Below, piece after piece: positions 1 through 64,000 of a DNA stretch of 64,000 nucleotides. Origin of the DNA: Lama guanicoe (Eukaryota); contig MU053487.1 of the NCBI GenBank assembly GCA_013239625.1, positions 1,507,058 through 1,571,057 on the forward strand, given 5' to 3'. How positions within the stretch are numbered: position 1 is the stretch's first letter; each line of letters begins with the position of its first letter. A model generated the notes under the pieces. The model did not search any database, was not told where the DNA came from, and saw only the letters and a list, made by a program, of their open reading frames with translations. Both the position numbers and the translations under genes were made by a program.

Positions 1-1442
1 AGAGCTCTGAGATTAGCATATTGATGACTGTTGATAATGTATCTCATCTACAAGTGTCCTCTTTTCAGTGTCCAGCTCCAAGTGCCATCAAACTGTCATC
101 GGAATTTGCTGGACACTGGTGGTTCCCAAAATGCAGTCTTAAAGTTGGTATTAATCTTCCAAATTTGAAATCGTTCTTTTTATGTCTTAGGTGTTTGATC
201 CCCCCTCCCCCCACTTCAAAGGCCTATTTTGCTTTGCTTTCAGCAAAAGTTGCTTAGAGAAAAAGGGGTAACATCTTTACATGGAAGTATAACCTTTTTA
301 AAAACCATTACAGAACACAGCTGAGCCTCTGAAAGGTGCATTAGGAGGACAGCTGTGGAGGAGGCATTTTTAAAGAAATCTTCAGGCCTACAATTTGAAG
401 GCCCTTTTAACCACCTCCTGTGTCCCACAGACCTCAAGTTTTCATTATTACAGATAAAATGATGTCTCCAGGCTTTTCGTTTGGTTGCCTAGAACTTTGA
501 CATACCAACACATGAACTCCTGTTTATTTTTTTATTCTTTTTATTTCTAACTCCTTGGAGCTGTACTTCCAGTTAGCTCTAGGCAGTCTGCAGTTAATGC
601 ATGTGAGGATGGTCAGTGGACCCTGACCATCTTTCAAAAAAGTGAAACAGCATTCGTGTGACATTAAGAATAATGTCAGAGTGTGAAGCCTAAAACAAGA
701 ATGTGATATCCTGAGTAAGCTGTTTAATCCTGTCTATTATTTTCATCTCAACCCAGTGGGTTAAGATGGCAGATTTCTGTGGGAATGGTGTGCTTAAACT
801 CTGGGGCAATGCTAATATTATGCTTTGCCATAATTCATAACTAGACAGGAAAAAAAGCATGAGTCTACTGTTGTGGTTCTATTGGATGAAAACCAAGGCT
901 TAGTAACCGGTCAGTGCAAGATACATTTTGGTCTAGTATGGCTACACTACATCTTGTTTCCTACCAAATGGTCAGGCACATTCTCCTCTGATTCCTTAAT
1001 AGATTCCTGTAGCAAATAGGCACAGAAACAAGCTGTCAGCAACTCTATCAATTTAAAGAGAGCAAGAATTGTGAAGTGTTATTTCCTTATCAGCTTTTCC
1101 AGGCTACCAGATTATTCTTTGTGTGCCTTGCAACTATCAGAGCTAAATATGATATTTACATTTTTTAATAGCAAACATAGGATGGGCAGGAACTAATCAA
1201 AATAGATGCTGGTTATGCACAGCTAGTGTGGATATCCTGGAGCATATTAGCTGAGTATCCATTCTGTTTAGAGTAATGTTAAACCAGAAGAAAGCATCCT
1301 CTTCATCATTATCTTTATCACAACCACTGACATGTTTTGTGCTTTTACATTTTGCAGTACTGGTTTAGGATCAATATACAGGGCTAAGCGCATCTCCTGC
1401 CTCCCCACCTTCTATCCCTTAATTCATGTCAAAGTTGGAGTA

Positions 1443-1776
1443 TGTTGACCTAAAACAAATAGACCGTCAGATAGTTCTCCAGCAAAGACGAGATTATTCA
1501 GGATCAGCAGAGAATTACAATTCAGGGTCTGCAAACATGGCAAGTCATGTGCAAATCCCCGCAGGGCAAAGGAAGGAGAACTCTTATAGAGGGGAAAGGA
1601 GGGTAGGAGAGCTGTAAATGCAGAGTCCTTGGCTTTCCATAGGCTGAGTTCTTGCCAAGAAAGAATAGGAGTCTTTCGTCTTCCTGTTGGGCTCCACCAT
1701 TACTGCAGGGCATGAGAGCTCCCCAGTTTGGCCTCCCATCTCTATTTAGTGGAGGTCAGTTTATTAATGTTTTACA
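1443..1776 (-). mobile_element. Solo LTR, ERV1-like
   Basis: On the minus strand it begins TGTAAAA and ends GTCAACA (TG...CA termini), 334 bp. Flanks agta/agaa fit a decayed 4-bp TSD. Resembles laurasiatherian ERV1 LTRs as I recall them. Confidence 0.6.
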
Positions 1777-2429
1777 AGAACAGATGCTGAAGACTCTGTA
1801 ACAGATGAAACTTTGATAGGACCCTGCTGTTTATGGAAACATCTTAAAACAAACTGAGAAGATGTCTGTGAAAATGGCAGTAGAAGATAGTAACTCCACT
1901 GGTACTTTCAAACTAGAGATTACAGAGACCTGGGTTAGGATAAGATTAACCTGTGAGTAGTTCAGCAAGTGGCCCCCACGTTCCAGGCAGGTTCTAATCA
2001 GCCAGGGCAGTATGTGAGCACTGTGATCAGTGAGGCAAGCAGGTGCTCTCTGTAGGGGGGAAGAAAAGAGGGAAAAGAGAACAGACGTATGCAGACATAA
2101 GCTAACTTGTATGTACCCATGTAGAGCATATGTCCCTTCCTTCTTGCAAGATTGGTGAAGGTAGATCAAACTGCATACAAGGGCAGCCAGGAGAATCTCA
2201 AATAGAAAGATGAGTGCATAAGTAAAGACAAATTCCAAACAAAGTCTATGAAAAAGTGATAGAAAGTGACAATTATGTGTCTCAGAACTATAGATACTGC
2301 AGATAAAATAAGACAACATCATGAAAAATGGTGTGCCTATTTATTCAACAACATAGCCAAAATGCTCGAATTCTTTGGAAATGCTCTTGGCAAAAGCTGA
2401 AATTAAATGAAAAAAAGAAAAAAGAGGCC

Positions 2430-2930
2430 CTATATCTGTTAGAGAAATTGTCAAAAATATTCCCATACAAAACCTTCAAGGCCAAATAATTTTACTGGTG
2501 AATTTTGCCAATTATATTTAAGGAAAAATTAATATAAGCTGTACACAAATGGTTTCGTAAAGTAAAAGGGAGAGAAACATATTCTGACTTGCTGTATGAA
2601 GCCAGAAAAATCCTGATACCAAACCTGACAATCACAAGAATACAATTATTAACCAGTATATCTTGACAAAATCTTACCAAATCATATTCAACTTATTTTA
2701 AAAATGGATATTATGCCATGATTCAATAGCATCAATCCCAGGAATACAAGTTCAAATTAATTTTACCATCATGACAGGAGAAAAACCAAATGCTCATCCC
2801 AACAGATGCAGAATAAGCATTTTTAAAAATCTATCAACCATTCCTAATAAAATATCTCAGCTAGCAAACTAAAACAGGAAAACATCATCCTTAACCGTAT
2901 AAAGGGCACAGATAAAAGACTTACAGTTAA
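2430..2930 (+). mobile_element. Old L1 (L1M-type) ORF2 fragment
   Basis: A-rich, with L1 ORF2 nucleotide hallmarks such as ttttactggtgaatt, tatgaagccag, cctgataccaaacctgacaa, gatgcagaataagcatt. No open frame. Confidence 0.75.
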
Positions 2931-3014
2931 TAAATAAATTAATGATAAAAAACAATGCATGGGAACTATAAGGTTGGGAGCGGACAAAGATATTTCCTCT
3001 TTTCTTGGACAGTG

Positions 3015-3470
3015 TGTCACCAAGCAGGACCCTATAGGACAGAGCCCTCCCCCATATCCTGTGCTGTAGCTCCTCTCTGAACGATCCAGATAATAGTATC
3101 CCCTGCATGTGTCCTGAGTTTTTTCAATGCTCAAAACCACCACCAAATTGAAGAAATGAACCACTTGATGATTGTGAGCACGTGGCACTCAGAGATTGAT
3201 AGTGTTGCCCGCCCTGTTTCCTCACCACCAGCCAATCGGAGAACTGCGCACGCGCTGACCACGTGCCCCTCCACCCCCTCCCTCACCTGCCTTTAATTAA
3301 GCTTTGCTGAAAGCCTTCAGGGAGCTCAGGTTTTCCTCTCAGCCAGCTCCACCCTCAGCTCCTTTGTCGACCCTACGGGCCCTGCCGGCAACCTCGCTCT
3401 GCCCCAAACTTCGAGGTTTTGGTGTGTTTGGCCTCACAGTGCGTGGGGCACGGACTTGCCTCCGCTAACA
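3015..3470 (+). mobile_element. ERV1 5' LTR (cetartiodactyl-type)
   Basis: Starts TGTCACCAAGCAGGACC and ends GCTAACA. CCAAT at 3232-3236, TATA-like ctttaattaa at 3291-3300. Followed within 5 bp by a PBS-like sequence. Confidence 0.8.
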
Positions 3471-4370
3471 GTTTTGGTCAAGCGAGTCCCGGAGTCTGTG
3501 CCCGCGGCGGGTGGACCTCGGCCCGGGCCCCTCCCCCGGGTGGCAGCAGCGGCCGGGGCTCCCTTCGCTCAGGGGGTCTCGGAGGGACCTGCCCGAAAGG
3601 CGCAGGCCGTCCCGCCGCGAGGCTGTTTGGAGCCAGAACCTTCCAGAGCTGCGTCCACACCCCGGGTCGCCTGAGGGTGAGTGAGCCCAGCTCCCGCGGG
3701 CTGGGAGTTCTCTCCGCCGTCCGGGCCCGTCCGCACGGGGAGGGGGCCGCTCTGGGCTCAGGGCCGGCCGCTCCGCGTCCTGTTTGGAGCTCTCGAGGCC
3801 CAGCTGTTCGGAGGCCCCGGTCTAGGAGTACCGGCGGAATTTTTAGACGACGTCTCCTCAGGTTTGCCGTCTGTGCGACCGGAGCTGCTTCGCGGCTTGT
3901 GTTTCTGTGGGTCTGCTTTCGGGGTGAGCCACGCGGGCTTGCGCAGGATGGAAAATCCCACCCGCTCCGCCCGGCTGCTTCCCCAGCGGGGCCGGCGCCC
4001 CGCTGGGTCCCGCCTCCTTCCAGAGCTGGGCTCGTGCGTTTGCAGGCCTCCGTCTGGGCGTGGGAGTGGGATTCGGGGGCTGCACCTAGTTGAGCTTTGT
4101 TTGTGGCACCGTGTGTGTTGTTTGTACGTGCGTCAGAACTGGCACTGGCCGGTTGAGACGTCCCTGAGTAACAGGGTCACGTGTGAGGACACCAGGGTGT
4201 CCTTCCGTGTTGCGTTGGCCTCGCCCCGGGCAGAGGTTGGGACTTTCCCTCGTCCAGCCTCATCTCTGAAGGGGCGCTGGCTGGGGTTCTCCCCTTTTGG
4301 GCTGGCGGGGCTTTGGTTGGGAATCTCGCAGTGGGGGCTGGGGAACTGTGACCCTGAGAGACGGCTTTCG
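3230..4370. promoter_or_regulatory. CpG island over the ERV LTR and leader; candidate promoter
   Basis: About 60 CpGs counted by hand in 3481-4080, roughly 1 per 10 bp, against CpG depletion elsewhere. NRF1-like TGCGCACGCGC at 3245-3255, CACGTG at 3179-3184 and 3260-3265, GC boxes, donor AGG|GTGAGT at 3676/3677. Confidence 0.75.
3475..3496 (+). other. Degenerate primer-binding site, tRNA-Arg type
   Basis: TGGTCAAGCGAGTCCCGGAGTC aligns with TGGCGAGCCAGCCAGGAGTC, the complement of the tRNA-Arg(ACG) 3' end, with a few substitutions and two 1-bp insertions. Confidence 0.6.
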
Positions 4371-5636
4371 TTGTTTGCTTGATACTTGGTAACATCAGCT
4401 GTGAATAATTGTGTGGATGATCAGAGCTCTGTTCCATCTTATATATAGTTTTCCCAGAGTGTATTTTGCAAAACCGGGAGATCTTCAGCTAAGCTGCCTT
4501 AAATGAAAGAAAATGATATTTGTATTGTAACACTTTGTGACCTTAGGACTCCCAGAAATCGGGAAAACAGTGGCGCTAATAACTCTGCTATTGTATCAAA
4601 GTGGGCCTTCTGCAGTTTGGCTTTTATCTTGGGTGTGTCCAAAGCCTGTTCTCTCTTCCTGGTTGTGCTGAAAGTGGGGCATGCGAATGTGAGTGACTAT
4701 GTTTATATGTATTTTATTATCAATTACTGTTATTTAAACTGAAGTGGATATTTGGGAACTGGGAAAAAAAAAAACTGAAAATAGCCACGATATTTGGGTT
4801 TGGTATAGCAGAGGAGGAATTTGCGTTTCACTTCCTGTGCCTTTGAGATGTAAATGATCTACCTGGGCTCACGAGGAAAAAAAGGTTTTTTTAAAACTCA
4901 AGCAGGAAAACTGAGATCTCTAGTTCTGTCTGTCTTTATGTAAAAATTAACATGTAAAAGAATTCTATTTAATTGACTTAAAAGTAAGCACTCAAATTAA
5001 ATACTTCTAAGTATAAAAGAAGCTAGATAACAAATTTCAGGCTCATGTGATCTAGGAAATATTCAATACTAAGTTAACATCTGATATGAAAGCTAGTTTA
5101 AGCTTGTTGGTATAATCAACCCAGACATCTTTTACTGTACCTAAGTTTACTGAAGGTCAGTGGGTTTATGTTGTTTCTGTTGCCAAGTTTGTCTGCAGGA
5201 AAAGAAATTTTAGTTTACTTGCTATGATAAAATGCTTATAAGTAAATTAAATGCAAATGGCATAGGAGTTTTTCAGGTGAGCTCTTCAGAAATAATTCTG
5301 AGGAATGTCTACTTAAAAATGATCTCTCCGTACATTTGGTAACTTGAAATTTTAGAGTTGTGCTAACTTAAGTTAAATAATGGACATTTATTATATAGCT
5401 AGATCATTCCCAAACAAAATAAGAAACTGAAATATTTACTAAACATTGGCTTCCCTTTACAGAGAAACTAAAGGTATTTAAGACTATTAAGTATTTTCAC
5501 TGCCACACTGAAATATTTTCTATAAACACATGTTTTTAGAAATTACTGGTATTTATGTTTGCCAATCTACAGAATGCTAATGTAAAAGACAGTTCATAAT
5601 TGCTTACTTCTTGGTTTTCACTAGAAATTAAGGTTT

Positions 5637-5973
5637 ATGTATATATATATATATTTATTGAAGTACAGTCAGTTTACAACGTTGTCAATTTCTGGTACAG
5701 CACGATGCTTCAGCCATACATGAACATACATGTATTCGTTTTCATATTCTTTTTCACCATAAGTTAATACAAGATACGGAATATAGTTCCCTGCACTATA
5801 CAGTATGAATGGATTTTGTGAGAATCCTCCGTATTTCAAAGTGAGAGATACTCTGCCGCCAGCGTTCAGTAGGTGTTCTGTGCGATTCATTGGGTTTGTA
5901 GATGTAATTGTTGGTGTATTTGTGGGAGAGGGTGAACTGTGGGTCTCTCTAAGGTGCCATCTTGACACCTCCT
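5637..5973 (-). mobile_element. Mini-L1: L1 5'UTR start (5973-5810) fused to L1 3'UTR end and tail (5809-5637)
   Basis: Perfect 16-bp TSD ctagaaattaaggttt at 5621-5636 and 5974-5989. Minus strand starts AGGAGGTGTCAAGATGGC (L1 start with YY1 core) and contains ACAGAACACCTACTGAACGCTGGC. The 3' part matches the L1 3'UTR copies at ~8115-8272 and ~55067-55220. Confidence 0.85.
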
Positions 5974-6201
5974 CTAGAAATTAAGGTTTCTAAGAATTGA
6001 AGATTCTAATTATGTATGTCATTAAAGCTATACAAAATAATAAAGGAAACATCAGTATACAGTAGGACAGTAGGATATATATTTTGAGTAAAAAGCATGA
6101 GGAATGAAACTGCTTTTTTTAAGTAAACAGTTTATAGAAGGGGAGACCTAAAGAAATTTTGTGCATGGTCGGGCTCAAATTAGATTTAAACTTAGTTAGT
6201 T

Positions 6202-6348
6202 GGGGGAGGGAGTTACAGCTCAGTGGTAGAGCACATGTTTAACATGCATGAAGCCATGGTTCGATCTCCACTACCTCCGTTAAATGAAATAACAATAAAT
6301 AAATAAACTTAATTACCTTCCCTCCCAAAACAAACAAACAAATAAAAA
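6202..6348 (+). mobile_element. tRNA-derived SINE (camelid Vic-1 type)
   Basis: A box agctcagtggtagagc, B box ggttcgatctcc, AT-rich segment, aattacctt-ccc motif and A-rich tail. TSD aaactta(g/a)ttag at 6188-6199 and 6349-6360. Confidence 0.85.
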
Positions 6349-6965
6349 AAACTTAATTAGGTGAAGGAATTTTGTTATTAAAAGTAGTCTGGTGCAGGAC
6401 CAAATTTGGCTCCTGTCTGTTAACAGAACAGGTTTACTAAGAATGCTTCTGATAACAGATTGTGTGAAACTTTTTGATATTTTTGACAAACTTCTTATCA
6501 AATTCTAATTAAAGTTATTTTGACTTCAACTAAGTTTGGAGTGCTCCGGAGGGCCCCTGAGGCGCCTCAGAGAAAAATATTTTGCTAGTATTGGTTGGCA
6601 TGTTAAAATACTCAGAAAGAATTGTCAAATGAGTGATACGAATGTTATTAATGTAGATATTCCAGAAATTATATAAAGTTTCTGAAATTTAGATATGTCT
6701 TGGTACAATGTTATCAGTCGTAATTCTAGTTGTTATAATAAAATGTATGTCACAGTGACTTGATTAAGCATCTTTGTCAGAAACGCTGTAGTCAGATCTT
6801 TAACCTTGCCTTTTTAAGTCTTTTGTCACTCATAGACAGCTCAACTGATGCTTTGCAAAACTGCTTCATCTTCAAGAAGATTCATAAAAAGAAATTTTTG
6901 ATAAGTACAGGTTTCCTTTAAATCATACTGCTGAACTGGGTAAAATATTCAAAAAGTCTAATGAA

Positions 6966-7087
6966 GTAATAGCTCAGTGGTAGAGTGCCTGCTTAGCAGC
7001 ACGAGGTCCTGGGTTCAGTCCCCAGTTCCTCCATTAAATAAGCAAATAAACTTGATTACCTCCCCCCAAAATAAACAAACAAACAAA
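6966..7087 (+). mobile_element. tRNA-derived SINE (Vic-1 type), slightly 5'-truncated
   Basis: tagctcagtggtagagtg...gggttcagtcccc, with the same tail structure as the copy at 6202. Decayed TSD aaaagtctaatgaa / aaaatctagtgaa. Confidence 0.85.
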
Positions 7088-7659
7088 AATCTAGTGAAAA
7101 CTCCAATTTCCTAAAACTGTCATTAAAAAGGGTTAATTACGTAGGTTTGAGTAAACTGATGAATATGGTTATAATTTTTTGGTTTTGTCTGAAATATTAC
7201 TAGGTCTTGTGTTTTTTAAATTGAACTGCTTACCAAATATTTGTCTCCCTATCAGTATTGAAAGTTACTGTTTTACTTCCAACCATGCTGTTGCCCCCAA
7301 TGTTTGGGATAGAAAGAGAATTCTCTAACGGAGTTGTCACAGAATATAACTATCATGATGTGTAACAATGCTGGCTGTAAGACTATTGCTAAAAGCACTT
7401 GTACAGTGCTTGTATAACAGTTGGGTATAAGTGGTAAGATGTATGACTTATAAATTGTTTTCCCACTGACATACCTCTGAGCCTGTTCACGTATCTGATT
7501 CGTTTTCCCTCAACATGAATAACCAGGCAAACATAAAGGAGGCCCAGCACCACGGGACATGATCTGACCCTGGGGCAGGAGCCATTACCCCAGCATGGAG
7601 GGATGGGTATTCTGATCCTCAGTGCTTTCTACTGAAAGATTTGTAATCAGAAGGGGAAA

Positions 7660-9440
7660 TGATGGGGAAATCTGCACATACTGAGGTATGGGGATGTCGT
7701 TCTGGCTTATACACAGTTTAACTTAATGATCAAAGTGTCCTGTTTTATGACCTTTTTGGGTATGCATTGTACATCTGCTTTTGTCTGGAGGAAGGGGATG
7801 CACTTGAAAATCCAAATGGAGTAGCTGTGATTCAGACATTCAAGATAAAACTATGTGGCCATCGTGGATGTGGTTTCAAACATGTTTTTGTATTGTTGAG
7901 AACTTGAATTTTCTGAGCTGTGTCTTACTCAGGAGACCACCGACCATTCTCAAAGCAATGTCTGCTGGCAGCTGCAACCTTAGGACCTCAAGGTCTCTTC
8001 TTTGAACTGTTAAGTCTTTAGACAATAAAATTGCTTTAGATCAGATGTTAGCCAAAAAAAAACCCACCATGTAATGACCAATAGCTCCTGTTATGTATAT
8101 GTTTTTTAATACATTTTTATTGAAGTATAGTCAGTTTACAGTGTTGTGTCAATTTCTTGTGTACAGCACAATACTTCATTCATATAGGAATATACATATA
8201 TTCATTTTCATATTTTTCACCATAGGTTACTACAAGATATTGGATATAGTTCCCTGTGTTATACACTATGAACTTGTTGTTTATTTATTTTATGTATATT
8301 AGTTAGTATCTGCGAATCTAGAACTCCCATTTTATCCTTTCCCAACCCCTTACCCCAGTAACCATAAGTTTGTTTTCTGTGTCTGAGTCTGTTTTTGTTT
8401 TATAAATAAGTTCATTTTTCTTTTTTTTTTTTTCCTCTCTTTTAAAATTCCACATGTAAGTGATAACATGGTATTTTTCTTTTTCCTTCTGGCTTACTTC
8501 ACTTAGAAAGACTTTCGCCAGGTCCATCCATGTTGCTGCAAGTGGCATTATTTTATTATTTATTATGGCTGAGTGATATTCCATTATATAAATATACCAC
8601 AGCTTTACCCAGTCATCTGTTGGTGGACATTTAGGTTGTTTCCATGTCTTGGCTATTGTAAATAGTGCTGCTACTATAAACATTGGGATGCATGTGTCTT
8701 TTTGAATTAAGGTTCCCTCTGGATATATGCCCAGGAATGGGATTGCTGGATCATAGGGTAAGTCTGTATTCAGTTTTGAGGAATCTCCATACTGATTTCC
8801 ATAGCGGCTGCATCAAATGACATTCCCACCAGCAGTGTAGGAGGGTTCCCTTTTCTCCACACCCTCTCCAACATTTATCATTCATGGANNNNNNNNNNNN
8901 NNNNNNNNNNNNNNNNNNNNNNNNNNNNNNNNNNNNNNNNNNNNNNNNNNNNNNNNNNNNNNNNNNNNNNNNNNNNNNNNNNNNNNNNNNNNNNNNNNNN
9001 NNNNNNNNNNNNNNNNNNNNNNNTTGCTTGTTTAGATCTTCTGCCCATTTTTGGATGGGGTTGTTTGTTTTTATCTTAAGTTGTATGAGCTGTTTATATA
9101 TTCTGGAGATTAAGCCCTGTGAGTCTCATCATTTGCAAATATTTTCTCCCATTCTGTAGATTGTCATTTTGTTTTGCTTATGGTTTCCTTTGCTGTGCAA
9201 AAGCTTTTAAGTTTAATTAGGTCTCATTTGTTAATTTTTGCTTTTATTTCTGTTGCTTGGGTAGACTGCCCTAGGAGAACATTGCTGAGATTTATGTCAG
9301 ATTGTATATGTTAATATCACATCAGAAAGAGGTTAAAACCTGCTTAGATAAAAGTAGACAACTGACTACCTGATACAAGTCTTCCCCAAAGTGCCAGGTT
9401 CGGACTGGCTTTCAGGCTTAGTCTCCTGAATTCCTCAGAG
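7660..9440 (+). mobile_element. Possible LTR after the polypurine tract, split by the L1 at 8104-9302
   Basis: Begins TG directly after the PPT and has LTR-like composition. It does not align by eye with the LTR at 3015-3470. The right boundary is a guess. Confidence 0.3.
8104..9302 (-). mobile_element. 5'-truncated young L1 (ORF2 C-terminus and 3'UTR), spans an N gap
   Basis: ORF 8318-8683 reads MFIVAALFTIAKTWKQPKCP...MEYHSAI...WMDL...LSEVSQ, the L1 ORF2p C-terminus. TSD tgtatatgtt at 8094-8103 and 9303-9312. Confidence 0.93.
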
Positions 9441-10435
9441 AATGGGGAATGAGATCCATTTTATTTTTATAATGCTTTTAAATGTAAAAAGAGATTATGG
9501 TAAATAGTTATCTCTGGAGAGGATGAGTTTTGGGTTAGGGGTAGGAAATGTATTTGGTCTCTACCATTTTATTGACAGCCATACCAGCACAATTAACTTG
9601 AATTAGAAAACATCAGATCTCCAGAATAAACACCTACAATTCCTTGGTACCCATCTCCTTCCTCTCCTTCTTGGGTTGGTCTTCTGGTTCTCATTGGCTT
9701 TCATAGTTGTCTTGACTTTTTAAATGTCCTGTTCTCATAGACATTATTTTCTCAGATCAGACGCCTGGAATTACAGTCATTGGTAACCATGAGGATGGGC
9801 TTCCTGGGACTAACCTCCAATTTGGTGGAGTCCTATTGAAATGCCAATCAAAGTTCCAGGCAGCAGGGGAAGAAGGCTTCCCTGGAGCATTTATATTCTG
9901 AAATGTAAATTATGGTTTGCCTTGACTTCCACTGCAGTCTTTAAGATGTCCTCCTCCCTTTGTTCAGAGAACATTCTCAGTGCAGCTGGGAATGCTATTT
10001 CCAATTAACGGGCAAATATGCTTGTAAGGAAAGCAAGACTATTAAATTCTTGAAGTTAAACTTAGAGGGTTTTTTTCTCACAGGCCATGTCAGCTTCACT
10101 GTACCTTGAAAGAATCAGGATTTTGGTGAAATATGATACATTCAGAATAAAATAAAAATTTACTAGGAATTACACCTATTAAGGTTTAGGAATCATGAAC
10201 AGGCAACTCATGCCAGCTTATTCCAGTTTGTCTACCATCTTAAAGACTGTTTTATTAATACAAATAGATGAGTCTATTTTGTAATTTAAGTTGTCAACTT
10301 AAATATTTTTCCTCTAAGAGATGTTAGAAATAATGAGAAATAATCTTCTTTGAGGAAAATCAAAATTATATGTACTCACTGACGCATAGAAACACTGACT
10401 TCCCTGTCTACATCCCTTTTGTGTCTTTCCCCATT

Positions 10436-11355
10436 TGTGGCCGACTGAACTATTAGCTTCACAACTCATCCCTCCTTCTGGATGCACCTTCGCTGCATCA
10501 TTTTGCCATCTCTGACCAAGGTAGAACCATGTTCATTACTGCCTGATTTTGGCCAATGAAATATTTGCAGACCTGATGCAATCAAGACTCAACAAAGACT
10601 CTCCTTGAAAATGTTCGACAACCAACTCTCACCTTATTAAGCAGAGGGTGGAGAATCAGTTGTCAACAACATGAGGGAAAACCTTCTGATTTTGTTACAT
10701 TTGCTATTTTCCATGGTATCAGTAGTTCACTACTGCTAGCTTCAAGCTACCCAGGAGATGCTGCTGAGTCAACTCGGGAAAGAGACTTAGAGTCACATAC
10801 CATTTATAGTATTTCTACCACACAGAGAGAGTAGACCTTAATAACCTCAATATTCTAAATACTAAGAATGCAGAAAGACAATGAAGGTGGTGCATTTTGA
10901 ATATTTATCTTCCTTTATAATTTAATTAATTTTGACCATATCCTCCTATAATTTGAATTTTAATAATGGCTGTTTTTAACTACCAATTCACGAAAGGCTG
11001 AAAATATAACAATGAACTCTTTATAAATAAGTACAACCCGCTGTAGCTCACTCCTGCTTGAAATGAACTTTGCAGGTTGGCCAGCTCTCCTGCACTTCTT
11101 TCAACAGCACTGAGAAGAGCATGCCTAGCCAAGGCCACTGGTTCAAGGAGGATACACACACAGGGAGCAGTGTCTCCCAGCTCACTCACTGACCTGCAAT
11201 GTGAAGCAGAACCATCTTACTAAACCCTGGGGGTTGGAGGGGAGCAGACCCACAGGTGCTGCAGATCAACGGAAATGAACAGTTGCTACTTGAGCCTACT
11301 GAGTTTGGGGTTCACTGGTTATATAGCATGATTGGAGTGGTACATGACTAATACC
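10436..11355 (+). mobile_element. MLT1 (ERVL-MaLR) LTR interrupted by a DNA transposon
   Basis: MLT1-like start (tgtggccgac...tggccaatgaaat) and end (actgagtttggggttcactggttatatagca...tgactaatac). Confidence 0.55.
10640..11058 (+). mobile_element. MER63-like hAT-Blackjack element
   Basis: Terminal segment ctgaaaatataacaat...gtacaacccgctgtagctcactcctg resembles the MER63 end. A related inverted copy lies at ~46515-46700. Confidence 0.5.
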
Positions 11356-12169
11356 CAGACTTCCTTCTGAAAGGTTAAACATAATATGTTCTTGTTATTA
11401 TAAAAGCTAGCATGATATTTATTATTATCTAAACCTATCATTATTATATATTTTTGTATTTTCTGTGGAACTTAGTCTAAAAAGATATAAAGGTATATGT
11501 ATCCTAGATCATCTGGCTGGCCAGTTTATTGTCAGAGATTATCTTGTAATTTTAGTGACTATGTCTAATTGGTATTGGTGATTATTTTGATGCCCAGTGA
11601 ATATCCATGGTAACAACATTTAACTACTAATGTGTTGGTAAGCAAACCAGACTGACAGAGTAGGGCCTGTTTTAATGCCAACTTGATCAAAGTCACCCCG
11701 GGCCTTCAGCTGTATTAAATGACCAGTAACATACTCTTCTTTACACGATGATAGTTCACAACAGAAGGATGGTCCCACAGGATCCAACTTCTGTGTTTAA
11801 GTTCTTTAACAAAGTGAGACATTGTTTTGACATCATACACATGGCAATGCAACCAGCCACTAGAAATAATTTTACTGCAGCCGTCTTCTATGAAAAGAAT
11901 AGAAAGGAGTTTAGTATGCAGTGATCTGTATGCAAAATGGAGATCATTGCACACAGTGTAGCCATAGCTTATGGACAAATAATAGTTTACTAATGGTTTA
12001 AGAAAAGGAGAAAGAGCACTTCCCCATCAGTAGGACCGTACAAGTATGCTAGCCTCAAAAGCACATGTGCATCAACGAGCAATTTCATATTCACATCACA
12101 GCCAAAACTTTTTGTGCCAGGAAAATAGCACTTCTTCCAACTCTCAGAGCTCCCACCCTGGTCTGAGTG

Positions 12170-12810
12170 ACCAGCAACCCCCACCTGCCCCCTCCCTGGG
12201 CACCACCAAGTCTGCCTTGTTTCCTGTGCTGATCTTGCTAAAACAATTCAAATCGGGCCACTCCTCTGCTCAGAACCTGATGAAGCCTTTCTGTCTCACG
12301 AAAAGTAAAGGCACCATTTTCTGCAAGGGCCTCCGAGCCTCCCCAGGATCCTTCTCCCCACTCTCTCATGCCCTGAGAGTGCAGGTCACACCCTGGACGA
12401 TCAGGCTCCGTGCTGCTGGGGTGGAAGCTTTTTGTTCTTGCCATTTCCGCTGCTGTGAGTTTGCTTCCCACATTAGTACTACCACGGTCTTCCTTATATC
12501 CTCCAGGTTTTAATAAAATCAGTGGCTCAGTGAGGCCTTCTCTGACCTATTTACTTAAAATTAAACACCACTTCCTTGAACTTTCAATCCCCTTTCCTTC
12601 TTATCTGTGTCAATACAAATATAGTAAAACTGTATGTTATATTATACTAATTTATTCTGTTTATGATCTCTTTCCTTCCATGAGAATATAAGCTCCCTGT
12701 GGGCAGGAATTTGGATCTATTTTGTTCACTATGGTATTTTTAGGACCTAGAACAGTGTCTGCACATAATAGACACTAATTGCTTAAAAAAAATAGTTGCA
12801 GGTTAAATAA
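12170..12810 (+). mobile_element. L2 (L2a-like) 3' fragment
   Basis: cactcctctgctcagaacc...cagtgaggccttctctgacc...aatataagctccctgtgggcagg...tttgttcact...cctagaacagtgtctgcacata is the typical L2 3' end. Confidence 0.75.
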
Positions 12811-14624
12811 GTCCTTGATTATAAAGTTGAGGGTTTGATGAGATCACCTATGTACAGGATTTGGCACTGTGTCTTTTTTATTATATAGAAACTTCCCCCA
12901 AAATATTAGTAACAATCATAATTTTCTTTTTCTTATTGAAAGCCAAATGTAGGTGATAACATGTAGAAGAAGAAAGTGTGGCTTAAAACTTAAGAGACAG
13001 GCACATTTTAAAGTGTTCTAAATAAATCTCCAACAGACCTGATGATTTTTCAAAACTATTTAGAAGCTTTGGACTCAACGTTGTAAAATAGCAAATTTCA
13101 AATTCGCTCAGATCTCTTCTCCATTTAAATTCTCAAGGAAAAGTAAATAAAGTGACAGATGAAACAAATGTGATGAAAGGCTTACATTCTTGGGTACTTC
13201 TCCTTATGTTCGAACTCAGTGAAGAGCTGACTTGTCTCTGGAGCCTTTGCCAACAAATAAACACATTTTCCTTTGCTGGCTCCGGTTCCTACCCTGTTCA
13301 GTAACTCCTCAGTGTTGCAAGGCCCTCTGGTTTTTTCTTCTGTCCCTCAATGAACTCACTACTCACATGTTTCTAGCTGTTGCCTGAGCTCAGATTATAT
13401 CCAGTTCTCTTTCAACGGTTGTACATTCCTTGCTGTCTCTAAAATATCCTTATATCTAAACATCATAACTCTGCTAGGAATATGAAACTCTCTCACCAAG
13501 ATGTCAGTTGCCCTAGTGGTTCTGCTGTCTTTGTTTCTTCTTTACTCTTGTTGACCTGAAATGCTTCATCAAAGATCTTAACTTCTTTTTCCCTTTGTAA
13601 TAATTCGTGGATCTCTTGTGTCCCTTTCTTTTTGCACCTGTATTTGTAATAGAGTGTATTAAAATACATTTCCCATCGTTTTCTGACTGTTAATGCTATT
13701 ATACAATATATCTGCTATGTAAAGTATATGGAGAATAAATGCCTAATATCCATAGACCTGGATAAAACATCAGAAAGAAGTTGAAGCCCCTTGTGTACAA
13801 ATCTGCAAGCATATTCTTTTTCTACAAATGACAATTCATTTCCTGAATTTATTTTTCTCATGCATGACTTTTCAGTATTAAAGTTTAAACTTATTTATAT
13901 TTTCTTCCTTAAACAAGTACATTTTTTAATATATTTTACATTTTATGTAAAGGTTATCATGCTGTTTTTGCTTTCAGAATTACTCTTTGGTGATTCATCC
14001 ATGGTGGTGTGTGTAGCTCCAGTTTATTCTTTTTCACTGCTGTAGACTATTCTGTCACAGAAATAGACTACAGTTTATTTTTACAGTTTGCAACAGACTC
14101 TTGTCTGGTCTCCTTATTGCTGTATGCTTTAATGTCTAATCTACCTGACAGCCTCAATAATCTTTCTTACTTGTCTTCTGAGTTAGTCTCTCGCCCAGCT
14201 CAAGAACATAAGCAGCTCTGCATCACCTGTAATAACAACACTAGTTCTCCTACAGCTAGAATTTGAGACTTCACCACATTGTTATTTCAATGCCAACATT
14301 CTCCGAAATATTTTCTCTATACCTTGGCAAAACCCATCCTATTTCCATCTCCAAATAATATCCAACTACAAGTACACCACAGAAAACTAGCCATCAAAAT
14401 GATTTTTTCTTTCTTGCCTTTAGCTGTTTCCTTGTTATTTTGAAATAATGATTTGACTCAAAAATATGGGTTTTCATGACTTATACCTGATTTAAACCTG
14501 TTCCTCTACTTGAATCCCTAACTTTTTCTTTCTTACCCCTGTAACATGCTTCTTACACAAGTGGTCAGTCATACTTATCATGTAAATATTTTTCACTAAT
14601 ATGCAGTAAAGTACCCATTCTGTT

Positions 14625-15445
14625 CAATAATTATTTAGCGGGCATCTGCTGGGAATGGGTGGAATACAAAGGTCGATACAGAATAAAACCTAGCCTCTGT
14701 CCTTGGAGACTCAGACTAATTATATGTCCATAAAGAGACAGGGACAGTTCAGCGAGTCAGTATTGTGTGCAGATTTTCTGTAAGATGTTATGTAAGTGTA
14801 GACAAAGGCTCGTTTCCCGTCTTTTGGAGAAAAGGAAGAACAGGCACGTGGGGAGCTAATAATACATGTGAAATGATGGACAGCCAGTGAAGAAGGTGAA
14901 ATGGGACGTGAATGGAAGTCATATCAAGCAAAGAAAGAAACATGAACAAAAATCTCATGAACTATAAACCACATCACAATGTGCAGTGGAAGTGGCAAGT
15001 TTTGAAACTTGAGAGTAAGGCAGTGATTAAACATTGTACTTCCCTCCTGGGAGTGTTACGAAACTCAATGAGTTAACATATATAAAGTGCTTAGAACAGT
15101 CCCTGACTCCCAGTAAACACTCTATAATTGTTAGCCAAATGATAGAAGGCCTTGAGTGCCAGGTGACAGGATTTGGATCCTGGAGGGAGTTTGAAGGGTT
15201 TTTACAAGAAAATGGCATGGGAAATTTTGCTTTTGAGACAGAGTACTCTGAAGTCATTGTGAAGGCGTAAGACAGGAGGCAGGGAAATTAATGAAGAGGT
15301 TGTTGCAGTTTCTTCTAAGAGATGGCAAGTCAAGGGCAGAAGCAGCAGCAATGAAGATGAGGAGGAGGTGGCTTCAACAGCCTTTTAAGCTGGCAAGTAC
15401 GGGAATTGAGGAAGAAGCAGGTAGAAGAAGGTGTCATCATCTGAA
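14625..15445 (-). mobile_element. L2 fragment with a nested MIR (15025-15135, +)
   Basis: Degenerate L2 motifs flank a MIR 3' half (aatgagttaacatatataaagtgcttagaacag...gtaaacactc). Confidence 0.55.
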
Positions 15446-16489
15446 ACAAAGAAACTCTTTGATTTGAAAGCATTTCCTGCTCATTCCTCACTAAACTATC
15501 GAATCCATGGTCCTCAGGAGTGTGCATGTTCAACAAACGGGGCTGATTATGACTGAGACTCTGAAACAATGCTCTCTAATGAGCATTATTATGACATGTG
15601 ACATTAATGGATCATGTGCATTGGAAGTGGTGACAGCAGTTATTCGTCCAGTCCCACAATCATGTGTTTTGGTACTTAAAGAAAAGCAGGCATTAACTTT
15701 AAAAAACAAAAACATGCTTCTGACAGTGATTCCTGAATTGAGACTGAAAGCCGCTTGTTTTGATTGAAACAGTTTTGTCTCCAGAATCATATCCTAATTG
15801 TGGCTGTCAGATTCATGTTCTTTAATTGTTCTGTGAGATGAATACATGCTTTTTAAAGGCAGTTTCATAATTCCTCTCAAAATACAATCAGGAATGTATC
15901 ATTGCAGTTTCTTAACATGGAGACCAAGGCCTAACTAGCCATTTCAAGTCAATAGCCATTCATTCAACTTTCTTTGCCTTCTACGTTTGCTATGTGCAAG
16001 GAAGTGTTTTAGGAAGTGGTAAAACAAGTATAAAAAGCAAAAATTCCGTTTTGCATTAGGTCACAGTTAAACCAGAACAAAAGACAGCTGAAGTAGAGAA
16101 AAACGGCAGAAATACGCACAGGACAGGAGCATAGTCTGCTAACGGTGTGTGGTCTAGGAAAGGCTGAGGCACTGCAGGGCTTTACGGTGAAAGTGGGAAA
16201 GACCTGAGGTACATTTTCAAGAGAATCTCTGCAGTGCGGAGAATAAATTGAACAAAACCAGTAAGTGAGGCAGAGAAATAAGACATGCAGCTGTTTGATT
16301 GCCTAGTTGAGTAGGAATTAGTACCTTTACTAAGGCAGTGATATAGAATATGGGAGGAAAGAGAGGATGGCCGAAGACGCTTTGGAGTAGAGCAGAAGAC
16401 AGTGGTGTCCTGTTGAGCAAGCGGTGATCTAGGCATGCGACTGCCATCGGGATCCATTTGGCTTGACAGTTACGTGTCAGGGGAGGTGA

Positions 16490-16800
16490 GAGGCATGGTG
16501 GGTAAGAGCAAAGTCAGCCTGAATTTGAATCCTAGAATTGCTGCTTATTTAGCTGTGTGTCCATGGGCTTGTTAGCTTATACATTATTCTCACCCATTAT
16601 TTTTCATGTCACAATAGTCATCAGAGACCTTTGTCTCTAGAGGAAATTAGACCAGTCCGGTTGCATCAGTTACCATCCCTGGAGCGTTACCTCTCTGGTG
16701 TCTACTTCGAGGTATTGTGGGGATCTAGTAAATTAAAATATGATGGTGCTTAAAACAGCGTCTGACTCAGGAAGCACAGTGTGAGTGTTGGGGATCATTA
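16490..16800 (+). mobile_element. MIR with its core occupied by a local duplication
   Basis: MIR head (gcatggtgggtaagagc...tttgaatcct...tttagctgtgtg) and tail (ggtattgtggggat...gtgcttaaaacagcgtctgac) surround non-MIR sequence. Confidence 0.6.
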
Positions 16801-17626
16801 TCTTATTCCAGCATCCAAGTACATGGTTCTGGTAGCATCATGATGCAGTTCTCAGAATTTTCAGACAAGCTTCATCTTGTACATCGTAAACGTGGATGAT
16901 GCTTTCCTGCCAGGAGAGAGTGGCACCTAGGGAGAGACTGGCACTTTGCATGGCTCTGAACACCCCAACCTTGCTCCTACACACCAGAACATCTTCCTCC
17001 CTTTTAATTAAGGCCTTACTCAGCATCATTCAGAAAGGCCCCTCATGCTTAATCTGTGACTCATAGTCCAACCCTTTGAACAGTACAAATGTTTCCTCTG
17101 CAGGAAGGAACAGATGCTCTGGTGGAAAATAAGTAGGGGGTAAATAAAGCAGGGAGCGTCCTAAATGTGGTGGGACTTGAGGCTAAAGAAAAAGATGGAC
17201 TCTATTTTTTATCGTTACTTGGACTTTGGTTGTTTTTATACTAGCAAAATGCCTTGTTTTAATTTCTGGGTTTTTTTTTTTTTTTGAGGGGGAAGGTTGG
17301 AGGAGGAGTGAACTTGCTGATTTCTGTGGCAAAACGTGGGCAGGGGTGGGGGAGTGGTTTAATTTGTTGTACGGACTTGGTACCTGGCTACAGTGTTTTT
17401 TATGAAATCTATTTGGATCCTATGCTGGAAATTTGGAAGCCTATGTACAAAAATCATTTTTTACATTTTCATAGATGTATTAGTTTACACACAAGTTTTC
17501 ATAGAGATGCTACCTTATACAAGCCCCTTAATTTTCACGACATAGCAATCATCAGAGACCTTTGTGTCCGAAAAAAAGAAAAACAGCCAGATTTGCATTA
17601 GTTGCCATCCCCTGGAATGTGGCTCT
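16576..17626 (+). repeat. Diverged ~110-bp direct repeat (16576-16694 and 17514-17626)
   Basis: Shared exact 17-mer tcatcagagacctttgt, gapless similarity over the 45 bp around it, and ttgcatcagttaccatccctgga vs ttgcattagttgccatcccctgga. Confidence 0.85.
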
Positions 17627-18799
17627 ACCATAGGATGCTATACAGGGCAGAAGGGCTTCTCTCCAGGTAGCAATAAAAGAGTTATCAACTCACACGGGTA
17701 CTCCTCTGGGACCCAGAAAGAAAAAAAAATAATCTGAGTCTGGCACCTAGGTACTTTCCTTAGCGGGTTGTCATGGCAACAGGGTATAGCAACTGTTCTC
17801 AGGATTCTGGGACCTTGGCAATCCTCATGCGTTCCTCTGCCTCAGCTTCTATGTATGCACAGACATATGGGCACCGGAACTGGAGCCAGGATTGAGACGA
17901 GGATTTGGAATTCATGCCAGGATTCCTCTGGGTTACAGGGGACCTCAGCCGACCTCATGCAGTCTAGCTTGCTCGGTGCCTCCACTGAGAGCATGACCTA
18001 TCTGGTTCCATCGCCTGCTGGGGCTCAGTTGCTCCAGCTGTAAAACAAGGGGCTTGGACTTGGCCAGCGCAAAGGTTAATGTCAGCTCCAGAATGTTTTG
18101 AATCTTAGTAATTTTATACAGTTTGCTTTTGGAGTTCTTTGTAAGGGAGCTTGAATATGCTGTTGGATTGAAAAAAAAATGACCTTCATTAGTATTATTG
18201 ATGCATTTATCTACTCTTGATCAAGGACTTTATTCAAGGAAAGCAGTAAACTCATCATGTGTAACATACATATTTAAGAAGACAAGACACATAATTACTG
18301 TGTGTGTACGTGTGTGTGCTCACAGAAGCTTGTGTGCAAGGATATGCATGTGACTAGCTCTTTTATAAAAAGAATTTAAGATTTTTTTTAAAAGGCACCA
18401 AAATGGGACCTCTGAGAGAGTAGAGATACTCCAGTATTCATGTATTTTCATTCTTTCATTAGTGATTTCATTTATTTGATTCGTGACTGTATGACATGAA
18501 ATGCTGTATTAACTGTATGTGTGTGTGTGAGAGACTGTATGTACCAAATAAGGCTGCAGCTTAAGCTGTCTTCCCCTAACATTCAGAAATGGCTGTAATT
18601 TTTATGAGTTCAGTAATCTCATCAGTCTTGCACGTAATTTTATCCTTTGCACTTTGGACAGTACTTGACAAATGGTAGATAATTAGTAAATATTTGGGGG
18701 ATGAATGAATGACTGTATCAATGAAATAGAGTAGGCCTAGTTGAGTTTCTTTACATCTGCTAAGAAGTGGCTCTTGGGAAAGAATACTCTAAGCGTTAC

Positions 18800-19300
18800 C
18801 ATTGTCTGTTGCTGTGTAACAAACCTAAAACACAGTGACAAAAAAAAATCACTTTAAATAGTATGCTGATGAATTCTGTAAATCAGGAATTCAAGAAGAA
18901 AGGTACAGTGGCTACAAAGGAGGTGACTCTTTTCTGCCCCTAGTGTGGGGAGCCTCAGCCGTGATGACTAACTGCTGGGGGCTGGAAGATCTGGGGCTGA
19001 GGGATCCACTTCCAAGATGGATTCCTCACTCATAAGTTTGGTGCCTTGAGCGGGGATGGCTGGAAGTCATGGCTCAGCTGCGACTGTTGACCAGAGCTCC
19101 TATGTGGGGCTGGAGTTTCTCTCAGCATGGGGACCGGCTTTGGAGAGGGAAGATCTGGAGCATCAAAACAAGCTGCAGGACTTCATTTGACTTAGCCTTG
19201 AAAGAAATAGTGTCACTTCTGCCATATTTTATTGGTATTAGGTGAGTTACTAAACCCAGTTCAGACTCAGGAGTGACAGTGCACAGTCCCAGTTGTACTG
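18800..19300 (-). mobile_element. MLT1 LTR
   Basis: tgttgctgtgtaacaaac...tcaggaattc...atccacttccaagatgg...gtgtcacttctgccatattttattgg. Confidence 0.7.
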
Positions 19301-19349
19301 AGATGAGTGACCAGAGGTGGCAGGGAGGCTGGCAGAGTACTAGGGACTC

Positions 19350-19930
19350 TTAAAAAATATGACGCCAGTGTGATTTTCGTTCCTTTGTCCTTGGTCTGCG
19401 TTCTCTCTGAAAGCTTTTAGAGTGTTCTTTGTGTCTTCTTTGTTCTGGGATTTCAGCTCATTATGTGGAAGCATGCAGTTCTCCTTACTAGTCCTGCTTA
19501 GCATTCTAGAGTCACTTCAATCTTAGGGTTTTTTTTTTTCTTCTTCTTTTTTTCTTTCTTTAATTATGGGGAATTTATCTTGATCAGATATTTCCTACCT
19601 TCCACTTTTTGATTCCTGGAACAGCATTCAGTTTTTGGCACTCCTGCTTTGATTCTCCCTGGCTTTCCTTTTATCATGAACTACCATCTTCTAAGAAAAT
19701 TCTTTCATCTCATCTTTCACCTTAATAACCAAAGTTTCATCTGTGTCTTTCTGGATATTTGTATGAATACCAGACTCTTCTATTGAATATTCTATTTTAC
19801 CTGCTAAGTATTTGATACCAAAAGATTTCTGCTTGTTTCTAATTAAGACTTTTCCTAACTTCATGTTGCCAATATGTTCCCCTTTGGAGGTATATTTATT
19901 GTACTTACTTAAAATAATCATCTATTTGAT
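19350..19930 (-). mobile_element. Ancient L1/HAL1 ORF1-region remnant
   Basis: T-rich, with ttctctctgaaagcttttagagtgttctttgtgtc-type motifs typical of antisense L1 ORF1. Confidence 0.4.
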
Positions 19931-20422
19931 TTTCTTTTTTCTGCAAAGTGTCAAACTTTCTGGTGTCTAGTCATTTTCGCCTGAGTCATTACTGACTTGA
20001 TGATAATGTATAATGTGATAGGTCTAAGGTCTGAGCTTGGTGTGCGTGCCAGCTGAGGACAAGGAATGAGCCCAAGACACCACAGAATGACTTGGATGTT
20101 CTTCTGTACTGTCACACACACAGGCAGTTCTGCTTGTCAGGAAATCACCTCTACATTTTAAGAAAAAAAAAAAAACACATGTATTATGAACAGTTACTTT
20201 CCATAGCTGTTACCCTTTAGCCATGGGAATTAGAGGGAAGGGGCTAAAGTAATAAAAACTCAAGAGTTGTTTTTATAAACCCTTCACCCCAACAGATAGT
20301 CTGTGCTGCTTTCATGCTGACTGCTCTACACTAACAGCCTGACCAATGCAACTTCTGTGGGAAAAGATCAGGAAATAACTCTTTAAATGCCTCAACTGCC
20401 TTAGGTCCACAGCGCACTCCAC

Positions 20423-20436
20423 TGCATACATGCGCG

Positions 20437-20478
<42 letters not shown>

Positions 20479-20508
20479 GCCACACACACACACAAAGCCT
20501 CACACACA
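20423..20508. repeat. (GC)n(AC)n compound microsatellite
   Basis: tgcatacatgcgcgcgcgcgcgcacacaca..., followed by two shorter AC runs separated by aagc. Confidence 0.95.
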
Positions 20509-23024
20509 ACAGAGCACGATGAAGGCTTCATGTCTTCCCTTAAGCCTCTCATCCTTTTATTTCCCTAATTTCTCTAGGGTTGATTTAAAGGGAGGAGGCC
20601 AGCAGCCCATGTTAATTTTCCATCTCATCAAAAATGGAAAGCTCCTTCAGTATTTTTTTCTAATTAAATGTATTTCTATGTAACATAACAAATGATAGTG
20701 TAATGTAAATATAAAATGTAATAACAAAATATCCTTTCTCCTAAGTGCACCAGCCATCAACATCTCCAGTGATAGAAATTTCACTTCAGATACAATAATA
20801 ATCCTATTTATCATCATCACCATTGTTTTCATAGTTGTTATTATAAACACTCATTTATTAATTATTTCCTGTGTGCTATATTCTGTAATAATTCCTGAAC
20901 ATATATAATCACTAGAAATCTAGGACCTCTGGATAGTTTCGTCAATAAAGTCATATGCAAAGCTTCAGAATTAAACAGTCTAAAATAAAAAAGAAAGAAA
21001 GAAAGAAAAGCAATGAGGAACCCAGTTCTTGATCCCAATATCTAAAGACACAAATGAAAGCTTCTGATAACTCCATCTCTTGCTTCCTCCGCTGTTGGCC
21101 CTCCCACATTCTCCAGACTCTCGTCCCACAATCTCCTCCCACCACTGTTTTTTTTTTTTTTTTTTTTTTTTTATTCTTTGCTGAGTTCTTCCCATTTTAC
21201 TCCTGAGTCTTAGATCCAGTTCTTTTCAGCTTAGCAACGGAAACATTCTCTTTGGTAGATTTAAGGAAGGGAACATCTCTGAGTGATTTCTCATTAATAT
21301 GTTTCCATTACATGCATACAGTTTCATTTGGCTCTTAACTATTTCTCATGTGAGGACAGCAAGTCTCAGAGAGGTCAGATTGCTTGCCCAAGTTATAATA
21401 CACTGTGTTGAAAATGAAGAAGTGAGGGTTTAGAGACAGATCATCTGATGGTGATGCCCAGGCTTTTAACTACTCTACAGCATTGCTATGCTTCCTCCTA
21501 AGGTACATCCCTAAGAAGTACACCAAAGTTCACACTCTCACATACACTCTCTTCATTTGAACACTTCTGTCAAGGGAGACATTGTACTTAAAAGAACCTT
21601 TCGGAGCGCTTGAGTTTGCTTCTGCTTGCTCAAGTGTATCTCCATTCCCAGAGAGCTGCTCACCTGAGATCACCAAAGCAGTTTTAGTCTACATAATTTA
21701 ATAGATCCATTACCAGTGTAACAGCTATTAACAGCCCATTAGTAATTATTCAGGCAAGGCTAGACACTCTTGTATTAAGGCTTTTATCATGGAATTTTAA
21801 GTCATTAGATTAATAAATAATCAACTACTTACCAGCAGTGTTCACTCTGAAAGACCGCACTTCAAATGCCCTGGTGTGTTATTAAATATAATTAAGTTAT
21901 CCAACTGCAGAACCGAAGCAGCATTTCTCAGAATCCTGCCGTGGCCTTGAACTTACAGCAAACTCAAGAAACTCAGGCTTTTCGTCTGACACCAGGATTC
22001 AGTTTCTAGTGAAGTTAAGAATGAAGTCTGTCTGCTCATTCAGGAGGCACCCCTGCAGAACCCTCCCTACGTGTAGACATCTTATATTTGGTAAAGTGAG
22101 GAACCAAAAGGAAAAAAATGGGTCTTGTATGATATGATACTCTTGTACCTGTGGGCCAAATCTCTAACAGCAGAGGAGAAGCAAAAATTTGGACAATGAC
22201 CTAGAGAATCTCTTACCTGCCTTCCTAAGCAATTGCAGTCAGTGTAAAGCAGAAATAAACCAGCTACGTTTTCATTTCTGAAAGGAAATACAAGGAGAAT
22301 TGAGAACACTCAATTCCAGTGTTCAGAATCTGCAAATCTGTGAAGAGTTTAAATCCAAATGGCAGGCTCTTTTTATTTGTTTGCCCTCTGCAATATTCCA
22401 GATCGAAACAGTTGGCTACCCTGGTACTCAGTAGCTAATGAATGAAAAAGAAATGAACTTTTTATTTTGGTACCATTTTTGTTATTTACAAAGTAAATGC
22501 ACTTTACTGACATTAGGCCCTAATAAAAATGGAAGGAATTCATACTATTGTCGCTTTACAAATAACCAGGGCACACAAAAAATAGTGTGGAGGAAAAAAC
22601 ATGGGCTTAATACTGATAATAGACCTCATTTTGGCAGAAGCTTAAAAATGAGAAACCAAAAGTGATTGTACAGGGGTAAAAAAACCTGAACAGTGTGACC
22701 AATAAGAATTTGGTTTAGCATGTCTTAAAATACAGTCGACACAGGAAGTTCACAAGTTCACAGTAATTAGCATTACCTGCTTATGAGGAGCCTGGTGCTG
22801 ATCTTAGTTCTGTTATATTGAACTGTTGCCATGACCTTATAAGATAGTCACTAATTTCAGGTTTCTTGAAGGTCACTTTGTTAGGTCATAAGCTTTGGCC
22901 TGACTCCAGACTCCAGAGTCTATGCTCTAGACACTATAACATATGCAAGATGTTAAGGGAAAGGTGCTGTGGGAAAATTCAAACAGGTATTGCTCACACA
23001 GAATCTTGGTTAACGGGCAGGCAC

Positions 23025-23372
23025 TCCTATGGACTGAATGTTTGTGTCTCCCCCCGATTCATGTGCTGAAGCACTTAACCCCAGTTTGATCGTTTTGGAG
23101 GCGGGGACTTTGGGGAGAAAGTAGGCTTAGATGAAGTCACAGAGGGTGGGACCCCCATGGTAGGATTAGTTCATTTATAAGAAGAGGCACTAGAGTCATT
23201 CTAGAAGGTGGTTATCTGCAAGCTAGGAAGAGGACCTCACCAGAAACTGAATCTGCTGCCACCTTGACCCAGAGTGTCCCAGCTTCTGGAACTATGAGAA
23301 ATAAATGTCTATTGTTCAAGCCCCCCAGCCTATTTTCTTATTTTCTTATAGCAGCCTCTGCTGACTAAGGCA
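23025..23372 (+). mobile_element. MLT1A-type solo LTR
   Basis: ctatggactgaatgtttgtgtc start, ctatgagaaataaatgtctattgttcaagcc, and end ttatagcagcc...tgactaaggca. Confidence 0.85.
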
Positions 23373-25529
23373 GCTGCTGGGTGTCCCATGTGTGTTTAAG
23401 TATGTGTGTATTTGGGAAGCTGTCTGAGGAAAGTGGGGAGTTCCAAGTTCAAGATTTTGGAGGAAAATATCAAGCAAGGTTAAATAGATTTTTTTTATTG
23501 CAAACCTTATCAGAGGCTTGAATAGGCTAAGATGAACAATTACTTTGTAAGAGGGGAGTTTTGAGGGTAGGGTTTTCCAAAGATATTTGACTTGGACTGT
23601 CCTTCTGGGAAGGAGCATCCCTTATAAGCTGCTTTCACTTTGCTCTGGCATCTTAGGGTTTAACCATCTCTGAGTGGATGGCAGCCAGAAGTTCACTACC
23701 AACAACAGGTGCACATGTGCCGCCAAGATGTCTGTTTCAGCCTGTCCCCTAGCAGTCACACCAACCTCTGTTTGCAAGTACGGCACACATACCAGCTTCA
23801 GCCCTGAGAGAGTTGGAGAGAGAGAGAAAGGCATGAGGCAGCCAGCTGAAAGAGCAAGCAGTGGCTCAGAGAAGCACACAGAATCATGGGGGATCCTTAA
23901 TGGGCACTCGCTGCCCCAACAAAAGGGAAGGGAGAGATTTAATGGAGCTTGCTGTGTCTGTTGCTGTGCAAGTCCCATCTCTGGGGAAATGACTGGCACA
24001 GCAATATCAGATGTCAGTGGTGCAGACACTTGGCAGATGTGGTGGTGTTGCATTTACCAGAGTGCCGTCTCTGAGAGAAAATCCAAATGCATGAGTGTGA
24101 GAGTGTGTGTGGATGGGGCTGGATGTGGACATATGCTGTTTCTTAGATCTATTGCCCACAAAGCACGGGCAGAGTTTAAAAGGTGAAATTTGACATGGTA
24201 TTTGCTGCGCACTGATACAGTTTAATTTTTACAGTCGCATTTTTTTAAGCCAAATCCCCACACATACACACTCGCACCTACGTGAAAGAAATCAAATTGC
24301 CCCTGGCACCCACGGGAAAGAAGTGCTCTTACTCTGCTTCCAAAGCAGTTGTCAGATCTCTGGTAATATCTCAAACCAGAGCCTTGCCTTTTATGTGACA
24401 AGGACTCTTAAAAGCCTGATAGCTTGTTCTAGGGGGAAAAAAAGTAGAAAATGGAAAGATGGAGTTTATTTGAAGTTGAAGTTGAGAGAAAAGGAGAGGC
24501 AGAAGATTCATACACATACATGAAATTTCATCCTCATTCTGCCTTTCTCTCCTCTGTCAGGTGGAGTGGTGCCCCCAAGTAGGGCTGGACTCAAAGCAGG
24601 TGCTCAGAGTACTTGAACTGGATTAAATTAATTGAGTTGAGTCTAATTGAATCAAATAGAATCAGATAGATTCCGAGTCTTCACCTCTGTCCGAGGAAAG
24701 TTTATTTAGGATTGATCTTGGACATACGGATGCACCTGAAGCAAATGGGCAGTGAGATTTGTGTCCCAGGCAAGAGTTGCTAGCAAGCAAGAAGTCTATA
24801 GGTCCTTAAGCAAGAGCAAGATCAGAAGCAAAATTTCAGATAGACAGATCTGAATGAGAAAATAACGTAGAATTTGGGGTGTGGAGAAAATCCCAGAAGA
24901 CTTATGTTCAGGGCAAACTTTGTTGGTGACGGGGCTGGGTTATTAGAGTAGAATATTTATGATGGTCGAGGGATGGTAACCAGGGGCCCTGATGTTCAGA
25001 GGAGGCAGCCCATCATGGGGACCAAGATATTCCAAACTTGAGCAGAGGTGACCAAGAAAACTCTTGGGCAGACGAAATTAGAACAAGAGGGTGGTTTGAG
25101 GCACTGATCTTGAAAATCCTCCCCTCTCGCGTTGTACGTAAGCCAGAACACGATTAAATGGTGAGATTGCTGCTTTCCTATGCAGATACGGGATTGAAAC
25201 ACATGAGCCAAAAAACCCCACTTGTATTAATATTAACTCAGTAGATTTTCACAAAATAATTGCTACATTATTTTTGCTACTTATTTTCATATTCAGAAAG
25301 GGGAACTCGTTTGAATGTGGAAAACAGTGCAGCCCTGCACTTTTGTATTAAATAAATCACAGAGCTCCAAATCTGGCATGCTCTTGGAAGATAAGAATCC
25401 ATTTTTGCACCTCAAGTCTGTATTGTATGGGCCCCAGAGCAATTATAAATGTGCTAGAATCATTTAAAACTCTCCAGCATTGAATGACCCTGGGCCAACT
25501 ACTGCTGAACCTTCCAAACCTTCCATTCA

Positions 25530-25631
25530 TTCTCTCTCTCTCTCCCTCTCTCTCTCTCCCTCTCTCTCTCTCCCTCTCTCTCTCTCCCTCTCTCTCTCTC
25601 CCTCTCTCTCTCCCCCTCTCCCCCCCCCCTC
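25530..25631. repeat. Polypyrimidine (TC)n/(TCCC) tract
   Basis: About 100 bp containing only T and C. Confidence 0.95.
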
Positions 25632-25644
25632 AATTTTGCCAAGA

Positions 25645-25790
25645 GTAATTGCCAGCACTTACCTGATGGTCACTCTGTGACAAGTACTGTTCTAGATACC
25701 ATATGTGAATTCACACAATCTCCCAGTAATTGACTACAACAATCTCCATTTTAAAGATGAGAAATGGAGGTGTGGAAGTTCACACTGCTC
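25645..25790 (-). mobile_element. MIR fragment
   Basis: cagcactta...tactgttctagat...ctccattttaaagatgagaaatggagg is the antisense MIR core. Confidence 0.65.
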
Positions 25791-28700
25791 CTAAGAGAGG
25801 ACACCAGTATTTGCTCGAAATGCAAAACAGGCATACACTAAGACCCATAAATGTTGTTTTTCCCCTGGTCTTGTCCAGGACTTACCTCCTAACTTCACCC
25901 CAGATTACGGTCAGGGAAAGAAAGAATGCAGCATGGGTGGGTGTTGACTCCCCGGGTGACTCTGTCAGAACTCCAAAGTCAAGAACCTTTTGTTCTGTGA
26001 ACCCACTTCACAGTTTTATAGCACTCATCCCCCGGAGGCTCCTTCTGGACTTCTGACTTAATTCAAACATGAGGGACTGCAAGGTGTTTTGCTCTTGTTC
26101 TTTGAAGAGTTCTGTTTACAACGCCCCTAGGGGTTTATGATTATGTCAGACGTGTCGAGTTTGGTTGAAAATGGTTGGGGGTCTCTGAAGGCTCTATTTT
26201 CTTCCAGTGTTTGCTTGGATGGTCACCGCCTGGCTAGGTCAGCAGATACCTCCTGACAGCAAGGACATTCTGCTTCTTGAGTTGCTGACTGTAATTTCCA
26301 AAGCTGAGGTCTGAGTGTGATGTTCCACTGCATTCTGGTCCATTACCTGCTAGACTCACGTGCTCCATCTCTGTGTTGCCTCCTTCTTACCCCCCCGGGG
26401 CTTGTCTCAAGATACCTCTGGCATTAATTACAACTTTCACTGGTGTCTTAAGACTGTGAAAAATGTCAGGTCAATCTAGAACCACTCAGTGTCCCCCCAG
26501 ATTAGGGTGAGTTTAAAGGTTTGAGTGGCTTTTTTTTCATAATCAAAGATGAGAACTAGACTTAAAAGTGCCATCAGTTTTTTTTTCCATAGCTATGTAA
26601 CTATTACCTCTGTGCATGCTTATTAACCATTTCAAAGGAATTTAGTACAGTGGAAAATCAGAGAAATAAGTTAGGATGAGTATATCTATGAGGAACTTAA
26701 AAATTCATGTTTTATTTGAATAAAAGTAGAAAGTAGAAATTCTGCAGTGTTTTAAAAGCATGAAGAGAATACCACCTCCCTACCCCCATGGATTATGACA
26801 CTTTCATTTGGACTTTTTGGAAAATCCATTAGTCTCTGAAATTCACTGATATTCAAACTTTTATAGCTGCATTTCGTGGGGAGGGGGGGTTCATACCTAT
26901 TTTTTTCCAGATCATTCCAATGTCTTGTGACACAGTGAATTAAATGTACAGAGCTGGAAAAAATAGATATGAGTTCTGTGTTTTTGTCTACTGAATGGAA
27001 ATTTGGCCCATGTGTATCCTTTTTTTTTTAAATTGTTCATTCAAAGCCCTTTGCTCATTGTGTAAAGTGTGCCAAGCACAATGCCAAGGTGCTAAGAATG
27101 GTATGAAACCTCAGATCCTTTCCTTGGGACCGAAGTCCTCGGGAGGAGCCCTTCACCGGCTCTGCGTCAGTTCCTCCGCTCGCGAGCCTCTCAGGCTGGC
27201 CATCTACTCTCGTCGGTCTACTTTCTCGTCACTCTAAGTGGCTTCTCCAACTCTCACCTGTCCCTCCCTTTCTCTGGACTTCACTGAGGGTAAGGAAGTG
27301 ATGGGATGGGGTTTGATACATTTCTCATGTCTGGGAAGAATCTAGACTCTCTTTTAGCATAATAAGATTCACAAGTGACAGGTAGAGAAAATTCATCTTC
27401 ACAATGCAAGGTGCCTGATCGAATGCTTGATGCTCCTGTATGAAGCATCAGCCTCAGCCTTTGCATTCCTCCATCCAGGATTAGAAACAGACATAGTAGG
27501 TATGATTCCCTACCTTACGTTGAAGATCTTACACCAAAAGAGTCAGACTTGAAAGTTGTCAGGAAGGAGGAGAATGGAGGGGTCCACGAGAAGAAGTGTG
27601 GAGCCCCTTGCTGACTTAAGGCAGGTGGCCACTGAGTATACTTTCAGAATCTAGAATGAAGCTCCTGTGCTAGGGAGAGAGAAAAGGCACGTGTATGCTG
27701 AGTTGGCAAAAGCGGTTTCAAAATCTCTAGCATCCAGTGGACTATGTGTAGCTTGTAATTTAACTTTTGAACATAAGTTAAAGAACAAGTTAAACATGCT
27801 TTAGGAACCTGCGTGTGCCCCACCGCCTAACAGTTTTATAGAATCAGTACCACTCCGTTCTTTCGTGATACAACCAACCAATTCAATAACCAACTTTTCA
27901 GGTTAAGATGTGGCAGTCAGTCAACTTTACTAAGCTGTGGATGATTGATTAAATACTACTTTTGCCAAAGTTAAATAAGCAGGTGCCTTGTAAAGGGAGG
28001 GAATTAGCATGATGGTACCAGAAGACCTAAGTTAAAGAGAATTACAGCAAATATCAGTTTAGCTCTGAACTTTGCAGAAGGGGGAATGAACGAAATAAAC
28101 CATGAAGGTATTTAATAGGTTAGTGGAGCCTGATTGGTGGCACAGAGGGAGGGAACTTAAAAGATTAAATTATTCCATCCCATTTATTCTGATGAATCTG
28201 TAAAGTTAACTCTCCAATTGAAGTTAATTGCAATGGAAATTTCACATTATAAATCAATTTTTCCCTAAATATTTCTTGGTGTCATTGGCTCAGAAATATT
28301 TAAATACAGTGCTCATTTGTGCTTAAGGATCCACAGCTCATGGGAGATTTAGCTGCTGCTACTTCTCTTAGGTCTGGTGTTGCCCTAATTCTCCTATTTT
28401 CTTACTCTGCACAAATCCTCAGTTTGGGCATTTGCTAGGGTAGAACCTCTTTTAGTACACTAACATTTGTCTCTAAAGTGAGAGCTGATGCTTTTCAGTT
28501 CAACACACTCCTTTTTTCACTTAAGATTTTCTGAAATGGATTAAGAGAAGTTTGCTCTGAATTTCAGATTATGTAAACTGGATCTCAGGTTACCTAAAAT
28601 GAAATAGTCTGTACTGGCTTCAGAGTCCGTAATCAATCATTTTGACCAAGAACATAATTGAAAATATTTCTGTGTACCATGTAATATTCTTATAAGATCA

Positions 28701-30294
28701 GTTTGGAAGACAGGAATATGTTCTGGTAAAACCTTACTTCACATCTGTAGAATCTCTCAGATGCTTACCATTATTTAGGCCACTGTTAGGGAGAATTTTG
28801 TTTTTAATCCTAAATGATGCAAATATCAGTCTTACCAGTGAGTCTACTTTATGTCCTGTGGATCCTGAGTGACTCTCATCCAGCTTATCTGTTAGGCATG
28901 GAGGCTCCATGAGTCCAGGGAATTGCAGACTCACCCAAGAAGGAACGTGACAGACCTGAAACAACCTGCAAATTGTTTACCTAGGCCATCCTGTAACCTC
29001 ACTGTCTTGGAGAATCCTTCCACACGTGATCTTACAGACTGAGAGAACACTCCCAAGGTCTCAGGATCTACCTAAACGCAAGTGAACATCCTTGGTTGAG
29101 TCTAGCTGAAGGCCATCCAAAACTGGGCCATATGTCACAAAACAAGAACAGAGTTCTCCCTAATCCACCTTTATTCTATGTTGGCCTCCAGTACGATGTG
29201 TATAGGGAGATTACCTATATTTTTATTTTAAGGATTATATTTTGAGGAAACATATAAGGAGCATTTTTATAGAGTGACTCTAAAATTTGTGTCTTTCATG
29301 CAAAGCACCTCTTCTCCTCCAAGATTCTCAGGAAAGTAGTGCATAACTCTGGGATTCAGAATTCCACATTTTCCTAGGCTCTACAGGTGCCTGGTGCTCC
29401 AATGCAGATACCCAAGTAAGGGATAAGTTAGACCAGGTGACTCAGACTTAAAAGTCTAAGTAGGTCTTCCATACATCTTCACTCTCCTTTTCACTTTCCA
29501 CATTACCCCCACCACAAAGGAAGGAAAAATAAGCAAGTAAAGAAACAAATAAATGATAACCCAAACACACAGAAACAAAAAACACTGAATCTAAATGTGA
29601 GGCCAGAAACCTCAGCCATGTCTTCAAAGATAGCTGGCTTGGGTCAGAATGGGATCTGAGCCTGTACTGTCACAGAAACCTCAAAGTGAAAAAGAGAGGC
29701 AAGAGGACGGTTATCTTTCCCAATGAAGGTGTGCAGTCTGCCCAGATCCAAAGCATGACATTCAAGAGAAGGAAGGAACATGGTCTTCTTTCTTCAAGGC
29801 ACAGTGACTCCACCCTGCCAGGAGCACAGGACTAACCAAGGCTCTGATGATAGAATGGGCAGCTCTTTCTGTTTTGGTTGGAGAGTTAAAGGCAGGCCTG
29901 ATACATGAAGAGAAAGCAAATTAACCTTGGAAGAATGCCTTCTCTTTTCTTTTAATCCACTTAGCTTGACGCTCAAGCTTATGTTTAATCACCGAGGGGG
30001 CAGTCAGAGGATTCTCAAGATGTCCTGCTTCTGTGGTGAGGCATTTCCCCAACTTTGATCACAGCACTTCTGTATTTTCCCCATTGCCATACATAGTTCA
30101 GTACAGAACAGCCACGACAGCACAGCCCAAAGGAAAGACAACACACAGGAGAGGATATGCTTTTCCTTTTACATATATGTTAAAGGCAGATGTAGCACCC
30201 GAGCCTTTTAGTTGGACTAATACAGACACCCCGGGGTCCCACAATGGGAAATAAGTAAACCCAAGTTCAGTATGTCTGAAGTGTCTGTGAATTG

Positions 30295-30382
30295 TCCCAT
30301 CCAAGTACTAACCAGGTCCGACTCCGCTTAGCTTCAGAGATCAGAAGAGATCCAATATGTTCAGGGTGGTATGGCAGTAGAC
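30295..30382 (-). pseudogene. 5S rRNA retropseudogene, nt 1-88, tailless
   Basis: The reverse complement GTCTACTGCCATACCACCCTGAAC...GAAGCTAAGC...CCTGGTTAGTACTTGGATGGGA matches mammalian 5S at 76 of 88 positions by hand alignment. TSD gtgtctgtgaatt at 30281-30293 and 30387-30399. Confidence 0.95.
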
Positions 30383-31114
30383 CAAGGTGTCTGTGAATTC
30401 TAGATTGAGGTTACTGGCCCAGATGAGATCAGACTAGAGGATTGTCAGTTCCAGAGCTGAAGGAAAGCCTTCTCTGTACATAACCAGGTTTGTTCTTTAT
30501 ATTCCAAGGTGCTATTTCTGCAAGTGCTGCATTCCCCAGGTAAAATTCCATGCTGGGGGCTTAGATATAGGACATAGAACTGCGGTTGGCCTTTCCCCAA
30601 ACTGTCCCTTGGTCTTTCGTAAGCAAGCACACCTAACATCAGCACATTTGCTCCTTTTCTTTTCTAATTGTTTCTTCTTCTTTCCAAGGCAGTAATTTTT
30701 TTTCTTTACCACCTGGTAACTGAAAGATGTGGCGATGCTAGAAAATAATACAGGAAGCTAACATTTGCTCCCTTTCATATTGAAATCTTTTTCTGTTCTT
30801 CTCATTTCCTTCTTCCATTTTCCACCCCTCCTTCTACCCATCAACTCTCGATTTCTTTTCCGAGATGTAATATACTCCTTGGCTGCTGTGACTGTAGTTC
30901 TCTCAGTCCTTTCACATATTAAGCTGTATCAAAGAATGAAGCAGGAGTGTAGCTCACATGGAAATAAAGAATAATTACTGAAATTTTTGCTGCATTCCTT
31001 ATGTTACAGAGTCATCTTTCTTTCCTATGATTCAAGGACATACTTATTCGTAATCTTTTATTTATTTTTTCTGGATGTTATAACACCTATTTTGTTCCCT
31101 CTTGAGACATTTAT

Positions 31115-31580
31115 CAGGCTGTATAATGTGTCATGCCAAAACTTAATGACTTAAAACAATAACCGTCTGTTAAACCCACAAGTCTATGCATCATGAACTA
31201 GTACTGGGCTCAACTGAACAGTTCTACTTCTCTGACCAGGGTTGGTTAATCCCAGCTGGCCTCATCCATTTGTCAGGGATCAGCTTCCAGGGTGGCTGCG
31301 GGCTTGACTGGCCCAGGTGGCCCGGATGGAACGACTTATTTCACTTGCCCTCCTGCAGGCTAGCCCAGGCCTGCCCACACGCAGTCCAGGGTAGGATATC
31401 CCCACACTGAGAAAAAAAGATGCAAGGTCTCTAGAAGCCCAGACTGAGATCTTGAAAAATGACATTTGGCTGCATTTTATTGAACAATTCAACTCAAAGT
31501 TTAGAAGATGGAAGGAGACTTAGACTCCACCCTTTGATGGGAGGATAGAAGTTGGCAAGCATTTTTGTGATCCACCACAG
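31115..31580 (-). mobile_element. MLT1 LTR
   Basis: caaaacttaatgacttaaaacaataacc...tgggctcaactg...gcaaggtctctag...tagactccacc..ttgatgggagg. Confidence 0.65.
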
Positions 31581-31584
31581 AACA

Positions 31585-31850
31585 GTGGAGGTGGTTCAGT
31601 GCAGCTCTGATATTTGAGGTTGGAGTCAGAGCCCATGTTTCACAACTGATTAACTCTGTACACGTTGCTCACTCCTATGCAGCTCCATTTCCCCATGTAA
31701 AATGGAGGTAATAATAGTATGTATGCCATAGAGTTGTTGAAGATAAATAAGAATTTATACTCACATGTAATATGAGCATAGCACTGTGACTGACGCACAG
31801 TAAGGAAATGTATTTGAGCCATTGTTATACTATTATAATTATTTTTATTA
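31585..31850 (+). mobile_element. MIR
   Basis: tggagtcaga...ctccatttccccatgtaaaatggaggtaataatagta...catagagttgttgaagataaat...gcacagtaag. Confidence 0.8.
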
Positions 31851-33814
31851 TTAGATCTTTGAGGTCTGGCTCTTCATTTAGATATATGATGGATAATCTG
31901 TAATTTTTTCAAGGCCTTGTGAATTACAGTGAAACCCACAAGCACCTTTGACTTGAAGAAATATTATTCTTATATTTGTTAATCACAGACATACTTGACC
32001 TTGGGATGGTAAATGTAACTTTAATCTCCTTCTGACTGCATGACACATGCAATTTATTGATTTTGGCAACTTTTTCCTAAGTTTTTCTGAACAGTGCTCC
32101 AGAAAGCTACTACCAGTTGACCAAGGGTGGTACAATAGATAAAAATACTCTTATTATACTAAAGAGGGGGTCGGAAGCCAAGGGCACACTGGTAATTAGT
32201 CTATCTAACTAGACTAATTAGAACCATTTAGTCAATCTAAAGAAAGAAAATAAATTGCAAAAACAAAGACGACTCTTCATAAAAGGTCACCAGGAAAAGT
32301 CAGGCTAATTATGGGAGTGCAGCCTGGCTTGTGGATAAGAATGTGCAGGCACCTATTCTGGACATTAGACAGATCATAACCTTATCTCCGTTCATACCAC
32401 TGTCTGTCACTGAGTCCAGGTCAAGGAACAACGAATAATAAAATATCGTATAATGTTTAGAAGATTTAGCAAAGAATTTATTCAGGAATCACTTTGGGCA
32501 AGCCCCTTAATCTCTCAGAATCTGATTACTCATCTGTTAAATGGAAGTAATAAAACAGAGCTGCTGATAAATTCAGGACTCCCTGGGGAGGAGATGTAAA
32601 GAAACCAATTATGACACTTGTAAGAAATAAGACACCAAGAACACAGTTCAGCTCTGCATCTACAATATAAATATTAGGATTAAAAACATGTTTCCAAATA
32701 TTTTAGTGCCATGCGTCTCCTAGACACAACAGTCAGGAGCGGGTAGTTTTTTACGATTAAATGAACATTTTTGATACTTTATGTTGCTGGAATTCAAGAG
32801 AACTCTGTAAGTGGTCCTGAGTGCCTTCCCTTAGATGAGAAGGAAAACTGCTTCTACATTTCTCCTTGCCCTCTCTGACTGACGATTGACCTGATGGGCT
32901 TTGCTACAGTTAAGGGGGCCTTTTCAGTAAAGCATAGCCATACAACTACGTGTAGGGTGTGAGGACTGCCTTGTATACTGAGCTGTAGTCTTCACGCCAC
33001 CTCAGAAGGGAGGCTTTGTGGCTGTCTCCAGTTTATAAGTAAGTCTTAGAGTGAAGTGCTTTTCCCAAGGTCATGCAACAAGTTGCTTTTGAGGAATTGC
33101 TCTGGCAGCAACTTTTTTTCCCTCGGATTCCTACATCAATCTATAGTACTCTTAGGGGAACATGACCACTTGGTAAGTTTATAAATGTCATTGTGTGATT
33201 GCAGAAGTGTCAGATGGCTACTTAGGTAAATATTTTCAATACAAAATACTGATGGTAAAATGTAGTTAACATCCCCGTTAAACAGAAAAAAAATTTGTTA
33301 ACTTCATACTTTCTCCAGTTATATACATAAAACTTCCATATACTAAGTTTTATTAATAGAGTCATCACTAATTTAACAGTGAATAGGGTTTAGAATATAC
33401 TTCTGTTCATCCATGTGGTAGGATTATTGGCTTTTATTCCTAGGGCTTCCAGAGCAGTCAGATAATATAGTATAAGATGGTGATGATGATGGTGGCGGTG
33501 ATGGTGATGGTCACCATTGTTGAGCTTCTAAGTGGCACTTTGGAATTGCAAAATTCCTTGATGTCACATTCTATTTTGTACAGCAATCCCAGGAGTTAAG
33601 TCAGTACAGTCTTGTCTTCACTTTATAATTAGAGAAAAGAGGGATCCAAATGCCAAAAAAGCCTAGTAATAGGATGTTAGCTCCTAGCCTCGCTTAATAC
33701 ATGTCGAGAAATATAACTGTTTAGATGCAAAAATAACACTCATCTACCACCATTTCAATTGCTGTGTATAGGTATGAATGTGAAAGAGCCTAGAGGGGCT
33801 TGAAAACATCAAGT

Positions 33815-34385
33815 TCATAAAGATTTATTCAGTAATCCAAGTTCAGCGTTAGGTTCGAAGGATAAGGAACATAAATAAAAACAGATGCCTTGAGTCCCTG
33901 ACAGAGCATACAGTCTACCAGATGAGCAGGAGATTGACCAAACATTCAAGCAGTAAATACATGTAAGATTTCAACTACAACGTTGGGAGGCTTTGGTTCT
34001 GTGAGAAGTGAACTAATGTGAGAAAGACAGAGGACCTAACAGGCTGACAGAGCCTGGCTGGAGTCCTGGTGGTGGGAAGGTGCACTGCACCTGTGGTGTG
34101 GCTTGTAGCATCTGTATGACCCCTGAGGGTCTTTGGCTTTCACCCACAATGAGAACACGTTTTGACTTACATATTATCATAACTTCTCTGGTGGTTATAT
34201 TGAAAATACAACAGAAGAGGGTAATGGTTGAGCAACCAGCAGCTCTAATGGACCAATTAGGAGACAACAAGACAGATGATAGGTAACATTGACTTGTTCC
34301 AAAATTGTAATAGTGAAAATAGAAGGAACACATCAAATTCTTGAAACTTTTCAAATGTAGAGCCAACAGAATTTGCTGATGGGCT
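33815..34385 (-). mobile_element. L2 fragment
   Basis: atttattcagta...ggataaggaacataaataaaaacag...tagagccaacagaatttgctgatgg are antisense L2 motifs. Confidence 0.55.
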
Positions 34386-35549
34386 GTATCTATCGTTAGG
34401 AAATGTGTATGCTGTTACACTAATGAATGGTACCCCTACAACCTACCCCAATACAGAACATCTATTCTTATTAATTATTTTGTGTACAAGAAGGGAATAG
34501 AAATATCTTATATAGATGAAATTAGGAGTTCAAAATCTTGGGTTTGCATCCTGGCTAAGTCAGCTGTGCAAATCTGGACAAATTATTCCATCCTCTGTTT
34601 TCATCGCTTGGTCATGAGGATTAAATGAGTGTCTAGAAGGAGTCATCAACTTTAAAATTCAAAGAAAAATGCACGAAGGAGAAAACAAAAATAATAGTTG
34701 GGGGTTTATAGTTAGAACATAGTTTATTTAGTGCTTGAAATTGGCTCAGTAGATATATTTAACTGTATGAAAGACTATAACCCAAACTAGCAGATTAAAA
34801 CATTGAGAGCCAGTCTTCTAAAATGTCAGTCCTCTCCACAGATCATTATTAGGAGCCTCCAGTGTGATAAGGAAGCTTATAAAAAGGGAGGCACGAAGAC
34901 TTAAACAAAAGAAATTATGATGCAAAATCCTTTCTGCCTTGTCCTCATGCTTAGACTTTAGTTTGTGTTTAGAAAGAACAAAAGAGAAAGAGAGCGAAAG
35001 AGATGTTGTCTGGGGACATGCTTTCAATGCTAAGGTAATTTCAAAAGCAGTTCCTTATTTGGGTCACTGCAGTCCTGGATCTGGAACTCAGCTTCACTAG
35101 TCAGGAAATCTGATGATGTCCTGGTGCTAGAGCTGACTCAGAGGAAGTGACTATCTTAACTGCACTCCCAAGTGGAAGATAAACAAACCAGGAAGCTAAT
35201 TTAATTTTTACGGCTTTGAATTGACCCGATTTTTCATGTCCATTGAATTACACACCTCTCTAGGGTAATCAGAAGCCATATTAGACCAGAAGGCATCTGG
35301 TAAGCCTGATATCAGGACAGAGGCAGTAGGAGGGAAGGTTTGGGGCATAACTCATCCATTCAAAGCCAGCTGAAATGTTCTTGCCCCACATCAGCGTATC
35401 TTTGCAGGATACAGAATGTTCATTGCCTTCGGCAGTCTTCTATGGTCACTGACTACTTCCTTCTCTTTGCTTATCGTTCTTTGAGCACAATTCAAACGTC
35501 CTTCTTTATTTGTGGTCAAAAGCATATCAACTTATAAAATGCACTCTAT

Positions 35550-35745
35550 GAGTAAGTTTGGGAGTCAGGCAGGTCAGCATTTTCTTGAGTTGGGTGACTT
35601 TGAATAAGTTAAACAGCTTGATCACTTTCTTGGCCTGCTTTATGATATGTGAAAAGCAATACCTCCTCTTCGGTTACATTGTGAGGATAAAGGAAATAAG
35701 GCACTTCGTTCTGTGCTTCTCACGTTGTAGACACCCAACAAGACG
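35550..35745 (+). mobile_element. MIR
   Basis: ttgggagtcaggcag...ttgggtgactttgaataagtta...caatacctc...ttgtgaggataaa. Confidence 0.6.
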
Positions 35746-38700
35746 TAGAGCTGTTTTCTCTGTTTAGACTGTTCTCTCTCTTTCCCTCCCCCTTTCCTCC
35801 ATCTCTTCTATTCAGCTATTTTGTCCCTAGACTCAGCTATGCCTTGTTTTCATATGCCCATTCAACCCCTTTAAAATGCGAGCCTCCAGTGATCATGTGC
35901 TGATACTAACACGTGACAGGTAGGAAGCGACTCTTAAGAATCACATCCATTTGAATATTACTTAATTTGTTCAATATATCAACTAATTTGAACTTAATAG
36001 AAATTAAAACCTGAAATATCATATGAATTGCTGAGTGAGCATTTCTTTGTTAATTTTTACTTTAGTAGTTACAAAAAGTGTAAGAATTCTGAGAAACTCT
36101 AATAAAGAATTCTAACAAAGTTAAGAGAACTAATTAGACTATGACTCCCAAGGGAAACTATGATCATGTGAAGGTCAGACAATCCCAAAAGAGAAAAAAG
36201 AACAACTGGAAATACAAAGAATAATGAAATAACAGGGCTAAGCAAGGAGTGCTAGATGTGAATAGTCAACAAACTATGATCCACATGGAAAAAAACGGGA
36301 GAAAAAAGTATCACAGCTGTGATCTAGGTAATGCTAGATATTGGGGACACAAGTTAATGACAGCAGACATACTCACTAAATGTTGCTGAGGTGGAAGATT
36401 CTCCCTTAAGTCACTCACTGTCCAATATTTGATATGTGGTCTGTTCTGAGACAGTTTACTTGTGAAGCAAATTCGTACACAATGCAATTTTGTAAAAGTG
36501 ACTGAGATTAATTTATCTCCAGAATCTAATCACAGATAACTATGTGCTACTCTTACAGGAATTTAATCATATACTCAGTAATCTCAGTATTAGAGAAGAC
36601 CCATATTGTTAATTGTCTTTACAATTTAAATTTATCAAGGGCATTGAGGTGTACCTCTGTTATGTGATGGTGGATCTGTGTACTTTAAACTAGATAGAGC
36701 TAGCTGTTTTTCCTATTGTTAATGGTTTTTGATATATTAATATTATTACTACTACTCATGGGCCCAGTGATTAGAACTGATCATGGTGGTGTCTGTTTTA
36801 TTCATGTATTGTAATTGCTTAAGTAATAGCTTTTTTAGTTGTGACTTCAGATATTTTGATACATTTCACCTTCTGGAGGTTTTGCTCTGGGCACTTTGAC
36901 TGACACAGACTTTGCCACATCTCAGTCATACGTTTTATGACTTTTCCTGAGAAGAGGTCATTTTTAACACATTACTACCTTAATTCAGGTTTTACCTGAG
37001 TTTGACTTAACATTCTGCGATTGAAATTATTTTTTCCATTTTCTTAGAACAATCTATATACCATGAAGTGTTTCCCATAAAGGTCACAATGGGATCAAGT
37101 TGAAACAAAAATGATAAAACTAAAAAGATAATATAATAGATTCTGGCCAATATGGATAATCTAAATAATATAAAATGTATATGACACTTTAAGGGAGAAG
37201 AGCAGAGTGAGGCTTTTTGCAAAATACTAAAACAGGGCTCTTCACATTTTGCTTTGAGCAAAAAGAGCAAAAAAGAATTGTGACTCCTTTAGTTACATTG
37301 TCCTTGATGGGCAAAAATCAGAGTACACATAGATGTTCCCTTGGAGCAGCTTATCTGCTCTTGTGGGGAGAACAACTAAGACTAATCTTATTTCTGCATT
37401 TTGTGATGTGGGGGTGGGAGGCCAGCTTCACCTTGAAAAGTCAACTTGGAGGATATAATATGACAGACACATTGCAGTCAAAGCACTCCAAGATATTTAC
37501 ACTAGGTTTTCCAAATTTTGCTCCTGATATTCCTCCTTGTGAAAGTTTTGACTTTAAAAGTTCAGACATTTTTAAGTTTTATCCTTGTGCAAAGCACCTC
37601 TGGAATTTCTTTAATGTAGCTTGCAAGCTTGTTCTGTATTTATTTCAGCCTTGCCTAACTCAAAAGTAGCGGAACAGATTGTGCTTAGATTGGGCAAAAC
37701 CAATTACCAAACCCTTAGACTAGGGCTAGTCATGGTCCCAGAGATACAATTTGGGGGGAAGCCACGATGGCACGTCAGTACAGGGCTATTAAAGGTTCCA
37801 CTGACAGCTTTGCAGCTTTTAATGCTTCCTAGCGCAGATCTTCTCATAAGGACCTGCAATGTCACTTCAGAAACTGGGCAGCACATTTTACACTCTGCAT
37901 TAACTTTGGTTTTAGCATATGCTTCTGGTCCTATGTTCATTATAAATTGTAACAGCAATGAAAATACTCAGTAATAAATATTGGCTTAGCACTTGAACGT
38001 TGGCAAAGTGCTTTCATCATTATGTTTTTCCAGTAGATCCTTACAACTCCATGTGTTGTAATTTTTCTTTCTTTTAACGGATAAGGAGCCTGAGATTCAT
38101 CAAGTTAATAAAGTGACCCAAGTCCACTTTAGCTCTTCAGAGGTGGAATCAGGACTCTAATCCAATTCTTCATTCATTGAACTATTATATCATGAAAGTG
38201 AGACAAAGGAGTTGCAGCGATGCACAAGACAAGCCGAGTTTGTTTCTTCATCAGATAGACACCCAACAAGGTACACCAAAAAGTGAGCATAGAATCATGA
38301 CTAATTACACAATTACAAGTCATGACGTTCTGAAGGGAAAGGTCAGCACATTCTGAGAAGGGAAAACACAGGCACCTGGTTGAGATTAGGTGGCCTCTCC
38401 GAAGAAGATGCACATGCATTTAATGGAGGCAAGAAGGCATTAACAGGCTCTAACTCTACAGCTCATGTTCAACATTCCACTCAGATGATCTGACAGTAAC
38501 ATAAAGAAATCTCAGTATTAAAAAATAAGGTCCTCATCTTTGTCTTTATTAAAAAAAAAAACACTACTGGTTACTAGTCAAAACGCCCTTTATCTTTAAC
38601 CATATCCAGGCTAATAGGGCAGAATGTAATTACAAGAATAGCTTTGTTTAGGAAGCATTTCTGGATTCTAAAACCAGAAGGACATGAGCTTCCTCCTGAA

Positions 38701-40138
38701 GGAAGGAATTATGATATAAATAATATTATTTCCTAGATTTTTCAGATTGTAATTGTTTTTTAAGATTATTTTATAATGTAGGAGGACTACATAAGACTGA
38801 AATCACTCAGAATCTTTCTACATATATTAAATTACCTTTCCCTTATTCCTGTAAAGGCATCTTTAATACCCACCATCCCTGGTGCATTTTCCTATTGGCT
38901 TTGTAACTGATGAGAGTAAAGGAACCCACCATGTCAATCCCAGAGCCCTTCTCCGATCCACCAGGTCGGGGTAGGGGTGGGACAGTCAGCTACAGGAGCA
39001 AAGGGAGAAATGTGAGTTCATGCTGTCAAGCCAAAGCAGGGATGTTAATCCCCAAAGTGCACAGAGAGAAATTAGTAGTCAAAATCATCATAATAAATAT
39101 CCATCTTCTTCCATGTTTCAAACTCACCAAAGATAACATGAGCCAGAGAGACTATAAACAAACAAAGAACATGTTTTTAGTAGCCCATTATTGTCCCTTC
39201 AGTACTAGCTGTATTTGCCCTGGGAGAGAAAAACTATACTATAGACTTACTTAAATTTAAATTGCTTTTAACTGTTGACATAATATCTCCAATGGGACAC
39301 TACTGCCCGCCTGGAATGTAGCAGGCAGTGGTCTGATTACCATCATCATCACCATTTTCCATCTCTCCCCTCTCCTCTTGAGATAACAACTTTCTGGGGT
39401 CACATTAAAGTAAATGGGAGATCACGTGTCTCCAGCCATCCCTGGTGGTCTTAATTGTCGCACACTGATAGACCCCTCTCTGTTAGTGGAGTGCTTTGAT
39501 CTACACATTTCATGCATTTGGGTGCTCCGAGCAGCTTTTGCTAATAGAGCTCACTTGGTGCTTAGCTGGTAACCGCAGGAACTGCCCTTCCCATGTTCCG
39601 CTTTACAGAGGATGGTTCCTATTCACCTGTCTGATTGCAAAATCTGTCCATGAACCTTTTCAAGGACAATATTTTTCTTCTTCTGTCAGTACCAACAATT
39701 GAGAAGGGTGCTGAAGTCCTCAATACTGATGATTTGTGAGTGACAGAGTACAGGAAAAGAGCCTCAAGAGTGGAGCAGTACGCTTCAAGCTCCTTAATAC
39801 CATTGGAACAAGATATTTGAATGGAGGGTACCTGACTGCATGTCTTCCTTCTGTACAGTGACCTTTGAATTCTCAGTGTTGTTTATTCTGGGCATGTGCA
39901 GTGGTCTGAATTTGTGTTAGAAGTACCAGGGGAAAGAGAACCTTTCAAAATTTGAAAACTAAAATTGTGACGCAGGCCCTCCATTGGATTTAATGAAATT
40001 AGAAACATGCCACTAAAATGGGTTGCAATTGTTCTCCAGCCTTGTGACCAAAGTAGGTCAGGTGAAGAGTGGTCTGGGTTATAAATACCTATTAACTCTT
40101 CAGGTAGATAGGACAAGGAGCCTTGTGTGAATCAGCAA

Positions 40139-40158
40139 AGACTGTTCAGTGAGGCCCA

Positions 40159-40200
<42 letters not shown>
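40139..40200. repeat. (TG)n microsatellite
   Basis: Run of about 19 TG units. Confidence 0.95.
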
Positions 40201-40202
<2 letters not shown>

Positions 40203-41649
40203 CGCATGTGCTCTCACCCTGATGCAAGCATTGCCTTCCTCTCCAAATGTCCTTTCTTCCCCCTTGCCCTAACTGCACTTGCTGCCTGTCTACAGTCCAC
40301 CTATTTTTAAAGCTCAACTAAACATCACTTACTCTGTACAGTTAACCTGGTCATCTGCCACTGGAAGCAATCTGTTCCTCCTTCAAATTCATTGTATCTG
40401 ATCTGATTCTCTGTAGGGCCTTTTTTTGGTCTTATGTTTAAACTTAAGAGTGAACATAGTTCACTTATTTCCCAATAGGACAGGCTATCCTAACACCCAT
40501 ATTTGACGCCTTGCTGTCCTTCAGAAAATGAACGTTAAATGAATGGAAAGCACTAATGAATGTCATAATGCAAATGCTAGCCCTGACGTGCGTGGCACAA
40601 ATAATAGAGAGCAATATACCAGGACCAAATGCAAGTGCTCAAAACTTTCTAATTTCCTGAAAAATCTGACTGGGTTCTTTAAGCATCAGTGGTACTTCAT
40701 TGGAGGAAGTTGTGTTTGTGGAATCATAATCTGGCAGACAGTTCAGCCCAGCTGGCCGTTTGCCTTGCTTGTAACTCTGCCCCCGTCAAACAAGACCCAG
40801 AGAAGCAATGTCTTAACTGCAGTGGGGATTCCAGAAACAAATAAACCAAGGATCAGATACAATGGCCAACTTGAGAAATAGACTTCTTAATTCTTGGCAA
40901 AAGATCTGTGGCTTATTTAATATTAACTCTGGGTATTTTGGTAATATGTGTTCTAATTTGTTCAACAAACTCTTATTGATAATTTTGCTAGGTTCTATGA
41001 GAGGGAATCAAACAAACAAAAATAAAGAGGCATTTTTTCCAGCAGGTGGAACAGTTGGAGATATATATATCTATATCCGTATCTATATCTACATATCAAT
41101 CATTGAGTGCATTGTTACTTTTTAGGACAGTGCTGTCTTTCAAAGCAACCAAACGTGAACCTCGTAGTCAGTGTTATTCCTTCCCTACCTTCAGCATGTA
41201 TTTAGTTGCCACATTCAATTTCATATTTTGCCCACTTATTTGTTTATTTTTGACTGCTTCGTCCATTTAAATATGTTAGCAGTGGATTGTGGGGACTTAA
41301 CCTAGTATGTGTGATCACCCTTTGAATATGTTGTAATATCTTTTCTGTGTGATAATGTTTCTGCCACGTTTCCCTCCAAAATGGACATTTCTGGCTCCTG
41401 GAGTCTGAGCATTGGAAACCTACTTGAGTGGCACTTGGACCAGATGGATAAGTGCCCTTTTCAAGAAGCAGACAAACTGATCTGTATGTATGTGGTAGCC
41501 TCAGCCCAGGGTCAGGAGCTCACTAAATCCTCATGCAACAAACAACAAGTTCTTCTCCTGGGTAGCTCTCATTTTACAGAGTAGTGTGCTTATTTGGTTG
41601 GCTGTGTTTTGTTGATTTTCATTATTTAGATGTTACCTATTACGTTTAA

Positions 41650-44390
41650 TTAAGACTTTGTTTTAAAACAATTTTTGATTCACAAGAAATTGAAGAGGAG
41701 GTACGGAGACTTCCGATATACCTATTGCCTCCACAAATGCAGTCTCCCCTGTTATCAACAATACCCACCATGGTGGTATGTGTGTTACACCTGGTGAATC
41801 TGCACTGGCACATCTTAATCACTCAAAGTTCATAGTTTACTGACGGTTCTCTCATGGTGTTGTACATTCTGTGGGTTTGGTGAATGTATGACATGTATCA
41901 TACTTGTACCACCATTACAGTATCATACAGGTTAGTATCCCTGCCCCCAAAGATGCTCTGTTCTCTGCCTATTCATCCTTCCCTTTCTCCCTCAACCATT
42001 GGCAGTCAACCAGCATTTTTACTGTCTCCACAGTTGTGCCCTTTTTAGAAAGCCATGTAAGGGAGATCATGCAGTAGGTAGTCTTTTCACACTGGCTTCT
42101 TTCACTTAGTAATAATACATTTAAGGTTATGTCATGTCTATTCATGGGTTAATAAATAGCTTATATATTTTTATTTCTGAATACTATTCTGTTGTCTGGA
42201 TGTAGCACAGTTTATCTCTTCACCTACTGAAAGACATCTTGGTTGCTTCCAAGTTTGGGCAATTATAAATTGGGATGGATGGATGTTGNNNNNNNNNNNN
42301 NNNNNNNNNNNNNNNNNNNNNNNNNNNNNNNNNNNNNNNNNNNNNNNNNNNNNNNNNNNNNNNNNNNNNNNNNNNNNNNNNNNNNNNNNNNNNNNNNNNN
42401 NNNNNNNNNNNNNNNNNNNNNNNNNNNNNNNNNNNNNNNNNNNNNNNNNNNNNNNNNNNNNNNNNNNNNNNNNNNNNNNNNNNNNNNNNNNNNNNNNNNN
42501 NNNNNNNNNNNNNNNNNNNNNNNNNNNNNNNNNNNNNNNNNNNNNNNNNNNNNNNNNNNNNNNNNNNNNNNNNNNNNNNNNNNNNNNNNNNNNNNNNNNN
42601 NNNNNNNNNNNNNTTTCTTTTAAGGTCTTTGACTCATTTTTTAATCAGATTGCTTTCTTATCATTGAGTTTTAAGAGGTTTTTTGTTTGTTTGTATATTT
42701 TGAGTACCAGTCTATCTGATATGTCTTTCACAAATATTTTCTCCCAATCTGTGGCCAGCCTTTTCATTATCTTAACACTACCTTTCACAAATCAGAAGTT
42801 GTTGATTTCAGTGAAGTCTAGCTCAGTTATTTCTTTCATGAATCATGCTTTAGCATTGTATCTAAAAAGTCATCAACATACCCAAGACCATCAAGGTTTT
42901 CTCGTCTGTAATCTTCTTGGAGATGTATAGTTTTGTGTTTTATATTTAGGTCTGTGACCTATTTTGAGTTAATTTTTGTGAAGGATGTAAGGTCTGTCTA
43001 GATTTATTTATTTATTTATTGCCTATGAATGTCCAATTATTTCAGCACCATTGTTGAAAAGACTATCTTTGCTTCATAGCATTGCCTTTGCCTCTTTTTC
43101 AAAGATCCTTTGACTATATTTATGTGTCTGTTTATGGGCTTTTTGTTTCTGCTCCACTGATCTGTGTATGTTTTTTTTCTGCGTACTGCACTGTCTTGAT
43201 TACTGTAGTTTTATAGTTAAGTCTTGAAATCGGGTAGTGGCCATCCTCCAATTTTGTTAGCCAATGTTGTGTGGGTTTTCTGGGTCTTTTACACCTTTAT
43301 ATAAATTTCAGAATGAGTATTTTTGTATCCACAAATTAACTTGCTGAAATTTTTATTGGAATTACTTTGAATCTCTAGATCAATTTGGGAAGAACTGACA
43401 TCTTGGCAGTATTGAGTTGTCCTATCCAAGAGCCTGGAATTAATCTTTCTATTTATTTAGTTCTTTGATTTCTTTCATCGATGTTTTGTAGCTGTCCTCA
43501 TATACATTGTGTGCATATTTTGTTAGATTTATACCTAAGTATTTCATTTTAGGGGTTGCTAGTGTAAATAGCATTGTTTTTCATTTCAAATCCTACTTGT
43601 TCATTGCTGGTATACAGGAAGGTAAGTAATATTGGCATATTACCCATATATCCTGCAACCTTGCTATAGTCGCTTATTAATTCTCAGAGTTTTTATCACT
43701 TGTATTGGATTTTCTACGTAGACAGTCATGTCTTCTGTGAACAAATAGGGTTTTATGTCTTCCTTCCCAATCTATATACCTTTGCTTTTCCTTCCATGCC
43801 ATCTTGCATTAGCAAGGACTCTAGTACATTGTTGAAAAGGAATGATAAGAGGAGACATGCTTGCGTTGTATGTGATCTTGGTCGGAAAGCTTTGAGTTCC
43901 TCACCATTAAGTATGATATTAGTTGTAGGTTTTTTATAGTCTTTATTAAGTTGAGAAAGTTAGACTCTATGCCTAGTTTACTGGGAGTTTTTATCATGAT
44001 TGTATATTGGATTTTTTCATGTTTTTTCTGTATCTATTGATAGTCAGATGAGTTTTTTTTTTAGCCTGTTGCTGTGATGGGCTACATTGTTTTTCAAATG
44101 TTGAACCATCCTTGCATACTTGATAAATTTCATTCGTTGATGGTATATAACTTTTTATATATCCTTGGATTCAGTTTGGTGGTATTTTGTTGGGGATATT
44201 TGCACCTATTTTCATAAAAGGTAGTGGTCTATAGTTTGTTTTGTTTGTTTTGATAATATCACTCTGGTTTTGAAGTTAGAGTAAATCAGGCCTCATAGAG
44301 TGAGTTGGGAAATATTCCCTCTGCTACTATCCTCTGAGAGAGATTGTTTACAGTTGGCATAATTTCTTCCTTAAATATCTGGTAGAGTCT
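41650..44390 (-). mobile_element. Older L1 (L1MC1-like): 3'UTR and ~2 kb of decayed ORF2, spans an N gap
   Basis: 3'UTR motifs (catagtttac...ggtgttgtacattctgtgggtttgg, gcctattcatcc) and antisense ORF2 motifs (cagcaccattgttgaaaagacta, cttgattactgtag, gagttgggaaatattccctc). Confidence 0.9.
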
Positions 44391-44584
44391 GTATCTATGT
44401 TTATATTGAGCTCCAATCAATCTGATTTTAGGGCTGGACTTGTATATACATCTATTTACGGTTCATCACTAGTCAGCCTTCTCAACTAATAAGTCAGAAG
44501 TTCAGTCTGTGGCCTTGAATTTAAAAGTACCTGCTTTTATAAGAATAGAACCCATGGCTTTAGTCTTTTCATTATCTTGTGCAT

Positions 44585-44765
44585 TCAGACTCTGGACTTA
44601 AACCCTAGCTCACGATTTGAAATGTATGACCTTGAATAATTTCCTTAAATTCTCTAAGTCTCAACTTTGTCTATAAAATGTGGTCTGCGATACCATCATT
44701 GTCTTTCTCACATAGTAATTGTGAAAGTCAAATATGTTAATTTTTATAGAAGTGCTTTATAAGTT
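44585..44765 (+). mobile_element. MIR
   Basis: tgtatgaccttgaataatttccttaaattctctaagtctcaactttgtctataaaatg is the MIR core. Confidence 0.65.
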
Positions 44766-46209
44766 GCCTATATATTCATATACGTGTGAAATAGGCGCTT
44801 ACATGCACTCAGAATATTACCGTGAAATGCGGTTGCTAAGTGACTATCTGACTCTGGAAGAAAATAGTGACTCAGGACTCACAGTTCATCTGCATATACA
44901 CTGTCATGAGGAATATTTGGATGTCAAATGTCATTATTAATTTTCCCCATTGTCTATGGAAAGTTCAAGCAAAGCTGCCTCAGGTGCCTTAATGTAGGCT
45001 GTTTACCCCTCTCGCTATTCGACACTCTAGCCCTGTTTCTTTTCTATAACTTGTCTTTCATTTCTGTGAATTCTAGAATCGTTTCTAGGCTGCAGCTGAA
45101 AAATAATTTTTCTTTTTTTTGGCTAATTTGTAGATATCTAACAATTGCATTTCAGAGGCATCCTCCCTATGCTCCCACACTCCCAGATTTGTCACTAGGC
45201 TAACCTCTCACAATCAGAAGCCATCTACGAGATACCTGGCAGGCCTTCCTGTCTGCTCCTTTGGCTCTCACGTGAAACACACCATGAAAGGCCCATATTC
45301 CTTTGCTAGAAAACACCCCTTCCTGCACTTTAGCCTCCTCTTTTCCATTTGAAATTCAGTGAGCCTGAGATAACAACAGGTCCCTGATGGGGCATCAATG
45401 GAAATATATCTGTCATGTAACTGGGGAGGCTGAGGCACTGGGAGACCTGAGTCTTTGACCTATAACCTTCTGTCACCTGCACAGTGAACACAGGAGAAAT
45501 CTCCTTGTTAATGGCAGTGGCTAAATGAGGAGCCGCATGTATAGTATTTGCTGGTGTAGGATTTTTCATTTAATTAAATCTGAGTCTCTGTCTGCCCAGG
45601 GGACCTCACTGATAAAGGGAGGAGGCCGAGAAAGCTTTGTCGGTATTTAAGTCCCACAATAACTTTTCCTGATGTAATTAAAGTCTGCCTGTTGATTTCA
45701 GTACTCAGGGAAGGTTATTGTTTTTGAGCCAACACTGTATCGCTGCTTCGGATTTATGGAGCAGCTTTATTAGTCCTGTGACCTTGGATAAGTCACTTAA
45801 CCCCTCTGACTTCTGGTATAAAACCGAGTTATTAATGCCCACTGAACAGAGCTGTTGTTAGGATTACACAAAATAAGAAACATGAAAGAGCCTCATTACC
45901 CAGAAGGGGACCCACCTGCAGTAACTCAGTTTGTTCCTACAGTACCAGTGGGTGGGGGATAGACCAGTTTGTTCAGCGTGTGTGTGTGTGTGTCACAAAT
46001 GAGGATTCGGGTTCAGAAAGCATTAAGTAAACTGTCTAACTGCAAAGCTGAGAGATTGCAAAGCAGAGATTTCCCTCTGGCTGTTTTGACACCCATCAGA
46101 CCTACATACTTTTCCTGACACTAAAGCCTGACCTCGTTCAGGAATCTCACATTGACTCTCAATAAGCATATTGCAAGAAATCAGACATCTAAAAAAGCAA
46201 ACAGGAGAC

Positions 46210-46420
46210 GCAAACTAAGAGGTACAAACTATTAGGTATAAAATAAGCTCCCAGGATATATTGCACCAAGAGGAATATAGCCAATATTTAATAATAACTG
46301 TAAATGGAGTATATATAACCTTTCCAAATTGTGAGTCACTATTGTGCACCCATAATTTATGTAATATTATACATCAACTATACTTCAATTAAAAAAAAAA
46401 ACTAAAATAAATAAATAAAT
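46210..46420 (+). mobile_element. Short 5'-truncated L1 3' end
   Basis: aagaggtacaaact...gaatatagccaat...catcaactatacttcaatt plus an A tail. Perfect 16-bp TSD aaagcaaacaggagac at 46194-46209 and 46421-46436. Confidence 0.92.
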
Positions 46421-46514
46421 AAAGCAAACAGGAGACAATTAGGAATCTGTGAAACCTGCCCTGGCACTGAGAGTGCTCACTTTGGAGAAGAACCAATGGT
46501 GTATGGAGATGGTT

Positions 46515-47055
46515 CACACTGTCTTGAGACAGCTAACTGTTAAATTGTTAGGAATTTCATGAGCCCATTGTTAAACACCATCATTACTAAAAATTAAATT
46601 ACATAAACCCAGCTAATTAAATTAATACTTGAAACTTATCACTTTCTAAACATTTTTACCACATTTTGCTATTATCTGTCTTTTCAAGTGAATTGTAACC
46701 GTGAGGTTGACACAGTGGTCACTTGCTGCATGTGGGCAGAAGCGATGGCATGTCCCTTCTGATGTTAGATTATCAAAGACTGCAGGTTCCGTCTTGGGTT
46801 CCTTACCCTCCATCTCTTGGATCTCTGTCTCCGGAGAAGCCAGCTGCCATGTCTTCAGGACACCCAGGCAGCCTGTGGAGAAACCCATGTGGCAAGGAAA
46901 TGAGGTCTCCAGCCCATCGCCAGAGAGCAACTGAGACCTGCCAAAACCACATGCGTCTGGAAGTCTTCAAATGACTACTGTCCCAGCTGACAGCTTCCGT
47001 GCACCTCAGGAAAGACCTGGAGCCAGAACCAGCCAGTGAAGCTGCTCCCAGTGAT
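46515..47055. mobile_element. MER63-like fragment (-, to ~46700) abutting an MLT1 LTR fragment (+, ~46705-47055)
   Basis: ctgttaaattgttaggaattt...ttgttaaaca, followed by gaagccagctgccatgt...cccatgtggcaaggaaatgagg...agccagaaccagccag. Confidence 0.65.
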
Positions 47056-48277
47056 CAATAACTGCTCCAGTAGCAAAGCATCTAAATATCCTCCAACCTG
47101 CTGTCTGATTTTAGAGGGATTCCTGTAGAGGTCAGGAAACCCCTATTTTTCCCTAAACAATACAAAGTTGTGGACAACCCAAAAATTTTATCCAATTAGT
47201 ATAAATATTTGCCCTTTTATATTTTGCTAGTTAGTAGGTTCAGGCAAAAACAATTTAACTCTGCTGTCTGAACCTACTGAATGGGAGGGGGAAGCTTAGT
47301 ATTTCAAGTATGAATTTAAATCTGCGATAACAGCCTACTTGACAATCATTTTTTTTCTTTTTCAATATGAAAGGGATAAATTATATATTCCTTGAATTCG
47401 AATCCAGTTTATCTGAAGGGCTTCTGGTACTGGAATTCACTTATAGCATGAAGTAAAAGTCTATGATTCATTAAAATAAAGATCATATGAAGTAAAAAAG
47501 AAAACAGAAATTAAATTCTGTATAAAAATAGCTGTACTTTTAATACATAACAAGTAGGGAAGATAAAAAATCAACAAGTCTAGATATTTGTGGAGTTTTT
47601 TATTTGGCTCGAAGTATTCTACTATAGTATTTAATTCAACATTAAATAGTAGTTCTACACAATCTTCTCTACCTCTTCCTGGAGTAAAGTGATCCTCAGT
47701 GAAAATATTTCTGGGCAAAAGATTCTAATATTGATGATGTAGTAAACAAAGTCTCATGATGATGCAAAAATCTTTTTCAGTTAGAAGTTTTGTTCGTCTT
47801 CATTGTCTGTTCATTTGATGCCGAGTTCAAATGAACCTGCTTCCAAGACTAACATGTATGAATTTTAATAAAAGGTGAAGGTGTTAGAGGGAAAAGGAGT
47901 CATTCCAGTGACAAATGGGTCCTGGTTTCTCCTGGGGAGAAAGTCTTAGAATTGACAGTCCGGCTGAAGCCCAGGATGTTCCAAGAGGGTAGATACACAG
48001 CCCCTTTCAGGGGCTGCACTGAGGAAGCAGACATGCGTAGAAAACTGTACAAAACAGTGTGTATGAGGAAACAGGAAATGGTAGAATCCCTGAAAGGTAG
48101 ACTGGTGTGGTGGCCAGTGCACCCCAACCCTGGCCATAAGTCCACACAGATTGAACGGCCAGTGTCAAGAACAATCCATGTAGCTCAATCAGTTTCTGAG
48201 ATCAGGGAGAGCTGACAGAGGTGGGACTTGAATGACTAGAAATATGATCAGTGGTGGCACGGATGCTCTGGCCAATG

Positions 48278-48700
48278 GTGTTAAAATGGAGAACAGACTT
48301 GAAAATCTCCCAAGCAGACAAAACCATGTAAGCCACACAAGCAAAACTAAGTCTAGCTTATTTCATGAACATAAGCACAACTTAACTCAGGTTGTTTCTT
48401 GTAAATGCCTGTCATAATCATAAAAGAAACTTGTCATTTTTCTAAAATGGTGTAAGATCACTTTTAACAAATCCCTTGCCATCTGGAAACTCCCCATTGT
48501 AATTACCAGTCATTGTAAAAGTTTAACAACTTCCTTATTTTCATTTTACATTGTGTGATGTCATCCTTCTGGGCTTCACATTCGTTTTGGACTTGAAGAT
48601 TCCTAGTTTGTGAACGGTTCTTTTCTGTACGATAAACTCTTACTAAAATGCTATTTTACTGATCCGGCTTTAAATTTTACTATTTCTGGATTTTTGATGA
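48278..48700 (+). mobile_element. Possible ERV1 solo LTR (MER34-like)
   Basis: Starts tgttaaaatggag; LTR-like segments cttgaaaatctcccaagcagacaaaacc and gataaactctt. Boundaries uncertain. Confidence 0.35.
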
Positions 48701-50469
48701 TCCGGACACTTTAAAGCCCAGAGAAACTGGAGACTTGCCCCTAGAAGCAAATAGCCAATGAGAAAGCGCAGGCTCAAGGTTAGGAACCCACATCTCAAGA
48801 GGACAAGGGAAATATATGAAAGGAAGAGGTTCAGTTCAAAAATGCCACACCCAGTTGTCTACAACTCTGAGGCAAAACTATCTTTGAATAAAAACTGGAT
48901 TCCTGTAGTTCAACAATGAGTCTCTGGTCTGTGAGTCCCCAGTGTAACCAAATAAAAACAGTATGAAAAAACACAGGAACTAATACTCAGCATGATTCTT
49001 ACTTCTACCAAGGAGGTAGAGCCATTTAGGTGTGAATGATGTATGTAAAAATTATGCACTTACAAGTAATAGTTAACTTAGGCACTTACATGCAAGGCTG
49101 TAAATATGTGCATTTTTACACATTAACTTCTCTCCCCTTTGTTATGCCCCACCCAACTCTGGAGTTGCCAGTGTAACAGAATCAAGGTAGGACCAGTCTG
49201 GAGTGTTTAGCCAGAAGTATAGGTTTAGTTTAAGTTTCCCAAGACTAGCTCAAAGAGAACTATTTCATGTGGATGTAAACATTGCAATAGACTCTTTATG
49301 GTCCCTTAAAATTCAGCCCACTCTTCCTCCATTAGCACGTTGAGGGCTCTTACCAAGAGCTGCAAGAAACAGACAGCATCTAATGTTTATCTTTGGAGAT
49401 CTTCCTGGAATACTTTAGCATCTTTTGGTAAAATTCAGCACCTTTCAAATAATATTGAACATGTTTTCAGATGGGTTGTTGACTCCTATCATCTCAGTTT
49501 AGCAAAAATCTTTCTTAATAGCATCCCCTGAAGAATTCTAGCACTAAGAATGCCCCAATCAGAGAAGAGAACATGCAACTTTAAGTCAAAGTGAAATGTA
49601 CAAATAATGCAAAATGACAGTGTAATGAAATAAGAAAATTCAAAGTTTTTCAAGTAACACAGAAATCCAGAAAGCTCACTTGGGCACAGAGGGCATCCCT
49701 CCCTGCTGAGCCAGAAAGCAGGCTATGCCCAAGATGCTCAGTGTACCATGGCCTCATGCTGTTGTTGCCAGAGCTGCCCTGGTGACTGCCTGTGAAAACA
49801 CAGTTTAGAAGATGCCAGCTGACTGTCCTCAGAAAGACATCATTAGTTAATGAAACTGTAGCTATTTAAGCACCTGTAACAAGTAATAGGAATTTCAATT
49901 CTACTGATAAAAGGATATTATTTATAATGAGCCTTACCACCAGATAAGTTCTGAATGTGGAGGGCTAACCATTAAGTTGTGACTTGGAACATTACCATAA
50001 ATTCTGAGCTGCACATGCTGATTGCAAGGACAACCAGGATGTCAAGAAAGCACGAGAACTAATGAGCCTCCCTGTAGGAATATTTCACCTATGAGGGAAA
50101 ATCTTCTTTGTTTGTTGGAGTAGAAATAGGAGGTGGGAAAGTAATTCAGGAAGGGGGCGTTGTCTGTTTGTTTGTTTCCTCCGCATTAATATGGGTTTCA
50201 AAGGAGGAGAATCCAATGGCTTTTTAATATTGCTAAAATGTTCTGCATTTTTCCTCTAGGAAATGTCAGCAGCAACTGTAACTTATTAGAAAAGTCATTC
50301 CGTGATGTAAAATGGCTAGGATCAGTGCTCCTTGGCCCTGGTGACTTTTTTTAGATCATTCTCTTTCCCCAGCCGCTGAAAACCAGCTTTAAGTTTAAGA
50401 TCTTCATACACTATCCATTACCTTAAGTTGTTAGAGTAAATCACCAAGATTCAGGCCGTTCAGTCCCTT

Positions 50470-51625
50470 TCTCAAAGATTTTAGCTCCAGCACTACTGTC
50501 ATTCTCCGTTAGACTGCCAGCCGTGCCCCTTGGTGAGGACAGTGTTCACATAATCTTCCCACACAATACTCTCTGACTTCCTTGACCTCCTCTCTTCAAA
50601 TGAACTTATCCTCCACCCTAAGTCTTGGTCATACCCAAAACTGTATTGCCAATAATAAAAATCGACCCACAGTTTCAAACTTAACCTACTGTCTCTCCAG
50701 TTCACTTAATTCAGGACCCAACAGCAGTCACTCTCCAACCCCACAAGGACCTGTGAACCTTTATTTATTTGTTTGTTTGTTTGTTTGTTTATTTATTTAT
50801 TTAAAATCATGCCACCTTTTTTTCTGACTCTTACCTTCTCATGCTTTCAAATGCTTCCTCATACAACATCAATTCTACAGTCAATCTTACATCCTTAGTT
50901 AACTTTTTCTTTATTTTATAAATTTTCTTATACTTGTTTGCAAAGCCAATAACACCAGTAAAATGTAATTTTCCACCTCTTCTATGCATCCACTCCCAGA
51001 GCTATATATGGTAGGAAAAAACAGGTGTGCACTGACTGGTTGTAGCTGCTAATCTGAAGTGGACCTGGAATGCTGCCCTGCAGGCACTGTCTGTCCCTCC
51101 AGTCTCGGTTGTCTCCCACTTCCTGAAGCATCCTCTTCCCATCCTCACCCTCAGAGGATGACCTTGCTCCCTCACTGACAAAATGCAACCAATCATAAGA
51201 GAATTTTTGCAAGGCACATACGCATATTTGCATGCCAACTCCCATGTTTAGGGCCTTTACCTGTGCGCAAGGACACATTTCCTCCCAGCCTCCCTGGAAC
51301 ATCGATCCCCTTCACACTAGCGTTCTTTCCCTTCCTATTGCTTCATTCCAATAAGTAAACAAACATGGTGGCATTTTTCTGTTTAAAAAATAATATATAT
51401 AACTCTTGATCCTACTTATAACTCTAACTACTGACTGCTCATTTCCCTACCATCTTTTAAAACAGAATGCCTCACATCTTTTATATTCACTATACCTCTC
51501 CTGTCTTTTATACTCTCTCAACTCAGTCTTTTGCCCCCAGCAGTCCTGTGAATCAGCTTTTCTCAGATTCCTCTCCGACCCGCACATTGGTAAATCCCAT
51601 TTTGTGTTCTCACTCTTCATAATAC
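50470..51625 (+). mobile_element. L2 internal fragments
   Basis: Pyrimidine-rich L2-like motifs (ttccttgacctcctctcttcaaatga, gatgaccttgctccctcactgaca, aactcagtcttttgccccca). Confidence 0.55.
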
Positions 51626-52049
51626 AATATAGTAAGTAGCCACATGCCCAGTTGTGCCTGGGACAATCACTGTTTATACCTCTTGTCCTACTGTGGGTAT
51701 TAATCATGCCACTATTCATGTTTACAAGGGTCCCATTCTCTAAAAAGAGAAGAAAAGTGAGGGATTCACGAAGGTGGTTGGAAAATATGAATCTGCGGAG
51801 GTCTTCAGTTCTGGTTAACAGTACTACCCAATCTTGCTTTAAAACAGTTCTATAAAACTTAGTATCTAGCAGAATAGATGTATTAATAGGCATTATTGCA
51901 TAAAGTACCAGGTGCCAGTGGCCACTGAGAAGCTGTGCCATCATAGGCAGTCACTTAATATCTCTGGGCCTTTGTTGTTTCATTTTAAAAATAATCCAAC
52001 ATACGTGTACAAGCCACCAACTCTCTGGGCTTGGCACCTCTCCAGACAG

Positions 52050-52710
52050 AGCAGGCATTACATTGAATGAAAAAGTTATACTATTTATGGATCTTGGAGC
52101 CTCATGGGGAAAAAGGAAAAAAATCAGCACACGGATATTAAGTCAGATAGTGTTGAAAACTAGCAAGGGAATAAATCATAGACAGGGCTACAGTGATAGG
52201 GTAGGGAAAATAGAAATAAAGAGACCCAATACAATGGGGCCAGCAGTAGGGTAGACAGACAAACACGTTTGAGCAGCGTGGAAGCAAGTGCAAAAGTCCT
52301 GAGGTAGAAGCATGCTTTTAGTGGACCAGGGACAACAGTGAGGCCAGGGTTGAGGCCTGGTGAACAGTCGGGAGATGGAAGAAGACGGGGGTGGGGGGGA
52401 AGTGAGAAGAGAAAGAGAAAGTCAAGCACTAGTGGAGCCTTCAGGGCAGGGTGCGGGGGAGGGCTTCGGAATTAAAACTTTCAAACGATGCATACCAGGC
52501 CATCATCCAGGCTGCTGGGTAAAGGCTTAAATGTAGGGGTGAAGAGGGACTGGGGGATTCTTGTTTGACTCCAGGTTAGAGATAATGGTGACTTGGAGGA
52601 GAGTGATAATTGTAGAATTTGTCATAATGTACTACAGTTCTGGATGTATTTCCTGAAGAATGTGATGTATGATCTGAGAGAACATGAGAAGGCAAGTTTT
52701 TCGTCTGCAG
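52050..52710 (-). mobile_element. L2 fragment
   Basis: gcaagtgcaaaagtcctgaggtagaagcatgc...ccaggttagagataatggtgacttgga...ttctggatgtattt. Confidence 0.6.
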
Positions 52711-54194
52711 AACTATTCAATTTACTAACATAAAGAACAATGAAAAAGAGCAGGTTGCAGACTAGTGGTTAAAAAGACAGGAGTTGTACAACGTTTAGGT
52801 GTGTAATATGAGTGTTTTTCTCTGTATGTAAGTGGAAATTTAAGTAGATAATCTTGTCTACATTTCTGCAGCCCTGGGGAGGAATGAGTACTGGTGATAC
52901 TGGTTAGCACCCATCAGCATGTGACTGTCTTATGATGGAAAGAGGCATTCATTGGTCCCTAATCCAGCTCATGCATTTTGCATGCATAGTTTTGTAATTT
53001 TCCTCCCAAGTTTTCTTTGGGAAAACTCTGTAAAAATAGAAAACTTTCTCTCAATACATTCCTATTCTGTTTTGGAACTAGATGAGTAGTTTGATGTATT
53101 ATAGATATATATATGTTATTTTCATTTGAGTCAAAATTTTATACACTGAAATAATTATTCATTCAGTTTTATGAAATCACGCAGTAAATTCATGTAAGAG
53201 ACTTTGGAACATACCAAGGTTTTCTGATGTAAAAACTCTCCGTTTTGTGTTAGACATTCTCACTATTAGATGGTTCACTGTACCCCTTGTAATTGGTTTT
53301 TAGAGCCTCTACCACTTTACTCTTTCCCTTGTAGATATGCTAATAGTTAGCAGCACCCCTTGCACAGCACGTATGACCCAACCATGGCTCTTATCATTTC
53401 TTCTGAGCTGAAAGTCAGATGGACAGCCGAGGATTTTGCACAGCTCCATGACCCCATGTCCTTCCGTTGGGGAGTGACTGAAAGTATGTGAAAGAAAATA
53501 ACACAATTTAAAAGCAGTGATTTCTGTGAACACAATAAATTTTCATTTAACTCAAGATGTGTGCTTTGGGTTATAATTGGGAATTAAATTCTTTAGGCTG
53601 CTGCTACCTCTGGTAAATGCTGGTAAAAATGATTCTAATCAGTACAGTTGATCAGTGGAGTTTTTTCTTTGTTTCTGAATCTACCAAACTGACTTTAAAA
53701 TCTCTGCCCTACTTTTTCATGAGGGTTAATGCATAGTTCCACTGTGGAAAAAAAAAATTAAACACGAACAGTTGTAGACAGTAAAGGACAAAAAATAATA
53801 TCTAGTATGCAGAAGCAATAATGGGATGCCTTGGATGGACTATATTTAATTGTCTAAATCAAAAACAAATTACTGCTGTTCCCTTAAAAGCATTTCTTAC
53901 CACGTGAAGAATAGGGACCGCAGTAGACGCTCTGCACTTTGACATCAGTAAAATGCCTGTTAAAGTGTGTCATGAAATATGACCCAGAAAATTGGTTTAA
54001 ATTGACTTGCAAGAGGATGCAGTGCGTGGGTTAGAAACTAACTCGTGAGAAAGATGCATGATCATTAAAACTGTGGCCGCTCTCTGTTTCAGGTCCCGAT
54101 GTAGGTTAACCTTCTCATGAGGGATATTTCCATCACTGTAATCTGCAAATGTAGTCATTTAGGAAGTGCCAGATTCAAACTGGTACTCAAATGG

Positions 54195-54692
54195 GCTGTA
54201 TGTTGAATTAAAGATGGCCACGTGTTATCTGGCAGTCTGTCCATCAAGACTTGAAGATTATGTCCCCTCCTCATGAAAATGAGAAGGGTCTGTGACTGCT
54301 TTGACCAATAGAATAGAGCTGCGACCTTTTAATAATTCCTTGGCCCAGGACTAAAATCTTCCACTTCTATCTCCTTTGGGTTTGCTGCCTCTGGGATCTC
54401 AGCTAATTCTGTGAGAAATCCAAATTACACAGAGAAGACCTATATGGATGCTCTAGGAGGCAGACTAGCTGAGTTCTCAGCTGACAGCAAGGATCAGCTA
54501 CTGGCCTTTTGTGAAACTATCCAGCTCCATAGAATCTTTGCACAAGGCCAGCCCTGGTCACCATCGGTACACAACTACACAGGAGATCCCAAGCAAGCAA
54601 CCCCCAGATCACCCCAGCAACTCATAGAACTGTGAGAAATTAGAATGAATTTGGGGAGCAGGAGAGGTCATCCCATGGCAATATATACTGAT
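54195..54692 (+). mobile_element. MLT1 LTR
   Basis: ttaaagatggcca...gtgactgctttgaccaatagaat...tcagctgacagc...catagaactgtgaga. Confidence 0.7.
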
Positions 54693-55059
54693 ATATTTAA
54701 GTCCAACCTTTAAGTAGTGACAGATGTGGCATTTAAAAGTAGAATTATAATCCTTTAGCAAAAGAGGATATTCTCATTAATCGACATTAGAAAGCATTTG
54801 AAGATGCACATGCAGATAAAAATCTGCAAATATAATCCCTACCTCTCAAAAAATCTTTCGTAAACTTATTTTTAAAATTTTCTCTTTGAAGTCAGTGGAA
54901 GGGGAAGAGAGCTTTCCTGTATCTATTATATAGTCGGACTTAAGGTGAATATTTGGTTATATTTTAGTATCTAAAAAGGATATGTAAAAAGGCTAATAGG
55001 ATTTATTTTATTTTCATTATTTTACTATATTTAGATGACTTTATTATACAGATCTCACA

Positions 55060-55562
55060 TTATTTTAATTGAAGTATAGTCAGTTTACAATGTTTTGTCA
55101 ATTTCTGGTGTACAGCATGATGTATCAGTCATACATATGCACACATATATTTGTTTTCATACTTTTTCATTATAGGTCACTACAAGACATTGAATATAGC
55201 TCCCTGTGCTATAAAGTATAATCTTGTTGTTTATCTATTTTATATAGAGTAGTTAGTATCTGCAAATCTCGAACTCCTAATTAATACCTCCGCTGCCCCT
55301 TGTACCCCTATTAACCATAAGTTTGTCTTCTATGTCTGTGAACCTGTTTCTGTCTTGTAAATAAGTTCATTTGTGTCTTTTTTTAAGATTCCGCATGTAA
55401 GTGATATCATATGGTATCTATCTCTTTCTGGCTTACTTCACTTAGTATGACAATCTCTAGGTCCATCCGTGTTGCTGCAAATGGCATTATTTTATCCTTT
55501 TTATGGCTGAGTAGTATTCCATTGTGTGTGTGTGTGTATCACAACTTCTTTATCCAGTCATC
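55060..55562 (-). mobile_element. Young L1 3' end
   Basis: Aligns with 8104-8620 (ttgaagtatagtcagtttaca, gttagtatctgc, tctggcttacttcacttag, ggtccatccgtgttgctgcaa). Confidence 0.92.
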
Positions 55563-57899
55563 AGATTATATTTTTAATAGCCATACTGTAGTTAAGCTGT
55601 ATTTAAAGTTACAAGAAAACATTCCAAAACAAACCAAAATTTCATGTGTGAAAACACAGTATACACCATTTCAAAGAATAAGTGTGATTCTTGTGAAACA
55701 ATAGCCAAAGTAGGAATGAACAGTCTTTTTTAGCCCATAGTAGGCACTGAATAACCTCCTGTTAATCAATTGATTAATGGCCTGGCCTGTGTATAGAGGT
55801 TCCATGTCATGAAGACAGACAACTCCATACATCTCTTCTTGCATCATACCTACCTGCATCCTGAATGCAAGGAAATGCTTCAGGCCGCAGACACACACAT
55901 TTCTATAAATCAAAACCTGGAGGATTCTTTTAAGTCTTTCCATCATCAATCATTATCCAGCTCTCTGACAGTTTATGTCATAGCATTAAATGTCTCTGTA
56001 CAACCGGGGTCTGGACTTTAGACATGGTAATTGATTTAAGACTGTCTCCAGTTGTTTCAAGAGAGAAGAGAAAGAGAACTGAGTTAACTTATTTTTTTTC
56101 AGTGCCCATAGCAAACATACACAGGAATTAAAATGCTGACATTTAAGTATCTCGTAATACTTTAAGAACTAATTTAGATTTTCTTTTTGCAAAATCTTTT
56201 GAATAAAAAAAAATAATTGGGAAGAGCAACCAGACACTTCAAATAGTGTGAACTTTAAAACTGCCACCTGCGTTTAAAAAAAAAATCTTTTTCTCTCTTC
56301 ACTTTAGAATTGCAATCAGCTTAACACACTCCATAACCAACTCTGAATGGGGTTCATGCCAACATTCCAAATTGCCAGCTTATCAAGACTCCTTGCCCTC
56401 TTTATCTGTATGCTTCTTGGCCTTTTTTTTTTTTTTCTTTTTCTTTTTTTTAAGATGAGTTTGAAAGAAAAGAGTGTGGGTTTGTGTAGAAGGTTAGGCT
56501 GGTAAGAAGGATGAGGAAGGGAGTAATGTGGGAACATCAGAAATAGATGCTTTCTTGGCATTCTTTGCCTTTTGCTATGTGTGTGGGATTTTTAAAAAAA
56601 AATGTTCCATCAGAGTAAAGAGGACTCACATAAAATTAGAATAAAAGAAAGAGAATTTCTCCTGCTGACGTTTCCTTAATCCAAATATGCTTGAATCAGA
56701 GGGGAAATAAAACAGACTTTTCCTGCTTTTTTTCCTCTGTTTTTAAGTAACTGCTTGTACTGAACCTTGGGATACCCTCTGTGTTGTGTTTTGTGTGTGT
56801 AAGTATTCTTTAAGGCACTTCACTCCTGAAGTTTCAAAGTACGTGGCAAGGGTACTGAATTGGGAGACATTTGGCAGCAGACTTGGTTCACAGTAGATCT
56901 ATTAGATGGTGAACGTGACTGTTTTGGAAGGTTTCCTTGACTCTCTGCTGGGTGCTGAATCACAGTGATTACCAACCTAAGTGAGCCAAAGATGAATCTG
57001 GGAAAATGAAACAGGATATAGAGATCTACTGCATTTCAAGGTTAAAAAAATGTTTCTTGAGACACTGAGACATAGAGAGTTAACACACCAATTTTGGGTC
57101 CCCAAATTTCACTAGTGGATTTTATCTAAGGGCTAAGTCACAGTCTCACACGATCTCTTCCAGGAAAGAGGAAAAAAGGAAATCCTGACCAGTTTGCTTT
57201 ATGGGGCCAGTGTAACCTGGAAACAAAAATATAATAAATACAAGAAAGGAAAATTGAAGGCCGATTTAAATTTACTCTAGACATACATAAGGTGCATACC
57301 ACAATTTGTTTTAAAAATAACACTATTAAGAGAAAGCAATATATGGACAGATACATTGTGTTTGGAGAGTCTATCTCAATACTTTAAGATGAATTGTCTC
57401 CCCGATGTCATTTATATGTTCACTGTTGTAACTATAGCAATTGCTGTAATTACAGCAACTGTAACTGAAATACCAGCTGTTTTGCTGTCATTCAGCATGA
57501 ACCTGGAGTTTCTCCCATATGTAAAGTGTTCAGTCAGCATCTCCCTGGGCCACAAACTCACAGAAACCCAAGAGTTAATTATTCTGCCATGAACTGGCTA
57601 AGTGGATGTAGTGGGAGTCTGTTTGGTTTATTTCACACATACAAGTATACGTACGTATCTTAATTTAAATCCTCCCTGCTCTTAAGACATTTCTTTCTGA
57701 AGAGTTTTTTGTTTGTTTGTTTTTTTCCCACCAATCTACTTGGATCAAAAGACCAAAAGAACAGCCCTAATTATATCTACCAGATGTGACAAGGTATAGT
57801 CTTTTTGGTTTATTTCCCATTGATTTTTGGATTATGCCTCCACTAGAGATTAGAGTGAATCACAAACTCTAAAAATATAGAAAACTTTCAACATTGACT

Positions 57900-58430
57900 T
57901 TCAAAAAGTAGATAAAGGAAAGAAACAACAGTTTTTGTCCTCCTTTGGTATGGCTACTGCAGCGCTTGGAAGTGGACAGTCTTGTCCTTAGATTTCTTCG
58001 GCCCATCAGGGAACCGAGATCAAAAGCTAATTGTCACCTTGAAAGCTGGGAAGACAGCTGCATTCAGAGAGATACAGCACAGGGATCTGCTTAGCTGGAG
58101 AAGAATCTGCTGGAGAAAGTTGAAGCCATAAACTGAGAAGAACTTAAGTAGTAATTTTGGTTGAATTACTGAAAGCTGAGAGTGAAAGTGAGTAAATCCT
58201 GGGGGAAGCAGTGTTAGGACAGCCTAGACTCTTCCTTTAGGAATCCCACCAGGTTCTCCAGGTGAGGAAAGAAACCCCCTCCCTGGAGGCCCTGGCGGAA
58301 GTGGAGAAGAAAAACTGCAAACTATACCCAGACCCTTCTCCTGCTCTCCATGAAAGGACTTCACAGGAGTGCAGGTTTGGAACCTTATTCCAGCTGTTTG
58401 AGGGTAAGTCCTCCCCACTCCAGCCTTCAT
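57900..58430 (+). mobile_element. Possible old L1 5'-region remnant
   Basis: Motifs such as aactatacccagacccttctcc and aaccttattccagc resemble ancestral L1M 5' regions. Confidence 0.35.
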
Positions 58431-59399
58431 GATAGAAAAGGTATAGAATCCATGTTGCCTTTTTCCTTCACCTCAGATAGATTGATAGAGGATGGATGGA
58501 TGGGTGGATAGACAGACAGAGATGTAACTTTAAATGCTTAAAGTTTAAGCACATTTTAAAGGTGAAACAGTTTATTTTATCTGAGGCTTATTGAGAGCCA
58601 CTAGACTGAAGTTCTACATTTCATAATATAATTATACTTATTTCCTTTTATCTATAAAAAGTCAATGTTATGTGTTGAATTTAGTACACTTGGGTAACTA
58701 ATAATGACAACATAAACAAATTATCTTTCTTTTGTTAATGAGATTTTATTTGAATGGTTCCAGCAAATTTCTGTTTTTCTCTGCAGTAATTTAAAAACTC
58801 TATACTGTAATGAGAAAGCGTGAAGTGTATACATTGAAATTTGAGCCAACACAAAGTACAAAGATAGGACAACAAACATCACACAAAATTCCATCGTATA
58901 GAAATATCTACTCTGAATATTTGAACATCATTGCACTTATCACTATTTGCACATATGGGTAGAAAGATGATAAATTTTAAAATGAATAATGTACATGAGA
59001 TTTCTATAAATGTTCATGAATTTTTACTAGAAATTAAGGATAGGTAGGGCCACCAAATATGGCAGACTAAACCTTTTTAACTTTGCGGTCTCTTAAAGAA
59101 CACTGAAAAAACAATATGGACAAAACGGTCATAAACTTTTAAGTAGAAAGAAAACAAGAGTAAAACTAACAGGAGATAAGAAGTATCAACAAAATTTTAC
59201 AGTTTAGAGAACCAGTGTACAGGGGTTAGATCTTTAGTGTGTAGAAAGCTTAAAGATGAACCTCTAGCAAAACAACAAAACAAAACAAACACAAGTTGAA
59301 GGAATGGGGACACACACATACACACACGGAGAAAAATACAAAGTTTCATTATCACACAATTCCAAGTGGTTGCAATAAAAGACCTTGCAATAAAAGACA

Positions 59400-61600
59400 G
59401 GGGTCACATAAAAATGATCAGTTATGAAAATAACATGAAACCTCTTAATGACAATAGTAAAATTTAAAAATCAATCAGGCAGTATTTAAAATTAAGAGAA
59501 ATAATATAAATCCTAGAATTGTATCCATACCTATTCAAACTATCACTCAAGGGTAACATGTGAAAAGTCTCTAAAAATTTTTCCTTTCATGCCCCCATTA
59601 TCCAGAAGTTAATGGAGGGTTGTTTTGCCAAAGTGAGCGAATCAAGAAACAGGAGGATATGCACTTTAGAATCATTGTTTTCAAAATGTAAGACTGGAAA
59701 GGGAATTGTCCTGGATTTTTTTCTAAAGGGAAGTAAATCCCAGAAGGAGAGTTGTAGGGCAGATATGGAAAGAAAGTGGACCAGTTGAGATATGTCAGTG
59801 TTGAGTACACAGGGCAGTGTGGAAAGGTGGAAATGTGTAAGAACATTACTCCTGGGTTCAGCTGTCAATGATATTTGTAATAGAATGTAATTTGTACAAC
59901 GATTTAATGAAAAACAGCCAATATCTACATGGTGGCATATTGGGAATTTGGAAGTAGAAAATTATATATATGAGTGGAAGGAGAGTCTACAGAGCTAAGT
60001 TCTCATTTTCTTATATTAGGAAGAACAAGCTAATATGTGAAACTAAACAATGAATATGTCTTATGGAACCATGAAAGTTAAAAGCAGCCCCAAAAGAAGG
60101 TGGAAGTGGTAACTTCTACGATGTGGGAAAAGAGTGTAGAGCTGACTGGAGAGGAGAATGTTATTTTTTATTACATACCTTAGAGAACAAATTTTAAATA
60201 TTTTGCAGATGTATTAAGAAATTAAAATGAAACTAAAGGGATTGCTCAAAGTCACCTACATGTTTTTCCTAATTTTACCTTTTAATTTAAAACATAAAGC
60301 TTTAAGTGAAATCTAGAATTTAGGGTCATTCGACTTTTTTGCTGCTTCAATACTAGATGATTTATTGATTCCCTAATAATAGCAGTAAAATAACAATAAT
60401 AACTCTTGAACTGCCCCCTACTAGCCTTCTGTCCTCCACGAAATTTTGGTTAGTGACATTATTTTAACAACACCATAACGTATAGAATTCATATTTGGTT
60501 TTCTACTCACATTCACAGAATGTTTTAGTTTTAGTTTAATATTTAAATGGGCTACTACACTTGGCTAGTTCTTTCACCGTGACTTGGACATTTTTGAGTT
60601 CCTTATTTTTATTTATTTTTTGATTGTGTTGATTTCATGTTACAGGTTTTTTAATTATTATTATTCCAGAAGGCTCACCTATAGTATATTCCCTAAACCC
60701 TTTATGTTTGACCTTGTCAGATTCTCATTTCTACAAGTGAAGCATGACTCAGTTTTGGATATAAAATTTTTGTGTCACATTTTGGTTTTGGTGGTAGTGA
60801 TTAATAGGAAATCATGTTCCCCTCTGACGTGTGGATGTAAATCTTTATCGCCTGAGTGTGGTCTCTTAAGTTGGAGTTTTCTGTTCTTATTTCTCTTTGT
60901 TTAATTTTCATTCCCAGGATAAAGTCACGTGTGCTGGCTTTTCTTCTCCTTTGTTGCTCTTCCTTATCCTTATCTACTTATTGTCTTTCTCCTTTCTTTG
61001 CTCTTGTGTGTATCTTCTCAGAGTTTTCCAGAGTGTACCTGACAGACTTGTTCTCCCATTTATTTTTCTTCCATTGATGTGGCTTTCACCGTTGTAGTGG
61101 ATTTATTTTTCTTTTCCATTTCTTTCCTGGTCTTCTTGAGCTCATTTTGATCACCTTTGGTTGTCTTATCATCTTATTTTAATTTATCAACATCTCTTAT
61201 TTGATCTCTGTTTTCAAGGAAAATGTTTTCATCACTTTTCCTTAGCACTATGGGAGACTATTTGAACTCATTTGTCTCCTGGAGTAATTACTCTCCTGAG
61301 GTATGCTTTCCCTTTCATTTTGTTCATCCTCTTTTTCTCCTTCTGATTTTTATAAATTCCAATGTCTGTGGATCTAATGCTGGTGCCGTTTTGATCATTA
61401 TAAATATGGAATCGGAGTATTTAGCTACACGATGGAAAGAACTGTAGGGAATGTCGGAGGGGTGTGCCCTGGGGTGGTCTGATATGTATGGTTCTGTTAG
61501 TTGCCTAAAGTTTGTTTTTCTGGGTTTTTTTAGATCAAATCTGATATACCCTGTATTCTGAAGACACATTTCCTCTAGGTTTTTGCCATCTGGATGGTTT
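59400..61600. mobile_element. Ancient L1/HAL1 ORF1 remnants: + (~59400-60230) and - (~60500-61600)
   Basis: aatcctagaattgtat...caaactatcactcaag is the decayed PRILYP/KLSF region. Strand bias switches from A-rich to T-rich near 60.3-60.5 kb. Confidence 0.4.
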
Positions 61601-62506
61601 GCGAGGCTCATGAAGAATTCCAGCCAGTTACTTTAGCCTCTGTTGTGATCTGGTGATTTTCTTTGTCCCCTTCGCCCTTCACGGGGAAGCATTTCAGTTA
61701 TGTCCCGCAACCATGAAGCTGACTTACAAATAACTAGGTGAGCCTTCAGTTGCTTTTCTTTCTCTTCCAATTAACTGCCATTCTCCACTCTTGCATTCAT
61801 ACTGTCCATGGCGGGCCAGTAGGATTAAATCACAGACTCAGAATAAAGAAAACCTATAGCAGAGGGACTTTTCAGTTGGAAACTGTAGAGACAAAAACGT
61901 TAGAAAACTTCAAATTTGGAGCCGTGATTGATGTTTCTGCTTCCTGAGAATGATGTTTTGCTTGATGTATATTGATTTCACAATATATTATAAAGGTGTA
62001 ATAAGACTCAGCGTCTACACTGAACAGCGTAGCTATAAGCTGGTGAAGGGAAGCTCTTAAAAATCTTCACACCAGCTATTAGCATAAAATGTATGCATGC
62101 TGTCCTCGGAATCAGTGAAAATGTATCTTCCTGGATGAATGTAGATACTGGCTATCACAAGAACTTTGTCCTGAGAGTAATTTTAGTTCTCATGCTTGCT
62201 TCTGTGGCAGTCAGTATATACCGTAGGATTCTGGGGTTGCTAAATATGGATGATCTGGGGATTTTAAACATGCGTGAATTTCATGAATTTAATTGTGCTT
62301 GTCTTCCATCTTTCAACTCAGCTAGTGAAATCACTCGCTTTTAGATCTTAGAATGTCGCTGTGAGATGATGACCAGCGAATGGGTGCTCTCAGTGAATAG
62401 TGTAAACATGAGACATGATAGCTCAGTTCTTAACACAGGGTTTGTTCCCATGATATTTTTCAATCTTTCTGAAGTGACGGTTTCCTAAATTTTCTCTTCA
62501 TTGTCT

Positions 62507-64000
62507 TTATTTTTTTTAAATTGAGTAATAATTATTTTACAATGTTCTGTCAAATTCCAGTGTAGAGCATAATTTTTCAGTTATACATAAACATACATAT
62601 ATTCATTGTCACTTTTTTTTTATTGTGAGCTACCACAAGATATTGTATATATTTCCCTGTGCTATACAGTATAATCTTGTTCATCTATTCTACATTTTAC
62701 AATCCCAGTCTGTCCCTCCCCATCCCCCTCCCCCTAGGCAACCACAAGTTTGTATTCTATATCTATGAGTCTGTTTCTGTTTTGTATCTATGTTTTGTTT
62801 TGTTTTGTTTTTTAGATTCCACATATGAGCGATCTCATATGGTATTTTTCTTTCTCTTTCTGGCTTACTTCACTTAGAATGACATTCTCCAGGAACATCC
62901 TTGTTGCTGCATATGGTNNNNNNNNNNNNNNNNNNNNNNNNNNNNNNNNNNNNNNNNNNNNNNNNNNNNNNNNNNNNNNNNNNNNNNNNNNNNNNNNNNN
63001 NNNNNNNNNNNNNNNNNNNNNNNNNNNNNNNNNNNNNNNNNNNNNNNNNNNNNNNNNNNNNNNNNNNNNNTTTTGAAGTAGGGTTCCTTCTGGATATATG
63101 CCCAGGAGCAGGATTCCTGGGTCATGTGGTAAGTCTATTCCTAGTCTTTTGAGGAATCTCCATACTGTTTTCCACCGTGGCTTTCCTTGCTTCCCTCTCC
63201 CACTCTTAATGATTTAGGTGTCTTCTTTTACAATTTTGTCTTTATTCTGTTTGGAATTCATGGTAGTTATCACCTTTCCAGGTATGAGTTTCTCATTTTT
63301 GTAGCACCCTGCTTCTTTTTTATGTAGAGTAGACCTGTGAATACTTCTTTTAGCATGGGCTTAGTGTTGCTAAGCTTTTTTAGTTTTTGCTTGTCTGTGA
63401 AGTTCTTTATCTCTCCTTCTATTCTAAAGGATAGCCTTGCTGGATAGAGTATTCTAGGCTGCATCTTCTTTTCATGCAGGACTTTGAATATATCTCACCA
63501 CTCCCTTCTGGCCTGTAGTGTTTGTGTAGAGAAATCAGCTGAGAGCCTTATGGGGGTTCCCTTGTAACTCTTAGTTTTTCTCTTGCAGCCTTTAGGATCA
63601 TTTCTTTATCCTTGACTCTGGCCATCTTGATGATGATATGTCTTGGTGTGGGTCTATTTGGGTTCTTCCTGTTTGGGACCCTCTGAGCCCTCTGTACTTG
63701 GATATCTTATTCCTTCTTTAGGTTTGGGAAGTTTTCAGTCATGATTTCTTCAAATACCTTTTCAATCCCCTTTGTTCTTTCTTCCCCTATTATGCATAGA
63801 TTGGCACACTTTATATTATCCCATAGGTCCCTTATATTGTTTTCATTGTTTTTTATTTGTTTTTCTCTCAGCTATTCTGATTGGGTGCTTTCTGTTGTCC
63901 TGTCTTCTAGGTCACTTATTCATTCCTCTGCATTATCTATCCTGCTTTCTGCAGCTTTTAGGTCAGCTCTCATCTCAGCCAATGAGTTTACTAATTCTAC
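62507..64000 (-). mobile_element. HAL1-like L1: ORF1 remnant and spacer joined to the ORF2 tail and 3'UTR; continues beyond the window
   Basis: ORF 63270-63464 QPRILYPARLSFRIEGEIKNFTDKQKL is the ORF1p C-terminal domain. About 90 bp after its stop the sequence becomes the ORF2 3' tail (63182 downward), homologous to ~8700-8810. Confidence 0.88.

Follow-up and report, generated by a model that had tools for sequence, protein, structure and literature searches.

Near the start of the window, by which we mean the whole stretch of 64,000 nucleotides of Lama guanicoe DNA analysed here, the long terminal repeat (LTR) and leader of an old endogenous retrovirus (ERV) form a CpG island, and the question raised by this locus is whether the island marks a promoter taken over by the host or has some other origin. 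A sequence-only reading had favoured the first answer, in which the CpGs were preserved in an unmethylated copy that may drive a spliced plus-strand transcript into the 60 kb downstream.

As judged from its sequence, the element (Table 1) is a truncated ERV-like remnant: an interspersed repeat in which an LTR with TG...CA ends is followed by a leader, an AT-rich body and an env-like remnant reaching ~9461. The ERV1 class is our assumption, as is the gamma-type env resemblance of a LDNKIALDQMLA-like stretch in the env-like remnant; of the env pieces, two short ones were compared with Pfam and neither gave a match. A second LTR, a target-site duplication and the coding genes of a provirus were not found for this element, whose longest ATG frame (144 codons) lies in the GC-rich leader. 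The LTR search recovered a 3' LTR neither behind the window copy nor behind the sister copy B described below, and behind sister copy C only its first ~60-70 bases. None of the three copies thus has a full 3' LTR with its poly(A) signal, a loss that would favour long read-through. Since family copies are only 66-82% identical to it, the element is old, and the four later insertions previously reported (two L1 3' ends and two tRNA-derived SINEs) are present, with short flanking duplications, and are missing from the sister copies. In addition, 39 other LTR matches were obtained at 71-99% identity (40 of 1572 candidates scored). The primer-site region varies among all 18 aligned copies, and a relative 3% away has the same flank-LTR junction in a contig from an RNA run. 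An exon scan of the window gave no convincing coding exon among the matches listed, and the Rfam matches comprise only the two SINE heads and a weak 5S rRNA match (30264-30382, minus strand, 43.6 bits), probably a pseudogene.

Table 1. Features of the ERV-like element, with positions counted from the first letter of the window
Feature	Position	Strand	Basis and remarks
5' LTR of an old element, presumably ERV1-like	3015..3470	+	TG...CA ends; CCAAT 3232; E-boxes 3179/3260; TATA-like AT run near 3292; no poly(A) hexamer
CpG island across the leader and the 3' half of the LTR	3201..4401	.	GC and CpG o/e scan
LTR 3' end, 82/83 bases the same as copy C in the assembly	3389..3471	+	borders the N stretch of C; no second contig in DNA runs X13 and X10
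Candidate first exon, RNA contigs of the relative (95% alike)	3397..3676	+	X18 record 26, X15 record 17; contigs do not define the start
Leader major splice donor	3677..3682	+	GGTGAG in 18/18 aligned copies; spliced in two RNA studies
Putative gene-conversion patch common to copies B and C	3836..4550	+	sharp 5' edge; 99-100% to ~4230; 91-95% to ~4550; exact run of 250 bases
AT-rich internal body	4551..9461	+	about 80% identity to all family copies; ends in env-like remnant; no 3' LTR
Later 3'-end insertion, L1 class presumed from sequence	5640..5973	.	sequence comparison with sister copies
Later tRNA-derived SINE	6200..6345	+	Rfam match to SINE head; absent from sister copies
Later tRNA-derived SINE	6962..7090	+	Rfam match to SINE head; absent from sister copies
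Later L1 insertion, splitting the env-like remnant	8104..9302	-	sequence comparison

The motifs on which the promoter proposal was built (CCAAT, an NRF1-like site, two E-boxes, an LTR without AATAAA and a donor at 3676/3677) were all recovered by a motif scan of the window. Besides those placed in Table 1, TGCGCACGCGC (NRF1-like) lies at 3245 and AGGGTGAGT at 3674, with the donor GT at 3677-3678; a third CACGTG occurs at 4178, and neither AATAAA nor ATTAAA is present in 3015-5000. The GGTGAG of the donor is kept in every one of the 18 copies and CCAAT in several, so that these two motifs belong to the family at large. Of 27 further LTRs only 8 have an intact AATAAA, and its loss is therefore not special to the window copy; in another alignment it is intact in 3 of 17. 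The NRF1 palindrome occurs in none of the other copies (0 of 27 and 0 of 17), the relative has another letter at 3253, and by these alignments the site is private and recent.

The island itself is as described, with 63 CpGs in 3481-4080 (about 60 had been announced). It is the sole stretch of the window that reaches a GC content of at least 55% and a CpG o/e of at least 0.65 over at least 500 bases, and two others do so in 524 kb of the contig. Over 3836-4400, the window copy has 7.1 CpGs per 100 bases compared with 2.5 +/- 1.1 (maximum 4.6) in 16 other full-length copies, so the family is not equally CpG-rich; the 17 full-length copies counted were gathered for their similarity to the window copy, with 40 candidates scored in each search, and are a sample, not the whole family. 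Preservation explains these CpGs in part: of the 95 in the window copy, 47 are apparently shared with the family and 15 are ambiguous, but 33 are found in no other copy, and non-CpG sites show a GC bias (see below) that preservation leaves aside.

The main feature of the locus, which the sequence-only reading missed, is a near-identical patch common to two neighbouring copies on contig C6405, namely copy B (plus strand, ~1,339.9 kb) and copy C (minus strand, ~1,248.5 kb). Over 3850-4480, the identity of B and C to the window copy is 96-97%, compared with 68-82% for 37 other copies. Overall, B and C have about 80% identity to it, with 97-100% over 3836-~4550, and the identity profile rises from about 60% to 100% at 3836, remains at 99-100% to ~4230 and then falls to 95, 87 and 80%. 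Over 7100-7900, in the body, identity to the window copy is 82% for B and C and 75-82% for the others. The flanks of the three copies have nothing in common but common repeats and the alignments begin at the LTR edge; on this comparison they are independent insertions. At 18% divergence, an exact run of 250 bases has a chance of about 3e-19. A tree of the patch unites the trio with a support of 100/100; the tips measure 0-0.005 and the stem 0.28 (median 0.12). Trees of the body and of the 5' part of the LTR do not resolve the trio and have tips of 0.08-0.12. Slow conservation of the patch was considered and is out, because less than 1% separates the paralogues, compared with about 7% for the relative's contig (35 letters plus 4 gaps in 497). 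The trio thereby combines unrelated flanks, local near-identity with region-dependent trees, and paralogues closer to one another than to the relative's contig, the pattern by which non-allelic gene conversion is recognised.

Among 35 loci of the family, exact runs of at least 100 bases (142-335) were found in 6 of 595 pairs, the remaining pairs having at most 52; these six pairs are those of the window/B/C trio and of three copies on contig C6476 (39.76, 40.87 and 42.27 Mb), where the runs likewise fall in the leader; the fourth C6476 copy has runs of 90-123. These four old family copies (G000:C6476 39.76, 40.42, 40.87 and 42.27 Mb; L181, L182, L180 and L179) have near-identical leader patches with exact runs of 90-235. 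A third, weaker group lies at G000:C3272 3.936, 4.021 and 4.031 Mb (L169, L168 and L167), where a pair 10 kb apart is 90% identical over LTR and leader with a run of 91 and the third copy is 86-88% identical locally. Two equal-scoring leader matches 2 kb apart (G000:C4240 1,490.1 and 1,492.1 kb) are probably a local duplication within one copy. Homogenised copies are only neighbours on one contig or chromosome, and the exact-run comparison of loci gave no exchange between clusters.

With regard to genome context, C6405 carries OSBPL10-like, STT3B-like and GADL1-like exons. On the window contig (C1007), a multi-exon ALIX gene occupies 555-567 kb, and mir-128 accompanies ARPP21-like exons at ~1,763 kb; beyond Pfam families, these gene names are our assumption. 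We take the human 3p order to be GADL1-STT3B-OSBPL10-PDCD6IP-ARPP21, which puts both contigs likely on one chromosome, and since the gene order on C6405 and C1007 fits this presumed order, the contig joins look sound. Copies B and C are 0.09 Mb apart, with the window copy at least ~2.8 Mb off by the same order. Copy C is upstream of STT3B, copy B of GADL1 and the window copy of ARPP21, and each of the three faces a downstream gene island: the element end of B is 4 kb from that of GADL1, C is ~236 kb from that of STT3B, and the window copy, in the same sense, is ~148 kb from the likely ARPP21 island.

Changes in the patch have a strong direction. Private changes that are not CpG-prone count 18 weak-to-strong for 1 strong-to-weak in the patch, compared with 120:91 for 14 other copies (p=9e-4). 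The same count over 3015-4400 (LTR and leader) is 37:6 versus 279:262 (p=9e-6); possible old CpG columns are left out of these counts, and with them in the count is 41:5. The window copy thus displays the accelerated GC-biased substitution at non-CpG sites that is expected of a default hotspot. Lack of methylation alone would not bias non-CpG sites, and GC-biased conversion is therefore favoured; in the passages of PMC11161765 on this point, such conversion would yield GC-biased change at non-CpG sites. One other locus, L009 (G000:C2563, ~4.89 Mb), is CpG-rich, fast-evolving and GC-biased (18:2), and no partner above 75% identity was found for it. Partners are therefore not needed for an island, and L009 is likely an allelic hotspot and a useful control; L182 has partners and a modest CpG content (o/e 0.34). 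These two copies speak against any simple rule linking partners to islands.

Part of 3150-3835 was found in six RNA runs of three studies. Contigs of two RNA runs (X15 and X18, from two studies) of a relative 3-5% from the window were compared over 2900-5590, and in both studies loose contig ends at the donor indicate that 3676/3677 is spliced. Junctions leaving 3676, one of the predictions attached to the promoter proposal, therefore exist, but their acceptors lie behind a sister copy: among the loose ends listed, they map to the minus strand of C6405 with AG acceptors at 1,060,095 and 1,047,530, each with one mismatch and a single site in proper context. Both acceptors are pyrimidine-rich, and the one at 1,047,530 belongs to an exon of 61 bases that carries a GTGAGT donor of its own; one acceptor sequence has one further match on another contig. 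They are located 188 and 200 kb behind copy C, with 48 and 35 kb left to the STT3B island. No acceptor exon was found within 3 mismatches in the window or in the 524 kb around it, again among the loose ends listed, which speaks against the spliced transcript that had been expected in the 60 kb downstream. Between the acceptors and copy C there is no other family leader, only an opposite-strand LTR fragment and an unreadable 904-base N stretch. The simplest reading is that the spliced RNA was made by copy C, which would have a window-like first exon in the relative; here, exon 1 of C is N, and after its gap C is B-like, not window-like.

Could the window copy nevertheless be a co-opted promoter itself, its CpGs merely preserved, with a spliced transcript running into the 60 kb or on to ARPP21? 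We consider this possible and, on balance, unlikely. The island and motifs are real, the copy lies in sense orientation to ARPP21 at the distance given above, and an X15 contig reaches from the copy's 5' flank across the LTR as far as 3660, at a depth of 13.9 versus 2-4 nearby. However, the RNA library may contain DNA, from which this unspliced contig could come, both acceptors seen are elsewhere, the NRF1 site and the loss of AATAAA are nothing special, and the shared patch and the non-CpG GC bias would be left unexplained. What holds of the co-option claim is that the donor is really used and the leader unusually CpG-rich, but this use is probably that of the sister copy, not of the window copy.

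We propose instead, as the probable explanation of these sequence comparisons, that the CpG-island leader patch is shared by repeated GC-biased non-allelic gene conversion at a likely unmethylated, break-prone germ-line leader. The leader would have escaped germ-line methylation, and its open, unmethylated chromatin would draw meiotic breaks of the default kind. Break repair may use as templates both the allele and the nearby copies, at 0.09 Mb and at least ~2.8 Mb, and would so homogenise the patch, and biased repair would add G/C and CpG and so keep the island. The spliced RNA would come from sister copy C, and the window copy would be a promoter-competent partner, no spliced product of its own having been seen in the two RNA runs. 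Co-option of the window copy is compatible with this conversion as an addition.

Other routes to the same conversion appear improbable, namely that PRDM9 binds a motif of the leader or that cDNA of a transcribed copy is the conversion template, methylation being secondary. Some TE families are enriched at PRDM9 hotspots, according to the relevant part of a review (PMC13186367). A leader-transcribing copy does exist, yet cDNA would not predict that only neighbours are homogenised and that clusters do not exchange. As for PRDM9, GC bias is absent from most copies that have the same ancestral leader, and the stem of 0.28 implies long persistence, while PRDM9 targets turn over.

The RNA could also be the window orthologue's own if a rearrangement in the relative, by crossover in the patch, had put the window 5' part before the STT3B-side exons. 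Such an event would agree with the unspliced RNA contigs behind the donor, which are window-type through 3835 (records 18 and 27), and with the presence of one exon-1 contig only in each DNA run. We find it decidedly improbable: by the presumed gene order the window copy and C are direct repeats, so that a single crossover would remove or double megabases of DNA, STT3B and PDCD6IP included; moreover, 3 listed sites distinguish the exon-1 contigs of X15 and X18, and X15 contains two window-type variants at 3791-3887, the outcome expected from two copies.

That the patch is real and present in several copies is confirmed by DNA runs X13 and X10, neither of which is flagged as a possible source. 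In both, a single-copy contig spans 2900-3865 and ends 30 bases into the patch, where the depth increases from 33 to 70-84 in X13 and from 8.5 to 17 in X10 (2.0-2.5 times single copy, not 3), and X13 carries both indel forms at 4234. This branching exactly inside the patch, the doubled depth and the co-occurring indel variants, together with the graded identity (100-95-87-80%) and the second cluster, make it very improbable that short-read gap filling copied one locus into others, an artefact to which the N stretch in copy C, the orphan 547-base contig and the 83-base LTR match missing from the DNA runs (one contig only over 3350-3529) would point. The artefact may explain the 83-base match alone, which could be a product of the gap edge or, possibly, a further conversion patch. 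Two tiny orphan contigs, L002 (C46337) and L184 (C29365), match the exon-1 region of one copy per cluster and are a sign of assembly difficulty at the leaders; C46337 (547 bases) has the letter of copy C at 3443 and window sequence on either side. At position 3891, the collapsed patch contig of X13 has T and all three assembled copies have C, and at 3985 both DNA runs read G; these letters fit variants spreading between copies, and contigs drop minor forms. Finally, a segmental duplication or a younger subfamily, which the 85-98% likeness of B and C across 3.8 kb might suggest, is extremely improbable, being largely refuted by alignments that start at the LTR edge, unrelated flanks, and a body and LTR 5' part diverged like those of any copy.

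Several known systems resemble this one. Patchwork exchange between dispersed ERV copies is likewise described for human Y LTRs (PMC4921805, 2016); in the portion of that paper concerned, these LTRs are highly similar, whereas here the copies are about 20% apart and their near-identity is restricted to the CpG-island leader; GC bias is strong, the shared branch is fast and there is more than one cluster. Concerted evolution of possibly regulatory TE copies is common to our case and to the TE gene conversion proposed to rewire regulatory networks (Fawcett and Innan 2019, PMC6598467), where, in the passages dealing with Alu, rates are raised within 10 kb; here partners are 0.01-3 Mb apart, and one copy seems to initiate a spliced transcript on the host side. 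PRDM9-independent (default) hotspots at hypomethylated CpG islands (Joseph et al. 2024, PMC11161765; review PMC13186367) share the GC-biased non-CpG change in a CpG island; as depicted in the pertinent sections, they are host promoters repaired from the allele, whereas here the island is a repeat and repair is evidently from other copies. The words camel, alpaca and vicugna are absent from the main text of PMC11161765, and for camel genomes the relevant part of PMC8605555 reports only conversion between two LTRs of one element. Our literature search, with most subscription journals outside its coverage, gave no paper on such a leader-patch pattern or on these loci. LTR-derived alternative promoters use the leader's major splice donor; they likewise start in or near the LTR and splice from this donor to distant host exons, whereas here the first exon appears shared between loci and the acceptors seen lie before the STT3B island. 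We conclude that the feature is real; conversion among LTRs is already known, and the GC-biased exchange proposed here would be confined to CpG-island leaders in clusters.

One practical consequence is a warning, as reads from shared first exons are easily placed at the wrong locus. In the part of PMC13186367 devoted to this subject, methylation is expected to keep breaks off repeats and so to limit ectopic exchange, and these loci fit as exceptions. We tentatively suggest, with more doubt than confidence, that unmethylated ERV leaders may behave as self-sustaining local clubs: break sites repaired off neighbours up to megabases away would gain G/C and CpG and stay islands, and the promoters facing STT3B, GADL1 and ARPP21, three unrelated host genes, would evolve in concert, since a mutation arising in any of them would spread to the other two. 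If true, the conversion proposed here would offer a natural test of the idea that methylation shields genomes by keeping meiotic breaks off repeats, as these copies look like escapees and exchange sequence, and a natural test of whether conversion between TE copies co-ordinates regulatory change at several genes. It would also provide a route by which CpG-island promoters get built, and not merely preserved.

Follow-up and report, generated by a model that had tools for sequence, protein, structure and literature searches.

At positions 5621 to 5989 of the window, the 64,000-nt stretch of Lama guanicoe DNA analyzed here, the two ends of an L1 element lie joined within a single target-site duplication (TSD), raising the question of how an insert with the front and the back of an L1 but neither of its genes arose, and whether it belongs to a family that propagates itself. 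The insert comprises 337 bp on the minus strand between the TSD copies; by alignment, 5973-5810 (164 bp) match L1 5´ ends and 5809-5637 (173 bp) match L1 3´ ends. This arrangement is exactly that given in the initial annotation, and the flanking copies of the 16-bp TSD (CTAGAAATTAAGGTTT) are identical at 16/16 positions (Table 1). If a single mismatch is allowed, the TSD may run on to 5991 and measure 18 bp, and on that reading the target would be TT/AGAA, a site resembling the L1-endonuclease consensus. The insert is all UTR with no ORF, and ORF1, the gene kept by HAL1 elements, is not retained. The poly(A) signal reported earlier is present as AATAAA, followed by a (TA)n-like run rather than a clean poly(A) tail. 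Near the element 5´ end, CAAGATGGC is a candidate YY1-type start motif.

Table 1. Features of the insert and of related L1 copies. Positions are those of the window; the last row gives loci of the genome-wide set.
Feature	Position or loci	Strand	Remarks
TSD, element 3´ side	5621..5636	.	16/16 identity
AATAAA (5654-5659) and decayed AT-rich tail	5637..5659	-	From sequence
Exon 2, distal L1 3´UTR	5660..5809	-	Begins after parental AAG; from alignment
Minor junction form of splice type, joining donor 1 to the second AG	5809..5810	-	6 copies genome-wide
Exon 1, first 164 bp of L1 5´UTR	5810..5973	-	Matches 5´ ends of long L1s, stops at their GT
CAAGATGGC, candidate YY1-type start motif	5956..5964	-	From sequence
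TSD, element 5´ side	5974..5989	.	16/16 identity; possibly 18 bp to 5991, one mismatch
Unspliced acceptor region of neighbouring 5´-truncated L1	8273..8308	-	Context, outside the insert
ORF1-only copies	L152, L153, L160, L167, L173, L176, L179, L187, L188 (G000 loci)		

In public contigs from three organisms the 5´ boundary of the insert runs into unique flank with 0-1 differences, which shows that they share the insertion. None of these contigs spans the junction with 31 bases on each side. The one RNA run among these data also yielded no contig over the junction; no spliced RNA was thus seen, a point against splicing, and the run is uninformative on transcription. A 3-bp GGC duplication at 5853-5858 is private to the window copy among the aligned mini-L1s (minis) and is missing from the contig of organism A, and is thus recent or polymorphic. 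A tRNA-derived SINE was considered and rejected, as Rfam and ARAGORN gave no match within 5621-5989; tRNA-derived SINE heads, 73% alike, lie at 6209-6279 and 6963-7033 (Rfam tRNA E about 2-5e-6).

With an 81-base junction query we obtained 422 candidates, scored 40 of them and fetched 30. All of the fetched loci (30/30) align over the join, 29 of them nearly whole and one (L015) without its first ~58 bases, ruling out a single-copy accident. Three junction forms were observed behind one and the same exon-1 end: form A continues with ATAAACAACAAG and then TT, form B is 3 nt shorter than A, and form C, that of the window copy, is 12 nt shorter. In genome-wide searches with 31-nt junction patterns, allowing up to 3 mismatches, form A accounted for 178 junctions, form B for 63 and form C for 6, at least 247 in total, where the counts are lower bounds and include a few local duplicates; the window junction is the rare form (6/247 pattern matches). 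A comparable pattern detected 235 unspliced 5´ ends in the same genome, and each of the pattern searches returned 0 matches when its pattern was reversed as a control. Exact matches numbered 30 (A) and 18 (B) for minis and 774 (A) and 629 (B) for unspliced 3´ ends, or about 3-4 minis per 100 3´ ends, in a comparison where the pattern lengths differ and the 3´ counts take in related subfamilies. The minis were compared as a set of 92 distinct copies (95 found, 3 with odd junctions left out). Of the 63 copies open to the TSD test, 32 have a TSD, whereas controls in which the flanks were swapped gave 3, 5 and 1 of 63; the window copy lies outside this testable set. The earlier suggestion of a family or of recurrent splicing, which a BLAST-type search was expected to reveal as one junction at many loci with different TSDs, is thus borne out. 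Divergence from the pooled majority is about 6-8% at non-variable sites and pairwise identity is 85%, indicating an old family. Identical mini junctions at G000:C6345:36282, 46561 and 56840, spaced by 10,279 bp, belong to a tandem segmental repeat and are not new insertions.

The parental sequences place both sides of the join at splice signals (a slash marks the junction). A donor pattern that takes in one base beyond the exon, the G being fixed by the pattern, gave 41 matches, 30 of which were fetched; 28/30 loci continue with GT, mostly GTAAGA, and the remaining 2 are minis. At the join the 7-kb parent L1 reads CCG/GTAAGA, and exon 1 of the window copy ends in CCA. The initial annotation had given GTAGG for related L1 5´UTRs at about this point: the GT is indeed there, within a different donor sequence, and AATCCA, which it had suspected to be a CpG-decayed exon end, is a decayed CCG by comparison with the parents. 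On the acceptor side, the parental 3´UTR reads TACTAAC, 12 bases, and TAG/ATAAACAACAAG/TT. Forms A and B begin after the TAG (first AG), and form C begins after the AAG (second AG, 12 nt on), which confirms that the junction at 5809/5810 lies behind an AG; both junction types come directly after AG, with 1 nt of ambiguity. The splice origin proposed earlier is supported by the GT in the parent at the join, the CpG-decayed CCG and the recurrence of the junction with different TSDs.

TACTAAC is exact in 15/30, 10/28, 4/22 and 3/8 unspliced 3´ ends of four groups, and many other 3´ ends carry TACTAAT, which still fits the yUnAy consensus (PMC2367711). The distance from the branch-like A to the exon is 19 nt in 15/15 form-A 3´ ends with exact TACTAAC. 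In 83% of human clones the corresponding distance was 21-34 nt (PMC2367711); the spacing here is shorter and counts against splicing. No pyrimidine tract is present at the parental acceptor, a caveat rightly raised in the initial annotation; the TACTAAC match sits 19 nt before the first acceptor.

To characterize the parent, 60 5´ ends were fetched with 8-9 kb downstream as long L1 copies, several of which are about 7.0 kb. A domain scan of 15 long-copy fragments gave an L1-type match in 9, and one copy (L154) encodes ORF1 domains, an endonuclease (below cut-off) and RVT_1 in order, so the parent is an L1; the ~6.5 kb that is removed includes both ORFs. In L157 and L171, two members of the set of 60 long-copy candidates, the 5´UTR is joined at ~430 to the first acceptor. 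The parents read TCG/GTGAGG at this second donor, with G/GTGAGG in most of the 17 references shown. Five pattern matches (one of them the L157 locus) together with L171 give at least 6 second-donor joins, whose product of ~600 bp is a longer spliced form (L157, L171, L279-L283). The use of two donors and two acceptors in three combinations points to spliceosomal splicing and would be difficult to produce by deletions or template jumps.

Most 5´-intact copies (L093-L112, L149-L188) have lost 0.3-6 kb internally through deletions private to the copy, and 45 junctions in 60 copies is a strikingly high rate. One exact non-GT-AG junction, which leads from about 200 bp past ORF1 to the last codons of ORF2, is common to 9/60 5´-intact copies and defines a ~3.1-kb ORF1-only (HAL1-like) form (Table 1). 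This form is a master-derived non-autonomous family. Since a non-GT-AG deletion recurs to this extent, recurrence alone is no proof of splicing, and it is the splice signals that carry the case.

The insert class is best read as SpIRE-like retrocopies that formed again and again and were mobilised in trans. We give a probability of roughly 0.8 to the reading that the at least 247 retrocopies, in which the first 164 bases of an L1 meet its last ~170-185 bases precisely at GT/AG, the window insert among them, came from spliced L1 RNA acted upon by L1 proteins in trans, and that they are mostly dead ends. The spliceosome would pair CCG/GTAAGA (less often TCG/GTGAGG near +430) with the first AG past the branch site, and rare slippage to the next AG would give form C, as in the window copy. 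The intron removed would be ~6.5 kb with both ORFs, or about 2.8 kb when the source is the ORF1-only form, which could have given rise to some of the minis. The resulting RNA, ~340 nt, capped, polyadenylated and coding for nothing, would be taken up by ORF2p in trans and inserted by TPRT. With an RNA this short, copying would almost always run to the end, while most copies of 7-kb RNAs would be truncated, and this difference may explain why minis reach parity with 5´-intact L1s despite only 3-4 of them per 100 3´ ends. Several source L1s, full-length or ORF1-only, would have yielded minis anew, most of them dead ends with little or no re-transcription.

Processed pseudogenes are spliced Pol II RNAs copied by ORF2p in trans, with a TSD and an A tail. 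The minis resemble them as spliced RNAs copied in trans and flanked by a TSD, but derive from the L1's own transcript, whose many loci have given rise to a single splice form hundreds of times. Human SpIREs, as covered by the available text of Larson et al. 2018 (PMC5860796), are likewise retrocopies of spliced L1 RNA with a common 5´UTR donor, several acceptors and TSDs, arose recurrently from active L1s and, like the minis, are probably dead ends. They account for 131/6,609 full-length L1s (~2%) and are held to be dead ends there; their acceptors, at 620-975, fall within the 5´UTR or into ORF1, and ORF2 is kept (PMC5860796, same parts). In contrast, the minis lose both ORFs in a ~6.5-kb intron and depend on both proteins in trans, and spliced and unspliced 5´ ends occur here at about 1:1 rather than the ~2% in the same text. 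The minis share with SpIREs a GT donor (28/28 unspliced loci), an AG acceptor, TPRT hallmarks and several parental lineages; as ORF2 is not retained, they represent a SpIRE variant outside the described human classes.

Bipartite LINEs without ORFs are assigned to the RTE, Ingi, Vingi and R2 clades only in the available text of Kojima 2018 (PMC5786205), where they are self-amplifying and ascribed to internal deletion. The minis also consist of LINE 5´ and 3´ termini alone, are ORF-less and occur as many dispersed copies, but they belong to the L1 clade and are joined at splice signals, and for them self-amplification lacks support. Similarly to HAL1, they are non-autonomous L1 derivatives retaining both ends, although HAL1 keeps ORF1 and the minis have no ORF (PMC5786205 and PMC13756887, available parts). 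We found no description of an ORF-less spliced L1 family in the literature searched, and Repbase, Dfam, supplements or older papers may hold one. No such family is mentioned in the available portions of the camelid TE survey PMC8605555 or of PMC6726744, PMC3183009, PMC2896524 and PMC13756887, and none appears in the accessible part of a report on a host promoter that brought a SpIRE back to activity (bioRxiv 10.1101/2025.02.02.635956).

The minis are a SpIRE-like class, real and multi-copy and lacking both ORFs, of which the window copy is a rare second-acceptor form. They widen SpIREs from small primate 5´UTR splices to the loss of the whole coding region, and they imply that hundreds of ORF-less L1 RNAs were copied in trans despite cis preference. 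Splicing would offer a concrete route to an L1-clade bipartite ORF-absent element, of which there is none in the accessible part of the 2018 survey (PMC5786205). The ratio of 178+63 to 6 preserves, like a fossil record, how often each acceptor was chosen at a site where the branch sequence is perfect and a pyrimidine tract is lacking. With minis and the ORF1-only form present in one family, comparing the two offers a test of why L1 so seldom gives rise to self-sustaining gene-less parasites.

The initial annotation had suggested that the element could propagate as a SINE-like parasite of L1. That the minis are the L1-clade counterpart of bipartite gene-less LINEs, splice-born and propagated by their own 164-bp Pol II head, seems unlikely to us; if it were true, a SINE-like parasite took as many complete insertions as its parent L1. 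We regard as quite improbable the scenario in which a few splice-born founder minis kept the Pol II promoter and then self-amplified as such a parasite. It would fit the similar numbers of minis and 5´-intact L1s (247 and 235), an abundance far above the ~2% of human SpIREs (available text of PMC5860796), the retained 5´ end and AATAAA, and the precedent of the ORF1-only derivative (9/60) carried in trans by the same machinery; the count, however, would be explained by short length without self-copying. The minis also retain only 164 bp of a 5´UTR that we estimate at about 1.6 kb, and a smaller loss crippled the human L1 promoter (PMC5860796, available text).

Diagnostic sites speak against founders as well. 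When the 92 minis were set against parental ends (65 unspliced 5´, 88 unspliced 3´), neither exon showed a site that is fixed among the minis but missing from the parents, and the strongest differences fall on CpG positions. Form B was rejected as a mini-specific diagnostic deletion, as its 3-nt difference is present in the 629 unspliced L1 ends. One 5´ variant and one 3´ variant are linked in the minis (35/3 vs 14/29, p=2e-8) and, in the same direction, in the parents (12/1 vs 5/6, p=0.02); both parental 5´/3´ haplotypes occur among the minis, and one of the two 5´ types is found in 7/8 ORF1-only copies. Each pairing of at least two haplotypes with three junction forms would call for a founder of its own. 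Form C is not supported as a master-derived subfamily: 0/15 pairs of its 6 copies share three or more rare variants, the copies are spread over both haplotypes, and the shared diagnostic mutations expected earlier as a mark of self-propagation show no private excess among them. In 5/6 form-C copies, on the other hand, exon 1 ends in CA, above even the CpG-decay expectation, a point against recurrent origin.

Some other comparisons also count against recurrent origin. Across all minis, 33 pairs share at least 4 rare variants vs 9.9 +/- 3.0 in shuffles; part of this surplus is parental substructure, and the other part may be misalignment or re-amplification. The minis are also marginally less diverged than the parents (p about 0.04 at both ends). 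In a tree of about 290 sites and little resolution (120 rows, 2 left out for poor alignment), four mini-only pairs have support of at least 0.9, while the larger clades mix minis with parents, and four form-A minis fall in one clade with the full-length L150 (support 0.92). Together, these sequence comparisons support, at the low resolution of the tree, recurrent formation from several L1 lineages. With no fixed diagnostic site, both parental haplotypes among the minis and a mini clade that includes a full-length L1, the SINE-like parasite is unsupported; since a mini re-copied soon after birth would resemble its parent, self-propagation keeps a low probability.

That one or a few masters acquired the join by a DNA deletion or by template jumping of the reverse transcriptase, with splice-like ends by chance, is very improbable: it would accord with the frequent internal deletions (45 junctions in 60 long copies), with the non-GT-AG deletion that founded the recurrent ORF1-only form and with an acceptor lacking a pyrimidine tract, but the three distinct junctions all lie at GT and AG with ends shared combinatorially and only 1 nt of microhomology, the main junction is present on both parental haplotypes, and the other junctions yielded no GT-AG call. 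In this last comparison, a spliced-alignment script called GT-AG in 47/51 form-A minis vs 0/45 other junctions, the latter taken from the 60 long copies, each with three or more references, and including both donor-2 junctions. The script has poor sensitivity near indels and is dependable for form A only, having called 0/35 form B, 3/6 form C and neither donor-2 junction, so that the 0/45 is suggestive only. A first version of this control missed its positive controls (both donor-2 junctions) and is not used as support. Twelve of the other junctions were also inspected by eye, and none is GT-AG.

The neighbouring L1 in the window matches exon 2 with 80% identity over 181 columns and reads AACAACAAG/TTCATA, with the AG at 8273-8274, confirming the AAG reported directly before the retained segment. 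It carries TACTAAC at 8302-8308, a decayed first AG and an intact second AG. The main acceptor of the family is the AG 12 nt upstream (TAG/ATAAAC). In the neighbouring L1 a mutation has turned this TAG into TAA, which hid the main acceptor from the initial annotation. Three 5´-truncated L1 3´ ends akin to exon 2 lie in the window, all on the minus strand, at 8095-9300, 55061-55523 and 62512-63182.
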